Assembly: GCA_045594705.1 (NCBI GenBank)
Contig: JAZNZB010000040.1
Location: 1 to 60,952 of the forward strand
DNA: 60,952 bases
Direction: 5' to 3'
Source of the DNA: Eubacteriales bacterium
GTDB lineage: Bacteria; Bacillota; Clostridia; Oscillospirales; CAG-272
The notes under the pieces were generated by a model that had not been told where the DNA came from, did not search any database, and was given only the letters and a program-made list of their open reading frames with translations. The position numbers were made by a program, and so were the translations under genes. Of the stretch, positions 1 through 60,952 are shown piece after piece. How positions within the stretch are numbered: the stretch's first letter is position 1; each line of letters starts with the position of its first letter.

Positions 1-25
1 CCCTCCTTTAGAGTATCTGGAGTTC

Positions 26-54
26 ATTATAACATACGGAGGTTTTGCGGGCAA
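26..54 (-). promoter_or_regulatory. sigma-A promoter for a gene left of the window
   Basis: Minus strand TTGCCC-17bp-TATAAT with an extended TG; AAGGAGG RBS at about 2-8. Confidence 0.55.
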
Positions 55-66
55 GGGGGAGAGAAC

Positions 67-97
67 AAAACCCGGCCCCGACTTTTTGTCGGGGCCG
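67..97 (-). terminator. intrinsic terminator after msmX
   Basis: CGGCCCCGAC/GTCGGGGCCG 10-bp stem, followed by a T-run on the minus strand. Confidence 0.65.
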
Positions 98-109
98 TCT
101 CTATTCATT

Positions 110-1234
110 TCAAACCAGCAGATTCTGCTCTGTCTCCTTATCAAAGAAGTGCATGACCTTGCCCTCGAAGGTGACATAGATGGTCTGGCCATAAACCATG
201 CTGTGACGAACCTCGTCGTCAAGCGATACGGTGGGAATACGGACGATCAGCTTGTCGCCGCTCGCGGTAACTGCGTGCAGGTGCAGCTCGCTGCCCATCA
301 TTTCGTTGACCGTGATGGTGCATGCAATGGCTGCGGGATCAGCTGCATCGGACAGCTTGAAGTGCTCGGGACGAACGCCCAGAATGATCTCGCCGGACGC
401 AACCTGCTTATCAGCCAACATTGCTGCCTTCTTGCCGGTCACCTCGATCTTTGCGCCGTAGGGCTTGACGTAATACTTGCCGCCCTCGCATACAAGGTTG
501 GTTGCAAAGGTGTTCATCTTGGGTGCGCCGATAAACTCTGCAACAAACAGGTTGAGCGGCATATCGAACACCTCGGTAGGTGTGCCGACCTGCTGGATAA
601 AGCCGTCCTTCATGATAACGATTCTGTCGCCAAGGGTCATCGCCTCGGTCTGGTCGTGCGTTACGTAAATAAAGGTGGTGTCGATCTTCTGACGCAGCAG
701 AATGATCTCGGCTCTCATCTGGTTACGCAGCTTTGCGTCCAGGTTGGAAAGCGGCTCGTCCATCAAGAACACCTTGCTGTCACGGACCATAGCACGGCCA
801 ATGGCAACTCTCTGTCTCTGACCGCCCGAAAGCGCGCGGGGCTTACGGGTCAGATACTCGGTAATGCCCAAAATCTCGGCAGCCTCGGTGACCTTCTGGT
901 ACACGACCTCCTGGGGAGCGTGCTTAAGGCGCAGCGAGAATGCCATGTTTTCAAATACGGTCAGGTGAGGATACAGCGCATAGTTCTGGAACACCATGGC
1001 GATATCACGGTCACGGGGCTGGAGGTCGTTGACCACCACACCGTCGATCTCAACAATACCCTCGGAAATGTCCTCAAGACCTGCGATCATACGCAGCGTC
1101 GTAGATTTCCCGCAGCCCGAAGGGCCTACAAATACGATAAATTCCTTATCGGCAATATCCAGGTTGAAGTCCTGAACCGCAACCGTGTCCTTGCCGTAAA
1201 TCTTCTTTACGTTGGTTAATTTTACAGTAGCCAT
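110..1234 (-). CDS. msmX: sugar ABC transporter ATP-binding protein (MsmX/MalK)
   Basis: Walker A GPSGCGKS, VFQNYALYPH, LSGGQRQR signature, DEPLSNLDAKLR, TOBE-like C-terminus. Confidence 0.96.
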   Translation of the reverse strand: MATVKLTNVKKIYGKDTVAVQDFNLDIADKEFIVFVGPSGCGKSTTLRMIAGLEDISEGIVEIDGVVVNDLQPRDRDIAMVFQNYALYPHLTVFENMAFSLRLKHAPQEVVYQKVTEAAEILGITEYLTRKPRALSGGQRQRVAIGRAMVRDSKVFLMDEPLSNLDAKLRNQMRAEIILLRQKIDTTFIYVTHDQTEAMTLGDRIVIMKDGFIQQVGTPTEVFDMPLNLFVAEFIGAPKMNTFATNLVCEGGKYYVKPYGAKIEVTGKKAAMLADKQVASGEIILGVRPEHFKLSDAADPAAIACTITVNEMMGSELHLHAVTASGDKLIVRIPTVSLDDEVRHSMVYGQTIYVTFEGKVMHFFDKETEQNLLV

Positions 1235-1256
1235 ATCTATCTATACCTCTCTTTTC

Positions 1257-2144
1257 TTAACCCTTCACAGCACCGCCGGTGACGCCCTCAACGTAATACT
1301 TCTGCAGAAGCAGGAATACCGATACAACAGGGATCGCCACAATCACGCCTGCGGCACAGAACATGGTGTACTTTTCATTCATATTTGCTCTGGACAGCCA
1401 TTCAAACATACCCACAGCCACGCTCATGCCCTGGCTGTTTTCGTGAATGAGGTAGTTTGCCATCATAAAGTCACCCCAAGGAGCCATGAAGCCCATGAGA
1501 ATGGTGTAGATGACGATAGGCTTGGACAGCGGCATGATCACCTTGTAAAAGACCTGCAGTCTGGTTGCGCCGTCTACGCGGGCAGCCTCGTCAAGGCTCT
1601 TGGGAATGGTGTCAAAGAATCCCTTTGCCACGTAATATCCCATACCGCTGCTTGCGCAGTACACAATGATCAGACCAAGCGGTGCCATATTGGCGGTCAG
1701 ACCAAAGTCAACGAACACCTTGTAGATCAGAATCAGAGTCAAGAATCCGGGGAACATGCCAAGAATGAGCATGAAGTTCATCAAGCCCTTTCTGCCCTTG
1801 AAGCGCAGTCTGGACAAGGTATAGCTCATGGAAAGCACGAACACGGTCTGAAGCAGTGCAGTTGCAATGCCCATGATGCCGGTGTTGATAAACCAGCGCA
1901 TAAAATCCGTTTCCTTGAACAGGCGGATATAGTTGTCAAAGCCGAGCTGCTTGGGCCACAGGTAACCCACCTGTGCCTTGGACTCAACGCGGAAGGACTC
2001 CAGCACGATGCCGAAGAACGGGAACAGCCATACGACCGTGATCACCACCAGCAACAGATAAATGATCGCATTGCTCAGTCTTCTGCTGGCTTTTGCGCCA
2101 AGGAGAGATCTGTGAGGCTTTTTTGTCTGTACTTGTTTCATCAC
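1257..2144 (-). CDS. malG: maltodextrin/galacto-oligosaccharide ABC permease (MalG/GanQ type)
   Basis: Six TM segments; EAA loop 'FFDTIPKSLDEAARVDGA'; C-terminal 'QKYYVEGVTGGAVKG'. Confidence 0.92.
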   Translation of the reverse strand: MMKQVQTKKPHRSLLGAKASRRLSNAIIYLLLVVITVVWLFPFFGIVLESFRVESKAQVGYLWPKQLGFDNYIRLFKETDFMRWFINTGIMGIATALLQTVFVLSMSYTLSRLRFKGRKGLMNFMLILGMFPGFLTLILIYKVFVDFGLTANMAPLGLIIVYCASSGMGYYVAKGFFDTIPKSLDEAARVDGATRLQVFYKVIMPLSKPIVIYTILMGFMAPWGDFMMANYLIHENSQGMSVAVGMFEWLSRANMNEKYTMFCAAGVIVAIPVVSVFLLLQKYYVEGVTGGAVKG

Positions 2145-3781
2145 TTGAAATCCTCCTCGTTCTTAGTAGACGGAATCACGTTATAAACGATCAGCGACAG
2201 GATCGCAACCACCAAGAATACCATGATACCGATGATGGAGGCGGTATAATACTCTGCCTTGGGGCTCTCAATGGTCATGCGGTACAGCCACGTAATCAAC
2301 AGGTCGGTGTGGCCTACCGAAACGCCGCCCGCGATGCCGTTATTCGGTCCGCCGCCGGTCAGAAGGTAGATCACGTTGAAGTTATTGAGGTTGCCTACAA
2401 AGCTGGTCAACAGGTACGGACCCGTGACGAACAGCATATAAGGCAGGGTGATCTTGGTGTACTGCTGGAAGGTATTTGCACCGTCGATACGAGAGGACTC
2501 GTACAGGTCGGCGGGAATATTCATCAGAATACCGGTTGCCATCAGCATGATATACGGAATACCGATCCAGATGTTGAGCACGACCAGCAAAATCTTCGCC
2601 GTCCACTCACCGTCCCAGAGCGAGAAGTTTGCAGCCAGCGCCATGGAATCGGGCAGGATGTTCCAGTTGACCAAGGTATTGGTGGTGTTGATCAGCAGCT
2701 TGCCAAGCACGCCCGAGTCGTCAAACAGACGGGAAACGTACAGAAGCGAGACGAACTGCGGGATCGCAATGGTCATAACCAGCACGGTTCTCCAGAACTT
2801 CTTGATCTTAATTCCCTTTTTGTTGATCATGATGGCCACGAACATACCAAGGAAATAGTTGGTAAAGGTTGCAAAGAACGACCACATCAAGGTCCAGGCC
2901 AGGATCTCACCGAACGCAAGACCCAAGCCGCCCTCACCGAAGTTGAACAGCTGGTTGAAGTTATGCCAGCCGACCCAGGAGAACAGGTTTGCGTATCCGT
3001 CGTGTGCCGCGTCGTAGCTGGTGAACGCGATCAGCACCATATAAATGATGGGCAGAACGGTGAATGCCAGGATACCGACCAGAGGCAGTGCCAGCATGGT
3101 CTTGTGGAACTGGTCGTCAAGCAGCGACTTTAAGTCCTGCTTCCCGCTTCTGACCTTCTTACCCTTTGCGGTAATGTCCATGCAGATGCGGCACTGCTTG
3201 ACCTGCAGACGCCAGGTGTAGACAAATGCGATAATAAAGAAAATAGAAAGAAGCGCGTACAGCATGACCTTGACCGAGTCGTCGCCATAAATGGTGATGG
3301 TGGTGTTGCCAAGCAGGCCGGGGACGATCTCGTTATGGGGAGGAACGTCACCAACGGTTTGGCCGTTCTGCAAGAAATTACTCTTGATCAGCCATTCCCA
3401 GCCGCTCTTTGCCAAAAGCGAGGTCTCCTTGATGGCTGCACCCAACCAATGACGTGCACCGCTGGGCACGAACATATACACGCCGAACACGATCTCGAAC
3501 AGCAGAAACAGCGCGCCGCGCAGGGGCTGGCCGTAATAGAAATTACCAAAGCCAAAGATCACGTAAGAGAGCTTGACCGCCCAGTTTCCCTTGACAAAGG
3601 TTCTGACAATGTCCACGACCTCGTCCTTGATCGCCAACACGATCTTCTTGCAAAGCCCGAACAGCTTGAGGATCAAACCCCAGAAAAAGCCGGGAATAGC
3701 ACAGAAGAACATGGCAACGTTATAAAGGAAAGCCTTGAATTTGCCAAGCCTCAAATATTCCAAATCATTCAATCTTTTCAT
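2141..3781 (-). CDS. malF: maltodextrin/galacto-oligosaccharide ABC permease (MalF/GanP type)
   Basis: 'IPADLYESSRIDGA', 'ITLP', 'NNFNVIYLLTGGGP', 'TDLLITWLY'; start moved to the ATG at 3781 behind GGAG. Confidence 0.92.
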   Translation of the reverse strand: MKRLNDLEYLRLGKFKAFLYNVAMFFCAIPGFFWGLILKLFGLCKKIVLAIKDEVVDIVRTFVKGNWAVKLSYVIFGFGNFYYGQPLRGALFLLFEIVFGVYMFVPSGARHWLGAAIKETSLLAKSGWEWLIKSNFLQNGQTVGDVPPHNEIVPGLLGNTTITIYGDDSVKVMLYALLSIFFIIAFVYTWRLQVKQCRICMDITAKGKKVRSGKQDLKSLLDDQFHKTMLALPLVGILAFTVLPIIYMVLIAFTSYDAAHDGYANLFSWVGWHNFNQLFNFGEGGLGLAFGEILAWTLMWSFFATFTNYFLGMFVAIMINKKGIKIKKFWRTVLVMTIAIPQFVSLLYVSRLFDDSGVLGKLLINTTNTLVNWNILPDSMALAANFSLWDGEWTAKILLVVLNIWIGIPYIMLMATGILMNIPADLYESSRIDGANTFQQYTKITLPYMLFVTGPYLLTSFVGNLNNFNVIYLLTGGGPNNGIAGGVSVGHTDLLITWLYRMTIESPKAEYYTASIIGIMVFLVVAILSLIVYNVIPSTKNEEDFK

Positions 3782-3906
3782 GATTATCTCCAAATTCGTG
3801 CTTTTTAGAGCGAAAAGGCATTATTCGCCGCTACACAAGACAAGTGTTGTCCTTGTATGTCGGCTAACAATGCCTTATCTTTTTATGACTTTTTTGCCTT
3901 TTATGA

Positions 3907-3932
3907 CACGGGGAGTCCGAGGACTCCCCGTG
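3907..3932 (-). other. intercistronic stem-loop after the binding-protein gene (probable mRNA stabiliser or partial terminator)
   Basis: CACGGGGAGTCC/GGACTCCCCGTG inverted repeat with no U-tract on the minus strand. Confidence 0.6.
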
Positions 3933-3956
3933 ATTGTATGCTTATGGTAATCCGAA

Positions 3957-5564
3957 TTACTCGGTTACGGGGATCAGGGTTACAGTGCCGCCCTGAGCGC
4001 CGTCCCAAACGAGCTGTACCTGGTACTTGCCGTCAGCCTCAACAACGATGTTAGCGCCGTTGAACTCTACGCCAAAGTTAACGTCCCAGGATGCGCCCTG
4101 ACGAACCTTGAATTCCTCGCCTGCCTTCAGCTCGAGAACTTCAGAGGTGTATGTACCGTCGGGACCCTCGGTCATGGGGAAGTCGGTATCCCAGCTGGTG
4201 CCGCAGATGCCGCCGATAACGCCCCATGCGTTCTTCTGCTCATCGGTCATGGTGAACAGAGCGTCGATAGTGGTCTTGTAGGTGTCCAGAGCGGTCTGGA
4301 GATCTGCATCGGAGGTAGCAGCCTTAGCGTCTGGGCCCAGAACCTTTGCGATATCCCACCAAGAACCGTGGATCTGACCCTGAGGCTGGCCGTAAGCGTT
4401 CTGCTTAGCAAGAGCTGCCAGAGAAGCGTTGGACTGAACTGCCTCGGAGGACTGAGCAGCGATGTTGGAGGGACCCCACTGGAACTGCTCGTATCTCTGC
4501 ATCTGGCACTCTTCGCTGGTCAGGTACTGAGCCAGCAGAGCCAGAACTGCAGCCTTCTTTTCATCAGACTGGGGCTTAACACCCATCAGCTTGTTACCGG
4601 TGTAAGAGCCGAGGTGGTAGGACTTGCCGTCAACCTCGAAGGAAGGCAGGTCGGTAGCGCCCAGGTTTGCACCGAAGTGCTCAGCTGCTGCGTTAGCGTT
4701 CCAGATACCGGTGATAACAACGCCTGCATCGGTGAAGATATCAGCGTTGGAGTCGTAGCAAGTGGACTGAGCCAGCTTCTGCATACCCTTCATAGCTGCA
4801 AGACCTTCTGCAGAGTTGAAGTTATCGTCAACAGAGGTAAAGTTGCCCTCGGTGTCCATAGACCAGTTGGAATGGCAGCCGGTTGCAAAGAAGAAGGAAG
4901 CGGTGTACCAAGCGTTCTCCAGAGCGTAACGGAACTTTACGTTGTTAGCCTCGCAAGCTGCGATGATCTTCTCAAGGCTCTCAGCATCCTCAGCGGAGAT
5001 GATGCTGGTGTCGTAGTACATATAGTAACCGTTGTCACTGGTCATGGGGTAAGCGTACAGAGTACCTGCAACGGTAGCTGCCTTAACGGAGCCTGCGTCG
5101 TTGGTAGTCTTCAGAGCGTTTGCAACAACCTCGGGAGGAGTTGCAAGAGCTGCAGCCTGAACCAGACGTGCGAGCTGGTCCTGTGCGAAGCAGTAGATGT
5201 CAGGAGCGGTTGCAACGTCAGCAACAACCTTGGAGCCTGCGTCTGCTTCAGTAACGCCTTCGATAGAAGCGTTGATTACGATGCCGGGGTACTTCGCCTC
5301 GAAAGCGTCGATCTGCTGCTGAGTCAGAGCAGCAACGCCGTCAAGCTCGGAAACCCACATGGTGATATCGTAGGTGCCCTTGTAAGCCTCTACGATCTGA
5401 TCAACGGTGGGGCCGTTGTTTTCGGTACCTGCAGTGGTCTGCTCGCCACCCTGGGTACCATCGGTGGTCTCATCGCCGGTGCCGCCGGGGGTAGTGCAAG
5501 CTGCGAAAGCTGCAACAACCATCAGAGCGACCATCAAAAGAGCCAGAATCTTACTCATCTTCAT
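3957..5564 (-). CDS. malE: maltodextrin-binding lipoprotein with a C-terminal SusE/F-like CBM domain
   Basis: Lipobox AFAAC, Thr/Gly linker, 'APDIYCFAQDQL', 'LYAYP'; extra C-terminal 'WGVIG..W..D.PM...EFKVR...W..NFG' domain; GGAGG RBS before ATG 5564. Confidence 0.88.
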   Translation of the reverse strand: MKMSKILALLMVALMVVAAFAACTTPGGTGDETTDGTQGGEQTTAGTENNGPTVDQIVEAYKGTYDITMWVSELDGVAALTQQQIDAFEAKYPGIVINASIEGVTEADAGSKVVADVATAPDIYCFAQDQLARLVQAAALATPPEVVANALKTTNDAGSVKAATVAGTLYAYPMTSDNGYYMYYDTSIISAEDAESLEKIIAACEANNVKFRYALENAWYTASFFFATGCHSNWSMDTEGNFTSVDDNFNSAEGLAAMKGMQKLAQSTCYDSNADIFTDAGVVITGIWNANAAAEHFGANLGATDLPSFEVDGKSYHLGSYTGNKLMGVKPQSDEKKAAVLALLAQYLTSEECQMQRYEQFQWGPSNIAAQSSEAVQSNASLAALAKQNAYGQPQGQIHGSWWDIAKVLGPDAKAATSDADLQTALDTYKTTIDALFTMTDEQKNAWGVIGGICGTSWDTDFPMTEGPDGTYTSEVLELKAGEEFKVRQGASWDVNFGVEFNGANIVVEADGKYQVQLVWDGAQGGTVTLIPVTE

Positions 5565-5748
5565 AACAAGTAAAACCTCCAATGTAAATAATAATTTTTT
5601 GTGAGCGCACTTCGCGCTCTAAGAATTTTAACATGTTTTCTCCGTTTTGTCAACGGAAAATAAACCCAAAGTTGTTTTTCGGCAAAGTTTACAAATGTCT
5701 CTTTTGTTTTTGGTCAAAAAAACCAATTTGACTAAATTTTTTTGTGCA

Positions 5749-7368
5749 TTATTCCAACACCACACTGGTGTAGGCATCCAGCGTCAGCACGGTGCCCTCC
5801 AGCGTCGCGCTCCCTGCACCGACCGCATCGAGAATTGCCTCAAAAACGTACCCGTCAAGTGCTTTGCAGGTGGCAAGATCGACCGAGAGCGGAGTGCCCG
5901 AGGTATTATGGATCAGACCGATCTTCTCTCCCTTGTATTCAATGACAAATCCGCCCAGGTTCTTATTGCCGCAGTTCAGTGCGGTATAGTCGCCTCTTGC
6001 GATGGCGGGATACTTATGGCGCACCGCAATCACCTTACAATAATAATTATACAGGCTGTTCTCGTCTGCCATCTGATCCGCAACCGTAGTCGTGATCTGC
6101 TTATTTGCGGGATAGGTTGCCCCCTCGGGATCACGCAGCACCACGCCGTCGCCCCACAGCATTGCCAGGCGGCGGTTGGCATCGGTATTCTCGCTGCCGC
6201 GAGAGCCGCGCATACCGATCTCTTCTCCATAGTAGATCACGGGAGAGCCCGAGCAGAGCAGATAGAGATTGGCTGCCATGCGCGTATAATTGTCCGTGAT
6301 GAATGCGCCCGCAATGCGGTCCATATCGTGATTGGACAAAAACGGCATGATCATTCCGTCCGGATTTTTCTCCTTGACGCTCTTCTGATAGCTTTGCACG
6401 TAGTTGGTATAGGTGGCGATATTCTTACCCTTGGCGGCTGTTGCCAGAATGCCCTCGGCCTGCGACATGGTGAAATTGAAGCAATTCATGGCAGGATAGT
6501 ATTCCAGCACCTCCGAGTCACCCGACCAGCATTCCCCCACGCAATAGATGTCGGGCTTGACCTTTCGCAGCTCTGCCATATACCACTCCCAGAAATCCAC
6601 CGAGCGAGCGGTATCACCGTAGTAAATATACTTGACCGCATCAAAACGGAAGCCGTCGATGCCCAGATCCAGATAGTACTTGGCCACGTCCAGCATAGCC
6701 TCTCTGACGGCGGGGTTGTCATAGTTGAGCTCAGGCATGCTGCCCGAGAAGTTGCACTCATACCAGCAGTCCACGCCCGCGATCTTGCCATAGGCGATGC
6801 CGTTCTTCTTCTCTGCCGTAGTCGCACAGGAGTAGTAGTCATAGTATGGGTCGGATACGTCTGCGTTTATACGCGCCTCTTTGAATTTCAAAAACCATTC
6901 ATGCTGATCCGAGGTGTGATTGATGGCAAGGTCCAGAATGATCTTGACGTTGCGCTCATGACACAGCGCGATCAGCTCCTTGAGCGTTGACTCCTCGCCA
7001 AAACGCCAGTCGATCTTGTAATAATCCTTGGCATCATATTTATGGTAGGTGGGCGAGGTAAAAATGGGCGAGAGCCAGATGCCCTGCACGCCAAGGCTTT
7101 CTCCGGAATGGATATTGCCGTCGTTGAGATAGTCAAAATGGTTGATAATGCCGCGCAGATCTCCGATTCCGTCGCCGTTGGAATCGGCAAACGAGCCCAC
7201 AAAGATCTGATAAAAGGTGCGGTAGTTATCGTCGATGGGATCGACCTCGGGCGCGGGAGGCCCCTCCACCACGGGAGGCTGCTCCTGCGGAGTGCAGGAA
7301 GCAAGCGCGGACGAGGTCAGACATAATGCACACAGCATAAGCAAACTCAATATTCTTTTTACTTTCAT
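5749..7368 (-). CDS. GH13 alpha-amylase/alpha-glucosidase lipoprotein
   Basis: 'SFADSNGDGIGDLRG', 'DLAINHTS', 'GIDGFRFDAVK', 'VGE', 'LSNHD'; lipobox LASSC; start trimmed to MKVKR. Confidence 0.92.
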   Translation of the reverse strand: MKVKRILSLLMLCALCLTSSALASCTPQEQPPVVEGPPAPEVDPIDDNYRTFYQIFVGSFADSNGDGIGDLRGIINHFDYLNDGNIHSGESLGVQGIWLSPIFTSPTYHKYDAKDYYKIDWRFGEESTLKELIALCHERNVKIILDLAINHTSDQHEWFLKFKEARINADVSDPYYDYYSCATTAEKKNGIAYGKIAGVDCWYECNFSGSMPELNYDNPAVREAMLDVAKYYLDLGIDGFRFDAVKYIYYGDTARSVDFWEWYMAELRKVKPDIYCVGECWSGDSEVLEYYPAMNCFNFTMSQAEGILATAAKGKNIATYTNYVQSYQKSVKEKNPDGMIMPFLSNHDMDRIAGAFITDNYTRMAANLYLLCSGSPVIYYGEEIGMRGSRGSENTDANRRLAMLWGDGVVLRDPEGATYPANKQITTTVADQMADENSLYNYYCKVIAVRHKYPAIARGDYTALNCGNKNLGGFVIEYKGEKIGLIHNTSGTPLSVDLATCKALDGYVFEAILDAVGAGSATLEGTVLTLDAYTSVVLE

Positions 7369-7378
7369 AGACTTTTCC

Positions 7379-9406
7379 TTAATTCTTGACAGAGTTGAGC
7401 AGTGCGTCGTCGATCTTCCCCCATGCATTCGGGCCTGCGCACTTGACAAAGATGCCCACGGTCAGCACGTCGCCCTCGGCGATCTCGATTTCCTCGACCG
7501 TGGCCGAGTGCCACTCGTTATACACCGTGATCTGTGTAGGAGCCTTGGCAACCATCTCTCCATTGATCTTGACGTAGGCGTAGATCTCGGTCTCGCCGCC
7601 GTCGCCACCCATGATTGAGATCGAATACCTGTACTTGCCCGCCTTCAAATCACGCACCTCTTGCTCCAGCGTAAATTCCACCACGTTGGCAGCAGCTCCC
7701 CAGAAATGGTAATGCTTGTTGCCCGTGAGCGAATCGGTCACCTTATCTTCAATGCAAAGCTCGTCGCATTTGGTGATGGCCGTGGCCTTCCAGCCTGCTT
7801 CACCCTCCTCAAAGCTCCAGTTTTGCAGGAAATTATATTCCACCATGGAGATCACGCCCTTGGCCTGCATGCCGCCGGCTTCTCCCACGATATCATACTT
7901 GGCAACGCCGCCCGCCTTGAGCGCCTCGACGTCGATCTCCTGCCACACAACGGGAATGGCCTTGCGGGAATTGTCGTTCATGATGGCGTTGACCGTTTCG
8001 GGCAGCACCACGTCGCCGTTCAGGTCAAAGATCAGCTCCACGTCCTCGATGGCGTCGGCCTTGATCTCGATCTCGTTGCCGTTCTTCATCATGCCAAACA
8101 CCTTGATGGCCTCGGTCACCTTGCCCTGTGCATCAAAGAACGCCTGGTTATCCACCGCACAGCCGCCGTACCACTGCCCCGCATCCTCGGGGTCATACTC
8201 CTTGGCATACGAGGATGCCCAGCCCGAGCCGTGCGTCTCCCACAGATTCAGATTGGCCGCATAATCCGCGCCGCCAACCGAGATCCAGGTGCCTTCCCAG
8301 TAAAACACGCCGATGCCGCCCTCGATCTTGTTGACCACGGTATCGGTCACGTTGCGCACCAAGTTGACCTGCCCCTGCATGGTAAAGGGATAATCCTTGA
8401 CGATTCCGCCGCCATCGCCGACGGTGTTTCCGTAATGGTCGGAATCCTCAGCGGTGAAGGCATACGAGGTCTCGGCCACCATGACCTTTTTGCCGTAGGT
8501 GGCATTGACCTTATTCAGCACCTCGGCCAAGTTTTCCGGCGTGCCGTGCCAGAAGGGGTAATACGAAGAGGCGAACACGTCGTAATCCACGCCGTAATAG
8601 TCCAGATTTGCACTGTAGCTGACGTAATTCTCCGCCTTTTCGGGGTTTGCAAAGTGAATGGCGATCAGCGCATTCGGGCAAACCTCGCGCACAGCCTTTG
8701 AGCCTGCGCTCATGAGCTGCGTGATCCTTTTCCAGCCGCCCAGCGACGATGCATTCTCGCCGCACAAAGCACCGTTGGTCTCGTTCCCGACCTGCACCAT
8801 ACCGATATCCACGCCCGCATCCACAAGGGCGGTCAGGCAATCCTTCGTGTACTGATACAAGGCCTCGGATTTGGTGTCGATATCCATGCCCCTCCATGCC
8901 TTGGGCACCATTTGTTTGGCGGGATCGGCCCAGAAATCCGAATAATGGAAGTTGACAAGCAGCTTCATGCCGTACTTGGTGGCGCGCTTGCCTACCTCAA
9001 TGGCATTTTCCAGATCACAGTTTCCGCCACCATAGCCCTTGCCGTCCGCCGTAAAAGGGTCGTTCCAGATACGCACGCGGATATAATTGATGCCGTTGGC
9101 ACTCAATATTTCATATACGTCCTTGACCTGTCCGTCAAAATCAGTGTAGGTCACGCCGCTTGCCTCCAGCGCGGGCACGCAGGATGCGTCCATGCCAAAG
9201 ATAAAGTCGTCGGGCAAATTCTCCACTTTTTGGACAAACAGTGTCTCGGAGGTCAGATTTACGTTCATTTGGTTGGGTCTCCAATCTGTATTGATCGGGT
9301 CAAATTCGGGCAATTGGGGAGCTTCGGGTGTGGGATTGCAGGAAGCAAGTCCTGCAATCACCAAAGTCAACGCTGCAAAAATCGCGCAAATCCGTTTGAT
9401 CTTCAT
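7379..9406 (-). CDS. ganB: GH53 endo-1,4-beta-galactanase lipoprotein with Ig-like and CBM61-like domains
   Basis: 'NYIRVRIWNDP', 'FHYSDFWADPAKQ', 'VQVGNETN', 'SYYPFWHG', 'AETSY', 'GVFYWEG'; lipobox LASC. Confidence 0.93.
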   Translation of the reverse strand: MKIKRICAIFAALTLVIAGLASCNPTPEAPQLPEFDPINTDWRPNQMNVNLTSETLFVQKVENLPDDFIFGMDASCVPALEASGVTYTDFDGQVKDVYEILSANGINYIRVRIWNDPFTADGKGYGGGNCDLENAIEVGKRATKYGMKLLVNFHYSDFWADPAKQMVPKAWRGMDIDTKSEALYQYTKDCLTALVDAGVDIGMVQVGNETNGALCGENASSLGGWKRITQLMSAGSKAVREVCPNALIAIHFANPEKAENYVSYSANLDYYGVDYDVFASSYYPFWHGTPENLAEVLNKVNATYGKKVMVAETSYAFTAEDSDHYGNTVGDGGGIVKDYPFTMQGQVNLVRNVTDTVVNKIEGGIGVFYWEGTWISVGGADYAANLNLWETHGSGWASSYAKEYDPEDAGQWYGGCAVDNQAFFDAQGKVTEAIKVFGMMKNGNEIEIKADAIEDVELIFDLNGDVVLPETVNAIMNDNSRKAIPVVWQEIDVEALKAGGVAKYDIVGEAGGMQAKGVISMVEYNFLQNWSFEEGEAGWKATAITKCDELCIEDKVTDSLTGNKHYHFWGAAANVVEFTLEQEVRDLKAGKYRYSISIMGGDGGETEIYAYVKINGEMVAKAPTQITVYNEWHSATVEEIEIAEGDVLTVGIFVKCAGPNAWGKIDDALLNSVKN

Positions 9407-9430
9407 GTCTCTTCCTCTTCCCTTGCGCGC

Positions 9431-12148
9431 TTACTTGACCAGCGCGTCGTTGACAAAGACCAGTGCGCTGATGCCATCTACCGTAACAGTACCGCTGACC
9501 CTTTCGATCACGCTGCTGCCTGCCGCGGTGTCGTTTGCAACCAAATTCCACTCACCCTCGAGCGTGTAAGGCAGACCCGTGTTGTGAGGATTAAGCACGA
9601 CCAGTGCCATACCTCCCTTGCCATCGTCAAAGGTCAGGGCCACGATGCCGCTGCCCAGCTCATCCACCTTGGTGATCTCGGTTGCATTGTCGGTAAAGAT
9701 ATCAAAGCTCTTGCGCATTTCGATCAGGCCCTTGTAGTAAAGCATGGTCGCATATTCGCGGTTGTCTTCCTTCAATACGGACCAGTCGATGTTGTTGATC
9801 TCGTCCGAGGACTTGTAGCTGTTCTCATCCCCGTCCTTGGTACGCAGCATTTCCTCGCCCGCCTGCCAGAAGGGCGTGCCCTTGGAGATCAGATTGATCA
9901 GCGCGCCCAGGTTGTTCATGCGGTTGCGCTCATCGTCCGAATGGTTCGGGTTAGAGAGCAGTAATTTATCCCACAGCGTATTGTTGTCGTGCGCACTCAT
10001 ATAGTTGATGACCATGCTGTTCTCTACCGTCCAGCCAATGCCGACACCGCGGCCGCCCTTGATGCCAAACAGCACCTTATTCCAATTTGCCTTGGGTGAG
10101 CCGCTGATATAGCCCTGAGACTTGGCATCAAATACGCTGCCCTTGAGGCCGTCACGGATCGCGTCGTTGAACACGGCAATGCCGCCGATAGCGTCGCCCG
10201 TGGGAACAATCTGCGAAATATTGGTCTGGTTTGCCTGCGCAGAGCCATCAATGGTAGCACCCATGGTCCAGCCCTCGCCGTAGATAATGGCATGCGGGTT
10301 AACGGTATGCACCGCAGATTCCACGCTCTGCATGGTAGCAAGGTCATGCAGACCCATCAAGTCGAAGCGCAGGCCATCCAGGTTGTATTCCTCAACCCAG
10401 TAAGCCGTGGACTCGGTCATGAATTTTCCGTACATATAACGCTCGGACGCGGTATCGTTGCCGCAGCCGCTGGCCGAGGAGTTTGCACCGGTGTTGGTGT
10501 ATCTGTAATAGTAATACGGAACGATCCTGTTAAACGAGCTGTTTGCATCATAGGTATGATTATAGACCACGTCCATGATCACGCCGATGCCTGCCGCGTG
10601 CAACGCCTGCACCATCTGCTTGAATTCGCGGATTCTCACCTCACCGTGATAAGGGTCGGTGGAATAGCTGCCCTCGGGCACGTTATAATTCTTGGGATCG
10701 TAGCCCCAGTTGAATTCTGCATCGGGATCAGACTCGTCCACAGTCGCATAGTCGTATACGGGCAGCAGATGCACGTGGGTAATGCCCAACTGTACCAGAT
10801 AGTCCACACCCACGCTCTGACCGTGCTCGTTGACTAAGCCCCGCTCGGTAAAGGCAAGGTACTTGCCCGGATACTGCGAGGACTCGATCTTATTCGAGAA
10901 GTCACGCACGTGCACCTCCCAGATGATCGCATCATTATAAGAGTCGATGGGATTTTCCAACACGTCATTCTCCCAACCCTCGGGGTCGGTCAGAGAGAGA
11001 TCGACCACCATGGAGCGGTTGCCGTTGACGCCCGCCGCCTTGGCGTAGGGGTCGGTTGCCACCTGTGTGCCAACAGAGGTAGTGACGGTATAGGTGTAGT
11101 ACGTGCCATGGCCGCAGGCCTCGGTATGTGACCAGACACCCTTATCGCCGCGCACCATCTCAACCGATTTGATCAAAGAATCGGTGTGCCCGTCGGCATA
11201 CAGATCCAGCACCACCTTGGAGGCGGTAGGTGCCCAAACCTTGAAGGAGGTATTGTCACCGTTGATCACGGGGCCCAGGTCGTCCCCGTCGTAATGATAA
11301 TTGTCCGCGAAATATTGGCTGTCAAAAATCAGCGTGGGCACAATGGGCTGCGTGCCGTAACCCTCAATATACATGGAATAATTCTTGGAAAGGTCGAGTG
11401 CTTCCTCTACCTCCACGTAGCCGGTAGCGGCTGCTATGCCCATGGTAGAGACGTTGACGACCTTCAGTTCGCGGTCGCCCTCGTATATCTTGACCTGGCT
11501 GTTATCCTTGATGGTGACCCGGGGAGTGACGCGATACTGGATCTTGCGCTCGTCCACCATAGCCGCCAGAGAAAAGTCCTTGATCATTTCGAGTGTTTTT
11601 CCTCCGTCATCGCTCTTGTATTGCTCGGCTTCACCGGGCTTTAAGTAAATCACGGTCTGCTTGCCCGTAATCACGGCAAATCTGTCAGACTCATAATCCT
11701 TGGTTGCACTGCCCCAGGAAGAGCCGCCGGGCTCGGAGCAATCCTTTCTGACGATAAAGCCGACCTCGGTCACGTCCTCGGGCACGTTGACAGCCACCTT
11801 GCCGCCGTACGCGCACTCGTGGAACACGTATCCCTTGCCTGCCACGTCGCCCCACCAGATCCACATATCGCACTTTTCATAAGTGCCGTTGTAGGTCCAG
11901 TAGAACACGACCTGATTGTACCCTTCCTCCAAGGGAAGCTCGTATTCCTCTCCCGTAAATCCCGGGCTCTGTTGCGTTTCGGATTCGGATTGCGTTGTGC
12001 TCGGTGCGCCCGTTTCAATCGGATCCGTGGTTTCGATTTCGGGCGACGGGGTGTCAAAACTGAAGCCGGGCAGACAACATGCAGCAAGCGCGCCGCAAAG
12101 TATTGCAAGGATCAGAAATGCCGTCACCGCTCTGGTTGTGTGTTTCAT
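9431..12148 (-). CDS. pulA: type I pullulanase (GH13) lipoprotein with an N-terminal CBM41-like domain
   Basis: 'FNWGYDP', 'DVVYNHT', 'DGLRFDLMG', 'YGEGW', 'AHDNNTLWD'; lipobox LAAC; AGGAG RBS before ATG 12148. Confidence 0.94.
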   Translation of the reverse strand: MKHTTRAVTAFLILAILCGALAACCLPGFSFDTPSPEIETTDPIETGAPSTTQSESETQQSPGFTGEEYELPLEEGYNQVVFYWTYNGTYEKCDMWIWWGDVAGKGYVFHECAYGGKVAVNVPEDVTEVGFIVRKDCSEPGGSSWGSATKDYESDRFAVITGKQTVIYLKPGEAEQYKSDDGGKTLEMIKDFSLAAMVDERKIQYRVTPRVTIKDNSQVKIYEGDRELKVVNVSTMGIAAATGYVEVEEALDLSKNYSMYIEGYGTQPIVPTLIFDSQYFADNYHYDGDDLGPVINGDNTSFKVWAPTASKVVLDLYADGHTDSLIKSVEMVRGDKGVWSHTEACGHGTYYTYTVTTSVGTQVATDPYAKAAGVNGNRSMVVDLSLTDPEGWENDVLENPIDSYNDAIIWEVHVRDFSNKIESSQYPGKYLAFTERGLVNEHGQSVGVDYLVQLGITHVHLLPVYDYATVDESDPDAEFNWGYDPKNYNVPEGSYSTDPYHGEVRIREFKQMVQALHAAGIGVIMDVVYNHTYDANSSFNRIVPYYYYRYTNTGANSSASGCGNDTASERYMYGKFMTESTAYWVEEYNLDGLRFDLMGLHDLATMQSVESAVHTVNPHAIIYGEGWTMGATIDGSAQANQTNISQIVPTGDAIGGIAVFNDAIRDGLKGSVFDAKSQGYISGSPKANWNKVLFGIKGGRGVGIGWTVENSMVINYMSAHDNNTLWDKLLLSNPNHSDDERNRMNNLGALINLISKGTPFWQAGEEMLRTKDGDENSYKSSDEINNIDWSVLKEDNREYATMLYYKGLIEMRKSFDIFTDNATEITKVDELGSGIVALTFDDGKGGMALVVLNPHNTGLPYTLEGEWNLVANDTAAGSSVIERVSGTVTVDGISALVFVNDALVK

Positions 12149-12200
12149 GTAAAGTCTCCTTTTCATTATTATCATGGGGGCTTTGTTTTATACTACCGAC

Positions 12201-12229
12201 ATTATAGCATAAACCCATGACAAAAACAA
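12201..12229 (-). promoter_or_regulatory. sigma-A promoter for the pulA-ganB-amylase operon
   Basis: TTGTTT-17bp-TATAAT with an extended TG on the minus strand. Confidence 0.55.
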
Positions 12230-12324
12230 GTGTGTTTTTTATCAAAGATACACGCCTTTGTCGTTCTGTCCGTTTTGTACATACGAATCTTGACAAAAAT
12301 GCGCAAACAGAGGCCTTGACGTTA

Positions 12325-12353
12325 TTGACATTGTCGGATTATGGTGATATAAT
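12325..12353 (+). promoter_or_regulatory. consensus sigma-A promoter
   Basis: TTGACA-17bp-TATAAT exact, with TG extension. Confidence 0.8.
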
Positions 12354-12403
12354 AAATGGTAATATTTTGCAAACTACTCTTTTGCTTTGAAAGGAGCTTT
12401 GAT

Positions 12404-13330
12404 ATGCAAGACCCATACGGTTATTCTTCCGGTAGCACCTCACACTCCCCGGAGGATGACGCTTACAGAAACGAACAATACGACGTAGAGCTTTTGAAAA
12501 GCTACAAGGAGCTTTTGGATTGCGGCATTATCACACAGGACGAATTTGACGCCAAGAAAAAAGAGATTCTGAACAAGAATCGACAAAGCGCGCAAACGCC
12601 GCCTCCCGCACCCAAGTCCGAGCCTGCGACGCAAGCATGGCAGTCCCAGCAATACGACGAGCTGTTTCGCCAGCCCGTAAAGGCAACGCCCTCCCCTGCT
12701 TATGAGCCGGAATACGTGCCGCCCCGCATCTGCGACAAGTGCGGCAAGATCATTCCCGACGGCGAGGACTCCTGCCCCCTCTGCGCCATTCGCGAAAACG
12801 CTGCAGAGGCCTCCAAGATGCCCAAATTCAGAGGCATGAAATGGAACAAATTTCTGTGCGTGCTGCTTTTACTGTCCGGCATTTACTATATCTTCAACGC
12901 TATCGGCTCTTTGCTGATTCTGAGCTCGGCCTGCACACCCGAACTTGCCGAGAGTGACCTCTTTGGCTATACCGGATTTGTGGGTCTTGTGTTCTCCGCG
13001 GTTATGATCGCACTGTCCTTTGTCACCAGAAGCGCGCTGGAATGGAACAAGAAAAAAGGTCCGCGCCTTCTGTTTGCCTGGCTGAACATGGATCTGATCA
13101 CGGTAGGCGCAGTTCTTGCGGTCTACGTCTTCTTCAACCTTGAGGACTCGATCGATTTCGTGCTCGACATGCTGCTGGATATTCCGTGGGTGATCGATAA
13201 GATCGTTACTTATTCCGAGATCAGCATCCCCGTTGCCATCGCGCTGGCGATCTACGTTGCGATCAAGCTGCTGATCAATGTTCCCCACGCCATCTATTAT
13301 CGCCACAGAAAGCACATTTTCGTATATTAA
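12404..13330 (+). CDS. membrane protein with an N-terminal SHOCT domain and zinc ribbon
   Basis: 'LKSYKELLDCGIITQDEFDAKKKEIL' (SHOCT), CxxC-x9-CxxC, four C-terminal TM helices; AAGGAG RBS before ATG 12404. Confidence 0.8.
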   Translation: MQDPYGYSSGSTSHSPEDDAYRNEQYDVELLKSYKELLDCGIITQDEFDAKKKEILNKNRQSAQTPPPAPKSEPATQAWQSQQYDELFRQPVKATPSPAYEPEYVPPRICDKCGKIIPDGEDSCPLCAIRENAAEASKMPKFRGMKWNKFLCVLLLLSGIYYIFNAIGSLLILSSACTPELAESDLFGYTGFVGLVFSAVMIALSFVTRSALEWNKKKGPRLLFAWLNMDLITVGAVLAVYVFFNLEDSIDFVLDMLLDIPWVIDKIVTYSEISIPVAIALAIYVAIKLLINVPHAIYYRHRKHIFVY

Positions 13331-13344
13331 TCGCATAAATACAT

Positions 13345-13410
13345 TCATAAAGAAAGAGACCGTGCAGATGCACGGGCTCTGATGCTTGCATATAAAGAGA
13401 CACCACAACA
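13345..13410 (-). ncRNA. candidate small RNA of about 60 nt
   Basis: Bounded by a minus-strand promoter (13416-13444) and a hairpin with U-rich tail (13345-13380); no RBS-supported ORF. Confidence 0.45.
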
Positions 13411-13415
13411 TTTTC

Positions 13416-13444
13416 ATTATATCACACTCGTTTTGGTTTGTAAA
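13416..13444 (-). promoter_or_regulatory. sigma-A promoter (leftward)
   Basis: TTTACA-17bp-TATAAT with an extended TG. Confidence 0.65.
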
Positions 13445-13529
13445 TAGGTTTTTTCAAGAAAAATAGCACTTGTCACAACTTTCTACCCTTTCAACAAAAT
13501 TTTCTTGTTAACTTTGTGCGCTCTGTGTA

Positions 13530-13558
13530 TTGCAAAACCCCAAAAAGTATGCTACAAT
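13530..13558 (+). promoter_or_regulatory. sigma-A promoter (rightward)
   Basis: TTGCAA-17bp-TACAAT with an extended TG. Confidence 0.7.
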
Positions 13559-13564
13559 ATAGTC

Positions 13565-13951
13565 ACAGGAAAGGAAGGTACACGCCAATGAAGAATTAAG
13601 CGCGGACCCCTTGCAAAGGCAACGAGAGAGAAAATCGTCCGGACAAAAACAAACAAAGGCCCAGGATGCCTATATATCTATGATCAGCATGCATCACGAT
13701 CATAAAACTGTAAGTCCTTTGCAATGAGTCATACGACCTTCGCCCTTTGGAGCAATCGATTCACAACACAAATAATGGTGTTCTCCGTAGAGAATTAGAA
13801 GTAATGTGAGTTTGGGAACGTGAAGGATGGGCAACAAAGAGGTAGATTAAGAAAGAGAGGATAAAGAAAATGATGTTAGATACCAAGAACGATGAGAAGT
13901 GACCCTTGATTTCGGATTTACGCCCCGAGGTCAAGGGTCACTTCTCTTTTT
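13565..13951 (+). ncRNA. candidate structured RNA of about 385 nt, family unknown
   Basis: Own promoter, strong terminator, several nested helices, only mini-ORFs of 24 codons or fewer. Confidence 0.55.
13894..13951 (+). terminator. strong intrinsic terminator
   Basis: 16-bp perfect stem GAGAAGTGACCCTTGA/TCAAGGGTCACTTCTC followed by TTTTT. Confidence 0.8.
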
Positions 13952-14040
13952 GTCGGAAATTTCATCTCGCGCACTCCGGGAGCTCTCGGGGCTTTTTTGT
14001 TTTTTTACGCCATGATCTCTTGACAAGATTCTGAACACGA

Positions 14041-14085
14041 AATAAAAGCAGCCGCCGAGGAAAAAACTCGGCGGGTTTTTTGTTT
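14041..14085. terminator. bidirectional terminator downstream of the collagen-like pseudogene
   Basis: CCGCCGAG/CTCGGCGG stem flanked by A-rich and T-rich tracts. Confidence 0.7.
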
Positions 14086-14103
14086 GCCTGCGTTTTTTAC
14101 AGG

Positions 14104-14323
14104 TCAAGCAAGCTGCGTGATGACAAGATGCGCGGACACAGGGCGCGTGCCGCCTGCAACGGGCGTGACAGTCAGTGCCGCAGCGTTGCTTGCGGGATTG
14201 CGGACAGTCATCACTCTCGTCATAGCAGCCTCTCTGATCGTTGCAGCCGCATTGATCCTCGCCTTGCTCATTGCCGCGGTAGCGATCACGATCGTTTCGC
14301 ATATACGGATTTTGTCTGCTCAT
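14104..14323 (-). pseudogene. internally deleted, frameshifted spore collagen-like (exosporium-type) protein gene
   Basis: AAGGAGG RBS and ATG give a Cys/acidic leader (MSRQNPY...GCYDESDDCP). A different frame from about 14210 encodes TVRNPASNAAALTVTPVAGGTRPVSAHLVITQLA*, which resembles the C-terminus of clostridial collagen-like proteins. The stop lies just before a terminator. Confidence 0.6.
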
Positions 14324-14444
14324 ATAGTTACCTCCTTTGCAGAATTGGTAAAGTCACCACTGTCAGTATGTGTCACATTTTGTCGGGCAGATACTGTACG
14401 CGTACTCTGCCCTTTCCGTTATTTCGGAGATTTGCCATCACCGC

Positions 14445-14493
14445 TTGACATCCGACAAAAAACGGAGTACAATATAATATGAACAAGTTCATA
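14445..14493 (+). promoter_or_regulatory. sigma-A promoter with a palindromic operator (probably bound by TetR)
   Basis: TTGACA-17bp-TACAAT (14445-14473), then TATGAAC-AA-GTTCATA (14478-14493) at the predicted transcription start. Confidence 0.7.
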
Positions 14494-14510
14494 AAAGCAG
14501 AGGTTCTGAT

Positions 14511-15278
14511 TTGAAACATCCAAAACAAAAAATACTTGCGATCACCGCAGCTGCGATTTCGGTGCTTTTGGCACTTTGCATCGGCGGATGTGCGTGGTAC
14601 GTTTGCGACTATTACCACGCCGACGCGGCGGCCATTGAGGCCTTTGCCGCCACGTGCGAGGTACAAAAAACCGTTCTGTCCGAGCAAATGATCGCTTATG
14701 GCGACGCAGATGCGGACGCAGGGCTGATCTTTTACCCGGGAGGCAAGGTGGAATACACGGCTTACGAGCCCTTGATGCGCGCACTGGCGGCCGAGGGCAT
14801 GCTATGCGTGCTTGTCAAGATGCCCTTCAACCTTGCCGTGCTTGACGTCAATGCCGCCGACGGCGTCCGTGAGCTTTATCCCGAGGTTGCGCATTGGTAC
14901 GTCGGTGGGCATTCGCTGGGCGGCTCAATGGCTGCCTCTTACGCAGCAGAGCACCAAGAAGCATTTGACGGCCTTATCTTGCTGGGCTCTTACTCGACCG
15001 CCGACCTGTCAAGCACCGATCTTTCTGCGCTCTCGCTCTATGGCAGCGAGGACAGGGTCATGAACCGCGAAAAATACGACCAATACAAGAACAATCTGCC
15101 CCGCGATCTGACCGAGATCGAGATCATGGGCGGCTGCCACGCCTACTTTGGTATGTACGGCGAGCAGGACGGCGACGGAATTCCCACCATGGATGCACAA
15201 GAGCAGATCAGATTGACTGCAACCTACATCCAAAAATTCATCGACAAAGGAGAAACGCCCGATGCCGAAAATCATTGA
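14511..15278 (+). CDS. membrane-anchored alpha/beta hydrolase (carboxylesterase-like)
   Basis: N-terminal TM, 'FYPGGKV', nucleophile 'GGHSLGG', Asp 'GSED', His 'GGCHAYFG'; TTG start behind GAGG. Confidence 0.9.
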   Translation: MKHPKQKILAITAAAISVLLALCIGGCAWYVCDYYHADAAAIEAFAATCEVQKTVLSEQMIAYGDADADAGLIFYPGGKVEYTAYEPLMRALAAEGMLCVLVKMPFNLAVLDVNAADGVRELYPEVAHWYVGGHSLGGSMAASYAAEHQEAFDGLILLGSYSTADLSSTDLSALSLYGSEDRVMNREKYDQYKNNLPRDLTEIEIMGGCHAYFGMYGEQDGDGIPTMDAQEQIRLTATYIQKFIDKGETPDAENH

Positions 15279-15768
15279 AAACGTGCGCGAGCAGCTACTT
15301 GCCGAGGCCAAAAAGCAAATACTGGAGCGCGGATATGCCGCCACCACCATCCGCTCGGTTGCGGGGGCTTGTGACCTTGGCGTGGGTACGGTGTATAACT
15401 ACTTTTCTTCCAAGGAAATGCTGATCGCCACCGCGGTCTTCGAGGACTGGAAGCGACACCTTTCCGACATGCACGCGCTCCCCATCGATCCCCCCCGCAC
15501 GCTGCTGGAAGGCATTTACCATTCCCTGCAGCGCTTTGCAAAGGAGCATCAGGTGCTTTTTTCGGACGCGGATGCCGCAAAGCTTGTATCCGTCGGCTCA
15601 TCGGGTCGCCACAAAATGCTGCGCGAGCAGATCGCAGAGCTGGTGCGCCCCGTTTGTGATGACGACTTTTGCGCGCAATTCGTGGCCGAGTCGCTGATCT
15701 GCTGGTCTATGGAGCACGCGGATTTTGATACCGTGTTCCCGCTACTTGAAAAAATTATAAAAAAATAA
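15262..15768 (+). CDS. TetR/AcrR family transcriptional regulator
   Basis: 'GYAATTIRSVAGACDLGVGTVYNYFSSKEML' HTH. Confidence 0.93.
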   Translation: MPKIIENVREQLLAEAKKQILERGYAATTIRSVAGACDLGVGTVYNYFSSKEMLIATAVFEDWKRHLSDMHALPIDPPRTLLEGIYHSLQRFAKEHQVLFSDADAAKLVSVGSSGRHKMLREQIAELVRPVCDDDFCAQFVAESLICWSMEHADFDTVFPLLEKIIKK

Positions 15769-15792
15769 CATATCAAAAGGAGAAATCAAAAC

Positions 15793-16719
15793 ATGAGCAG
15801 CTTTGAAAATCTTCGCATCGTGGACAACTTCTATCAGACCTCTCTGTTTTTCCCGATGCCCACCGTCATTATCAGCACGCTTTGCGAGGATGGCTCCACC
15901 ACCTTGGGTCCTTACTCTCTGGTGCAGCCCTACTACGTGGCAGGCAAGGACTATTACGCCATGCTGTTGTGCTGCCGTAACTCCTCCAACACCGCGCAAA
16001 ACATCCTGCGCAACGGCAAATGCACGCTGAACTTTATTGACGACAAGCCCTCTACCTTCAAGGAGGCAGTCAAGCTTTCCTGGCCGGGCGACAAGCCCGA
16101 GGAAAAGATGCCCAAATGCAACTTCAAGCTGGAAAAATCCATGCTGGAGGAAGAGAGCGGTGAAGCAAGGCCCATGGTGCTGACCGATGCCATCCAAGCC
16201 ATCGAATGCACCTGGATGCGCGAGCTGGACGGTGCGGACAAGGATCTGCCCGGTGAGCTCAACGGCTATGAGGGCCCTTATCACGATTTCAACGGCATTA
16301 CCTCCAAATTCGGCGCACACTTCATTTTGCGCGTGGACAAGATCCTGATGAAGAAAAAGTACCGTGACGCCATCATCAACGGCGTCAAGGCCAAGGACTT
16401 CCCCGCCCTGCCCGTGGACTACGGCTACCGCGACTCCAAGAATTTCTGGTTCCACCGCAAGACGCGCATGAGAGCAGAGCTGCTCCAGATGCGCCAGGCG
16501 TCCTTGGCAAGCGTGCGCTACGCTGCCGATCGCGCTGACGACAAGATCAAGTTCACCGACGAGGCACTGCAGACCATTCTGGGCGTACCGCGCGTATTCT
16601 TGCCGCTGGTGCTCAAGGGCTGCGTGGATTGGGCGCGCGAGAACGGCGTTGAGCTGATCACCGCCGAGCACATGAAGATCATCAACGACAAGCGTGCCAA
16701 GGAAAAGAATAAAAAATAA
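15793..16719 (+). CDS. flavin reductase-like FMN-binding split-barrel protein with a C-terminal PCP_red-like domain
   Basis: 'PMPTVIIST..EDG...LGPYS', 'SNTAQNILRNG..TLNF', 'AIEC'; tail 'FTDEALQTILGVP...WARENGVELITAEHM'. Confidence 0.75.
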   Translation: MSSFENLRIVDNFYQTSLFFPMPTVIISTLCEDGSTTLGPYSLVQPYYVAGKDYYAMLLCCRNSSNTAQNILRNGKCTLNFIDDKPSTFKEAVKLSWPGDKPEEKMPKCNFKLEKSMLEEESGEARPMVLTDAIQAIECTWMRELDGADKDLPGELNGYEGPYHDFNGITSKFGAHFILRVDKILMKKKYRDAIINGVKAKDFPALPVDYGYRDSKNFWFHRKTRMRAELLQMRQASLASVRYAADRADDKIKFTDEALQTILGVPRVFLPLVLKGCVDWARENGVELITAEHMKIINDKRAKEKNKK

Positions 16720-16743
16720 GCTTATACAAAAGGAGACATTATC

Positions 16744-17610
16744 ATGAAAGTAGTACTTGCCGGTGCTTTTGGTAATCTGGGCGCTGAAATTCTCAAATGC
16801 CTGTGCGCGGACGGTCACGAGGTCGTGGCTGCCGATCTGCGCGAGACGGCTGTTGTGGGCTGCGAAGGAAAATACACCTTCAAGGCAATCGACGCAACCA
16901 ATCCCGAAACACTCAAGGGTCTTTGCGACGGTGCGGATGCAGTCATCACCACCGTGGGCCTGACCGGTGCCTCCACCAAGGTCACCTCTTACGACATCGA
17001 CTACCACGGAAACATGAACCTCTACGCCGAGGCAAAGGCCGCAGGCGTTAAGAAATTCAACTATATCTCGGTTATTTCCTGCGACGAGCCGGGCGCAGAC
17101 AAGGTGCCCATGCTGCATGCCAAATACCTTGTTGAACAAGAGATCAAGAAGCAGGAGATGGACTGGGTCATCTACCGTCCCACCGGCTACTTCTACGATA
17201 TCTGCAAGGTATTCAAGCCCTACGTGGACAAGGGCGAGATGCAGCTGCTCAAGGGATACGGCGGCGTCAAGGCGAACGTGATCGACTGCCCCGACTTTGC
17301 GCGCTTTATCGTGGATCACATGAACGACAAAAACGTCTCTTACGACATTGGCGGCAAGGAGACCTATACTTACGAGCAAATGGCAAAGATGTGCTTTGAC
17401 GCAGCAGGCAAGGAGCTCAAAATCAAGTGGGCACCCATCTGGCTGTTCGGCATTCTTGCAAACCTGCCCAAGATCAAAAAGGCGGGCAAGCATGACATCA
17501 TCCTGTTCTCCAAGTGGACGCTCTCTCACGATCTCGTAGGCGACACCATTGTCGGTGACAAGAGCTTTGCCGAATACATCAAGTCTTATTTCGGAAAGGA
17601 GAAGAACTGA
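16744..17610 (+). CDS. atypical NAD(P)-dependent SDR (NmrA-like; subgroup that includes 8-vinyl reductase BciA)
   Basis: GAFGNLG Rossmann motif, 'SYDIDYHGNMNL', 'AGVKKFNYIS', 'HAK', 'RPTGYF', 'DIGG'. Confidence 0.85.
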   Translation: MKVVLAGAFGNLGAEILKCLCADGHEVVAADLRETAVVGCEGKYTFKAIDATNPETLKGLCDGADAVITTVGLTGASTKVTSYDIDYHGNMNLYAEAKAAGVKKFNYISVISCDEPGADKVPMLHAKYLVEQEIKKQEMDWVIYRPTGYFYDICKVFKPYVDKGEMQLLKGYGGVKANVIDCPDFARFIVDHMNDKNVSYDIGGKETYTYEQMAKMCFDAAGKELKIKWAPIWLFGILANLPKIKKAGKHDIILFSKWTLSHDLVGDTIVGDKSFAEYIKSYFGKEKN

Positions 17611-17611
17611 T

Positions 17612-18424
17612 ATGCCGTGGGCTTTACTTGGAATTCTGCTTGCCGTTTGTGCCGCCATGTGCGCTGTCGGCTTTTATAAGTTCGTTTACTTTCTCTCGAT
17701 CGGCTACGGCTTTGCCGTTGCAGGCGGCGGTATCGCCGTTCTGATCATGTATCTGATCAACCCCACCGCAACCCCTCTTTGGATCGTGCTGGTGCAGACC
17801 GCCCTCTTTATCGCGTACGGCGTGCGCCTTTCCGGATTTTTGCTTGTACGCGAGCTCAAGAACGTCACCTTCAAAAAGACTGACGTTGCCAAGGACACAC
17901 TTGCCAAGAACGGCGAGAAAAAGATGCCCATCTTCGTGCTTGCAACCATCTGGGTCACGGTCTCGGTTCTGTACGTCGCGCAGGTCAGCCCCATGCTCTT
18001 CCGCTATGACAACGCCTCTACCGATATCATCGTGCCCGTTGTGGGCTTTGCCGTTTCGGTATTCGGCCTGATCCTTGAATCGATCGCCGACAAGCAGAAG
18101 TCCGCACAGAAAAAGGAACGCCCCGACATGGTGGCAACCAAGGGCCTTTACAGAATGTGCCGCTGCCCCAATTACCTGGGCGAGATCATTTTCTGGACCG
18201 GTGTCTTTATCTCCGGCATCACCGCATACCTGACTGTTGGTCAGTGGATCACCGCGATCCTTGCTTACGTTTGCATTGTGTTCATCATGTTCAACGGTGC
18301 GCAGAGACTTGAAAAGCGTCAGATGGCACGCTACGGCGAAAACGAGGAATACAACACCTACGCAAACAAGACCCCCATCATCATTCCCCTGCTCCCCATC
18401 TACCACCTCAACAAAAAGAAATAA
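17612..18424 (+). CDS. DUF1295 / steroid 5-alpha-reductase-like membrane protein
   Basis: Multi-TM; 'ESIADKQK', 'GLYRMCRCPNYLGEIIFWTG', 'EKRQMARYG...Y..YANKTPIIIP'. Confidence 0.88.
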   Translation: MPWALLGILLAVCAAMCAVGFYKFVYFLSIGYGFAVAGGGIAVLIMYLINPTATPLWIVLVQTALFIAYGVRLSGFLLVRELKNVTFKKTDVAKDTLAKNGEKKMPIFVLATIWVTVSVLYVAQVSPMLFRYDNASTDIIVPVVGFAVSVFGLILESIADKQKSAQKKERPDMVATKGLYRMCRCPNYLGEIIFWTGVFISGITAYLTVGQWITAILAYVCIVFIMFNGAQRLEKRQMARYGENEEYNTYANKTPIIIPLLPIYHLNKKK

Positions 18425-18442
18425 TATCCAAGGAGCAATCTT

Positions 18443-19078
18443 ATGAATGACTTTTCGATCTCCATGGCACTCGTAGACTTCATTCCCGTCATCCTTTTCG
18501 CGGTTGCCGCAAGCATCCTGCTCAGGGATCTTTACGCAGCCATGAATAAGGGCACGTTTACCCTGTTTTCGGCAGGCGTGATCGACGTAGCCATCGCGGG
18601 TGCGCTCAAGGCAACCTGGAAGCTGCTTTACGCTGCGGGCATCTGCAACTTTGAAGCGCTGGATCACATGTTCTTCCCCGTGCAGTCGATCGGTTTTCTG
18701 ATGGCAGGCCTTGGTATGCTGTTCATGCTTTGCCACAAGCAAAAAAACACCGTGCTTGCCGCAGCCGCTCCCGCCGTCTTTTCGGGCACGTTTGTGTTCG
18801 TTGGGCTGATGGTGGCAGGCCTTGGTATCATGGACACCGTGCTCTGCATTCTGTCAGTCAAGCGCAAAAAGCCTTATCTGATCGCCATTTTCGTCCTTTC
18901 CTTTATCTGCTCGCTGTGCATGGGCTACCTTTCCTCGCAGGATTTCGCGCAGGCATCCATGAACTGGATTGCAGAGGGCGTCAACGTGGCAGGTCAGGGC
19001 ACGCTGCTGCTTGGCGTGATGCTGCTGCACAAGGGCGGCCTTGCAAAGCCTTCCCCGAGAAAGCGTGAAGACGTATGA
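18443..19078 (+). CDS. hypothetical integral membrane protein (about 7 TM)
   Basis: AGGAG RBS, hydrophobic helices, translationally coupled within the operon. Confidence 0.8.
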   Translation: MNDFSISMALVDFIPVILFAVAASILLRDLYAAMNKGTFTLFSAGVIDVAIAGALKATWKLLYAAGICNFEALDHMFFPVQSIGFLMAGLGMLFMLCHKQKNTVLAAAAPAVFSGTFVFVGLMVAGLGIMDTVLCILSVKRKKPYLIAIFVLSFICSLCMGYLSSQDFAQASMNWIAEGVNVAGQGTLLLGVMLLHKGGLAKPSPRKREDV

Positions 19079-19725
19079 CCGACGTGCTTTTGAGCAGGAT
19101 CAAGGACAGATACCCTTTGGTAGAATTGGATGTGGGTGAATTTGCCACGCTGCGCGCAAACGGCATGAAGTTTTCGATACAGGCATTCAAAGCACAGGGC
19201 CTTGGACACGTTTCGATCATGCGCGCCAAGGGATTTTTCGGCCTTATGAAAATGGACACGCTGATGATCGTGCCCGACGAGAAGGATCTGCCGCTCTACT
19301 CCTACGACCGCATCTACGCCGCAGGCAACGATACGCTGATCGTGGAGCTTTACGACACGCTGACCGCCCCGCTTGACCTTGGTGCACTTGGCGAGATCAT
19401 ATCCCGCCGCACCTACCTTGCAGGGCGCGATCCCGGAAAGCATTGGTACGATGATATCAAGCTGGAAGAGAGCATTTCCAAAAAGGGCAAGCGCGCACAG
19501 ACCCCCGAGCTGGACGCGCTGGCCTACGAGCACTTTGAGGCTTACCTCTCGGCTCCCGCAGCCGCCACGGCGGACGTGTCGCAAAAGAAAGCGCGCTCCG
19601 CAGCCTACGTCAATGGGCTTTTGACCCACGGCGGTCCCTCGACCGACGTTTTCAAAAAAGCGCTGGGCGCAGAAACCACTTCCCGCCTGTTTTGCGAAGT
19701 CCTGTTCGGTATTGACGGGAAGTAA
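19075..19725 (+). CDS. hypothetical protein with a probable ferredoxin-dependent bilin reductase (PebA/PcyA/RCCR) fold
   Basis: ATGA overlap with the upstream gene; 'P.EKDLPLYSYD', 'FEAYL', C-terminal 'GGPSTDVFKKALGAETTSRLFCEVLFG'. Confidence 0.6.
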   Translation: MTDVLLSRIKDRYPLVELDVGEFATLRANGMKFSIQAFKAQGLGHVSIMRAKGFFGLMKMDTLMIVPDEKDLPLYSYDRIYAAGNDTLIVELYDTLTAPLDLGALGEIISRRTYLAGRDPGKHWYDDIKLEESISKKGKRAQTPELDALAYEHFEAYLSAPAAATADVSQKKARSAAYVNGLLTHGGPSTDVFKKALGAETTSRLFCEVLFGIDGK

Positions 19726-19788
19726 CGCCGCGCCGTAGCCGAATGGCAAGCGCCTAAAAGCAGACGCGACCAATCAATCCATCATTTT

Positions 19789-19821
19789 TTCAGCCCTCAT
19801 CCTTGGCGGATGAGGGCTGAA
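19789..19821. terminator. 14-bp stem-loop after the redox operon
   Basis: TTCAGCCCTCATCC/GGATGAGGGCTGAA. Confidence 0.5.
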
Positions 19822-19910
19822 CTGTATACTTTCCCCCAAACTCTACGAAAAAGTGATTGCATCAAAAGCACTCTCCGCGCTCGCTTTTCTCGCATAAAAA
19901 GATACCTATC

Positions 19911-20014
19911 GCAGGGGACGGCGCCCTCGACGTCCCGAGCCAGCAGCAACTAATCTTTTACAAAGAAGGAGTTAGTTTGTGCCTGCCCGGGACGTCGAGC
20001 GCGCCGTCCCCTGC
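19911..20014. repeat. REPIN-like element (inverted pair of REP palindromes)
   Basis: GCAGGGGACGGCGCCCTCGACGTCCCG (19911-19937) and its inverted copy (19988-20014, one mismatch); a second element lies at 60863. Confidence 0.8.
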
Positions 20015-20113
20015 AACTGTTTATATGGATATGTCGGTTTTTTCATTCTAACAGAAATGGGGATAAATCATCCCCATTTCTCCGCTATTTCCTCAGCCCC
20101 ATGGGCAATTTTT

Positions 20114-20869
20114 TCAAAAGACAAAATGCAAAAAAATCTGCAGAAGCCCCGATATCAGCAAATTTGCGCCTGCCAGCGAAAACAGAGGCGTCCATACGTT
20201 ATCCGTTTTTTGATAAGACCAGCACGCCAGCAGATGAATGGGCAGCGTGGCAAGATAGCCGTAAAGCACCAGCGCTGCGTCACCGCGCCAAAGAATATCA
20301 ATGATCGGCGGAACCAGCGTGACAACCACTACGCCGAGATAACCCAGCCAGGGCTTGATATTGCAAAGCGGTGAAAAGCCCGTACAATAGAACAAGGCGC
20401 AGATACTGATGGGCGCAAACACCGAGAGGACGATCGTGCCCAAGATGGGCTGAAACTGAACCAAAGACAGCGAAGTATGGCTGACGTTCATCTCTGCGAC
20501 CGGAAGGCTTTCCATCATAAGAGAAAGATCAAATCCGCCAAGGTACAAAACGCCCAGCCATATAGCCTCAACGCCCAGAATCAGGCCGACTGTCAACAAA
20601 ACGTGCTTCAGACAGTGCCATACGTCGGTGGTCAACATGAACCATTCTTCCTTCAGGTAACCCAATATCAAAAACAACACGCCAACGCCGGTGACAGCGT
20701 GATAGCCGATCTCCAGCCATACGCTGCTCTCCCCTTGCTCCCAAAGTCCAAATCCCAGATAGGGCAGAAACGTGGGAAACAGCACAAAAAAGAATATCCA
20801 AGAGAAGATCAGGGCAAAGGTATGTACTTTTTCCGGCTTGCTGGTCATATGTGGAAACAATTTGCTCAT
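20114..20869 (-). CDS. CPBP/Abi (CAAX protease-like) membrane protein with degenerate catalytic motifs
   Basis: Multi-TM, 'LACWSYQKTDNVWTP' motif; EExxxR and HxxxN positions replaced; AAGGAG RBS before ATG 20869. Confidence 0.65.
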   Translation of the reverse strand: MSKLFPHMTSKPEKVHTFALIFSWIFFFVLFPTFLPYLGFGLWEQGESSVWLEIGYHAVTGVGVLFLILGYLKEEWFMLTTDVWHCLKHVLLTVGLILGVEAIWLGVLYLGGFDLSLMMESLPVAEMNVSHTSLSLVQFQPILGTIVLSVFAPISICALFYCTGFSPLCNIKPWLGYLGVVVVTLVPPIIDILWRGDAALVLYGYLATLPIHLLACWSYQKTDNVWTPLFSLAGANLLISGLLQIFLHFVF

Positions 20870-21015
20870 CAGCCGCGCTCCTTTCAAAAGCAATCAAGAA
20901 GATAAAAGCCGCAGAGACTTCCCTGCGACCCCGGATGCGGTCAAGCCGCTAACCTATTATAGCATGCATATGAAAAAAAGTCAAGAATCGTGTCAGCAAA
21001 GAATAGGCGAATCCG

Positions 21016-21044
21016 TTGAAAAGTTCACATAAATCTGGTATAAT
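21016..21044 (+). promoter_or_regulatory. sigma-A promoter for the Crp/Fnr gene
   Basis: TTGAAA-17bp-TATAAT with TG extension. Confidence 0.65.
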
Positions 21045-21075
21045 ACAGAAAAGCCCTTTGAAAGGAGGCATGGCC

Positions 21076-21741
21076 ATGCCACTTGAACAATTCTATCAAG
21101 CCTATTTTCCCTTCTGGAGTGTGCTTGCCGAGGCGGACAAGCAGCTTTTGTGCGAAAGCACAGCAGAAAAGCACTTTGATCGCTCCCAGCCCGTTCACGA
21201 CAATATGGGCTGCACGGGGCTTTTCATCGTGCGCTCGGGCAGACTTCGCCTCTATATGCTTTCCGAGGACGGCAAGGAGATCACCCTCTACCGCCTCTCG
21301 CCCGGCGACATCTGTATGCTCTCGGCATCCTGCGTTTTGCAAAGCGTGACCTTTGACGTGTACGTGGATGCAGAGGAGGAGAGCGACTGCTATCACATCA
21401 GCGCCTCTGCCTTCGGCGAGGTCAGCAACCGCTATCTTGAGGTCAAGAATTACGCCCTGGAAACCGCCGTCAGCCGTTTTTCCGACGTGATGTGGATCAT
21501 GCAGCAGATCGTCTTTATGAGCATGGACACACGCCTTGCCATCTTTCTGCTTGAGGAAACGCAGGCAAACGGCACGGATTGCGTGAATATGACGCACGAA
21601 ACCATTGCGCGCCACCTTGGCACTGCCCGCGAGGTCGTGACCAGGATGCTCAAGCACCTTGCCGCCGACAGCGTGATCGAGGTCACGAGAAAAGGTATTG
21701 TGATCAAAGATAAAAAGAAACTCCAAAATCTTGCATACTAA
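21076..21741 (+). CDS. Crp/Fnr family transcriptional regulator
   Basis: 'SEDGKEITLYRL..GD.C.LSASC' cNMP-like domain; HTH 'THETIARHLGTAREVVTRML'. Confidence 0.93.
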   Translation: MPLEQFYQAYFPFWSVLAEADKQLLCESTAEKHFDRSQPVHDNMGCTGLFIVRSGRLRLYMLSEDGKEITLYRLSPGDICMLSASCVLQSVTFDVYVDAEEESDCYHISASAFGEVSNRYLEVKNYALETAVSRFSDVMWIMQQIVFMSMDTRLAIFLLEETQANGTDCVNMTHETIARHLGTAREVVTRMLKHLAADSVIEVTRKGIVIKDKKKLQNLAY

Positions 21742-21749
21742 AAGATCAA

Positions 21750-21775
21750 AGCCACGGTTCAAGCGAGCCGTGGCT
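21750..21775. terminator. terminator between convergent genes
   Basis: AGCCACGGTTC/GAGCCGTGGCT stem. Confidence 0.6.
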
Positions 21776-21791
21776 ATTGTCATATATGCGA

Positions 21792-22187
21792 TTATTCTGT
21801 TACAGTTCCGTACTTCCAATCATTGATACCGCCGAACTCCTTAATATTCGTATAGCCTAACGTCGCAAGCTCATTTGCGGCGTTTTTGCTTCGTCTGCCG
21901 CTTCTGCAATAGACGAGGATCAGCTGATCCTTATCGGTCAATACGCTTTCGGCTTTCTCTCCGATCTCATAATCCGGAATGAGAATAGCTCCTTCAATAT
22001 GTCTCTCGGCAAACTCCTCGGGGGTGCGCACGTCGAGAATCACGTATCCTTCCTCGCTATCCATAAGCGCCTTTGCCTTAGCGGGCGTGATCTGCTCGTA
22101 GGCGCTTTTACCATAATCACCGTTGCATCCCACAAGCATAGAAACCATCAGTGCAACCGATACGGCAATGAAAATGCGCTTCATCAT
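21792..22187 (-). CDS. rhodanese-like sulfurtransferase lipoprotein
   Basis: Lipobox LVGC, 'LDVRT.EEF...HI.GA', 'YCRSGRRS'; ATG overlaps the trxA stop. Confidence 0.9.
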   Translation of the reverse strand: MMKRIFIAVSVALMVSMLVGCNGDYGKSAYEQITPAKAKALMDSEEGYVILDVRTPEEFAERHIEGAILIPDYEIGEKAESVLTDKDQLILVYCRSGRRSKNAANELATLGYTNIKEFGGINDWKYGTVTE

Positions 22188-22486
22188 GCAAGCTCGGCAA
22201 GAATGGCGGTTTTGGGTCTTGCGCCCACGATTCTTGTTTTTTCTTCTCCGTCCTTGAAGACGATCAGCGTGGGAATGCTCATCACGCCGTATTTCATAGC
22301 AAGGGCGTTTTCGTCGTCCACGTTCACCTTGCCGACGGTGATATCGCTTCTCTCCTCGGCGATCTCGTCCACGATGGGCGAGACCATACGGCAAGGTCCG
22401 CACCAATCGGCGTAGAAATCCACGAGTACCGTGCCGTTTGCAATTGCGTTATGAAAATTATTCTGATCCAATTTTTGTACTGACAT
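22184..22486 (-). CDS. trxA: thioredoxin
   Basis: 'VDFYADWCGPCR', 'MSIPTL'. Confidence 0.96.
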   Translation of the reverse strand: MSVQKLDQNNFHNAIANGTVLVDFYADWCGPCRMVSPIVDEIAEERSDITVGKVNVDDENALAMKYGVMSIPTLIVFKDGEEKTRIVGARPKTAILAELA

Positions 22487-22513
22487 AAGATATACCTCCG
22501 TTTTTATTTACAT

Positions 22514-24196
22514 TCATTTACATTCGGTGCAGATATACTCCGGCACCGTTCTTTCGTTTATAACCGATTCATACAGCCGCCATCCGCCCGCGAGATTGTA
22601 GCATTCAAATCCGTTGCCCGCAAGGATGCGGCAAGCGATATAGGAGCGCAGGCCCGAGTGGCAATGCACGTACACGGGCTTGCCTGCGGGAACCTCGCCA
22701 AGACGCTTGCGCAACGAGTCCAGCGGAATATGCATAAAGCCTTCGATCTTTCCGCGCGCTACCTCGGTATCGGTGCGGGTATCAAGCAGAGTCACACTAC
22801 CGTCACGCGGGAGCTTTTCCACGTCGTGCCAGAAAAACTGCCCGATCTTGCCCGTGATCACGTTTTCGGCAACAAAGCCGACCATATTGACAGGATCCTT
22901 GGCAGAGCCGAATGGGGGCGCATAGCAGAGTTCCAATTCGGCAAGGTCAGTCACCTTCGCGCCAAGCCGTATCGCGGTGGCGATCACGTCCATACGCTTA
23001 TCCACACCGTCAAAGCCCACGATCTGCGCGCCCAGGATCTTGTGCGTCACCTTATCCCACAGCACCTTGACCGACATCATGGACGCACCCGGATAGTAGG
23101 AGGCGTGAGACGCGGAGTAGGTGTAGGTCTTATCATAATCATAGCCTGCCGCAGCTGCGCTCTTTTCATTCAGACCCGTGGTGGCTACCGTCATATCAAA
23201 GAGCTTCAGCACCGACGAGCCCTGCGTGCCCTTGTACTCCGAGGGAATGCCGCAGATATTGTCCGCCGCAATGCGGCCTTGCTTGTTGGCAGGGCCTGCA
23301 AGCGGGATGAAGGACGGCTCACCCGTCACGAAATTCCGCACGGTCACCGCATCGCCCACGGCGTACACGTCGGGAGCACTTGTCTGCATTCTCTCGTTGA
23401 CGATGATGCTGCCGCGCCCGTCGGTCTCAATGCCCGAGGATCTGACAAATGCGGTATCGGGGCGAACACCGACAGACAAGAGCACCATATCCGCTTCAAC
23501 CGTTCCTTGATTCAGCTCTACGGTCAATCCCCTGCCGTGATCCTGCACGGCGACGACGCCGTTCCCAAGCGCGAGCCTGATGCCTTTCGACTTGATATAT
23601 CTGTGCACGTCCGCGGCCATATCGAAATCCAGAGGCGCGATCAGATGGTCGGACAGCTCCACGATGGTCACGACAAGTCCGGCCTTGACAAGGTTTTCAG
23701 CCATCTCCACGCCGATATATCCGCCGCCGACAACGACTGCCGATTTCGGATGCCTTTCTTCTATATACTGCTTGATCTTGATCGTATCGGGAATATTGCG
23801 CAGGGTAAAGACCTTGTCGCTCTCAATTCCTGCAATGCCCGGACGAATGGGAGCAGCACCGGGAGAAAGCACCAGGCTGTCATACCGCTCGGTGTATTCC
23901 TCGCCCGTTTTCAGATCTCTGAGTGTAACAGTCTTGTTTTGTGTATCTATGGCAATCGCCTCGCAAAACGTGCGCACGTCGATATTGAAACGTGCCTTGA
24001 AGCTCTCGGGGGTTTGCAGCGTGAGATTGCCTTTTTCGGTGATATCACCGCCGACGTAATAAGGAAGGCCGCAGTTGGCAAAGGAAATGAACTCCCCGCG
24101 CTCGAATATGATGATCTCGGCTTTCTCGTCAAGCCGTCTGAGTCTTGCCGCGCAGGACGCACCGCCCGCCACGCCTCCTATGATCAAGGTCTTCAT
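22514..24196 (-). CDS. cdr: CoA-disulfide reductase-rhodanese fusion (CoADR-RHD, persulfide reductase type)
   Basis: 'GGVAGGAS', 'SFANCGLPY', 'GGGYIG', 'YAPPF', C-terminal rhodanese 'HCHSGLRSY'. Confidence 0.92.
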   Translation of the reverse strand: MKTLIIGGVAGGASCAARLRRLDEKAEIIIFERGEFISFANCGLPYYVGGDITEKGNLTLQTPESFKARFNIDVRTFCEAIAIDTQNKTVTLRDLKTGEEYTERYDSLVLSPGAAPIRPGIAGIESDKVFTLRNIPDTIKIKQYIEERHPKSAVVVGGGYIGVEMAENLVKAGLVVTIVELSDHLIAPLDFDMAADVHRYIKSKGIRLALGNGVVAVQDHGRGLTVELNQGTVEADMVLLSVGVRPDTAFVRSSGIETDGRGSIIVNERMQTSAPDVYAVGDAVTVRNFVTGEPSFIPLAGPANKQGRIAADNICGIPSEYKGTQGSSVLKLFDMTVATTGLNEKSAAAAGYDYDKTYTYSASHASYYPGASMMSVKVLWDKVTHKILGAQIVGFDGVDKRMDVIATAIRLGAKVTDLAELELCYAPPFGSAKDPVNMVGFVAENVITGKIGQFFWHDVEKLPRDGSVTLLDTRTDTEVARGKIEGFMHIPLDSLRKRLGEVPAGKPVYVHCHSGLRSYIACRILAGNGFECYNLAGGWRLYESVINERTVPEYICTECK

Positions 24197-24257
24197 AAAT
24201 TTCCCTCCGTTTTTTCTTTCTGTGAGCATATTTTATCATACTTTTTCCGTGCCCGCT

Positions 24258-24336
24258 GTGACTTTGGTCACTCAAAGAAATTATACCACAAAATTCGCAA
24301 GATGGCAATCAAAACACGGCTTGTGACAAAAGTCAC
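24258..24336. promoter_or_regulatory. two GTGAC-N4-GTCAC palindromes between divergent genes (probable Crp/Fnr sites)
   Basis: GTGACTTTGGTCAC at 24258-24271 and GTGACAAAAGTCAC at 24323-24336. Confidence 0.65.
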
Positions 24337-24397
24337 GGAAAAAACTCCGATCAAACGATAAAATAAAACCGTAATCAAATCACAAGGAGGATACAAC

Positions 24398-24718
24398 ATG
24401 AGTTTTTTCAATATATTTTCCCGCAAGGATATCAACCAAGGGGTCAAACAATTCCGTGAAAACGAGGATGCAATTCTTCTCGACGTCAGAACGAGAGAGG
24501 AATACGCAAGCGGACACATTGAAGGAAGCCGCAACCTTCCGCTGGACGAGATCGACAGAGTGGATTCGGTCATCAAGGACAAAAACGCGCCTGTGTACGT
24601 CCATTGCCTGAGCGGAGGACGAAGCGCACGCGCGGCAGCTTATCTGAGGGGCAAGGGATACAGAGACGTTCACGACATCGGAGGGATCGGATCGTACACA
24701 GGCAAGATCGTTGTTTGA
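24398..24718 (+). CDS. single-domain rhodanese
   Basis: 'LLDVRTREEYASGHIEGS', 'HCLSGGRS'; AAGGAGG RBS. Confidence 0.93.
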   Translation: MSFFNIFSRKDINQGVKQFRENEDAILLDVRTREEYASGHIEGSRNLPLDEIDRVDSVIKDKNAPVYVHCLSGGRSARAAAYLRGKGYRDVHDIGGIGSYTGKIVV

Positions 24719-24734
24719 ACATAATATGCAACAC

Positions 24735-24766
24735 AGGGACTGAGTCATTCACTCAGTCCCTTTGTT
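24735..24766. terminator. terminator between convergent genes
   Basis: AGGGACTGAGT/ACTCAGTCCCT 11-bp stem. Confidence 0.65.
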
Positions 24767-24784
24767 CGTATCGCCCGTCGGGTC

Positions 24785-25549
24785 TTATTCCAAAATATTG
24801 GACGTAATATAATCCACGCCCCACTCAACAAGATCCTCTGCCTTGTCGATCGAGTCGCAGGTCCAGACGTTGAGCTTGATGCCGCGCGCATGGATGCGCT
24901 CGACAAGCTCCTTTGTGGTCGTGAAAATATGAATGTCCAGGTCAAAGCCTTGCGCCGCAACCTCGTCTAAGAACGCATCGGTAAACTCATGCCCTTGATC
25001 GGTCAGAAACTGCACGGGGCAATCGGGCAGATGCTTGCGGATCTCCACGAGGTTTTCCCAATAAAACGAGATAAATACCACCTTGTCAAGGTAATCCTGC
25101 TCGCGAAACGCTGCAACCACGTCTGCGATGGTCTCGGGCGTCATGGCGTGCTTGAGCTCGGTCACGCACACCTTGCCATACCCCTTGCAGATGCGGATAT
25201 ACTCCTGCAGCGTGGGGATACGCAGGTCGGAGCGCGGTGCCTTCATGCCGGGCGTCAGACCGTAATCCTCCATGGTATGGAAAAAGGGTCTGTCATACAG
25301 CACCACGGTCTGAATTTGCTCGACCGTGCTCTCGGACATGATCATGGTCGTGGGAGCAAAGCCCTCGGTTGAGTCGTTATGCATGACCACAAGACCGTCC
25401 TTTGCCACGCGCACGTCACATTCCACGCCCCAGTAAGAGCGGTTGCCTGCCGCGATAAAGCCCGCGTTGGTATTGGCTGTTTCCATTCCAAACAAGCCCG
25501 CATGCGCGACCATTTTGGTATTTTTCTTATTGATTTTTATTGTATCCAT
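24785..25549 (-). CDS. glycerophosphodiester phosphodiesterase family protein
   Basis: 'VAHAG', 'VECDV...KDG.VVMH', 'IPTL', 'ELK', 'ISF', 'NVWT', 'GVDYITSN'. Confidence 0.88.
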   Translation of the reverse strand: MDTIKINKKNTKMVAHAGLFGMETANTNAGFIAAGNRSYWGVECDVRVAKDGLVVMHNDSTEGFAPTTMIMSESTVEQIQTVVLYDRPFFHTMEDYGLTPGMKAPRSDLRIPTLQEYIRICKGYGKVCVTELKHAMTPETIADVVAAFREQDYLDKVVFISFYWENLVEIRKHLPDCPVQFLTDQGHEFTDAFLDEVAAQGFDLDIHIFTTTKELVERIHARGIKLNVWTCDSIDKAEDLVEWGVDYITSNILE

Positions 25550-25560
25550 AAACTCTCCTT

Positions 25561-27783
25561 TTACAAAGCGCAGGTATATCTACAGCTTGTATCGGTTTGC
25601 ATACGGCATTGTCCGTCCGGCATAACAACCTCGCAGGACATCTCTGCATTCTCGGGCAGACGGACGTTGAGCGTCAGCTCACCATCCTTTTTCTCCCACG
25701 ACACGGCAATAAGCCCCTTGGGTGTGGGCACGGTTCCCTTTGCCCAATCCAGATTATAGGCGTTTGTGCAAGGCTTGATGCGAACCGACTCGTACCCATT
25801 ATCCGTGGGATATACACCCAACACCATAGCCGAAAACTCGTAGATAGGTGCAGAGCTCCATCCGTGGCATTCGCTTCTGGGATCGTCCGGGTTTTCACAC
25901 CAGGTGGTGCAATGCAAATCCAGCATTCTTTCCCAGCCCTGCAGCTGGCGTGCGGCATACGCGTCGTAGCATCCCGCCATTTCCAATGCTCTGAACATAT
26001 AATAGCTCATAGAGAAGGTGCAAACATCCACCGGTACGCTTGCATGGAAGGTGCGGTCGATCAGCGCCCCTGCCTCTACGCCGCTCACAGCCCCCGAAAG
26101 GATTGCCCAAAGCGTGGTGTGCTGGCTATACTCCTTGATGCTTGGCTTATTACGGAACAGCCCGATCTCTGCATCATAGCAATATGCAAAGGCTGCATCG
26201 ATGGCAGCCTTTGCGCGCTCCTTGCAATCCGCGGCCGTTCCCGCTCTGCCAAGGATTTCATACAGCTCTGCCGCGGACTTCAGCGCAGCGGCATACATCA
26301 ACGTGGAAACCGTGATCGGCTCATCCACCTCTCTTGCGGGCACACCACCATCCCAGCCGGGTACCCAGTCCACGAAATGCCAATAGGGCGTCTGACCGAT
26401 CAGGCCATTTGGCAGCATATAGAACGCAAAGCCGTCCAATGCACGCCCCACCGTACCGATCATGCTGCGCAAAAGCTGAGTATTCTGCGCATCCATGCCG
26501 CAATAGCGGATATAATCGCGCAGCATAAAGATCCAGAATAGCGTAAAATTGGGGATGATCTGCGTCTTGACCGAGGGGTAATTGGCTTGCAGAAGACCAT
26601 TCTGGATCTGCGAATGCGCAAGGTCGGTCAAGGACTTGACGGGCATGCGCCCGTCCGCGCTCATGCGCAGCGTGAACAGCATTTCAAGCGCGCTGTCCAT
26701 CTGATACTGCTGCTGCTCGTAATACGGGCAATCCACGTACATTTCGTGCATGCAGCAAAGCACGGTATGTCGGCTGATCTCCCACATTTTGTTATATCGC
26801 GGATTTGAGCAGGAAAACGTGCCTGCTGCATCCAGCGGATAATGATAAAAGGCGTAATCAAATGCAAGGACGTCAAAATTCGGGTCGTCACACTCCACCC
26901 TGACAAAGCGGAAGGAACGATACCAGAAGGGCTCGAACACCTGCTCTTCACCGGTCGCAACCACCGTGTCATAGCAGCCGTACAGGTACGCACCCGGTTG
27001 ATCGTATGCGTCACGCGTCCCCTTGAAGCGCTCACCCTTCTTGCCGATCTGCCTGTAGCACTCTGCGAACGTCAGGCGAACCTTGCTTCCCTTTTGCGCC
27101 TTGAAGATGAATCTGAGCTTGGCGGTGGTATATGCTCCGGCGTCGTACTCGACAAATCCCTTGCCGCATCTGACGGCTTGCATGGGCGCGTACGCCTCGG
27201 TCTGCATGGCAGGCAGCGTGCGCGGCTGCATCACGTAAGGCTCGTTGATCCCGTCGCCGCCAAAGCAGCCTCGTGCAAGCCCCGGCTCATGTCCTATCCG
27301 AAGAGAGACCGGCGTGCGAACGCTTTCCCCCGCCCAATGCTCATAGGGGGGAATGGAGATATAACAATCCGTGCCATGCTCCGGGGCGCAAGCGTCCTCT
27401 CGCCGGCACGTCCAGCTCTCATCCGTACCGATCAGTTCAGAGCCGCATTCACTTGTCAAGAGACCCTCCAGCCAAAAGGCGGGGGACTCCTTGCGGAAGG
27501 TGGAAATAAAATACCCCTCGGTCACGTACATGACCTTGGCAAGCAGCGTATTCTTTCCCTTTATCAGATAGGGGGTCAGATCCGCTGTTTCATAAAAGGT
27601 CTGAAAGGCAGACCCCTGGCAGGGACCCTCCAGCACAAGATGGCCGTTGAGATACAGCGCGTACCTCGTGTCTCCGCAGGCAGACGCCTTGAAGGACGCG
27701 CCCGCGGGAGCGGAAAATTCTTTTGAAAAATAATAAAATTTCGGAGATGTAGGGCGATCATTCGCCATGATCCAAAAGCTCAT
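25561..27783 (-). CDS. GH78 alpha-L-rhamnosidase-like glycosidase
   Basis: 'YVDCPYYEQQQY', 'FVDW', 'TTWCE', 'SECHGWS', 'GTVPTPKG'; start moved to the ATG at 27783 behind GAAAGGA. Confidence 0.85.
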   Translation of the reverse strand: MSFWIMANDRPTSPKFYYFSKEFSAPAGASFKASACGDTRYALYLNGHLVLEGPCQGSAFQTFYETADLTPYLIKGKNTLLAKVMYVTEGYFISTFRKESPAFWLEGLLTSECGSELIGTDESWTCRREDACAPEHGTDCYISIPPYEHWAGESVRTPVSLRIGHEPGLARGCFGGDGINEPYVMQPRTLPAMQTEAYAPMQAVRCGKGFVEYDAGAYTTAKLRFIFKAQKGSKVRLTFAECYRQIGKKGERFKGTRDAYDQPGAYLYGCYDTVVATGEEQVFEPFWYRSFRFVRVECDDPNFDVLAFDYAFYHYPLDAAGTFSCSNPRYNKMWEISRHTVLCCMHEMYVDCPYYEQQQYQMDSALEMLFTLRMSADGRMPVKSLTDLAHSQIQNGLLQANYPSVKTQIIPNFTLFWIFMLRDYIRYCGMDAQNTQLLRSMIGTVGRALDGFAFYMLPNGLIGQTPYWHFVDWVPGWDGGVPAREVDEPITVSTLMYAAALKSAAELYEILGRAGTAADCKERAKAAIDAAFAYCYDAEIGLFRNKPSIKEYSQHTTLWAILSGAVSGVEAGALIDRTFHASVPVDVCTFSMSYYMFRALEMAGCYDAYAARQLQGWERMLDLHCTTWCENPDDPRSECHGWSSAPIYEFSAMVLGVYPTDNGYESVRIKPCTNAYNLDWAKGTVPTPKGLIAVSWEKKDGELTLNVRLPENAEMSCEVVMPDGQCRMQTDTSCRYTCAL

Positions 27784-27797
27784 GCCGGGTCCTTTCT

Positions 27798-29678
27798 TCA
27801 ATCAAACGTCACTCTTTGCTTCTCTCCCGCACGCAGGTGCACACAGGTAAAGTTTGTCAGACATTTATGCGGAATATAGTCAAATTTCAGCACCGAATAG
27901 TCGGTGTCGCAGTTCCCCGTGTTATGCACCTCAACCGTGTTTTCGTCGATCCAATGCTCCTTGACATCCGAGTAGGTAAGGCCATGACCGAAATCATACA
28001 CGCAATTACCCTTAAAAAATTTATAGGTGCGGTTTTGCATGCTGTAATCCTCAAATGCGGGCAGGTCGTCTATCGATCTGTAAAAGCTGACGGGCAATCT
28101 TGCACTGGGAGAGACCTTGCCAAACAGGATATCGGCAAGCGCGTTTCCGCCCTCGGCTCCGGGATAGAAGCATTGCAGCACGGCATTGCAGCGCTTGTCC
28201 TCGCGCTCAAGATTGGTGCAGCTGCCGCTGACGTTGATAAATACGGTGGGCTTGCCAAGTGCCATGACGGCGTCGATCAGCTCTCTTTGCACCGCAGGCA
28301 GCTCAAGATCAATTCGATCACCGCCCTTTGCAGCGTTATAGGCGTCGCCCTCCTCACCTTCAATTGTGGGATTGATGCCCATGATCAGCACCACGACGTC
28401 CGCATTCTTGGCGGCAATGAGCGCCTCATTGCGAGGATGCTCTCCGTCCTTATCCTGCACGGGCTTGGTCAGATGGCAGCCGCGCGCATAGATCACGCGG
28501 CCGTCAAAGCCGTCCTGAATGCCGCGCAGCAGCGTGGAATACTTGGCGGGCGTGCCGTTGTAGTTTCCAAGCAAAATGCTTTGGTCATCCGCATTCGGGC
28601 CAATGACAGCGATGGTGCGCACATCGCTCCCAAGCGGCAGAATGCCGTCGTTTTTGAGAAGCACCATGCATTTCTGCGCCATTTTGCGGTTGAGTGCGCG
28701 ATGCTGCTCGCAGTCTACGACCTCGTAAGGGATGTTGTCATACTCACAGTCATCATCAAACATGCCAAGGCGGAATCTTGCCTCGAACAGCTTTTCCACG
28801 GCGGCGGTAATAGTTTCTTCCGAAACAAGCCCTTGATCGTATGCGTCCTTGAGCCACAAGTACGCCTTGCCGCAATTCATCTGACAGCCGTTATTGACCG
28901 CCAGCGCCGCGCTTTCCACATCATTGGCCGTTACCTTATGCGAGCGATGCATATCACAGATCGCGCCGCAGTCGGAAACCACGTAGCCGTCAAAGCCCCA
29001 TTCCCCGTACAGAATATCGCCAAGCAGCGTTTTGCTGCCGCAACAGGGCTCGCCGTTGGTGCGGTTATAAGCACCCATCACGGCCGAGGGGGCGGCGTGG
29101 TCGATGCAGTACTTGAACGCCCACAGATAGGTCTCGCGCAGATCATGCTCGCTGACCTTGGCATCAAAGCTGTGACGCAGCTCCTCGGGGCCGCTGTGCA
29201 CGGCGTAATGCTTAATGGTAGCATCCACCTTGCGGTATTTCCCTTCTCCCTGCAGACCCTTGATAAAGGCAACGCCCATGCGACCTGTCAGATAAGGATC
29301 CTCACCATAGGTTTCGTGTCCGCGTCCCCAGCGGGGATCGCGGAAAATATTGATATTGGGCGACCAGAAGGTCAATCCCTGATAAATATCGGTATAGCCG
29401 AACTTTTTGTATTCGTTATACTTGGCTCTTGCCTCGTCCGAAATGGCGGTTGCCACGCGGTGCATCATATCGGTATCAAAGCTTGCCGCCATGCCGATCG
29501 CCTGCGGAAATACGGTGGCCACACCCGATCTTGCAACACCGTGCAGGCATTCATTCCACCAGTTATAGGCGGGAATGCCCAGGTGCTCGACGGCGGGCGC
29601 ATCGTATTTCATCTGCGACATTTTTTCTTCCAAGGTCATCTGTGCGACCAGCGCCTTGGCTCTATCCATAAAAGTCAT
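27798..29678 (-). CDS. GH3 beta-xylosidase/beta-glucosidase
   Basis: 'WWNECLHGVAR', 'WSPNINIFRDPRWGRGHETYGEDP', 'KHYAVHSGPE', 'VVSDCGA', 'EGEEGD'. Confidence 0.93.
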   Translation of the reverse strand: MTFMDRAKALVAQMTLEEKMSQMKYDAPAVEHLGIPAYNWWNECLHGVARSGVATVFPQAIGMAASFDTDMMHRVATAISDEARAKYNEYKKFGYTDIYQGLTFWSPNINIFRDPRWGRGHETYGEDPYLTGRMGVAFIKGLQGEGKYRKVDATIKHYAVHSGPEELRHSFDAKVSEHDLRETYLWAFKYCIDHAAPSAVMGAYNRTNGEPCCGSKTLLGDILYGEWGFDGYVVSDCGAICDMHRSHKVTANDVESAALAVNNGCQMNCGKAYLWLKDAYDQGLVSEETITAAVEKLFEARFRLGMFDDDCEYDNIPYEVVDCEQHRALNRKMAQKCMVLLKNDGILPLGSDVRTIAVIGPNADDQSILLGNYNGTPAKYSTLLRGIQDGFDGRVIYARGCHLTKPVQDKDGEHPRNEALIAAKNADVVVLIMGINPTIEGEEGDAYNAAKGGDRIDLELPAVQRELIDAVMALGKPTVFINVSGSCTNLEREDKRCNAVLQCFYPGAEGGNALADILFGKVSPSARLPVSFYRSIDDLPAFEDYSMQNRTYKFFKGNCVYDFGHGLTYSDVKEHWIDENTVEVHNTGNCDTDYSVLKFDYIPHKCLTNFTCVHLRAGEKQRVTFD

Positions 29679-29694
29679 CGTTTTTCTTGTTCTC

Positions 29695-32600
29695 TCAATT
29701 CTTTTCGGGCACGCGATAAACGTGCAGCTGATAGATGCGACAGGTCTTATCTGCATGGGGAGTGGGTTTGGTGATATACAGGCGCACAAACCGCGCATTG
29801 ACGGGAGCAAACTCGCGCAACGTCATGTCCTCTCTGTTGCCCCGGACCTCGTCGGCAGTCAGCCATTCGCTGTCCGCCATCGTCTTATATTGCAGGCAAT
29901 AATCCATGGTGTTATCATTTCTGTCCTCATATTCCCCACAATGCAGCACCAGCCACTTATAAATGGGTGTGACCTCTCCAAGATCCACCTCCAGCCAGCC
30001 TGCATGACCCGTTTCGGTATCTGTCGCCTCTGCAACGCCCGCCCATTTGCTCTTGCTGTCGCCGTTGAGCGCATTTTCGGGGTACTCGCCCAAATTCTCA
30101 CGGCTGTGGTTGGCACGGCAAGGCTTTCCAAGCACCACGTTTTCACCGAAATCAGAGAAGACGGGATAGATGGTGACATCCTTGTCGCCCATGCGCACCA
30201 ATGCCTGCACGTCCTCCTGCCATACGATCTCGGCATCACCGCCAAAGCTTGCAAACGTGCCGTTTTGATTACAGCGCGGTGCGGCAACACGCACCATGTC
30301 TCCCCTATGATACTGTCCCGATCCGTTCATATCAACCGAGGTCAGCGTATGCGCTTGCGTGTGGTCCTCTGCTACGAAATCATACAGCGGGGCCGTGGGC
30401 TTGACGGCCGTTGCCGTATCGGTCACTGCGGTTACCGCCATGAGCACGATCTGCTCACCCGCGGGCAGCGTGATGGATTCTGCGCCGTCCGTCTTGACGG
30501 TATATGCAAAAATATTGGCGAATTTATAAAGGCGGTCGCCCTCTTCGTTATGGGTGTGAGAATAGTTGATCGCGACCGTGTCGCGTTTGATAAACGCCAC
30601 GTCACCGGCCGCAACCTGATCCCAGGTGCCCACGTTTTCGGCAAAATCGGCCACTCTTACCGTAACCTGCTTGTCTCCCACGCCAAAGACCGCGTCAACG
30701 TCACCCTTGCGCGACGCTGCCAACAGTACCACGCGAGAGGTGCCTGCGGGAAGCTTGACTGTCTGACCGTCGCAAAGCACAGCGTTGTTCTCACCTGCAT
30801 TTCCAAGCGCAAAGCGCAGTCCTGCGCTGTAAACGGTTTTCTCAAACAGCTCCTCGGGGATGGATATTCCCTGCCCAAACTCTCCCGCGGTGTAATCGTA
30901 GCGAGAGGTGGTCACGCGCTTGTTGTATTCCAGCGCCACGGGTGTGCCGAGCTCGGCAGCATCCTGCGCATTTTTGATCTCAATGACAAACGTCTTGACT
31001 GCAAACGGAGTCATATCAAAGGTCAGGGAGTGCGCGTCATGACAAACTGCACCGTTGCCCTCTTCATATCCGTTTGTTTCGACTGCGCCCATGATCTCTG
31101 CTGCCAGCGTCAGCTTGACGTCTGCATGTGCGCGACCTGCAGTCTCCTGCACGCGCACCACAAGGCGGTTGCCCTTCACCTCTTCCTTGATGCAGCGGAC
31201 GGCGATCTCGCCGTTACTGACCGATACAAAGCTCAGCTCGCTCTGTTCGCCCGTATGCTTATCCGCGGCAAAGGCATAAAGCGGATTGTTGAAGCTCTCG
31301 GCCTTGATCGCCACACCGTCGCGGTTGCCCGCATGCGACGTAAAGCCATACTTGAAGAGATTCCTTCCGTGATCCTGCCAGTCCTGGCCGCTGATATACT
31401 TGAAGGGAGCTTTGGGCGTATGGATCAGCGTCAGGCGCAGCTCGCCGTCGTCAGGCTTTTCCATACCGTATTTACAATCGTTGAGAATGGCAACGCCAAA
31501 CGAGCCGTCGGCATCCACCATGTCTGCCCATTGATGTACACAATGCTGGAAGTAAGGGAAGGAATCGGTATTTCCGAGCGTTTCCGCACCAAGACCGATA
31601 TCGAAGGTTGCAACGGGATTGGATACAGTCAGCGGGAAAAGAGCGGAGAGCAGCGTGCATCTCTCTCTCCAGTCCACCTCGTTCTCCACGTCCACGCGGT
31701 CCACGCCTGTGATCAGACGAACGGTCTGCACAAACGTGCTCATGTCGTCCTTATGCGTGATCTTGAGTGCTGCGGTGGCAGCGCCCTGCTCAACGATCTC
31801 GACCGTGACCTTGCCGCCCACATTGGCAAAGGGCAGCTTGGTGTCCTCATACTTGAGCTCCCAGGAGGGCCACTTTTCGTTGTTGTCCTCTCTCTTGGCA
31901 AGCGCAGAGGGAGCAGACAGCAGCTCGCGGCAATTTTTCTTATCATAAACAGAGGCAATATGTCCGTCCTGGTTGATGCGCACCTTGTATCTGCCGTTTT
32001 CAAGACTCCGCTCGGTCACGCACAGATCGACAGGCAGCGCGCAAGGAGCATCCGATACGACCACGTTGAATACCGTAAACGAAACGGGCGCAACGGTTGC
32101 GGCAAAGCGCACCACGCGCTCGCCGTTGATCACGGATACCTGCGAGGGTACTTCTCTGCCGTCCGCAGTATAAACGCGTGCATACGCAGCGCCCTCGGGC
32201 ATGGGTGCAGTTGCAAGATCGGTACGTGCGACTGCAACAGGATTGTATACAACTACGGGCTGTCCCGAAGTATTTGTGTCAAGCGTGGATGCAACCGCGC
32301 CGACAGAGGCGGTCAGCTCATCGGCCAGCACGTTTTGCGCGATGACGTAATCGTTATAGCTGAAGCGGTACGCGTCCAGGATCGACGTGCCGGGCAGGTC
32401 GTCGTGGAACTGGTGCCACAAGAACAGCTTCCAGGCAAAATCAATACGCTCCTTGGGATATCTTCCCTTTCCCAGCCACTTGGCAACCGAAGCTGCGCGC
32501 TCTGCCGAGTCTGCCAGCAGCTCACATTTTCTGTTCCAGCGCTTGCTGATGGCATGCGAGGTCAGCGTGCCAAAGCCGTGCGGAATGTGCAAATTTCCCG

Positions 32601-33486
32601 TGTAAACGGGCAAGTTTTCGAGCTGCTCGGGCGTCAGATCCAAAAAGATCTGATCCGTGCTGCCCGCAATGACCTCAAAGTCCTTATCCGCACCGTTTTG
32701 CTCAACGGCATCGTTGAGATAGCGCGCAGACTCATCGGTCGCCGCTCCGCCGTAGTCGCCCGTGCCATAGTACTGCATGCACGAGGGTACACTCGCATAC
32801 TTTGCGTTATGGTCGATCTTCTCACCGTATTCGGGACGGTCGTGGATCGGACGCAGCTCGGGATCCTTTTCAAATTTCAATGTATAGTCGTTGCAGATAA
32901 ACGAGCCAACGATGCTGTTGCCGTCGGGGCCCACCCATCTGCCAAGGTCCATGCGCACCGCATCGGGATCGGGCATGGGCTTGGTCACGCTGCCATCCTC
33001 GTGAATGATGGGTGTGCCGACACCCCACAAAAGCTTTTGGGTAGAGAAGCCTTTAAGACCCATATGTGCAGCAATTGAGGGCAGCGACCAGCGGAAGCCA
33101 AAGCAGTCGGACAGGAAAATGTCCGCGCTCTTTTTGCCGAACTCCTGCTCAAAAAAGCCGTTGCCAAACAGGATCTGGCGCATGTATGCCTCGGACGAGG
33201 GCACATTGGTATCAGACGCATCCCATTGGCTGCCCGATACGCTCCACTTGCCTTCGGCTACGTACTCCTTGAGCTTTTCGTACAGATCGGGATAGTATTC
33301 CTTTGCCAGCGCATAACGAAAGGCACCCTCGAAGTTCATGCGGTAGTGCGGGTACTTTTCAAACAGCGCAAAGTTATCCGCCAAGGTGTTCTTGACGCAG
33401 TCGCGAATGGTGTCCTGGATGGTCCAGTTCCATTGCGTATCCAGGTGCGCGTTGGACACAACGTAAAGCTTCTTTTTGTTTTCCAT
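29695..33486 (-). CDS. GH38 alpha-mannosidase with a C-terminal F5/8 (CBM32-like) domain
   Basis: 'AHLDTQWNW', 'DCFGF', 'YYGTGDYGG', 'QFHDDLPGTS'; C-terminal 'WLEVDLG...ARFVRL'. Confidence 0.92.
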   Translation of the reverse strand: MENKKKLYVVSNAHLDTQWNWTIQDTIRDCVKNTLADNFALFEKYPHYRMNFEGAFRYALAKEYYPDLYEKLKEYVAEGKWSVSGSQWDASDTNVPSSEAYMRQILFGNGFFEQEFGKKSADIFLSDCFGFRWSLPSIAAHMGLKGFSTQKLLWGVGTPIIHEDGSVTKPMPDPDAVRMDLGRWVGPDGNSIVGSFICNDYTLKFEKDPELRPIHDRPEYGEKIDHNAKYASVPSCMQYYGTGDYGGAATDESARYLNDAVEQNGADKDFEVIAGSTDQIFLDLTPEQLENLPVYTGNLHIPHGFGTLTSHAISKRWNRKCELLADSAERAASVAKWLGKGRYPKERIDFAWKLFLWHQFHDDLPGTSILDAYRFSYNDYVIAQNVLADELTASVGAVASTLDTNTSGQPVVVYNPVAVARTDLATAPMPEGAAYARVYTADGREVPSQVSVINGERVVRFAATVAPVSFTVFNVVVSDAPCALPVDLCVTERSLENGRYKVRINQDGHIASVYDKKNCRELLSAPSALAKREDNNEKWPSWELKYEDTKLPFANVGGKVTVEIVEQGAATAALKITHKDDMSTFVQTVRLITGVDRVDVENEVDWRERCTLLSALFPLTVSNPVATFDIGLGAETLGNTDSFPYFQHCVHQWADMVDADGSFGVAILNDCKYGMEKPDDGELRLTLIHTPKAPFKYISGQDWQDHGRNLFKYGFTSHAGNRDGVAIKAESFNNPLYAFAADKHTGEQSELSFVSVSNGEIAVRCIKEEVKGNRLVVRVQETAGRAHADVKLTLAAEIMGAVETNGYEEGNGAVCHDAHSLTFDMTPFAVKTFVIEIKNAQDAAELGTPVALEYNKRVTTSRYDYTAGEFGQGISIPEELFEKTVYSAGLRFALGNAGENNAVLCDGQTVKLPAGTSRVVLLAASRKGDVDAVFGVGDKQVTVRVADFAENVGTWDQVAAGDVAFIKRDTVAINYSHTHNEEGDRLYKFANIFAYTVKTDGAESITLPAGEQIVLMAVTAVTDTATAVKPTAPLYDFVAEDHTQAHTLTSVDMNGSGQYHRGDMVRVAAPRCNQNGTFASFGGDAEIVWQEDVQALVRMGDKDVTIYPVFSDFGENVVLGKPCRANHSRENLGEYPENALNGDSKSKWAGVAEATDTETGHAGWLEVDLGEVTPIYKWLVLHCGEYEDRNDNTMDYCLQYKTMADSEWLTADEVRGNREDMTLREFAPVNARFVRLYITKPTPHADKTCRIYQLHVYRVPEKN

Positions 33487-33521
33487 AAGTACAGATCCTT
33501 TCTGTGAGTGGAGTATGTTGT

Positions 33522-34790
33522 TTAATTTTCTTGCTTATTTAAAAATTCGCGCCAGGGCTTGATCGAGAATGCCAGAATCACGGCAGAGACCAGCGCAAGC
33601 GCCAACCAGATCACGGTGGCTACATTCCAGCCGACAAATTCGGCAATTGCGCCAAAGGCGTAGATCGAAATCGCACTTCCTCCGTAAATCAGCGAATTGA
33701 TCATGCCCGAAACTGTTGCTGCTCTGCCCTTGGACGCAAAGCAGGTGGGCATGAGCGTAGAGAATACCTGGTTAAAGGACTCCATGAGCAAAGACACGGC
33801 GCAAAGGCAGATCACTGCTATGACCAGCGGCAACGCGCGCGTGTTGAGCAGCAGAGAGACCGGCACGGCGGTCAGCAGCATGATGATAATGCCGATGACG
33901 GCGTGATTTCCCTTCAAACGCTTTCTGCCAAGCAGGAAGTTTGCAAAGGATACGCCCAAAAGCCCGGTAATCGGCAACACGATGGCCAGCAGCGTGGAAA
34001 GCGTTTCGTCCGCGCCAAAGCTGTCACGCAAGAGAGTGGGCACCCAGGTGGCAACGCCGTCCTTAAGCATGCCGTGGAACAGCACGGGCAAAAGGAAGAT
34101 CACAGCGCCGCTGCTAAGCAGCAAACGAAGAACCGAATCGGATTTCTTTGCCTCGGAGGTCTTGTTTTGGCTCGGCTCAACCAGGACCGTATCCGGCGCC
34201 GAGAATGCGCGGGAGCTGACCAGCACAAGCAGCACGCATGTAGCAAGTGCACAAACGGCGGCAATGACGTAGGGCGCTTTGATACCGATGCCGAAATACG
34301 AGCAGACAGCTGTGAACAGATACGCAAGGATCTGTCCCGTCGGACGCGAATACGCAATGGTGGACATGGCGTGGTAGCGCATTCCCTTTTCAATTCTGCC
34401 CGAAAGCAGAACCACAATAGGTGCCCACAGCATGGATTCAAAATAGCCGTTGGCCAGCCAAACTGCCGCCATGGCAGGAACTACGGGCGTTACCACAGGC
34501 ATAAGCACGTTACACACGGCTGTGCCCACAATGCCGATGCCAAGCATGGTCACGGGCTTCATGCGGTCGGCAAGAAAGCCGTTGATCATGTGTCCCGTAC
34601 CGTAGCTGATAAAGTAGCAAGTGCTGATCAAGCCCGCAAGCGAGGTGGTCAGAAGCCCCTGCCCCGTCAGATGCACGATGGACGCCGCGTACGTATTTCT
34701 GGTCAGATACGCAACCATGTAAACCAACCAGCAGGTGATCATGATCGCCCTGCTGCTTTTTTGTGACGTCAGAATTTTATATGCTTTCAT
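33522..34790 (-). CDS. MFS transporter (GlpT/OPA-like)
   Basis: 12 TM, 'GFLADR', 'TWVPTLL', 'ATVSGMINS'. Confidence 0.88.
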   Translation of the reverse strand: MKAYKILTSQKSSRAIMITCWLVYMVAYLTRNTYAASIVHLTGQGLLTTSLAGLISTCYFISYGTGHMINGFLADRMKPVTMLGIGIVGTAVCNVLMPVVTPVVPAMAAVWLANGYFESMLWAPIVVLLSGRIEKGMRYHAMSTIAYSRPTGQILAYLFTAVCSYFGIGIKAPYVIAAVCALATCVLLVLVSSRAFSAPDTVLVEPSQNKTSEAKKSDSVLRLLLSSGAVIFLLPVLFHGMLKDGVATWVPTLLRDSFGADETLSTLLAIVLPITGLLGVSFANFLLGRKRLKGNHAVIGIIIMLLTAVPVSLLLNTRALPLVIAVICLCAVSLLMESFNQVFSTLMPTCFASKGRAATVSGMINSLIYGGSAISIYAFGAIAEFVGWNVATVIWLALALVSAVILAFSIKPWREFLNKQEN

Positions 34791-34874
34791 AAATACCTCA
34801 CGGATAATACTATTTTACCTTTTTTCATCGATCTGTGCAAGCAGATCGACAAAAAAAGTCAAAATACTTTTACA

Positions 34875-34922
34875 AAAACAGACCCGTACCCAAACGATAT
34901 GAATCGTCGAAGTACGGGCCTG
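34875..34922 (-). terminator. stem-loop after the LamG protein gene
   Basis: CAG.CCCGTAC...GTACGGG.CTG with an inner hairpin; T-run on the minus strand. Confidence 0.55.
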
Positions 34923-34967
34923 AAGAATTTACGCGGCGATCACGCTATGATCGCACACGGTCGGATC

Positions 34968-36560
34968 TTAGTCCTTCTTCTTGAGTGCTACAAAAGCTGC
35001 AGCTGCTGCAACGACTGCAACCACGGATGCAGCAACAACAGACTTGCAGCCACCCTCGCTCTGCTCGGGAGCTTCGGTAGAGGGAGCCTCGGTCTTGTTC
35101 TCGTCAGGAGCCTCGGTCTTATCCTCGGTGGGCTTTTCGGTTTCGGGAGCTCTGGTGGGGATCTCCTCGCCTGCGTAAGCGTAAGCCGCTTCCTTGTTAG
35201 TGAAGAGCTGGATCTCTTCAACGTATACGGTAGAATCAGCGGTCATGTCGGGGAATGCAAGGCAGATCAGGTTGATGCCGCCCTCCCAGGTGTAGGACAG
35301 ATCGAAGATCAGATACTCGGTCTCGCCGTTTGCCTTGATCTCGTTAACATTTTCAGCAGCATTATCAAGTGCCTCATACCAAGCGTGATGATCACCGGCA
35401 GCGGGAACCAGGTTTACCTTGGTAATGCTTTCGCCTTCTGCCTTGAGCTTCACAACTGCATAAGGAATGTCTTCGCCGTTGAGCAGGGTCAGGCCTGCCT
35501 TACGGCAGTACTTGGAATAGTTGATCTGGATCATGGGAGTCAGAGGCAAGCCGCCTTCATCAAGATCGTATTCGGCATTGGGATTAACGCGTACGCCGGT
35601 CCAATCACCGTAGAGCTCCTGGTTGATGGAGTGCGTGCCGTAGAAGCCCTCGGTCTCAATCAGACCCAATTCAGAAGCCATGGGAATGACGTTGTTGAAG
35701 TATTCACCGGTAATGGCATCCTCAAAGGTTTCATCAGCGTCATCGTAACGAACCTGGGGAGGATAGTGAATGCCGAAGCGGTACTTTTCGTCGTCAGCCT
35801 CAGAGTTGTCCTTTACCTCTGCGGGGGTAAGAGCTCTGTCATAGAAACGAATGCTGTACAGGTCAGCTGCCCATGCACGCTGGGGATTATCGTGACCAAT
35901 GGTCAGGGTATCTGCAATATTGGTGTGCTCGGGCACGCCACGGCCTGCCTCGGTACCGTTGATGTAGATGATGCAAACGGGGCCACCCTCTGCGTTCATG
36001 TCAAAGGTGATTGCAATGGTGGAGCCGATGCCGTCACTCTCAAGTGCTGCAGCACCGTCATCAACCAAGGGGCGATCTGCGTTTCTGTCGTTGTACTTGT
36101 ACTCCAAGTAGTCTCTGTCCTCGTTCTGCTCGGGAACGCGGATGAAGAGAGAGAACTCGTCGTTATCCGAGCACATCAGAGTCACCCAGTGGGTTGCCTT
36201 GAGGTCAAGGTCGCCTGCAGAAAATTCAATGGTGTAAGCACTACTGTTGACAAGGTCAACAATTGCTTCGGGGAAGTAGTAGGATGCGGAATCAATGTGG
36301 AACGCGTTATCCGTCCAGTAGTTGGTTTCGTTTACGCGAACGTTGAAGTGGTTTCTGTTACCCGAGAGGTCTCTCCAGGTGGTGGTTTCGGAATCCTGAT
36401 AGCCGTTGGAATTGTTGGAACCGTCGTACCAAGCAACCAGACCGTCCTGAACGATCTCGGGCTCTGCAGCAGCGGAAGCGGTAAAGCCAAGGCAAGCCAG
36501 GCAGCCGATCAGCATGGTTGCAACCACTGCAAGTGATACGTAGAGTTTCAATGCGCGCAT
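34968..36560 (-). CDS. secreted surface protein with a LamG/concanavalin-like domain and C-terminal GGC-TM-KKK anchor
   Basis: Signal peptide ending ASA, 'DGLVAWYDG', 'IYING', 'SIRFYDRALTPAEV..N', P/T/E linker, 'GGCKSVVAASVVAVVAAAAAFVALKKKD'. Confidence 0.82.
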   Translation of the reverse strand: MRALKLYVSLAVVATMLIGCLACLGFTASAAAEPEIVQDGLVAWYDGSNNSNGYQDSETTTWRDLSGNRNHFNVRVNETNYWTDNAFHIDSASYYFPEAIVDLVNSSAYTIEFSAGDLDLKATHWVTLMCSDNDEFSLFIRVPEQNEDRDYLEYKYNDRNADRPLVDDGAAALESDGIGSTIAITFDMNAEGGPVCIIYINGTEAGRGVPEHTNIADTLTIGHDNPQRAWAADLYSIRFYDRALTPAEVKDNSEADDEKYRFGIHYPPQVRYDDADETFEDAITGEYFNNVIPMASELGLIETEGFYGTHSINQELYGDWTGVRVNPNAEYDLDEGGLPLTPMIQINYSKYCRKAGLTLLNGEDIPYAVVKLKAEGESITKVNLVPAAGDHHAWYEALDNAAENVNEIKANGETEYLIFDLSYTWEGGINLICLAFPDMTADSTVYVEEIQLFTNKEAAYAYAGEEIPTRAPETEKPTEDKTEAPDENKTEAPSTEAPEQSEGGCKSVVAASVVAVVAAAAAFVALKKKD

Positions 36561-36634
36561 AGGTATTTTCTCCTTTAATTATAATTTCACGGTGTACGTC
36601 CGTGCCGTAGCTGACAGTACTCCGTATTATAATA

Positions 36635-36663
36635 ATTATAAAACAACCCGATACAAATGTCAA
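36635..36663 (-). promoter_or_regulatory. consensus sigma-A promoter for the LamG protein
   Basis: TTGACA-17bp-TATAAT exact on the minus strand. Confidence 0.75.
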
Positions 36664-36737
36664 CCCAAGGCAATTCCCTTTTCATGACATAACGTAATCC
36701 TTCTTTGACTATCTGCCCGTATCATGGCAATAAATGC

Positions 36738-36766
36738 TTGCCAAACGCACGCCGGCGTGGTATAAT
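36738..36766 (+). promoter_or_regulatory. sigma-A promoter
   Basis: TTGCCA-17bp-TATAAT with TG extension. Confidence 0.7.
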
Positions 36767-36810
36767 GCATTGGTATTTCACTAAACATTTTCCCATTCAA
36801 GTGAGGCATT

Positions 36811-37362
36811 ATGCAACCTATAGAAATTGCCGGACAGATCATCAGCCTGATCGCCGTGATCCTGTCCTTTGTTACGTATCAAATGAAATCCAAAAAAGGC
36901 ATCATGGTCATGCTTTCCATCGCAACCGGCATCTCCTGTATCGCCTACGCACTGCTTGGCGGAACCGTCGCGCTGGTCCTCAATCTGGTCAGCATCGTGC
37001 GTAATATCTGCTTTTACCACAAGGATAAAAAAATCCTATCAAGCAAAGCCGTGCCCATCGTGCTCGCTCTGATCATGGGCGTGCTCAGCATCTTTACCTG
37101 GGAGGGCGCGCATTCCACGTTCTTTGTGGTGGGCCTGATGCTCAATACGCTCGCCATGGGCTATTTCAACGCGCAAAATCTGCGATGGAGCATTCTTCTG
37201 ACCTCCTCGCTGATCATGATCTACAATCTTTTCATCCCCTCCATCGGCGGGACGATCAACGAAGTGGTAGCCATCACATCGGCGGTGATCGGCATTATCC
37301 GTTACCGCAAAAAGGATGCCCCCGACGCACAAACAAATCAAAGAAAGGATATCAAGCTATGA
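36811..37362 (+). CDS. YgjV family inner-membrane protein
   Basis: 'SFVTYQMKSKK', 'YALLGG', 'VRN', 'LR', 'YN....SIGG..NE' pattern; hydrophobic. Confidence 0.78.
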   Translation: MQPIEIAGQIISLIAVILSFVTYQMKSKKGIMVMLSIATGISCIAYALLGGTVALVLNLVSIVRNICFYHKDKKILSSKAVPIVLALIMGVLSIFTWEGAHSTFFVVGLMLNTLAMGYFNAQNLRWSILLTSSLIMIYNLFIPSIGGTINEVVAITSAVIGIIRYRKKDAPDAQTNQRKDIKL

Positions 37363-38276
37363 AGCACATGAATGCTCAGGTAGAACAGCTGCTGCAAACC
37401 AATTACATCCCCGAGGTCGCGCAAGGCATTCGCGAGCTTGAACAGATGTTAGACGAGAACGAGGCTCTTGCCGCTGCGCACGACGATATCGTGCATCGCT
37501 ACGTGGTGACAGAAACGCTTTCCATGGCGGATGCGCTGACCGAACTCAAGGCGTTGGCAGAAAAATTTGACAAAAACGAATACTCGCTCGATCTTTTGCT
37601 GATTCTGAACAGCCTGCCCACTCTGTACCAAAAATACAAGCAGAACAATATCCCCGACGAGATCTTTTTCGAATCCATGGACGATATTCGCTGCAAGGTC
37701 AACGAATGTGTGGAATGCAAGGGCGTTGTGGGCACATTCGTGGCCGATTGGTACGACAGATTTTTCAAGCTGACCTGCTTTGCTTACGGTCGCTTCCAGT
37801 ACGAAGTCATGACCTACGAGGGCGAGAACTTTACCATGTCCTCGGGCAAGATTTTCAAAACCGGCGACAAATACATCAATATGCACATTCCCTCGCGCGG
37901 CATCCCGCTGACAGACGAGGTGCGCCTCGCTTCCTACCGCGCAGCTTACCCACACTTCTCTTCCCTGTTTGAGGACGGCATCGTGATCTTCGGCTGCTCC
38001 TCCTGGCTGCTCTACCCCAGACATCGCGAATTTTTACCCGCCGGCATGAACCTCTTGAAATTCATGGGAGATTTTGAAATGGTCAACTGGAAGGAGACCC
38101 CCGAGGATTTCCATGACAGATGGCGTCTGTACGGCAAGCACGCCGCACTTCCGGACGATCAGCTGCCCTGTGATACCACCATGCGCCGCGCGTATGCAAC
38201 ATGGCTGCAGGCCGGCAACCCCACGGGTCGCGGCTTTGGCATTTTCGCCTTTGACGGCAAAGAAATTCTGAAATAA
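37359..38276 (+). CDS. GNAT-like acyltransferase-domain protein (DUF5596 type)
   Basis: 'GRFQYE', 'NMHIP', 'GCSSWLL', 'LP.DTTMRR'; ATGA coupling to the upstream gene. Confidence 0.75.
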   Translation: MKHMNAQVEQLLQTNYIPEVAQGIRELEQMLDENEALAAAHDDIVHRYVVTETLSMADALTELKALAEKFDKNEYSLDLLLILNSLPTLYQKYKQNNIPDEIFFESMDDIRCKVNECVECKGVVGTFVADWYDRFFKLTCFAYGRFQYEVMTYEGENFTMSSGKIFKTGDKYINMHIPSRGIPLTDEVRLASYRAAYPHFSSLFEDGIVIFGCSSWLLYPRHREFLPAGMNLLKFMGDFEMVNWKETPEDFHDRWRLYGKHAALPDDQLPCDTTMRRAYATWLQAGNPTGRGFGIFAFDGKEILK

Positions 38277-38290
38277 AAGGGAGTCATGCA

Positions 38291-39070
38291 ATGAAAAACA
38301 AGGTCATTCTCATTTCGATCGACGGTGCGCGCGCGGATGCAATGCATCTGTGCGGCAACCCTTACGTAAAAACGCTGGAGCAGCTTTGCACCTATAATTA
38401 CAATTCGCAAGCCGTGCTTCCCTCGGACACCTTCCCCTGCCACTATTCCATGACCCACGGCCAAACACCCGACCGTCACGGGATCAAAACCAACATTTAC
38501 GTCAAGCCGGAAAATCCCACACCCGGTATTTTTGAGACCGTGCGCAACGCCGGTGGCACGACCGGTATGTTCTATAACTGGGACTATCTGCGCGATCTTG
38601 CCTCTCCCGGCAGCTACACCTTCTCGTTCTGCCTGAACATCGATTACGACGACCTTTCGGATACCGCAGTCACCGATCATTGCCTGATGGCCATCGACCG
38701 CTACCATCCCGATTTTGTCATGCTGTATATGCTGGATCTGGACGAAAAGGGCGGTCACTCCAAGGGCTGGATGAGCGAGGAATATCTGCGCCGCCTGTCC
38801 ATCGCGATCGACAACGTCAAGCGTGTGATCGACGCATGTGGCGAGGAATATTCCATTGTGATCACAGCTGACCACGGCGGTCATGATTTCACGCACGGCT
38901 CGGCCGCTCCCGAGGACATGACCATTCCGCTGTTTTTGTTCGGCCCCGACTTTGAGCCGGGAAAGACCGTGGAAAACACTTCCCTGATCGATATTACTCC
39001 CACCATTGCGGCGGTGATGGGCATTGAACCGCATCCCGATTGGGACGGTCGCTCGCTGATCAATGCTTAA
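38291..39070 (+). CDS. alkaline phosphatase superfamily (nucleotide pyrophosphatase/phosphodiesterase) protein
   Basis: 'ISIDGARAD', 'PSDTFPCH.SM..G..P..HG', 'D..GH..GW', 'TADHGG', 'DITPT'. Confidence 0.88.
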   Translation: MKNKVILISIDGARADAMHLCGNPYVKTLEQLCTYNYNSQAVLPSDTFPCHYSMTHGQTPDRHGIKTNIYVKPENPTPGIFETVRNAGGTTGMFYNWDYLRDLASPGSYTFSFCLNIDYDDLSDTAVTDHCLMAIDRYHPDFVMLYMLDLDEKGGHSKGWMSEEYLRRLSIAIDNVKRVIDACGEEYSIVITADHGGHDFTHGSAAPEDMTIPLFLFGPDFEPGKTVENTSLIDITPTIAAVMGIEPHPDWDGRSLINA

Positions 39071-39082
39071 TGCTTAAATAAC

Positions 39083-39122
39083 AAAGCGGATACCCTCCAA
39101 CATCCGGGGTATCCGCTTTTTT
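39083..39122. terminator. bidirectional terminator
   Basis: AAAGCGGATACCC/GGGTATCCGCTTT stem with T-tail. Confidence 0.75.
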
Positions 39123-39137
39123 CATGCTTTCCATGAA

Positions 39138-39932
39138 TCAGTATTCTCTTTTCAACCGATATTCGTTCGGATTGATGCCAACCAGCTGCTTGAAGCTGCG
39201 GTAAAAGCTGCTTTGCGTAGCATACCCGCATTTCATGGCAATATCGAAGATGCTCTCGTCGGTATTGCGCAACAGATAGCACGCACGATTGATCTTGATA
39301 TTGCGCACGTACTCCGAATACGGAACGCCCACGCTTTTATGGAACATGCGGGAAAGGTACGCTTCGTTGTAACGCAATTCCCGCGCAAGCTCATGCAGCG
39401 TACAGGGCTTATCCACGTGGCTCTCGATATAGGTAAATATATCGCGCAAAAGTCCGTTGTCGGCAGCATTTGCGTCCTTCTCGGAATGGTCAAGCTCCCG
39501 GTAAAACAAGGAGCACACAAGGTATAAAAATCCTTTGATGGCAGCAATATCATTGCTCTGCTGCGCATGAAGGAAAATATCCTTGTACAGATCGGAAACG
39601 TCGTGCAGCACAATCGAAGGCAAGCGGTAATTGGACAGTGCCTCCGAAATTGCCGCAATCAGGTCGCCCGAGAATACACAAAGCAAAATCTCATTGCTCT
39701 TACCTGCTTCGGTTTCATAGCTGTGGATCCTGTGAGGCTTGACCAATATCAGGTCTTTTTCGCGTAAATGATACGTTTCCTTGTCGATCTGCATATTCAT
39801 TTCACCCTGCAGTACAAGCACCATCTCATAGCTTCGATGCATGTGCAGGGGAAAGGAATGATCGGTATTCCGTTCATACAAGAAGTGATTGGCACTGATA
39901 CCATGCTCGATCTCGTAAAATATCATATTCAT
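39138..39932 (-). CDS. AraC family transcriptional regulator (probable xylose regulator)
   Basis: Cupin 'FPLHMH..YE' and C-terminal double HTH 'YLSRMF...IA..CGY...SSFYRSFK...G..P.EYR'; AAGGAGG RBS before ATG 39932. Confidence 0.92.
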   Translation of the reverse strand: MNMIFYEIEHGISANHFLYERNTDHSFPLHMHRSYEMVLVLQGEMNMQIDKETYHLREKDLILVKPHRIHSYETEAGKSNEILLCVFSGDLIAAISEALSNYRLPSIVLHDVSDLYKDIFLHAQQSNDIAAIKGFLYLVCSLFYRELDHSEKDANAADNGLLRDIFTYIESHVDKPCTLHELARELRYNEAYLSRMFHKSVGVPYSEYVRNIKINRACYLLRNTDESIFDIAMKCGYATQSSFYRSFKQLVGINPNEYRLKREY

Positions 39933-40025
39933 AGCGCATCCTCCTTTCCTGTCCTCTGTATTGAGTGCGTGTTTCTGACGCGCCGATCCGGGCGGCACCG
40001 TCACCTGGTCACACTGCATCAGACA

Positions 40026-41441
40026 TCAAAAAACTTCCTTCAAAGCGGGATAAAGCTTTTTATAGGTTGCATATCCGCGATCATATACCTGCTGCAGATC
40101 AGGCTCGCACTTGACCGCCAAGGTCTTTTCCACGATTGCATCCGCTGCCTCGTAAACAGTTTCGTACTCCTTGCAGGCAGTCATCGCCAACAAAGCACCG
40201 CCCATCGAGGGACCCTGCTCGGACTTGGTCAAATAAATATCCGCGCCAAGAACGTTTGCAAGTACAGTCTGCCATACCTTGCTGACCGCACCGCCGCCGC
40301 AAAGCACAGCCCGATCGATCCTGACGCCGCCTGCCTCCACGCAATCGCGCAGCGCATATGCCACGCCCTCCAGCACCGCAAGGCTCATATCCTCGCGCGA
40401 GGTGCCGGCGGACAAGCCGACAAACGCACCGCGGGCGTTGACGTCGTTATGCGGGCAACGCTCACCCGTCAGATAAGGCAGGAAATACACGCCTGTCTGA
40501 CCGTATTTCGGCTCTGCGGGGTCGCCGTAATCCGCATCCAGAATATCCTTGATCCACCACTTATTGCAGCTTGCCGCAGATAAGATGCAGCCCATAAGAT
40601 GATACTTGCCGTTGGCGTGCGCAAAATTGTGCAAAGCGGTACCGCACTCGGTATTGAACTTATCGCACGGCAAAAACACCGTACCGCTGGTTCCCAGCGA
40701 AATGCTGCAATCCCCGTCGCGCAGGGTCGCGGTGCCGATTGCTGCACCCGCATTGTCGCCCGCGCCCGCACAGAGAATAGCCTCGGGCAGTCCGTACTCC
40801 TCCTTAAGACGTCCGGTTGCCTCATAGCTCTCATACAAGGCAGGAAGCATATCTTGCGTAATGCCGCAGATCTCACACATTTGGGAGGACCAGCACTTGT
40901 TCTGCACGTCCAGAAGCAGCATGCCTGCCGCATCGGAATATTCAGAGGAAAAGACTCCGGTCAGGCGGTAAGCAAGATAGTCCTTGGGCAGGCAGATCTT
41001 TCTGACCTTGGCGAAAATCTCGGGCTCGTTCTCCTTTACCCACAGGATCTTGGGCGCAGTAAAGCCGGGGAAGGCAATGTTGCCGGTATAGTCCGGAAGC
41101 ACGCCAAGGCTGTTGAGGTATGCGGTCTGCTCGGTGCTTCGTCCGTCATTCCAGAGGATGGCCGGGCGAAGGACCTCGTCATGCTCGTCCAGCAGGACAA
41201 GCCCATGCATCTGCCCCGCGATACCCACGCCCTTGACGTCCTTTTCTCTTCCCTGAGCAAGAACGCGAAGGATCTCAACCGCGGCATTGTACCAATCCTC
41301 GGGGGATTGCTCGCTCCAATTTGTAAAAGGAGAGGATACCTGATAGCTGACGCTGTGCTCGCCCAGAATTCTGCCCTCTCTATCGGTCAATATGCCCTTG
41401 CACGCAGACGTTCCAAGGTCAATGCCAATGTAAAAGTTCAT
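40026..41441 (-). CDS. xylB: xylulokinase
   Basis: 'IGIDLGTS', 'GQMHGLV', 'ILWNDGR', 'GDNA', 'PYLTGERCPHND'; adjacent to xylA. Confidence 0.95.
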   Translation of the reverse strand: MNFYIGIDLGTSACKGILTDREGRILGEHSVSYQVSSPFTNWSEQSPEDWYNAAVEILRVLAQGREKDVKGVGIAGQMHGLVLLDEHDEVLRPAILWNDGRSTEQTAYLNSLGVLPDYTGNIAFPGFTAPKILWVKENEPEIFAKVRKICLPKDYLAYRLTGVFSSEYSDAAGMLLLDVQNKCWSSQMCEICGITQDMLPALYESYEATGRLKEEYGLPEAILCAGAGDNAGAAIGTATLRDGDCSISLGTSGTVFLPCDKFNTECGTALHNFAHANGKYHLMGCILSAASCNKWWIKDILDADYGDPAEPKYGQTGVYFLPYLTGERCPHNDVNARGAFVGLSAGTSREDMSLAVLEGVAYALRDCVEAGGVRIDRAVLCGGGAVSKVWQTVLANVLGADIYLTKSEQGPSMGGALLAMTACKEYETVYEAADAIVEKTLAVKCEPDLQQVYDRGYATYKKLYPALKEVF

Positions 41442-41442
41442 A

Positions 41443-42750
41443 TCAGACTCCAGAAAAAAGGATGTTATTCAAAACGGATTCGAGATATTCCTGTCTGCCG
41501 CTTGCGGGAATGACGTCGGTCAGCCCGGCAGCATATGCAGCCAGAGACTCCAGCGTCTCTTTTCCTTCTCTGATCGACTTGCCGATGCCGTCATTGTAAG
41601 ATGCGTAGCGATTTGCAACAAACTCGTCGATTCTGCCGTCCTCAATGATCTGGTAAGCCTTGATCAGACCAAGCGCAAACGCATCCATGCCTGCGATATA
41701 GGAGAGCAGCACGTCCTCAAAGGTGTTGGACTGTCTGCGCGCCTTTGCGTCAAAGTTCAGACCGCCGTTGGTAAAGCCGCCTGCCTTGATCACCTCGTAC
41801 ATGCAAAGCGTGGTGTCGTAGATGTTGGTCGGGAACTGGTCGGTATCCCAGCCAAGCAGCATATCGCCCTGGTTTGCGTCGATCGAGCCGAAAATGCCGT
41901 TTACGGTTGCCATGCGCAGCTCATGCTGGAAGGTATGGCCTGCAAGCGTTGCGTGGTTTGCCTCAATGTTCATCTTGAAGTCGTCCATCAGGCCGTAGGT
42001 GCGCAGGAAGTTTGCGCAGGTTGCAACGTCAAAATCATACTGATGCTTGGTAGGCTCCTTGGGCTTGGGCTCAATGTAAAAGTCTCCGGTAAAGCCGTGT
42101 GCACGACCGTAGTCGCGTGCCATGGTCAAGAACTTGCCCATGTTATCCAGCTCCAGAGCAACGTCGGTGTTGATCAGCGTATCATAGCCTTCTCTGCCGC
42201 CCCAGAATACGTAACCGGGAGCACCCAGCTTGATGGCAGCATCGATGCCTGCCTTGACCTTGCCTGCTGCGATGGCGTAAACGTTTGCATCGGGGCTGGT
42301 GGAAGCGCCGGCCATAAACATTTTGTTGCCAAACATGTTGGCAGTCACCCACAAAGGCTTGATACCGGTTGCATTCTGCTTTTCGAGCAGATAATCGGTC
42401 ATGATCTCCAGGTTTGCAATGCTCTCTGCAAGCGTTGCACCCTCGGGAGCAATGTCAACGTCATGGAAGCAATAGTACTCAATGCCCAGCTTCTGCATCA
42501 AATCAAACGCAAAGTCCACCTTTGCCTTATGCATCTCAATGCCGCTCTTGCCAAAGGTCTTGTCCATGGTGTCGCCGCCGAACATATCCGTGCCCGAAGC
42601 ATTGCAGGTGTGCCACCAGCTCAATGCAAAGCGCAGATGCTCTGCCATGGTCTTGCCGCCGATCACGCGGTCCTTGTCATAATAACGGAAAGAGTAAGGA
42701 TTTTTGCTGTCAGCGCCCTCAAAGAGGATCTTTTCTGCTATAGTGTTCAT
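41443..42750 (-). CDS. xylA: xylose isomerase (class II)
   Basis: 'WWHT', 'FHDVD', 'FWGGREGY', '[13 protein letters not shown]', 'NIEANHA', 'GWDTDQFP'. Confidence 0.97.
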
Positions 42751-43164
42751 AAGAATTGAAATTCCTTTCATGTATTAAGTTACAATGTTACAATTTTATT
42801 ATATCATATGTCTCCCCGTTTCGCATTCGCATTTTTTGCTATATTTTATCCATTTCGATACTTTCTCATTGTTGTACTTTGTCTTTCTTTGACCTTTTGG
42901 CATTTCCGCCTTCGCCCGATCATGACAGAGGCCACCCTTCGACATGATTTTTTCATCGGCAGCTCCTTCCTTCTCTCTCCGTTAAAGTCGGAATGCATGC
43001 ATATCCTTGTCAAGAAAACGCGCAGTTACCCGAACAAATCAAAGCTCTCCTTTTCCTTCCATATAAAAATCTCCGAATTTCATCTTGCTTTTTTTCTATT
43101 CGGTGATATAATAGAGATTAGCAGAGCATTTTTGCTCAATCTGCACGATAACAGGAGAAATATT

Positions 43165-45063
43165 ATGGAAAACATCAGAATTCAAGACGACCTTTATACA
43201 TACGTCAACCAAAAAAAGCTTGACGAGCTGGTCATTCCGGACGACAAGCCCACCGCGGGCGGTTTTTCGGAGCTTGCCGACAGCGTAGAAAAGACCATGA
43301 TGGGCGAATTTGAGGCCCTGACCGAAACCAAGACATATCCCAATGTGCACATGGAAAGAGCCTGCAAGCTCTACGCCATTGCCAAGGACGCTGACCGCAA
43401 GGAAAAGGACGGCATTGCCCCCGCACTCAAGGCGCTGGCGATCCTGGATCAGGTAAACTCGCTTGACGACTTCTCTCGCCTTTACAAGTCCCTCTCTCTC
43501 TCCGGCATTCCCACGCCCATCAATATCGGCGTGGAGGGCGACATGAAGAATACCAAGCAGCACCTGGTCTACATTCAGGGTGCGAGCGTCATTCTGCCCG
43601 ATACCTCCTACTACGCTCCCGAAATGGCTGCGCAGAAGGAGCAGATCATCGGCATCTGGACAAACGTTGCAAAAGCAGTCATGGCACAGACCGACCTTGC
43701 CCCCGAGGCCCAGGAGCAGTACGTAGCCGATACGCTTGCATTTGACGAGATCATTGCAGGTCTGGCGAAATCCCGCGAGGAATGGTCCAGATACGTGGAA
43801 ATGTATAACCCCATGGCCGAGGCAGACGCAGCAGCCATGCTCTCCACCATTGATTTCGGTGCCATCCTTGCAGATCTGTTCGGCCACGTGCCCGCAACCG
43901 TAGTAGTCACCGAGCCTCGCTACTTTGGCGACTTTGCCAAGGTCTTTAACGCCGAGACCCTGACCCTTTACAAGCACTGGGCATACGTCACCGGTCTGCT
44001 CAGCGCCTGCAACTACCTCTCCGAGCAGCTGCGTGACATGGGCGGTGCATACATGCGCGCTCTGATGGGCGTTGCCGTCATGCAGGACATTGACAAGTTT
44101 GCATACAACCTCGCGTCCGGCATGTATTCCGAGCCCGTGGGCATTTACTACGGCGACAAGTACTTCGGAGAGGAAGCAAAGAAGGACATCACCGAGATCG
44201 TATATCAGATCATCGACACCTACAAAAAGCGCATTGAGACCAACGAGATCCTGGGTGAGGAAACCCGCGCAAAGGCAATTTTGAAGCTCTCCACCATGGG
44301 CGTCAAGATGGGTTATCCCGACAAGGTCAGACCCATTTACGAAAAGATGGACTTTGACGAAAACGCGTCTCTCTTTGAGATCGTCACCTCTCTGCGCGCC
44401 ATCCGCGAGCTTGCTTCTTACGAAAAGCTGAACAAGCCCACCGAACCCGAAAACTGGGCAATGCCCGGCCACATGGTCAACGCTTGCTACGATCCCTTTG
44501 TCAACGACATTACCTTCCCCGCTGCCATCCTGCAGGCTCCCTTCTACTCTCTTGCGCAGACCAGAAGTGAGAACCTCGGCGGCATCGGCGCGGTCATCGG
44601 TCACGAGATCTCGCACGCATTTGACTCCAACGGCGCAAAGTGCGACGAGAACGGTAACATCAACAACTGGTGGACCGACGAGGACTTTGCAAGATTTGAT
44701 GCCAAGATCAAGCAAATGATCGAGCAGTTTGACGGCATTGAGCTGCCTTGGGGCAAGGTCAACGGCGCATTCATCGTGTCCGAGAACATGGCGGACAACG
44801 GCGGTATGTCGGTCACCCTTGACATCATGTCCACGACCGAGGGCGCATCCTACGAGGAATACTTCTCCAACTGGGCAAAGGTCTGGTGCGAGAAGGCAAG
44901 ACCCGAATATTTGCAGATGCTGCTGGCAGTTGACGTGCACGGTCCTTGCATCCTGCGTGCCAACATGCCTCCCCGTAACTTCCCCGAGTGGTACGAGACA
45001 TTCGGCGTCACCGAAAACGATCAGATGTACATCGCTCCCGACAAGCGTATTGTGATCTGGTAA
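43165..45063 (+). CDS. pepO: M13 family endopeptidase
   Basis: 'VNACY', 'GIGAVIGHEISHAFD', 'ENMADNGG'; AGGAG RBS before ATG 43165. Confidence 0.94.
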   Translation: MENIRIQDDLYTYVNQKKLDELVIPDDKPTAGGFSELADSVEKTMMGEFEALTETKTYPNVHMERACKLYAIAKDADRKEKDGIAPALKALAILDQVNSLDDFSRLYKSLSLSGIPTPINIGVEGDMKNTKQHLVYIQGASVILPDTSYYAPEMAAQKEQIIGIWTNVAKAVMAQTDLAPEAQEQYVADTLAFDEIIAGLAKSREEWSRYVEMYNPMAEADAAAMLSTIDFGAILADLFGHVPATVVVTEPRYFGDFAKVFNAETLTLYKHWAYVTGLLSACNYLSEQLRDMGGAYMRALMGVAVMQDIDKFAYNLASGMYSEPVGIYYGDKYFGEEAKKDITEIVYQIIDTYKKRIETNEILGEETRAKAILKLSTMGVKMGYPDKVRPIYEKMDFDENASLFEIVTSLRAIRELASYEKLNKPTEPENWAMPGHMVNACYDPFVNDITFPAAILQAPFYSLAQTRSENLGGIGAVIGHEISHAFDSNGAKCDENGNINNWWTDEDFARFDAKIKQMIEQFDGIELPWGKVNGAFIVSENMADNGGMSVTLDIMSTTEGASYEEYFSNWAKVWCEKARPEYLQMLLAVDVHGPCILRANMPPRNFPEWYETFGVTENDQMYIAPDKRIVIW

Positions 45064-45079
45064 AAATTGCATATTACAA

Positions 45080-45115
45080 GGGCAGGCGTACCGCAGTACG
45101 CCTGCCCGATTTTTC
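45080..45115. terminator. terminator between pepO and the giant protein gene
   Basis: GGGCAGGCGTAC/GTACGCCTGCCC 12-bp stem with T-tail. Confidence 0.75.
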
Positions 45116-45144
45116 ATTTCACGTGTTTTTTCACGCTATTTTGT

Positions 45145-48100
45145 TCAGAAGATCTTCTTTTTCCCAAACACAATAGCCACTGACAGCATAGCCATCATGA
45201 TCAGTACCGCCACGGAACGCTCTGCAGCCTTGCATCCGGTCTGTTGCTCGGGCTCGGTCTGCTCGGGGGTGTTCTGCTCCGGAGTGGTTTGCTCGGGAAC
45301 GGTCACCTCTTCGGGAGCGGTCGTATCCTCGGGAGTAACGGACTCTTCGGGAGTAGTCACCTCTTCGGGAGTGGTCACTTCTTCAGGGGTAGTCACCTCT
45401 TCGGAGGTGGTCACCTCTTCGGGGGTAGTCACCTCTTCGGGAGTAGTCACCTCTTCGGGGGTGGAAGTCTCTTCTCCGGTCGCGGGGATGATCTCTGTGA
45501 TCTTTTCGCCGCAAACTGAGCAAGTCTTTTCGCGGCAGCCATCCTCTGTTGCGGTAGGCTGCTTAGTGGTAACCCAATCACCAAAGCTGTGTCCAAGTGC
45601 CGCGATCTCGGTCTGAGCGATCAGAACCTCGCCGCAAACCTCGCAATGCTTGCCCTCGGTCTTGCCCTTTTCGGTGCAAGTGGGTGCTACCGCTGCGTCG
45701 ATGACCTCGGTGTGACCCGTTGCCTCGATCTCCTGGGTGTAGCTGTGTCCGCAGACCGTGCAGGTAAAGGTCTTGACACCCTTTTCGGTGCAGGTGGGCT
45801 CGGTGGTAATGACACCCTCTCCGTAGCTGTGGCCAAGTGCGGGAATGACTGTCTGTACAGTCAGCATCTCGTTACAAGCCTCACACTTAACGCCCTCGGT
45901 CAAGCCGGTGGTCGTGCAGGTTGCCGCATATCCGGGAACGGTTACAGTCTCGGCATGCTCACAGGTCGCATCCTGCTCTTGTCCGCATACGTCACAGACT
46001 GCGTCGTCACCGTAGCTGTGTCCGGGTGCGGGGATTTCGGTCTGAGCGATCAGAACCTCACCGCAAACCTCGCAATGCTTGCCCTCGGTCTTGCCCTTTT
46101 CGGTGCAAGTGGGTGCTACTGCCTCGTCGATGACCTCGGTGTGTCCGAGTGCTTCGATCTCCTGGGTGTAGCTGTGTCCGCAGACTGTGCAGGTAAAGGT
46201 CTTGACACCCTTTTCGGTGCAAGTGGGCTCGGTAGTCACCACGCCCTCTCCGTAGCTGTGGCCAAGTGCTGCGATCTCGGTCTGAGCGATCAGAACCTCA
46301 CCGCAAACCTCGCAATGCTTGCCCTCGGTCTTGCCCTTCTCGGTGCATGTGGGTGCTACTGCCTCGTCGATGACCTCGGTGTGACCAAGAGCCTCGATCG
46401 CCTCGGTGTAAGTCTTCCCGCAGCTCTCGCAAGTATAAGTCTTAACGCCTTCCTCGGTGCAGGTGGGTTCAGTGGTAATAACACCATCGTTGTAGCTGTG
46501 GCCAAGTGCGGGAATGACTGTCTGTACAGTCAGCATCTCGTTACAAGCCTCACACTTGACGCCCTCGGTCAAGCCGGTGGTCGTACAGGTTGCCGCATAT
46601 CCGGGAACGGTTACGGTCTCGGCATGCTCACAGGCAGTGTCCTGCTCTTGTCCGCATACGTCACAGACTGCGTCGTCACCGTAGCTGTGGCCAAGTGCGG
46701 GGATATCAGTCTGCGCAACCAAAACCTCGCCGCAAACCTCGCAATGCTTGCCCTCGGTCTTGCCCTTTTCGGTGCAAGTGGGTGCTACTGCCTCATCGAT
46801 AACCTCGGTGTGACCGAGTGCGTCGGTCTCGTCATCAACGTAACTATCATCGCAAACTGTGCATGTGTAGGTGGTATATCCGCCTTCAGTGCAAGTGGGT
46901 GCGGTCACGACTGCTTCGTAGCTGTGGCCGAGTGCCTCGATCGCCTCGGTGTAACTGTGTCCGCAAACCGCACAGGTAAAGGTCTTGACGCCCTTTTCGG
47001 TGCAGGTGGGTTCGGTGGTAATGACACCATCGTTGTAGCTGTGTCCAAGTGCGTCCACCTCGTCGTCTACGTAGCTGTCACCGCAAACGGTGCAGGTATA
47101 GGTCGTGTAGCCATTCTCGGTACAGGTAGGCTCGGTGATCACGCTCTCGTAATCGTGTCCGAGCGGATCTGTGTAGTCATCATCGTAGGATTCTCCGCAA
47201 ACGCTGCAGGTGTAGGTCGTATAGCCATTCTCGGTACAGGTAGGCTCGGTGATCACACTCTCGTAGTCGTGTCCGAGTGCAGCTATGTCCTCCTCGTAAG
47301 AATCACCGCAAACAGGGCAGGTACAGGACCAATGGCCGTCTTCGGTACAGGTAGGCTCGGTGGTGACCACACTTTCGTAGTCGTGTCCGTTGGCAGGAAT
47401 TTCCTCTTGCGCGATCAGTATCTCCCGGCAAAGCTCGCAGTAGCTGCCCTCGGTCAAGCCGGACTCGGTGCAGGTTGCATCCTCGCCCTCCAATATCACA
47501 GGTACGTGCGTGACGTGCTCAAACACGGTCAGCGTGCCATGTACGTATGCGTCAATGACGTAGTTGTCGCTTGCAGAGCCGCCCCAGATAACGATCTCAA
47601 ATTCGCCGAGATCTCCCTCATTCCAGGAAACACTGAGGAGAGGAGCTTCCACCAGCTCATCGCCCTCTACAAGTCCCTCTGCGCGCCAGGTCAGCGTGGG
47701 AATCGTTGCATACTGCTCCACCGTCTGATCCTCTGCGATCAGCGTCAGGCTCTTGGGCGCAATCATCGTCATGACCTCTATGGCAGCAACGTCGTAATAA
47801 TTCTCGTCGCCCAGGACGCGATAGTAAACGGAATAATCACCTGCATTCGTAGCCGTGGGAGACGTGGTGCTCCACTCGCCGTCCTCACCAAGACGGTACT
47901 GCAGGGTACCGCCTGTGGCAACGGCCTCGAACAGCACGTATGCCTGACCGTTGTAGATCATCTCCGCGCTCCCCGCGAATACAAGCGAGGGCATCGCCCT
48001 TCCAATGGACGCGGGCAACATTTCAGGGTCTGTGTCACTGTGGTTCTTGTCGCCCTTGAGGCGGTAGTACACGGTATACGAGCCTGCATTTGTGGCCATG

Positions 48101-51100
48101 GGAATCTCGTTGCTCCAGTTCTCGCCGTCAAGGCTATATTCCATTGTGCCATGCTCGGAAGACCCCGCGCTAACCAGCGCCTGTTCGCTTCCGTTATAAA
48201 TCGGGTTAAGGGGATCCGGAGAAGTCAGCGACGGACGTTCCTTTGCGATCGCAGCCTCAAACGAGCCGCCCGCGTCGTCAAGGTAATTCTCATTACCCAC
48301 AACGCGATAGTATACGGTATACGTGCCGGCATCGGTTGCATAAAGCGCGTCGGTTGTCCATTCGCCGTCCTCACCCAAGCGATACTGCAGGGTACCGCCC
48401 GTGGTGTGGCCGTATGTACCGATCAAGCTCGAGGGAGCTCCGATATAGATCAACCCGGGAGTTGCTGTGGGAGGGGTCACCTCGGGAGCTGCCTTTGCGA
48501 TCCGGACCGTAACGCTCTGCGCTGCTACGTCCTTCACGTTTGCGTCACCTATGACGCGGTAGTATACGGTATACGTGCCTGCATCCCTGACACCCGGAAG
48601 AGTGGGTGACCAGTTCTCGCCATCCAAGCTATACTCAACCGTACCGAAATCGGTAACGGCCTCGCTGACCGGCTCCTGCACCTCACCGCTGTAGACAAGA
48701 CCCTCATTCGGCTGGGGCGCTTGCACGTTCGGAATCGCCTTCATGACTGTGACGAGCAGAGGATATTCGTCAGAGCCCAAGTGATTTTGGTCACCGACCA
48801 GCTTATACCAGATCCAGTACTCGCCTGCCTCGGTCAGCATGGGAACCTCCTCGGTCCACTCGCCGTCCTCGCCCAAGCGATACAGAACGGTACCGTGCTC
48901 GGAATATCCGGCCTCGCCAAACGCCTGTGCCTCACCGTTATAATACAGAAGATCGTTCTTGACAGGCTCGGTCCACTCTGCCGGTGCCTTTGCAATGGTA
49001 AAGTATTCGTTCACGCCGTCAGAGTAATTGCCGATAAAGGTAATTATGATCATTGCCTCGTTTAATTCGCTTGCGTTTATGTTGCCCGAATACTCCACGG
49101 TATAATCCACGCCAAGCGTCAGCGTCAAATCGCCGTCCATAACGGTTACGGCGGGCTCAATGGCGTTGCCCGTGTAGACGTATTCGGATTTGGCATCCTC
49201 CTTGCCCTCCCAATGAATTGTGACGTTGGAAAGATCCAGAGGCTTGGGCGTGATGGTCACGCTCAACTCGGCCTTGACGCCATCCATTTCAAGGAATGCG
49301 ACAAACGTGCCTGCATTTGTGCGATCGCCCACGTATGCGATCTCGGGAGCTTCGGGCAGGTTCTGATACGTGCCCTCGTATATGATCACGGTATTCAAGG
49401 TCACAGCCTTTTCGGTGTAATCAAACGTCAGCTCCTCGGGAGCGACCAGCGTATAAATGATCTTGTGATCCTCGTTGTGCGCGCAGGTTGCACTCAGAAC
49501 GCCGCCCTCTGCACTATAGACCCACGTGTGCTTGACCAGCTGCGTGGGAGCAAGTGCATCGGGATCGTTGGAATAAGACTTGATCATGGCCACGCAGGTT
49601 GCAAAGCCGCCATAGACCTTGTTATCCTCGGTTGCAAATACGGGATACGCGTCCGTGCCGATCTTCTGGCCAAACGCTTCGCCCAAGAGGTACGCCACCT
49701 CACCGCTATTAAACTGCGCCCAGGTCTTGGCGGTGGTGCCGTCAAACGCGTCGGTTTCAGTGTCCGAGAGGTAGTAACAGTTCTCTACGTTTCCATAGTT
49801 GTTGCCAACCACACCGCCGACGTCACCGGTACCGTAGACCGTGCCAACGTTATAGCAGTTCTCTGCAAGGCCGCGATGATGAGCAACCACTCCGCCAACG
49901 CAAGCGACGGCATTGAAATAAGAATCAATCACGCCTACGTTCCTGATAATTGCACCGCTTTCAATCTGCCCGAACAGACCGACGTAGTTCTGCAGGGGAT
50001 TGTTGAAATACAAGCCGCTGAGTGTGTGTCCTTGGCCGTCAAACGTGCCTTCATAGTAAACGTTCTCGTACGATTCATCGCCGTCACGGTCATAGAAATA
50101 ACCGATCGGGAACCACTCTCTGTAGGTGCCCTCGTTCAGGCTGCCGTCGGATGCAAGCACGTTCTCGTTGACCACGATATCCCGGGTCAGAACGGCATTT
50201 TCGCCTTCGTTACCCGCATTGATGTATTCCATGAACCAATACAGCATGCCTGCATTGGAGATTTCGTAATAACCCTTTTCTTGGTTGTAAACTGCAGGCT
50301 CGTATGCGTCGCAAGCCTCGCAGAAGCCGTTCGACTGCTCGCCAAATACGTGCAATTCTTCAATGGTGGCATAAAGCTCGACGTTTGCATAAGTCATTTC
50401 GGTATCGGTGCAAGCCTTGTAGCCCTTGTATACGGTATTCTCACCGTTTGCAAATACGGGATAGGTGTCCGTGCCGATGGTCTGGCCAAAGCCCTCGCCC
50501 AAGAGGAACGCCACCTCACCCGAGGCAAACTGCGCTGCGGTCTTGGAAATGCCCTCACCCGCTGCACCGCAGGTGTCAAGATAGTAGCAGTTCTTTACGG
50601 TACCGCTACCGCTGTTAAGGCCAACCACGCCGCCGACGCCACCGGTACCGTAGACCGTGCCAACGTTATAGCAGTTCTGCACAATGCCGCCATTGTTGCT
50701 GCCAACCACACCGCCGACATTATCGCCATCGACAACCTTACCGGTATTATAGCAATTCTCCACGATGGCACCGCTCGTGTTGTTGTAGCCAACCACGCCG
50801 CCGACGCCTCTGGCACCGAGGACTTTTCCGGTATTGTAGCAGTTCTGCACAATGCCGCCATTGTTGTAGCCAACCACACTGCCAACTTTTTCATTTGACC
50901 AGAAGAAGGAATCGATCACGCCGACGTTCTTGACGGTTGCTCTATTTATCTGCCCGAACAAACCGACGCGTTCCTGTGTTTCGCTGTAGAAATACAAGCC
51001 GCTGACCGTGTGCCCTTGGCCGTCAAACGTGCCCCTATAGTAAACGTCCTGCTCTCCGATCGGGAACCAGGCTCTGAAGGCGAACGAGGTCGGGTTGTCG

Positions 51101-54100
51101 TCAGCCCCGAGCACGTTCTCGTTGACCACGATATCCGCGGTCAGAACTGCATTGGCAGAAGTATTCCCTGCATTGACGTATTCCATGAACCAATACAGCA
51201 TACCTGCATTGGAAATTTCGTAAACTTCGTCATACACCTCGTCACCGTCAAGGTCGTACTTATCGGTGGTCAGGGTTGCGCTCTCATAGCCGTCGCAGCC
51301 AAGGCAGAAGCCGTTTGCATACACGTGCTCGGGAGTGGGCTCGGTGATCTCGGTATTGGAATAGGCGGTCTGCTCGCCTGCCCGGCAGGAAGCATCCCAC
51401 ACGTAAACCTTTGCGCCGCCAAGCACGGGATTCCGATTGAAATTCAGCGTCTGACCCCAGATCTGCTCAGTCTGCTCACCCTGCAACAGGTACGCCACCT
51501 CGCCCGAGGCAAACTGTGCTGCGGTCACGGAAGTTCCCTCGCCCGCTGCACCGCAGGTGTCAAGATAGTAGCAGTTCTTTACGGTACCGCTGTTAAGGCC
51601 AACCACGCCGCCGACATCACTGTTGCCGTTGACCATGCCAACGTTATAGCAATTCTCTACGGTGCCGCTGATATCCATACTATCAACCACGCCGCTCCTA
51701 TTATGACCAACCACACCGCCGATGCCGGAACCGCTCCCGACATTGCCCACGTTGTAGCAATTCTGCACAGTACCCCAGTTTTCGCCAACCACGCCGCCGG
51801 TAAAGGAATAACCGAAAACGACTCCGGCATTATAGCAGTTCTCTACCGTGCCGAAATTGACTCCAACCACGCCACCGACACTCCCGCTTGCATCCAAGTA
51901 AGAATCGATCACGCCTACGTTCTTGACAGTTGCATTTGCATCGATCTTTCCGAACAAGCCGACACCGTCCTGAACATCATTGTACAAATACAAGCCGCTG
52001 ATCGTATGTCCTTGGCCGTCAAACGTGCCCTCGTAGGAAACGTCCTCCTCCCGGTCAACGCCGTCACGGTCATAGAAATAACCGATCGGGAACCACTCTC
52101 TGAAGCGGCTGACGTCGGGCGATGGATTAGCCATTTCCTCAAGCACACCCTCGTTGACCACGATATCCGCAGTCAGGACAGCGGAAAAATCGATCTCGCC
52201 GCCGTTGACGAATTCCATGAACCAATACAGCTGACCTGCATTGGAAATTTCGTAATAGCGCTTTTCCTCGTTATAAACCGGGATCTCGTATGCATCGCAC
52301 TCGGTGCAGAAGCCGTTTTGGTAGTCGTGCGCCAATTCGCTCGGAAGCGGAACGTTTGCACAGCTCATCTCGGCATCCCCGCAAGATGCATAGCCGCGGT
52401 AAACGGTATTTTCACCGTTTGCAAATACGGGATAGGCGTCCGTGCCGATGGTCTGGCCGAACGCGCCACCCAGCATGTATGCTACCTCTCCCGAGGCAAA
52501 CTGTGCCGCGGTCATGGCAAACGTGTCGACGATCTCGTCGGTTTCGGTGTTGCTGTCTGCAAGATAATAGCATTCCTTCACGGTACCATCGTTGTAGCCA
52601 ACCACAACGCCGACATTAGAGTTGCCGCTGACAGCGCCGGTGTTGTGGCAGTTCTCTACGGTGCCGTCGCTGCTGCCAACCACACCGCCGACATAGGAGT
52701 CGCCGTTGACCGTGCCGGTATTGTAGCAATTCTGCATGATGTCAGAATTGCAACCGATGACACCGCCAACGCAGGAGTTGCCGGTGACAGTGCCGGTGTT
52801 GTAGCAGTTCTGCACGGTGCCTGCGTTAGAGCCAACCACACCGCCAACATAAATGTTACCGCTGACCGTACCTGTGTTGTAGCAGTTCTCTACGGTGTCT
52901 GAGTTAGAGCCAACCACACCGCCAACATACCACCCCCCGCTGACAGTACCCGTGTTGTAGCAGTTCTGCACGGTGCCTGCGTTAGAGCCAACCACACCGG
53001 AAACGTAATCATAGCCATAGAAATAAGAATCGATCACGCCTACTTTCTTGACAGTTGCATTTGCATCGATCTTTCCAAACAAGCCGACGTAGCTTTGATG
53101 CGCGTTATTGAAATACAGACCGCTGACCGTATGTCCGTTGCCGTCAAACGTACCGCGGTAGTAAACGTCCTCATCCTCGCCGTCGCCGTCACGGTCATAG
53201 ATATAACCGATCGGGAACCATGCTCTGAAGGTGCTGACGTCGGGCGACGGATTAGCCATTTCCTCAAGCACGCCCTCGTTGACCACGATATCCTCGGTCA
53301 GGACTGCATTGGCAGAAGTATTCCCTGCATTGACGTACTCTGCAAACCAGTAAAGCTGGCCTGCATTGCCGATCTGATATACGCCGTCCACAAGATCTGC
53401 GGGCTGGAATGCATCGCACTCGGTGCAGAAGCCGTTTTGGTACAAGATGTGCGAGAATACGTCATCCTCCTCTGTATTGGAGTATTCGTAAATATAAGTT
53501 TCCTCGGTACAGCCGCCCGTAATATTGCGATACACGATGTTATCCTCGGTTGCAAATACGGGAAGCGCGTCACCGTCCTCGCCAAGCGTCTGGCCAAAGC
53601 CCTCGCCCAGCAGGTACGCCACCTCACCCGAGGCAAACTGTGCTTTGGTTTTTTCTACTGCGCCCGTGGTGGAAGTATATGCCGCATTGGTTACAATTTC
53701 GCCATAATAGCAATTTTTAACGTTACTCGTACTACCATTGGAAGCACGAATCCCTCCTACAGGGTGCATCACGAAGCTTGTTTCACCTTCGCCCACGATC
53801 AGCTCGCAATCGTATGCCCAACAATTGTCAATGACAGAATTGCCGTTGTTGCCTCCCACGGAAGAAATGGTGACCGCCCCTGTGTTGGTATCAGACGCTC
53901 CGGTGATCGTACAGCCTATGGCGTAGCAGTTGGTCAGATTAGCACAGTATCCTGCCACTGCGCCCGCGTTCCAGCCGCTGACTGTAGCATTGATAACACC
54001 CAAATTCTTGATTTGTGTTTGGGATTCATTGCAATATCCAAACAGACCCTGAGAGCCGTTACCGATCGCGGTGAAATTGGAAACGGTATGATTGTTTCCG

Positions 54101-57100
54101 TCAAAAATGCCTGCATATTGTTTTTGAACAGGTGAGCCGTTTGCCTCGGCAATATCATTGTAAAGACCGATGGGATACCATACTCTGTTTTCCAGATCAA
54201 TATGATCCATCAAAATTGCGTTTGCGTCGGTCACTCCATCAATATTAACGAGTCGCGCAAACCAATAAAGCTGACCTGCATTGAAGATTTCATAATAGCC
54301 CTTTTCATTCAACACTGCCGGTTGATATGCTCCGCAGATGCAGAAGCCGTTGAAAGCGAAATCATGCTCGCCGCCCTTGGCACTCTCGTTGTTGGAATAG
54401 AGCGGCTGCAAATTCGGGCAACCTGCTTCGATCAGGTAGACCTTGTCGCCGCCAAGCGTGGGGCTTTGATCCTTGCCCACGGTCTGACCCCAGAAATGCT
54501 CGGGCTGCTCGCCCTGCAAGAAGTACGCCACCTCGCCCGAGGCAAACTGTGCCGCGGTCTTGGCAAACGTGCCGTTGATCTCGTCGGTTTCAGTGTCCGA
54601 GAGGTAGTAGCAGTTCTGCACGTTGGCAGTTTCGAAAAGGTAGCCAATCACGTTTCCAATATCGGTAGCAGTGCCGCTGACGCTGCCCGTGTTGTAGCAG
54701 CTCAAAAGCGTTCCTCTGTGATAACCAGCCACACCGCCGATGTTTCTTGCGCCGTCGCCCGTGGCGGTCACGTCCCCTATATTGTAGCTGTGCTCCACGC
54801 CGCCTTCATTCACGCCCACTACGCCGCCAACATCTTGGTTGCCACTGACACTGCAGGTGTTGTAGCAATGCTGCACAGTGCCGTCATTATGGCCAACCAC
54901 GCCGCCGACATATTGGATACCGTTGACCACACCCACGTTGCAGCAATTCTCAACAGTGCCGTCATTATGGCCAACCACCCCGCCGACGATGTCTTTTGCA
55001 TGGATGTAAGAATCGATCATGCCTACGTTCTTGACAGTTGCATCCGCGCCGGTTTGGCCAAACAAGCCAACGTTGGATGCCGTGGCGTCACTATAATACA
55101 AGCCGCTGACGGTGTGTCCCTGTCCGTCAAACGTGCCGTTATACGGATGGTCGTAACTGCCGATGGGCGTCCATACTCTGAAGTCGCCGACGTTGGGAGA
55201 ATCCTTTGCCATCTCTGCAAGCACATCCTCGTTGATCACGATATCTGCAATCAGAACGGCGTTGTCATTGTTATACTCTTGATATATCGGGTCGCCCATC
55301 GCCTGTGCAAACCAGTAAAGCTGACCTGCATTGGAAATTTCGAAAGCCTTGTCCTTGACGCCGTCACCGTCAAGATCGTACTTGTCGGGGGTCAGGGGTG
55401 CTTCTTGATAACGGCCGCAGGAGCAGAAGCCGTTTGCATCGTTGCCCTCAACCTCAAAGTCGCACACCAAGGGCAGCTTGACGTTGGAATAGACAGACTC
55501 GGAGCAGGTACCGCTGCGATATACGACCAGGCCGTCAAAGCCGGGAAGCGTATCCTCGCCGTAGGTCTGTCGCCAGATCGCGTTTTGGGAATTTACGTAG
55601 TTGGTACCGCCGTTGAGCAGCCACGTCACCTCACCCGAGGCAAACTGTGCTGCGGTCATAGCAGTCGTGCCGTCGATCTCGTCGGTTTCGGTATCCGAGA
55701 GATAGTAGCAGTTCTCTACGGTGCCCCCCCTGTCGTAGCCAACCACGCCGCCGACATCAGAGTTGCCGCTGACAGAGCCGGTGTTGAAGCAGTTCGCTAC
55801 GCTGCCATAATGGAAGCCGGTCACACCGCCGACGTAACTTGTGCCGCTGACAGAGCCCTCATTGTAGCAGTTCTCTACGGTGCCTTCGTTGTAGCCAACC
55901 ACACCGCCGACGTAACTTTTGTCGCCGACAGAGCCCTCATTGTAGCAGTTCAGTATGGTGCCTGCGTTGCTGCCAACCACACCGCCGACGTAACCTGTGC
56001 CGCTGACAGAGCCCTCATTGTAGCAGTTCTCTACTACGTTGTTGTCATAATTGTAGCCAACCACACCGCCGACGTAACTTTTGCCGCCGACAGAGCCCTC
56101 ATTGTAGCAGTTCTGCACGGAGGCCATGTTGTAGCCAACCACGCCACCAACGTAATTGCCTGCTTGGAAGTAAGCGTCGATCACACCTACGTTCCTGATG
56201 ATTGCACCGTTCCTGGTCCGTCCGAACAGACCAACGTAGCTCTGCTCTGTGTTATTGAAATACAGACCGCTGACCGTGTGTCCTTGGCCGTCAAACGTGC
56301 CTTCATAGTAAACGATCTCGTACTCTCCGTCCCCATTACGGTCATAACCATAACCGATCGGGAACCAGGCTCTGAAGCCGCTGACGTCGGGCGTTTCCTT
56401 GGACATTTCTGCAAGCACGCCCTCGTTGACCACAATATCCGCGGTCAGAACAGCGTTTGCTTCATAGGAATAAACGTCATCCGAAATATTGTAGATAGTA
56501 TCCGTTCCCGCAATCTGCGTGCCTGCATTGACGTATTCCATGAACCAATACAGCATGCCTGCATTGGAGATTTCGTAATAGTTCTTTTGCTCGTTATATA
56601 CCGCGGACTCGTAGCCGTTGCCGCAATCCGAGCAGAAGCCGTTTTCGTCGAACGCAGCATGCGTATAATTGGGCTCATTTTCGGTATTGGAATATTCGTA
56701 TGTAAACGTGCTTTCGGTGCAGCCGCCGACAATATTGCGGAACACCTTGTTATTCTCGGTCACCAATACGGGAGATTGGTCACCACTCTCGCCAAGCGTC
56801 TGACCAAACGCAGCGCCCAGGAGGTATGCAACCTCGCCCGATGCAAATTCTGCAGCGGTCTTGGCAGTCGTGCCGTCGATCTCGTCGGTTTCGCTGTCAG
56901 AGAGGTAGTAGCAGCTTTCTACTACGCCGTTGCTCTCGTCCCCGATAATTCCAACCACACCGCCGACAGAGTCCTCTCCGCTGACCGTACCGGTGTTGTA
57001 GCTGCTCTGCACGGTGTCGGCATGGCTGTAGCCCTCCACACCGCCGACATAGTAAGTGCCGCTGACCGTACCGGTGTTGTAGCTGTCCCGCACGGTGCCG

Positions 57101-58227
57101 GCATTGCTGTAGCCCACCACGCCGCCGACATTGGAAGTGCCGCTGACCGAGCCGGTGTTGTAGCTGTCCTGCACAGTGCTGCTACCATTCAAGCCAACCA
57201 CACCGCCGACAGAGTCCTCTCCGCTGACCGTACCGGTGTTGTAGCTGCTCTGCACGGTGCCGGCATTGCTGTAGCCCACCACGCCGCTGACATTGTAAGC
57301 GCCGCTGACCGTGCCGGTATTGTGGCTGTCCTGCACGGTGCCGGCATCGCTGTAGCCCACCACACCGCCGACATCGTGAGTGCCGCTGACCGTGCCGATA
57401 TTGTGGCTGTCCTGCACGGTACCGGCATCGCTGTAGCCCACCACACCGCCGACCTCGAACTCACCGCTGACCGTACCGGTGTTGTAGCAGTTCTCTACGT
57501 TTCCAAAGTTGCTGCCCACCACACCGCCGACATCGCACTCACCTTTGATCAGGGAAGCATCCACGTGCACGTTTTTTACAGTGCCGCTATTGTAGCCAAA
57601 CAAGCCTTGGCTATTATCACTTCCGTTGATATAAATGCCGCTGACCGTGTATTCGCCGCCATCAAACGTGCCGTTAAACGGAAAATTCTCGTTGCCGATG
57701 GGTGTCCAGGGGCGAACGTAGGTGTCCAGCAGTGCTTGGACAGCTGCTGTATTTTCAGTGTCGGTCTCGTCAAACGCCACGTAGCCGCTCTCGGTCTTGA
57801 CGTAGAACGCGCCTGCCGTCGTGCCGCCAACGCCCGTACCGATGGCATAGGTGTCATCCAAGGAGTGACCCCAGCCCCATACGTACTTGTGATCATTGGT
57901 TACGTTTTGCAGAATGGGAGAGATCTCAATATCATCGGTCAGTACTCCGTTGATATCGGAGTTCCCGCCGTTGACCTGCGCCGCAAACCAGTAAAGCTGG
58001 CCTGCGTTGCCGATCTCGTAATAGCCTTCTGCGTTCAAGGTCGCGGGCTCGTAGGCATTGCACTCCGTGCAAATGCCGTTTTCATACGTGCCCGTGCAAT
58101 TCGCCGTGGATGCACAAGCGTCGCCGTCTGCCGCAGATGCAGCAAACGCAAGCGTGCCGATCATAGCGATCAGCAGCACGGCAGAAAGCAGAATGCCCGT
58201 TAAAATTCTTGCGTTGGTTTTTTTCAT
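45145..58227 (-). CDS. giant (4360 aa) modular surface protein: 8 GLUG/beta-helix modules, MBG/Ig-like stalk, Cys/His repeats, PEEVTT linker, GC-TM-KKK anchor
   Basis: Signal peptide, eight 'I.NAG.LYWF' modules with 'VGGVVG.N.GTV.NCYN.G' repeats, 'AG.YTVYYRV' domains, 'PTCTE.G...C..CG' repeats; GGAGG RBS. Confidence 0.9.
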   Translation of the reverse strand: MKKTNARILTGILLSAVLLIAMIGTLAFAASAADGDACASTANCTGTYENGICTECNAYEPATLNAEGYYEIGNAGQLYWFAAQVNGGNSDINGVLTDDIEISPILQNVTNDHKYVWGWGHSLDDTYAIGTGVGGTTAGAFYVKTESGYVAFDETDTENTAAVQALLDTYVRPWTPIGNENFPFNGTFDGGEYTVSGIYINGSDNSQGLFGYNSGTVKNVHVDASLIKGECDVGGVVGSNFGNVENCYNTGTVSGEFEVGGVVGYSDAGTVQDSHNIGTVSGTHDVGGVVGYSDAGTVQDSHNTGTVSGAYNVSGVVGYSNAGTVQSSYNTGTVSGEDSVGGVVGLNGSSTVQDSYNTGSVSGTSNVGGVVGYSNAGTVRDSYNTGTVSGTYYVGGVEGYSHADTVQSSYNTGTVSGEDSVGGVVGIIGDESNGVVESCYYLSDSETDEIDGTTAKTAAEFASGEVAYLLGAAFGQTLGESGDQSPVLVTENNKVFRNIVGGCTESTFTYEYSNTENEPNYTHAAFDENGFCSDCGNGYESAVYNEQKNYYEISNAGMLYWFMEYVNAGTQIAGTDTIYNISDDVYSYEANAVLTADIVVNEGVLAEMSKETPDVSGFRAWFPIGYGYDRNGDGEYEIVYYEGTFDGQGHTVSGLYFNNTEQSYVGLFGRTRNGAIIRNVGVIDAYFQAGNYVGGVVGYNMASVQNCYNEGSVGGKSYVGGVVGYNYDNNVVENCYNEGSVSGTGYVGGVVGSNAGTILNCYNEGSVGDKSYVGGVVGYNEGTVENCYNEGSVSGTSYVGGVTGFHYGSVANCFNTGSVSGNSDVGGVVGYDRGGTVENCYYLSDTETDEIDGTTAMTAAQFASGEVTWLLNGGTNYVNSQNAIWRQTYGEDTLPGFDGLVVYRSGTCSESVYSNVKLPLVCDFEVEGNDANGFCSCGRYQEAPLTPDKYDLDGDGVKDKAFEISNAGQLYWFAQAMGDPIYQEYNNDNAVLIADIVINEDVLAEMAKDSPNVGDFRVWTPIGSYDHPYNGTFDGQGHTVSGLYYSDATASNVGLFGQTGADATVKNVGMIDSYIHAKDIVGGVVGHNDGTVENCCNVGVVNGIQYVGGVVGHNDGTVQHCYNTCSVSGNQDVGGVVGVNEGGVEHSYNIGDVTATGDGARNIGGVAGYHRGTLLSCYNTGSVSGTATDIGNVIGYLFETANVQNCYYLSDTETDEINGTFAKTAAQFASGEVAYFLQGEQPEHFWGQTVGKDQSPTLGGDKVYLIEAGCPNLQPLYSNNESAKGGEHDFAFNGFCICGAYQPAVLNEKGYYEIFNAGQLYWFARLVNIDGVTDANAILMDHIDLENRVWYPIGLYNDIAEANGSPVQKQYAGIFDGNNHTVSNFTAIGNGSQGLFGYCNESQTQIKNLGVINATVSGWNAGAVAGYCANLTNCYAIGCTITGASDTNTGAVTISSVGGNNGNSVIDNCWAYDCELIVGEGETSFVMHPVGGIRASNGSTSNVKNCYYGEIVTNAAYTSTTGAVEKTKAQFASGEVAYLLGEGFGQTLGEDGDALPVFATEDNIVYRNITGGCTEETYIYEYSNTEEDDVFSHILYQNGFCTECDAFQPADLVDGVYQIGNAGQLYWFAEYVNAGNTSANAVLTEDIVVNEGVLEEMANPSPDVSTFRAWFPIGYIYDRDGDGEDEDVYYRGTFDGNGHTVSGLYFNNAHQSYVGLFGKIDANATVKKVGVIDSYFYGYDYVSGVVGSNAGTVQNCYNTGTVSGGWYVGGVVGSNSDTVENCYNTGTVSGNIYVGGVVGSNAGTVQNCYNTGTVTGNSCVGGVIGCNSDIMQNCYNTGTVNGDSYVGGVVGSSDGTVENCHNTGAVSGNSNVGVVVGYNDGTVKECYYLADSNTETDEIVDTFAMTAAQFASGEVAYMLGGAFGQTIGTDAYPVFANGENTVYRGYASCGDAEMSCANVPLPSELAHDYQNGFCTECDAYEIPVYNEEKRYYEISNAGQLYWFMEFVNGGEIDFSAVLTADIVVNEGVLEEMANPSPDVSRFREWFPIGYFYDRDGVDREEDVSYEGTFDGQGHTISGLYLYNDVQDGVGLFGKIDANATVKNVGVIDSYLDASGSVGGVVGVNFGTVENCYNAGVVFGYSFTGGVVGENWGTVQNCYNVGNVGSGSGIGGVVGHNRSGVVDSMDISGTVENCYNVGMVNGNSDVGGVVGLNSGTVKNCYYLDTCGAAGEGTSVTAAQFASGEVAYLLQGEQTEQIWGQTLNFNRNPVLGGAKVYVWDASCRAGEQTAYSNTEITEPTPEHVYANGFCLGCDGYESATLTTDKYDLDGDEVYDEVYEISNAGMLYWFMEYVNAGNTSANAVLTADIVVNENVLGADDNPTSFAFRAWFPIGEQDVYYRGTFDGQGHTVSGLYFYSETQERVGLFGQINRATVKNVGVIDSFFWSNEKVGSVVGYNNGGIVQNCYNTGKVLGARGVGGVVGYNNTSGAIVENCYNTGKVVDGDNVGGVVGSNNGGIVQNCYNVGTVYGTGGVGGVVGLNSGSGTVKNCYYLDTCGAAGEGISKTAAQFASGEVAFLLGEGFGQTIGTDTYPVFANGENTVYKGYKACTDTEMTYANVELYATIEELHVFGEQSNGFCEACDAYEPAVYNQEKGYYEISNAGMLYWFMEYINAGNEGENAVLTRDIVVNENVLASDGSLNEGTYREWFPIGYFYDRDGDESYENVYYEGTFDGQGHTLSGLYFNNPLQNYVGLFGQIESGAIIRNVGVIDSYFNAVACVGGVVAHHRGLAENCYNVGTVYGTGDVGGVVGNNYGNVENCYYLSDTETDAFDGTTAKTWAQFNSGEVAYLLGEAFGQKIGTDAYPVFATEDNKVYGGFATCVAMIKSYSNDPDALAPTQLVKHTWVYSAEGGVLSATCAHNEDHKIIYTLVAPEELTFDYTEKAVTLNTVIIYEGTYQNLPEAPEIAYVGDRTNAGTFVAFLEMDGVKAELSVTITPKPLDLSNVTIHWEGKEDAKSEYVYTGNAIEPAVTVMDGDLTLTLGVDYTVEYSGNINASELNEAMIIITFIGNYSDGVNEYFTIAKAPAEWTEPVKNDLLYYNGEAQAFGEAGYSEHGTVLYRLGEDGEWTEEVPMLTEAGEYWIWYKLVGDQNHLGSDEYPLLVTVMKAIPNVQAPQPNEGLVYSGEVQEPVSEAVTDFGTVEYSLDGENWSPTLPGVRDAGTYTVYYRVIGDANVKDVAAQSVTVRIAKAAPEVTPPTATPGLIYIGAPSSLIGTYGHTTGGTLQYRLGEDGEWTTDALYATDAGTYTVYYRVVGNENYLDDAGGSFEAAIAKERPSLTSPDPLNPIYNGSEQALVSAGSSEHGTMEYSLDGENWSNEIPMATNAGSYTVYYRLKGDKNHSDTDPEMLPASIGRAMPSLVFAGSAEMIYNGQAYVLFEAVATGGTLQYRLGEDGEWSTTSPTATNAGDYSVYYRVLGDENYYDVAAIEVMTMIAPKSLTLIAEDQTVEQYATIPTLTWRAEGLVEGDELVEAPLLSVSWNEGDLGEFEIVIWGGSASDNYVIDAYVHGTLTVFEHVTHVPVILEGEDATCTESGLTEGSYCELCREILIAQEEIPANGHDYESVVTTEPTCTEDGHWSCTCPVCGDSYEEDIAALGHDYESVITEPTCTENGYTTYTCSVCGESYDDDYTDPLGHDYESVITEPTCTENGYTTYTCTVCGDSYVDDEVDALGHSYNDGVITTEPTCTEKGVKTFTCAVCGHSYTEAIEALGHSYEAVVTAPTCTEGGYTTYTCTVCDDSYVDDETDALGHTEVIDEAVAPTCTEKGKTEGKHCEVCGEVLVAQTDIPALGHSYGDDAVCDVCGQEQDTACEHAETVTVPGYAATCTTTGLTEGVKCEACNEMLTVQTVIPALGHSYNDGVITTEPTCTEEGVKTYTCESCGKTYTEAIEALGHTEVIDEAVAPTCTEKGKTEGKHCEVCGEVLIAQTEIAALGHSYGEGVVTTEPTCTEKGVKTFTCTVCGHSYTQEIEALGHTEVIDEAVAPTCTEKGKTEGKHCEVCGEVLIAQTEIPAPGHSYGDDAVCDVCGQEQDATCEHAETVTVPGYAATCTTTGLTEGVKCEACNEMLTVQTVIPALGHSYGEGVITTEPTCTEKGVKTFTCTVCGHSYTQEIEATGHTEVIDAAVAPTCTEKGKTEGKHCEVCGEVLIAQTEIAALGHSFGDWVTTKQPTATEDGCREKTCSVCGEKITEIIPATGEETSTPEEVTTPEEVTTPEEVTTSEEVTTPEEVTTPEEVTTPEESVTPEDTTAPEEVTVPEQTTPEQNTPEQTEPEQQTGCKAAERSVAVLIMMAMLSVAIVFGKKKIF
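45301..45478 (-). repeat. 18-bp tandem repeat encoding (PEEVTT)n
   Basis: About 9-10 degenerate copies of GTCACCTCTTCGGG(A/G)GT(A/G). Confidence 0.85.
45590..47500 (-). repeat. near-identical intragenic duplications encoding Cys/His-rich repeats
   Basis: 'GHTEVID.AVAPTCTEKGKTEGKHCEVCGEVL.AQT' four times and 'CEHAETVTVPGYAATCTTTGLTEGVKCEAC' twice, with very high DNA identity. Confidence 0.85.
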
Positions 58228-58318
58228 GTTTGTTCCTCCGGAATCAGGATTGCGGCCTTGCCGCGTTTTGATAAGCAGTATCTGTTCTCTTCATTCTATT
58301 CTATATATAAGGGGCACG

Positions 58319-58693
58319 CTACTCGCGTTTGACCACGATGCGCTCCGCGCTCCGCGCTGCGCTTCGCGCTTCGCACTCGCACAGCCCAATCCAGTCCTCG
58401 CCGCGCTTGTAATGTGCGCATTCGCTGCAGGTGCTGTCCTGGGTGCGCCTTGCCCGACTCTTGAAGTGATCGCAGGCGTCCTGGATCTCGGTGGCATAGG
58501 GCATGCCCTCGTCTGTATATCTCGGATTTTCCCGAAAATCGGGGTAAATGGGGATCGGCCTACACAGGGGATTGTGTCTGTCTCTCTCCTCGTAATAGCC
58601 GTATCGCAGCGTAAACGTATTGCCAAAGACCTTTATTTCCTTGTAAAGGTCTCCTTCGTTTGGAATGATCGGAAGGTTTCGGATGTCGTTCAC
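58319..58693 (-). CDS. small Cys-rich hypothetical protein (possible Zn or Fe-S binding)
   Basis: GTG start behind GAAAGGAG; 'LRYGYYEE', 'YPDF', 'QDACDHF', 'CSEC', 'IGLCEC'. Confidence 0.75.
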   Translation of the reverse strand: MNDIRNLPIIPNEGDLYKEIKVFGNTFTLRYGYYEERDRHNPLCRPIPIYPDFRENPRYTDEGMPYATEIQDACDHFKSRARRTQDSTCSECAHYKRGEDWIGLCECEARSAARSAERIVVKRE

Positions 58694-58858
58694 GTTGGCT
58701 CCTTTCGGGCGCAAAAAAAGCGCCATCATTTTCATTATATAAATGATAGCACTTTTTCTTTATTTTGTTTATTACCCGCAAAGGGTTTTTTGGGCTATTT
58801 TTTTCGCGATCACGCGTCACAGAGCATATCCGTCGGGGGCGAATAGAGATATATTTTC

Positions 58859-60094
58859 TCAGAGAATGGCCGCAAATTCGCTACGCGGCATTCCGCTTTT
58901 TTCCATGGTGATGCGAATAGCCTGCTTGACTGCGGGCAAAGACATATTCAGCTTTGCCGCAATTTCGGGGTTGGTCATGCCAAAAGCCGCCAACTTTGCC
59001 ACCTCTCTCTCCTTAACGGTCAGGGTGGTGATGATCTTTTTGCCGCGGATGGCACCCGAAAGATGTGACCAGCCCTCATTATATACCTTATACAGCTTTT
59101 TGACCTCTGCCCACGCCGCCGGATCGATCTCGGACAGTCTGCGCTCGATCAAGGTATCCAACGCGCGGCAATACTCTGCCAGCAGGCCATACAGCCTGTC
59201 CGGTAGCGCTAACGCGATCGCGCGATCAATATGGCGGATTGCTGCAGCATCGTTTCCGCTGTTGTGATACACAGCGGCACAGGTCATGCGCAGATAGATC
59301 TCGGACATGACGGTATTTCGCTCATTTGCCCAGCAGATCAGCGGCTCGATGGTATTGGGCACCATACTCATCAGCGAAAGGCCCTGCACGCCCTCCACCT
59401 TCACAATACCCGTGGCTACCCCGTAGCCCGATGCATACAGATATTTGGCATAATACACCTTTGCAGCGGGATACGCGTCCTTATGCAAAGGATCAAAGCA
59501 GCCCATTTTGAACCATTCAGGGAAGTTTTCCACGTTATATATCATAATATCCACCGCACTGATGGCAAGCAGCATGACGTCGCGGTCGTAGTCGTTTTGC
59601 GCGGGTGCCTCGGCGATGTGGATCTTTGCCTTGCGCCACATGACAATATCGCCCTTCCAAATGGCACACATGGCAAGCAGCATGCCTGCGCCTATCACCG
59701 CATAAAACCCCGAATGCTTGGAAAGCAGGTATTTCGCGCTTTCATACACCTTATCGATCTCACCGCGTGAATACGCCACCTCTGCCTCAAAAAGCACGCG
59801 CGCCTCGTGATGATACGAAAGGCTCTCACCTACCGCGTCCGCCGTGCCGGGTGTGTGATACAGATCCGACATATACAAAAAGGGTGTTCTGCGCGGCAGC
59901 GGCAGATCTGCCTCGGTCATGTTTCTGGCTGCACGCGTTCTGCCATCTACCGGACGCACAGCATCACCGGGGATCATCCAGGAGCGTCCGAAGCGTTTTG
60001 CACCCTCCACTCTTCCCTCTGCGCATAAAAGCTGTACCGATCTCTCGGAAAGCCCCCATTTTTTTGCAATTTCCTGTATTTTTACGTATTCCAT
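58859..60094 (-). CDS. transcriptional regulator with an N-terminal excisionase-like HTH and C-terminal LuxR HTH
   Basis: 'EIAKKWGLSERSVQLLCAEGRVEGAKRFGRSWMIP', helical TPR-like middle, 'LTVKEREVAKLAAFGMTNPEIA'; GAAAGGA RBS before ATG 60094. Confidence 0.88.
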   Translation of the reverse strand: MEYVKIQEIAKKWGLSERSVQLLCAEGRVEGAKRFGRSWMIPGDAVRPVDGRTRAARNMTEADLPLPRRTPFLYMSDLYHTPGTADAVGESLSYHHEARVLFEAEVAYSRGEIDKVYESAKYLLSKHSGFYAVIGAGMLLAMCAIWKGDIVMWRKAKIHIAEAPAQNDYDRDVMLLAISAVDIMIYNVENFPEWFKMGCFDPLHKDAYPAAKVYYAKYLYASGYGVATGIVKVEGVQGLSLMSMVPNTIEPLICWANERNTVMSEIYLRMTCAAVYHNSGNDAAAIRHIDRAIALALPDRLYGLLAEYCRALDTLIERRLSEIDPAAWAEVKKLYKVYNEGWSHLSGAIRGKKIITTLTVKEREVAKLAAFGMTNPEIAAKLNMSLPAVKQAIRITMEKSGMPRSEFAAIL

Positions 60095-60131
60095 AGCGTT
60101 CCTTTCGCTCATTCGCAAGGTCAGTTTGCGC

Positions 60132-60197
60132 TTATCCGAAATGTATATCTTACGTTTATCCGAAATCTATTATACACCGAGGACCATTTTTTGTCAA
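60132..60197 (-). promoter_or_regulatory. consensus sigma-A promoter with tandem direct-repeat operator
   Basis: TTGACA-17bp-TATAAT (60169-60197); TTATCCGAAAT at 60132-60142 and 60156-60166. Confidence 0.72.
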
Positions 60198-60225
60198 GGG
60201 GCGGGCAAAAATCCTCGAAAAATTG

Positions 60226-60255
60226 TTGACGGTGCCCCACAAGTCATGCTATAAT
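60226..60255 (+). promoter_or_regulatory. sigma-A promoter
   Basis: TTGACG-18bp-TATAAT with TG extension. Confidence 0.6.
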
Positions 60256-60284
60256 ATGATCATCAATCGAAAGGAGTTTTTTCC

Positions 60285-60761
60285 ATGGCTAAATCCAAAA
60301 AGAAATCCTCTAACTCTTCCTTGATCACCTCGATTTTGTACATCGTGATCGGTATTCTGCTGCTGGTCTTCCCCGGTGAGGCTCTCAACATCGCCATGAC
60401 CATTGCGGGCATCGTGTTCGTCGTTTCGGGTATTCTTGAGCTGATCAAGAAGAACATCGGCGGCGGTATCGTCAGCCTGATCATCGGCGTTGCCATCTTA
60501 GTCGTCGGCTGGGTTCTGACCGACATCGTCATGCTCGTGCTGGGTATTCTGATCGCCATCAAGGGCATCATTGCGCTGGTACAGGCACTCACGCAGAAAA
60601 AGAAGAAGGCACTCGCTATCCTCTTCCCCATTCTGACCATCGTGGTTGGCCTGCTGCTTGCCTTTGCATGGGGCAGCATTGCACACATCATCATGATCGT
60701 GGGCGGCATTTTGCTGATCGTCAGCGGCGTGCTCGGCCTTGTCGGTGCACTGAAGAAGTAA
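60285..60761 (+). CDS. DUF308/HdeD-like membrane protein
   Basis: Repeated 'IVIGILLL..P', 'GI.....GI..L' hydrophobic hairpins; AAAGGAG RBS. Confidence 0.82.
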   Translation: MAKSKKKSSNSSLITSILYIVIGILLLVFPGEALNIAMTIAGIVFVVSGILELIKKNIGGGIVSLIIGVAILVVGWVLTDIVMLVLGILIAIKGIIALVQALTQKKKKALAILFPILTIVVGLLLAFAWGSIAHIIMIVGGILLIVSGVLGLVGALKK

Positions 60762-60789
60762 AAAAGTTGCGGAAAACTCCGCGCAAAAT

Positions 60790-60826
60790 AAGGACTGTAT
60801 CCCACGGATGCAGTCCTTTGTTTTTT
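60790..60826 (+). terminator. intrinsic terminator
   Basis: AAGGACTGTATCC/GGATGCAGTCCTT stem followed by TGTTTTTT. Confidence 0.75.
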
Positions 60827-60862
60827 ATGAAAAGCCTTGTTTACCACCACAGGTTTGCATTT

Positions 60863-60952
60863 GCAGGGGACGGCGCCCTCGACGTCCCGCCCTGCTGCAA
60901 CTTGCTATTTTGTATGTCATAGTTACGTTTTGCCCGAGCGGGACGTCGAGGG
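60863..60952. repeat. second REPIN-like element (cut by the window end)
   Basis: Left arm identical to 19911-19937; inverted arm CGGGACGTCGAGGG runs to the window edge. Confidence 0.8.

Follow-up and report, generated by a model that had tools for sequence, protein, structure and literature searches.

The window analysed in this study, a stretch of 60,952 nucleotides from a Eubacteriales bacterium of the Oscillospirales lineage CAG-272 (contig JAZNZB010000040.1), carries on its plus strand, at positions 13530-13951, a real and separately transcribed RNA gene of approximately 385 nt that possesses its own promoter and its own terminator. The promoter (13530-13558) consists of the -35 element TTGCAA (13530-13535), a 17-nt spacer and an extended -10 element TGcTACAAT, in which the TG lies at 13550-13551 and TACAAT at 13553-13558. 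It is the promoter named in the original prediction for this locus, and both of its hexamers are kept in all 14 sequences of the genus alignment. The site scores 9 of 12 matches; a scan of 2 kb found 4 promoter-like sites against 2.3 ± 1.5 in shuffled sequences, which is not significant alone. The RNA probably starts near 13565. Contigs from RNA libraries of four studies cover 13573-13911 and begin at 13573-13583, a weak hint on the start site only. Several short ones fall wholly within the unit (314 nt at 13579-13892 with one difference, 171 nt, and 193 nt), and these contigs give no transcript ends, strand or level, while DNA may contaminate RNA libraries. There are no such contigs on 13435-13542 and 13921-14100, an absence of cover that carries no weight as evidence. 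For a conserved 65-nt piece, the contig depth in one gut metatranscriptome reaches 2661, but this number is a sum over contigs from relatives and gauges level poorly. Taken with the terminator described below, these observations support the stand-alone transcription unit that had been proposed.

Directly upstream of the -35 element, the genus alignment shows a conserved block, AACTTTGTGCGC (13510-13523, plus strand), which is a possible operator. By eye, and uncounted, the palindrome TTTGTACAA was seen at the same place in other genera.

Further upstream, a divergent sigma-A-type promoter of the form TTTACA-17-TGnTATAAT (13416-13444, minus strand; 11 of 12 matches, with the TG) would give a transcript that opens with ..AUGUUGUGG, and this promoter together with the first 17 transcribed nt is invariant in all 14 genus loci. 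Outside the genus, 42 of 63 units show the same arrangement, with the spacing fixed at approximately 79-105 nt, and it was also seen by eye in class-level loci. In the window, a terminator-like hairpin from the terminator scan (13360-13375, minus strand) would end the divergent transcript after approximately 55 nt; elsewhere the divergent promoter leads either to a hairpin and T-run or to a gene. Pairing of this tiny transcript with the larger RNA was considered and rejected, since the best duplex sites were inconsistent across the 14 genus loci.

The unit ends in a terminator at 13894-13951 (plus strand), recognized by folding and in the alignment, which comprises a 22-bp hairpin (13894-13946) and a U-tract (13947-13951). 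The 16-bp stem originally described, GAGAAGTGACCCTTGA / TCAAGGGTCACTTCTC (13894-13909 / 13931-13946), is present, and 6 further inner pairs lengthen it to 22 bp, with T5 after it. Our consensus terminator scan omitted this hairpin because its loop is 9 nt long and the scan range is 3-8. Compensatory changes occur at two pairs of the stem within the genus, and the two arms covary between genera. The 5' arm includes the last two sense codons and the stop codon of a 9-codon ORF.

Two conserved micro-ORFs

The locus had been described as containing no real ORF. This holds for long ORFs only (the region has merely ORFs of 34-57 aa, and the indels in the genus alignment are not multiples of three), and two conserved micro-ORFs with Shine-Dalgarno (SD) sites had been missed. 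The 5' SD site, GGAAAGGAAGG (13568-13578, plus strand), lies approximately 3-4 nt from the inferred 5' end of the RNA and is invariant in 14 of 14 genus sequences. It is followed by the mini-ORF ATG AAG AAT TAA (13588-13599, plus strand), encoding M-K-N-stop, which within the genus reads MKN, MNK or MNN and always stops at TAA. This 5' module is conserved across the order and the class. Among the 80 units retrieved, a looser pattern identified the mini-ORF in 63 and a stricter one in 22, and some of the 17 loci outside the count are incomplete. The mini-ORF has at most 3 codons in 58 of these 63 relatives of other genera versus 19% expected under shuffling (31% conditional), and the stop is TAA in 53 of 63; the peptide itself varies (MKN, MYR, MNR, MYK and others). 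In some RNAs (L044 and L039) the 5' module is repeated in series, and an nhmmer search found no further copies of it in the window's own genome.

The 3' SD site, GAAAGAGAGGA (13851-13861, plus strand), is nearly invariant in 18 of 18 sequences, and both SD sites match the 16S rRNA tail GGAUCACCUCCUUUCUA. As the 16S rRNA was not found in the window's own genome nor in five relatives, this tail was read in three further members of the order, where a primer pattern located it. The duplexes formed with the tail, bulges included, amount to -15.9 kcal/mol for the 5' site and -13.2 kcal/mol for the 3' site. This is ordinary strength, as 4180 sites in the genome bind the tail at -14 kcal/mol or lower. 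The ribosome sponge put forward originally could hold in a weaker form only: the two ribosome-binding sites that it calls for exist, but they are predicted to bind the 16S tail no more tightly than is usual in this genome. Likewise, a "super-SD" of the rre type was rejected on the grounds of ordinary SD strength and the lack of a continuous 16S complementarity of at least 16 nt. Partition-function calculations on 60 units predict mean unpaired probabilities of 0.52 and 0.56 for the two SD sites, with 0.32 for the 5' and 0.83 for the 3' site in the window. As modelled, such middling accessibility indicates neither constitutive exposure nor a switch, and a switch that masks the SD sites was discarded because accessibilities average about 0.5 over the 60 units with no consistent masking.

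The several GGA and AGGA motifs of the window RNA (13568-13578, 13824-13827 and 13857-13861) had led to the suggestion of a protein sponge, weighed here as one of the CsrB/RsmZ type for a CsrA-like protein. We regard this as most improbable. CsrA (PF02599) was not found in the window's genome, which is 95.5% complete, whereas control genomes gave matches. Moreover, the GGA motifs in the window sit in SD sites with a start codon properly spaced after each, and the 5' module of most other lineages has the GGA-free sequence AGAAAGGGTGAT.

Downstream of the 3' SD lies the 9-codon ORF ATG TTA GAT ACC AAG AAC GAT GAG AAG TGA (13873-13902, plus strand), which encodes MLDTKNDEK; an additional in-frame ATG at 13870 is not conserved. 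Among 29 distinct sequences, a tally that leaves out one copy (L037), the length is 9 codons in 22, and the consensus peptide is M-L-D-[I/T]-K-[S/N]-x-x-K, with the two types MLDTKNDEK and MLDIKSEQK. The ORF bears a coding signature: at its L, D and K codons, 12 of the variants are synonymous and 2 non-synonymous, although the sequences counted, here as in the other tallies, are related and the counts therefore overstate independent events. The Leu codon is TTA in 21, CTA in 4, TTG in 2 and CTT in 1; the Asp codon is GAT in 26 and GAC in 2; and the Lys codon is AAG in 26 and AAA in 3. These variants point to selection on the 9-codon ORF at the amino-acid level, and the original view of a purely non-coding RNA is not supported. 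However, since the last codons form part of the terminator stem, constraint at the RNA level could partly account for the conservation.

Many seryl-tRNA synthetases begin with MLDxK, and the MLD[I/T]K start raises the question of whether the ORF mimics the beginning of a seryl-tRNA synthetase gene or is a decayed copy of it. One of the 80 retrieved pattern matches (L059) is indeed a true serS start, MLDIKKIKENPDAV.... However, the genome's own serS starts with MIDINYIKNNPEEV (MIDINYIK), has no leader and directly follows another gene; the RNA has no T-box match; and the length of the 9-codon ORF is conserved rather than decaying. This origin is therefore hardly credible. A micro-gene of the microcin C type was also discarded: mccA encodes a heptapeptide ending in Asn and is adjoined by mccB, while the peptides here mostly end in Lys and there is no linked adenylyltransferase.

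Covariation in the folded body

The RNA folds with a minimum free energy of -101.2 kcal/mol (z = -2.70), 1 of 100 shuffles being equally low, and RNAalifold finds compensatory changes at 16 of 67 pairs. Helices were tested in the 14-sequence genus alignment. The two-domain architecture proposed originally stands insofar as there are two helix-closed domains with covariation, but the helix closing the second domain had to be replaced. Domain 1 (13611-13724, plus strand; RNAalifold, genus alignment) is closed by TTGCAAAGG/CCTTTGCAA, 7 core pairs of which never vary and so speak neither for nor against pairing. In an RNAalifold alternative, CCTTTGC pairs with the 5' SD and not in the H1 helix, and those alternative pairs are likewise invariant. 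No alternative structure to the terminator was found. Domain 1 contains a hairpin at 13658-13670, in which one pair shifts from U-A to C-G in 6 sequences, a single-stranded motif UAUAUAUCU (13671-13679), and a hairpin at 13679-13704. The stem of the latter, TATGATC/GATCATA (13679-13685/13698-13704), had been read correctly from the sequence and shows compensatory changes at 6 of 7 pairs. In other orders the single-stranded motif reads UUAAUAUAGAU, and AUAUAGA recurs across orders by eye.

In domain 2, the closing helix predicted at first, CCTTCGC/GTGAAGG, has no compensatory pair, and three of its pairs depart by broken cells only. It gives way to a helix between the anti-SD-like strand GCCCUUUG (13742-13749, plus strand) and CAAAGAGGU (13835-13843, plus strand), in which 5 of 8 pairs are compensatory. 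A partner-swap test on this helix gave -10.55 kcal/mol for cognate strands versus -7.40 ± 0.66 kcal/mol for permuted ones, none of 20000 permutations being as low. The hairpin GUUCUC-CGUA-GAGAAU (13780-13795, plus strand), which includes the TTCTC/GAGAA pairing of the original prediction, is invariant within the genus and covaries in other orders, where 3 of its 6 pairs are compensatory. When this hairpin and the closing helix are taken together (14 pairs), 8 have changes in both partners; shuffles gave 2.8 ± 1.1, with none of 500 reaching that number. The ATTCACA/TGTGAGT helix is weak: it has one compensatory pair and many breaks. What had been taken for an unpaired A/G-rich tail instead carries the covarying strand 13835-13843, the 3' SD (13851-13861) and the 9-codon ORF. 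By eye, an anti-SD-like UUCUCCUUA hairpin recurs across orders. When 63 units were aligned globally, alignment was confined to the two end modules. Since the middle of the RNA is unalignable across all Oscillospiraceae-type members, the role of the body may differ between lineages.

Distribution and genomic context

The RNA belongs to a family found widely among gut Clostridia, in Oscillospirales-type lineages as well as in neighbouring orders. The family is previously undescribed, in the sense that it has no Rfam match and that the literature, as judged by peptide strings and titles, does not mention it: the peptide strings searched for yielded no paper, and among the titles listed on Oscillospiraceae noncoding RNA, metatranscriptomes or small ORFs none concerns this RNA. 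In agreement with what had been expected, no Rfam family matches it, tmRNA and T-box included. With Rfam 15 at the gathering threshold the window yielded only V_AS7 at 24009-24177; at E ≤ 10 the region 13300-14150 gave terminator-like noise only; and in nine homologous loci from other orders the RNA was unmatched at E ≤ 0.5. The families covered include T-box, 6S, tmRNA, RNase P, SRP, raiA, OLE and ROOL, and ARAGORN found no tRNA or tmRNA gene within 13000-14500.

Of the 15 other genus members examined, 13 have full-length homologues (72-97% identity). For the 3' module, a model (R1) has matches in 19 genomes out of 151 for the order and in 11 out of 151 for the class, with the window's own genome counted in each. 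A pattern scan returned at least 122 stretches, mostly from records titled Oscillospiraceae, Acutalibacteraceae or Faecousia, of which 80 were retrieved for unit analysis; among the matches listed are the cultured carriers Oscillibacter valericigenes An907 and Brotocaccenecus cirricatena. The window's own genome has a single copy of the RNA, and some genomes have 2-3 copies.

No conserved neighbours were found among 47 flanking ORFs at 19 loci, which belong to unrelated families and include no ABCF protein. In the window the neighbours are a SHOCT-domain membrane protein, a Cys-rich ORF, a hydrolase and a TetR protein. This context bears directly on the reading that the RNA is a cis-acting leader or attenuator, in which ribosomes stalled on the 3- or 9-codon ORF would determine whether transcription passes the terminator into genes further on. 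Several features fit such a leader. The stop of the 9-codon ORF lies within the 5' arm of the terminator in every copy, and the base after it is C in 26 of 29 sequences; a C after the stop codon is a weak termination context. The 5' SD followed by a three-codon uORF and TAA is, moreover, the format of the vmlR uORF (MIN) (PMC9226507). However, there is no conserved gene for it to control: in our reading of 16 loci, the next downstream gene is co-oriented with the RNA in 8 and convergent, on the opposite strand, in the other 8. Beyond the terminator, the window has two further terminator-like sites before a convergent ORF, and one genome (G023) has three units in tandem, each with its own promoter. 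An attenuator of the trpL or hisL type was rejected in particular, the peptide having no regulatory codon run and there being no biosynthetic operon downstream. We consider a cis-acting role quite improbable.

Discussion

The reading that we favour, tentatively and at somewhat short of even probability, is that of a ribosome-engaged small mRNA or dual-function RNA. An initiating ribosome on the 5'-terminal mini-ORF would occupy the first ~30 nt and so shield the RNA from 5'-to-3' decay by RNase J, and it may report stalling as in the three-codon uORFs of vmlR-type leaders. The immediate stop of the mini-ORF would prevent ribosomes from unfolding the body, and the folded body would in turn stabilise or regulate the RNA. 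The conserved product of translation would be the 9-residue peptide, whether it acts while still a nascent chain or as a free micro-peptide. The peptide has no linked partner gene, and we know of no precedent for the function of a free hydrophilic peptide of nine residues in this setting. The data establish the gene, its conservation and structure, and the coding signature of the 9-codon ORF, whereas translation in vivo, ribosome-dependent stabilisation or sensing, and activity of the peptide are inferred.

A pure riboregulator is the alternative to be weighed most closely, although we think it rather unlikely. It holds that the folded body is what acts, as a base-pairing sRNA or by binding a protein or the ribosome, and that the micro-ORFs only dock ribosomes, for stability or titration, with peptides irrelevant. 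The covarying domains, the recurrence by eye of single-stranded UUAAUAUAGAU and of the UUCUCCUUA hairpin across orders, and the lack of a fixed genomic context, typical of trans-acting sRNAs, agree with it, as do the variable mini-ORF peptide and the 2-3 copies seen in some genomes. However, it leaves unexplained the excess of synonymous variants in the 9-codon ORF (12 versus 2), among them first-position TTA/CTA changes. Moreover, it is the two translation modules that are most conserved, whereas the middle is poorly conserved in Oscillospiraceae-type members, and ordinary SD strength argues against a dedicated 30S sponge.

A more specific proposal, which we judge unlikely, is that the RNA is a free-standing sensor of the translational state of the cell. 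The mini-ORF, a device shared with the antibiotic-sensing leaders of ABCF resistance genes, would report stalled or scarce initiating ribosomes, and the peptide would act in trans, possibly on the ribosome. The signal might pass via the SD-like/anti-SD-like helices GCAAAGG:CCUUUGC and GCCCUUUG:CAAAGAGGU, and, in place of a downstream gene, the RNA would have as its output its own abundance or conformation, together with synthesis of the 9-residue peptide. If this proposal is true, the RNA would represent a new class of ribosome-gated riboregulator and its peptide would be among the shortest conserved bacterial gene products known.

Whichever reading applies, the design is unusual in that a 5'-terminal 3-codon ORF, two covarying domains and a 9-codon ORF that appears to be under amino-acid selection and is fused to the terminator are combined in one small RNA. 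Oscillospirales-type Clostridia are major fibre degraders and butyrate producers in the human and ruminant gut, and to our knowledge almost nothing is known of their RNA biology. The RNA offers a tractable case for asking whether peptides of fewer than 10 residues are real gene products and whether ribosome sensing by three-codon uORFs is a general device that extends beyond resistance operons, and the availability of cultured carriers makes it open to experiment.

Among known systems, the closest in layout are the ARE-ABCF leaders of the vmlR/lmo0919 type, which likewise have a 5'-proximal SD and an approximately three-codon uORF ending in UAA, followed by structured RNA and an intrinsic terminator. 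In the vmlR leader of Bacillus subtilis, a 5' SD precedes the three-codon uORF MIN (variants MDN, MDK and MRK) with a UAA stop, and induction requires initiation of translation on the uORF (PMC9226507). In leaders of this type a ribosome held on the uORF alters what the downstream RNA can do. In contrast, the RNA described here is a stand-alone unit, sometimes in tandem, without a resistance gene or any other conserved gene downstream, and the sole ORF downstream of its structure is 9 codons long and overlaps the terminator.

The position of the 5' SD also recalls the 5' stabilisers of Firmicutes mRNA, of which STAB-SD of cryIIIA is one. As in these, the SD starts within a few nt of the inferred 5' end, and the window's genome has a gene for RNase J (610 bits). 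For hbs mRNA, ribosomes initiating at a strong SD are described as blocking RNase J1 (PMC5737220). The present RNA differs in that its SD is coupled to a conserved 3-codon ORF and would protect a small structured RNA, not a long mRNA.

Dual-function sRNAs with small ORFs include SR1/SR1P of B. subtilis and RNAIII/hld of Staphylococcus aureus. To these may be added rnTrpL/peTrpL, in which a regulatory RNA with structure likewise codes for a short peptide (PMC6614838; PMC7298713); in such systems both the RNA and the peptide can act. Our RNA shares with all three the combination of structured RNA and short peptide; unlike them, it has a far shorter peptide (9 aa) and an extra 5' mini-ORF, and, as judged by Rfam, it has no relation to them in sequence or structure. 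Finally, as a small stand-alone mRNA with a very short peptide it in part resembles rreB and rreR of Alphaproteobacteria, stand-alone mRNAs of at most a few hundred nt that encode a peptide of 14-18 aa and whose fate is thought to be governed by interaction with the ribosome; an SD complementarity of 16-17 nt is the hallmark of rreB (PMC5711450). In the RNA described here the SD complementarity is interrupted and of ordinary strength, unlike that of rreB. In contrast to both, it has two ORFs, its covarying structure extends over approximately 250 nt, and its carriers belong to another phylum.

Results

The transcription unit and contigs from RNA libraries

The RNA unit lies on the plus strand, and its promoter can be read in the sequence (−35 TTGCAA at 13530-13535, a 17-nt spacer, and TGcTACAAT with the −10 at 13553-13558). 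About 385 nt downstream of the promoter, it ends in a terminator hairpin of 16 + 6 bp followed by TTTTT (13894-13946, plus), which is missing from the list of the consensus terminator scan because its loop is 9 nt. Ten RNA-labelled sequencing runs contain part of this stretch, and contigs from four RNA libraries of four studies fall on 13573-13911, short contigs wholly within the unit being among them. Library X1 gave a contig of 314 nt (13579-13892, one difference), X6 one of 171 nt (13573-13743) and X3 one of 193 nt (13583-13774); X2 contigs start at 13577 and 13578. The starts from the four studies fall no more than 10 nt apart, with no loose ends there, which hints weakly that the 5′ end lies close to the start that was predicted (~13565). 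These contigs inform on neither strand nor level.

Nothing in Rfam 15 matches the RNA at the gathering score, and nothing meaningful appears at E ≤ 10; ARAGORN finds no gene in the RNA region.

Conservation and spread

The RNA unit belongs to a family of conserved genes. When searched at the DNA level, 13 of the 15 other genomes of the genus have full-length homologues with 72-97% identity; in four other genera the matches are limited to the two ends of the RNA. The RNA is single-copy in G000, the genome of the window. R1, a covariance model of the 3′ module, matches 19 of 151 order-sampled genomes (16 of 97 genera) and 11 of 151 class-sampled genomes (9 outside the order), G000 being counted in each time, and these counts are floors because Infernal's stricter filters were used. 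At least 122 stretches match the exact pattern in one-genome-per-species records; among the matches listed, most titles are Oscillospiraceae, Acutalibacteraceae, Ruminococcaceae, Faecousia or "Clostridia bacterium", and two name cultured strains. Copy number reaches two or three in some genomes; the three units of G023 stand in tandem, and every one has a promoter of its own. The genes flanking the RNA differ between genera and are unrelated to one another; by our reading of the ORF table, the next downstream gene runs in the direction of the RNA in 8 loci and converges on it in 8. An attenuator acting in cis is thus unlikely, as there is no conserved downstream gene for it to act upon.

Fold and covariation

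The RNA has a more stable predicted fold than its shuffles, with a minimum free energy of −101.2 kcal/mol (z = −2.70; 1 of 100 shuffles equally low). Of the 67 pairs that RNAalifold gave on a 14-sequence genus alignment, 16 show compensatory changes. Among the helices of the original prediction, 13679-13685/13698-13704 is real, with 6 of 7 pairs compensatory in the genus alignment, whereas the 7 core pairs of TTGCAAAGG/CCTTTGCAA are invariant there and hence uninformative. The TTCTC/GAGAA hairpin, invariant in the genus, shows compensatory changes at 3 of 6 pairs in a 19-sequence alignment, which adds six sequences from class-search genomes outside the order and the named record L058. The ATTCACA/TGTGAGT helix is weak on the genus alignment. 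The proposed CCTTCGC/GTGAAGG helix is not supported, with no compensatory change and three pairs that depart solely by breaking; the covarying partner of the C/U-rich strand of this region is CAAAGAGGT (13835-13843), with compensatory changes at 5 of 8 pairs in the 19-sequence alignment. Over the 14 pairs of this helix and the TTCTC/GAGAA hairpin, 8 changed on both sides versus 2.8 ± 1.1 in shuffles (0 of 500). When partners were swapped among 12 lineage representatives, the cognate duplex had −10.55 kcal/mol versus −7.40 ± 0.66 for permuted ones (0 of 20,000). Covariation and partner swap therefore give two helix-closed domains, at ~13611-13724 and ~13742-13843, and the two-domain RNA first proposed stands in this form. 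By eye, class-level members share a hairpin followed by UUAAUAUAGAU, the window version being UAUAUAUCU (13671-13679); in divergent Oscillospiraceae-type members the middle is unalignable and conservation is confined to the two ends.

Two short open reading frames

The claim that the unit has no real ORF holds for long ORFs, since either strand of the region has frames of only 34-57 aa; indels between homologues include lengths that are not a multiple of three. It does not hold for two short ORFs of 3 and 9 codons, each preceded by a Shine-Dalgarno (SD) sequence. The 5′ SD, GGAAAGGAAGG (13568-13578, plus), lies 3-4 nt after the inferred transcription start, and 9 nt downstream of it is the mini-ORF ATG AAG AAT TAA (13588-13599, plus), whose peptide in the genus is MKN, MNK or MNN. 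A loose regular expression found this 5′ module in 63 of the 80 fetched units of other genera. In these 63 the mini-ORF has three codons in 51 and two in 7, the stop is TAA in 53, and the commonest peptides are MYR (14), MNR (6) and MYK (5). ORFs that short are expected in 19% when the downstream 60 nt are shuffled, or 31% given a 13-codon cut-off, and the mini-ORF is under selection for an immediate stop. Several 5′ modules can also stand in series in a single RNA unit, three or four in locus L044 (G044) and at least two in L039 (G126); the three-codon ORFs in such series read MEK, MEK and MEN.

The 3′ SD, GAAAGAGAGGA (13851-13861, plus), lies upstream of the nine-codon ORF ATG TTA GAT ACC AAG AAC GAT GAG AAG TGA (13873-13902, plus). 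Nine codons are found in 22 of 29 distinct sequences, taken from model-based rather than pattern-based matches. The Leu codon is TTA in 21, CTA in 4, TTG in 2 and CTT in 1, against GTA in 1; Asp is GAT in 26 and GAC in 2, against GAA in 1; Lys is AAG in 26 and AAA in 3. These codons thus hold 12 synonymous versus 2 non-synonymous variants, the latter both in the most divergent copy, although the counts are not independent events because the sequences are related. The L037 copy, outside the codon count, reads MKTDFKSEQK by eye. The first-position synonymous Leu changes are hard to explain without translation, and the ORF appears to be under amino-acid selection. A regulator acting as RNA only is quite possible, but would leave this codon pattern unexplained. 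The stop always falls inside the 5′ arm of the terminator, which covaries with its partner arm between genera.

A likeness of MLD[I/T]K to the N-termini of SerRS surfaced because one pattern match, L059, is a true serS with an N-terminus equal to it; however, serS of G000 (C81, ~65197, minus) starts MIDINYIK, without a leader, directly after a parB-like gene. A divergent second type, L048 (G169) and L049 (G136), shares the 3′ layout, in which an SD, an 8-9-codon ORF and a terminator follow one another, with the peptide MLEPAHEMK or LEPANSMK and no evident 5′ mini-ORF. Both genomes also carry a standard copy, and this type may be a sister family.

Neighbouring elements

The RNA gene is paired with a second, divergent promoter of sigma-A type (TTGACA/TTTACA-17-TGnTATAAT; 13350-13444, minus, in the window; also loci L057-L136 and L179-L188), at a distance of ~80-105 nt from the −35 of the RNA. 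The divergent transcript has (A)UGUUGGG at its start (in this genus, AUGUUGUGG) and continues into a hairpin plus T-run or a gene. Present in 42 of 63 units and without variation in all 14 genus loci, this promoter is conserved to the same degree as the RNA itself; it could serve a tiny RNA gene, an insulator or supercoiling coupling of both promoters. Directly upstream of the −35, a conserved block, AACTTTGTGCGC (13510-13523), looks like an operator for some regulator; many other genera have a TTTGTACAA palindrome (by eye).

Pfam has no match to a 130-aa Cys-rich ORF (13931-14323, minus), for which a good SD is present at 14323. A bidirectional terminator-like hairpin (14052-14074) lies within its frame with no in-frame stop before it, so either the real gene differs or the transcript would be without a stop codon. 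The sole Rfam match at gathering score within the window is V_AS7 ("Vibrio RNA AS7") at 24009-24177 (plus; 91.8 bits, where the gathering score is 90). Such a match is odd for a Clostridia genome and may reflect the antisense strand of a protein-coding gene that is conserved.

Discussion

No 16S gene was found in the G000 MAG or five relatives; the 16S 3′ end is GGATCACCTCCTTTCTA in three genomes of the same order, one an RNA carrier. With that tail, the 5′ module has a duplex energy of −15.9 and the 3′ module of −13.2 kcal/mol, and G000 has 4180 sites binding it at −14 kcal/mol or better. The two SDs are good but ordinary, and their predicted accessibility averages ~0.5. The hallmark of the rreB type, as described in PMC5711450, is 16-17 nt of complementarity; the window RNA, in contrast, does not show it, because both SDs are of ordinary strength. 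The sponge that the original prediction had drawn from GGA motifs is unlikely as a CsrA sponge, since no CsrA gene was found in G000 and GGA is not conserved.

The best-fitting reading is that of a small mRNA engaged by ribosomes, or of a dual-function RNA, in view of the 5′-terminal SD and start, the early stop, the covarying body, the second SD with its nine-codon ORF, and the lack of a linked gene. The early stop of the mini-ORF would keep the folded body free of ribosomes. According to PMC5737220, a ribosome initiating at the strong SD of the Firmicutes hbs mRNA blocks the 5′ exonuclease RNase J1; RNase J is encoded in G000. The vmlR leader, as presented in PMC9226507, has the SD AGAAGGG and the uORF MIN (natural variants MDN, MDK and MRK) with a UAA stop, and its induction by lincomycin requires translation initiation on the uORF. 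The 5′ module of the window RNA shares this format of SD, three-codon uORF and UAA. In light of the RNase J1 block on hbs and the vmlR uORF format, the mini-ORF may have a protective role for the RNA, a sensing role for initiating ribosomes that have stalled, or both. RNA stabilization, sensing and any activity of the nine-residue peptide are inferred. In the literature searched, no publication was found for the peptide strings, and nothing relevant appeared among the titles listed by another search. Within no described family, the RNA is filed as kin in kind to translated sRNAs and uORF leaders.
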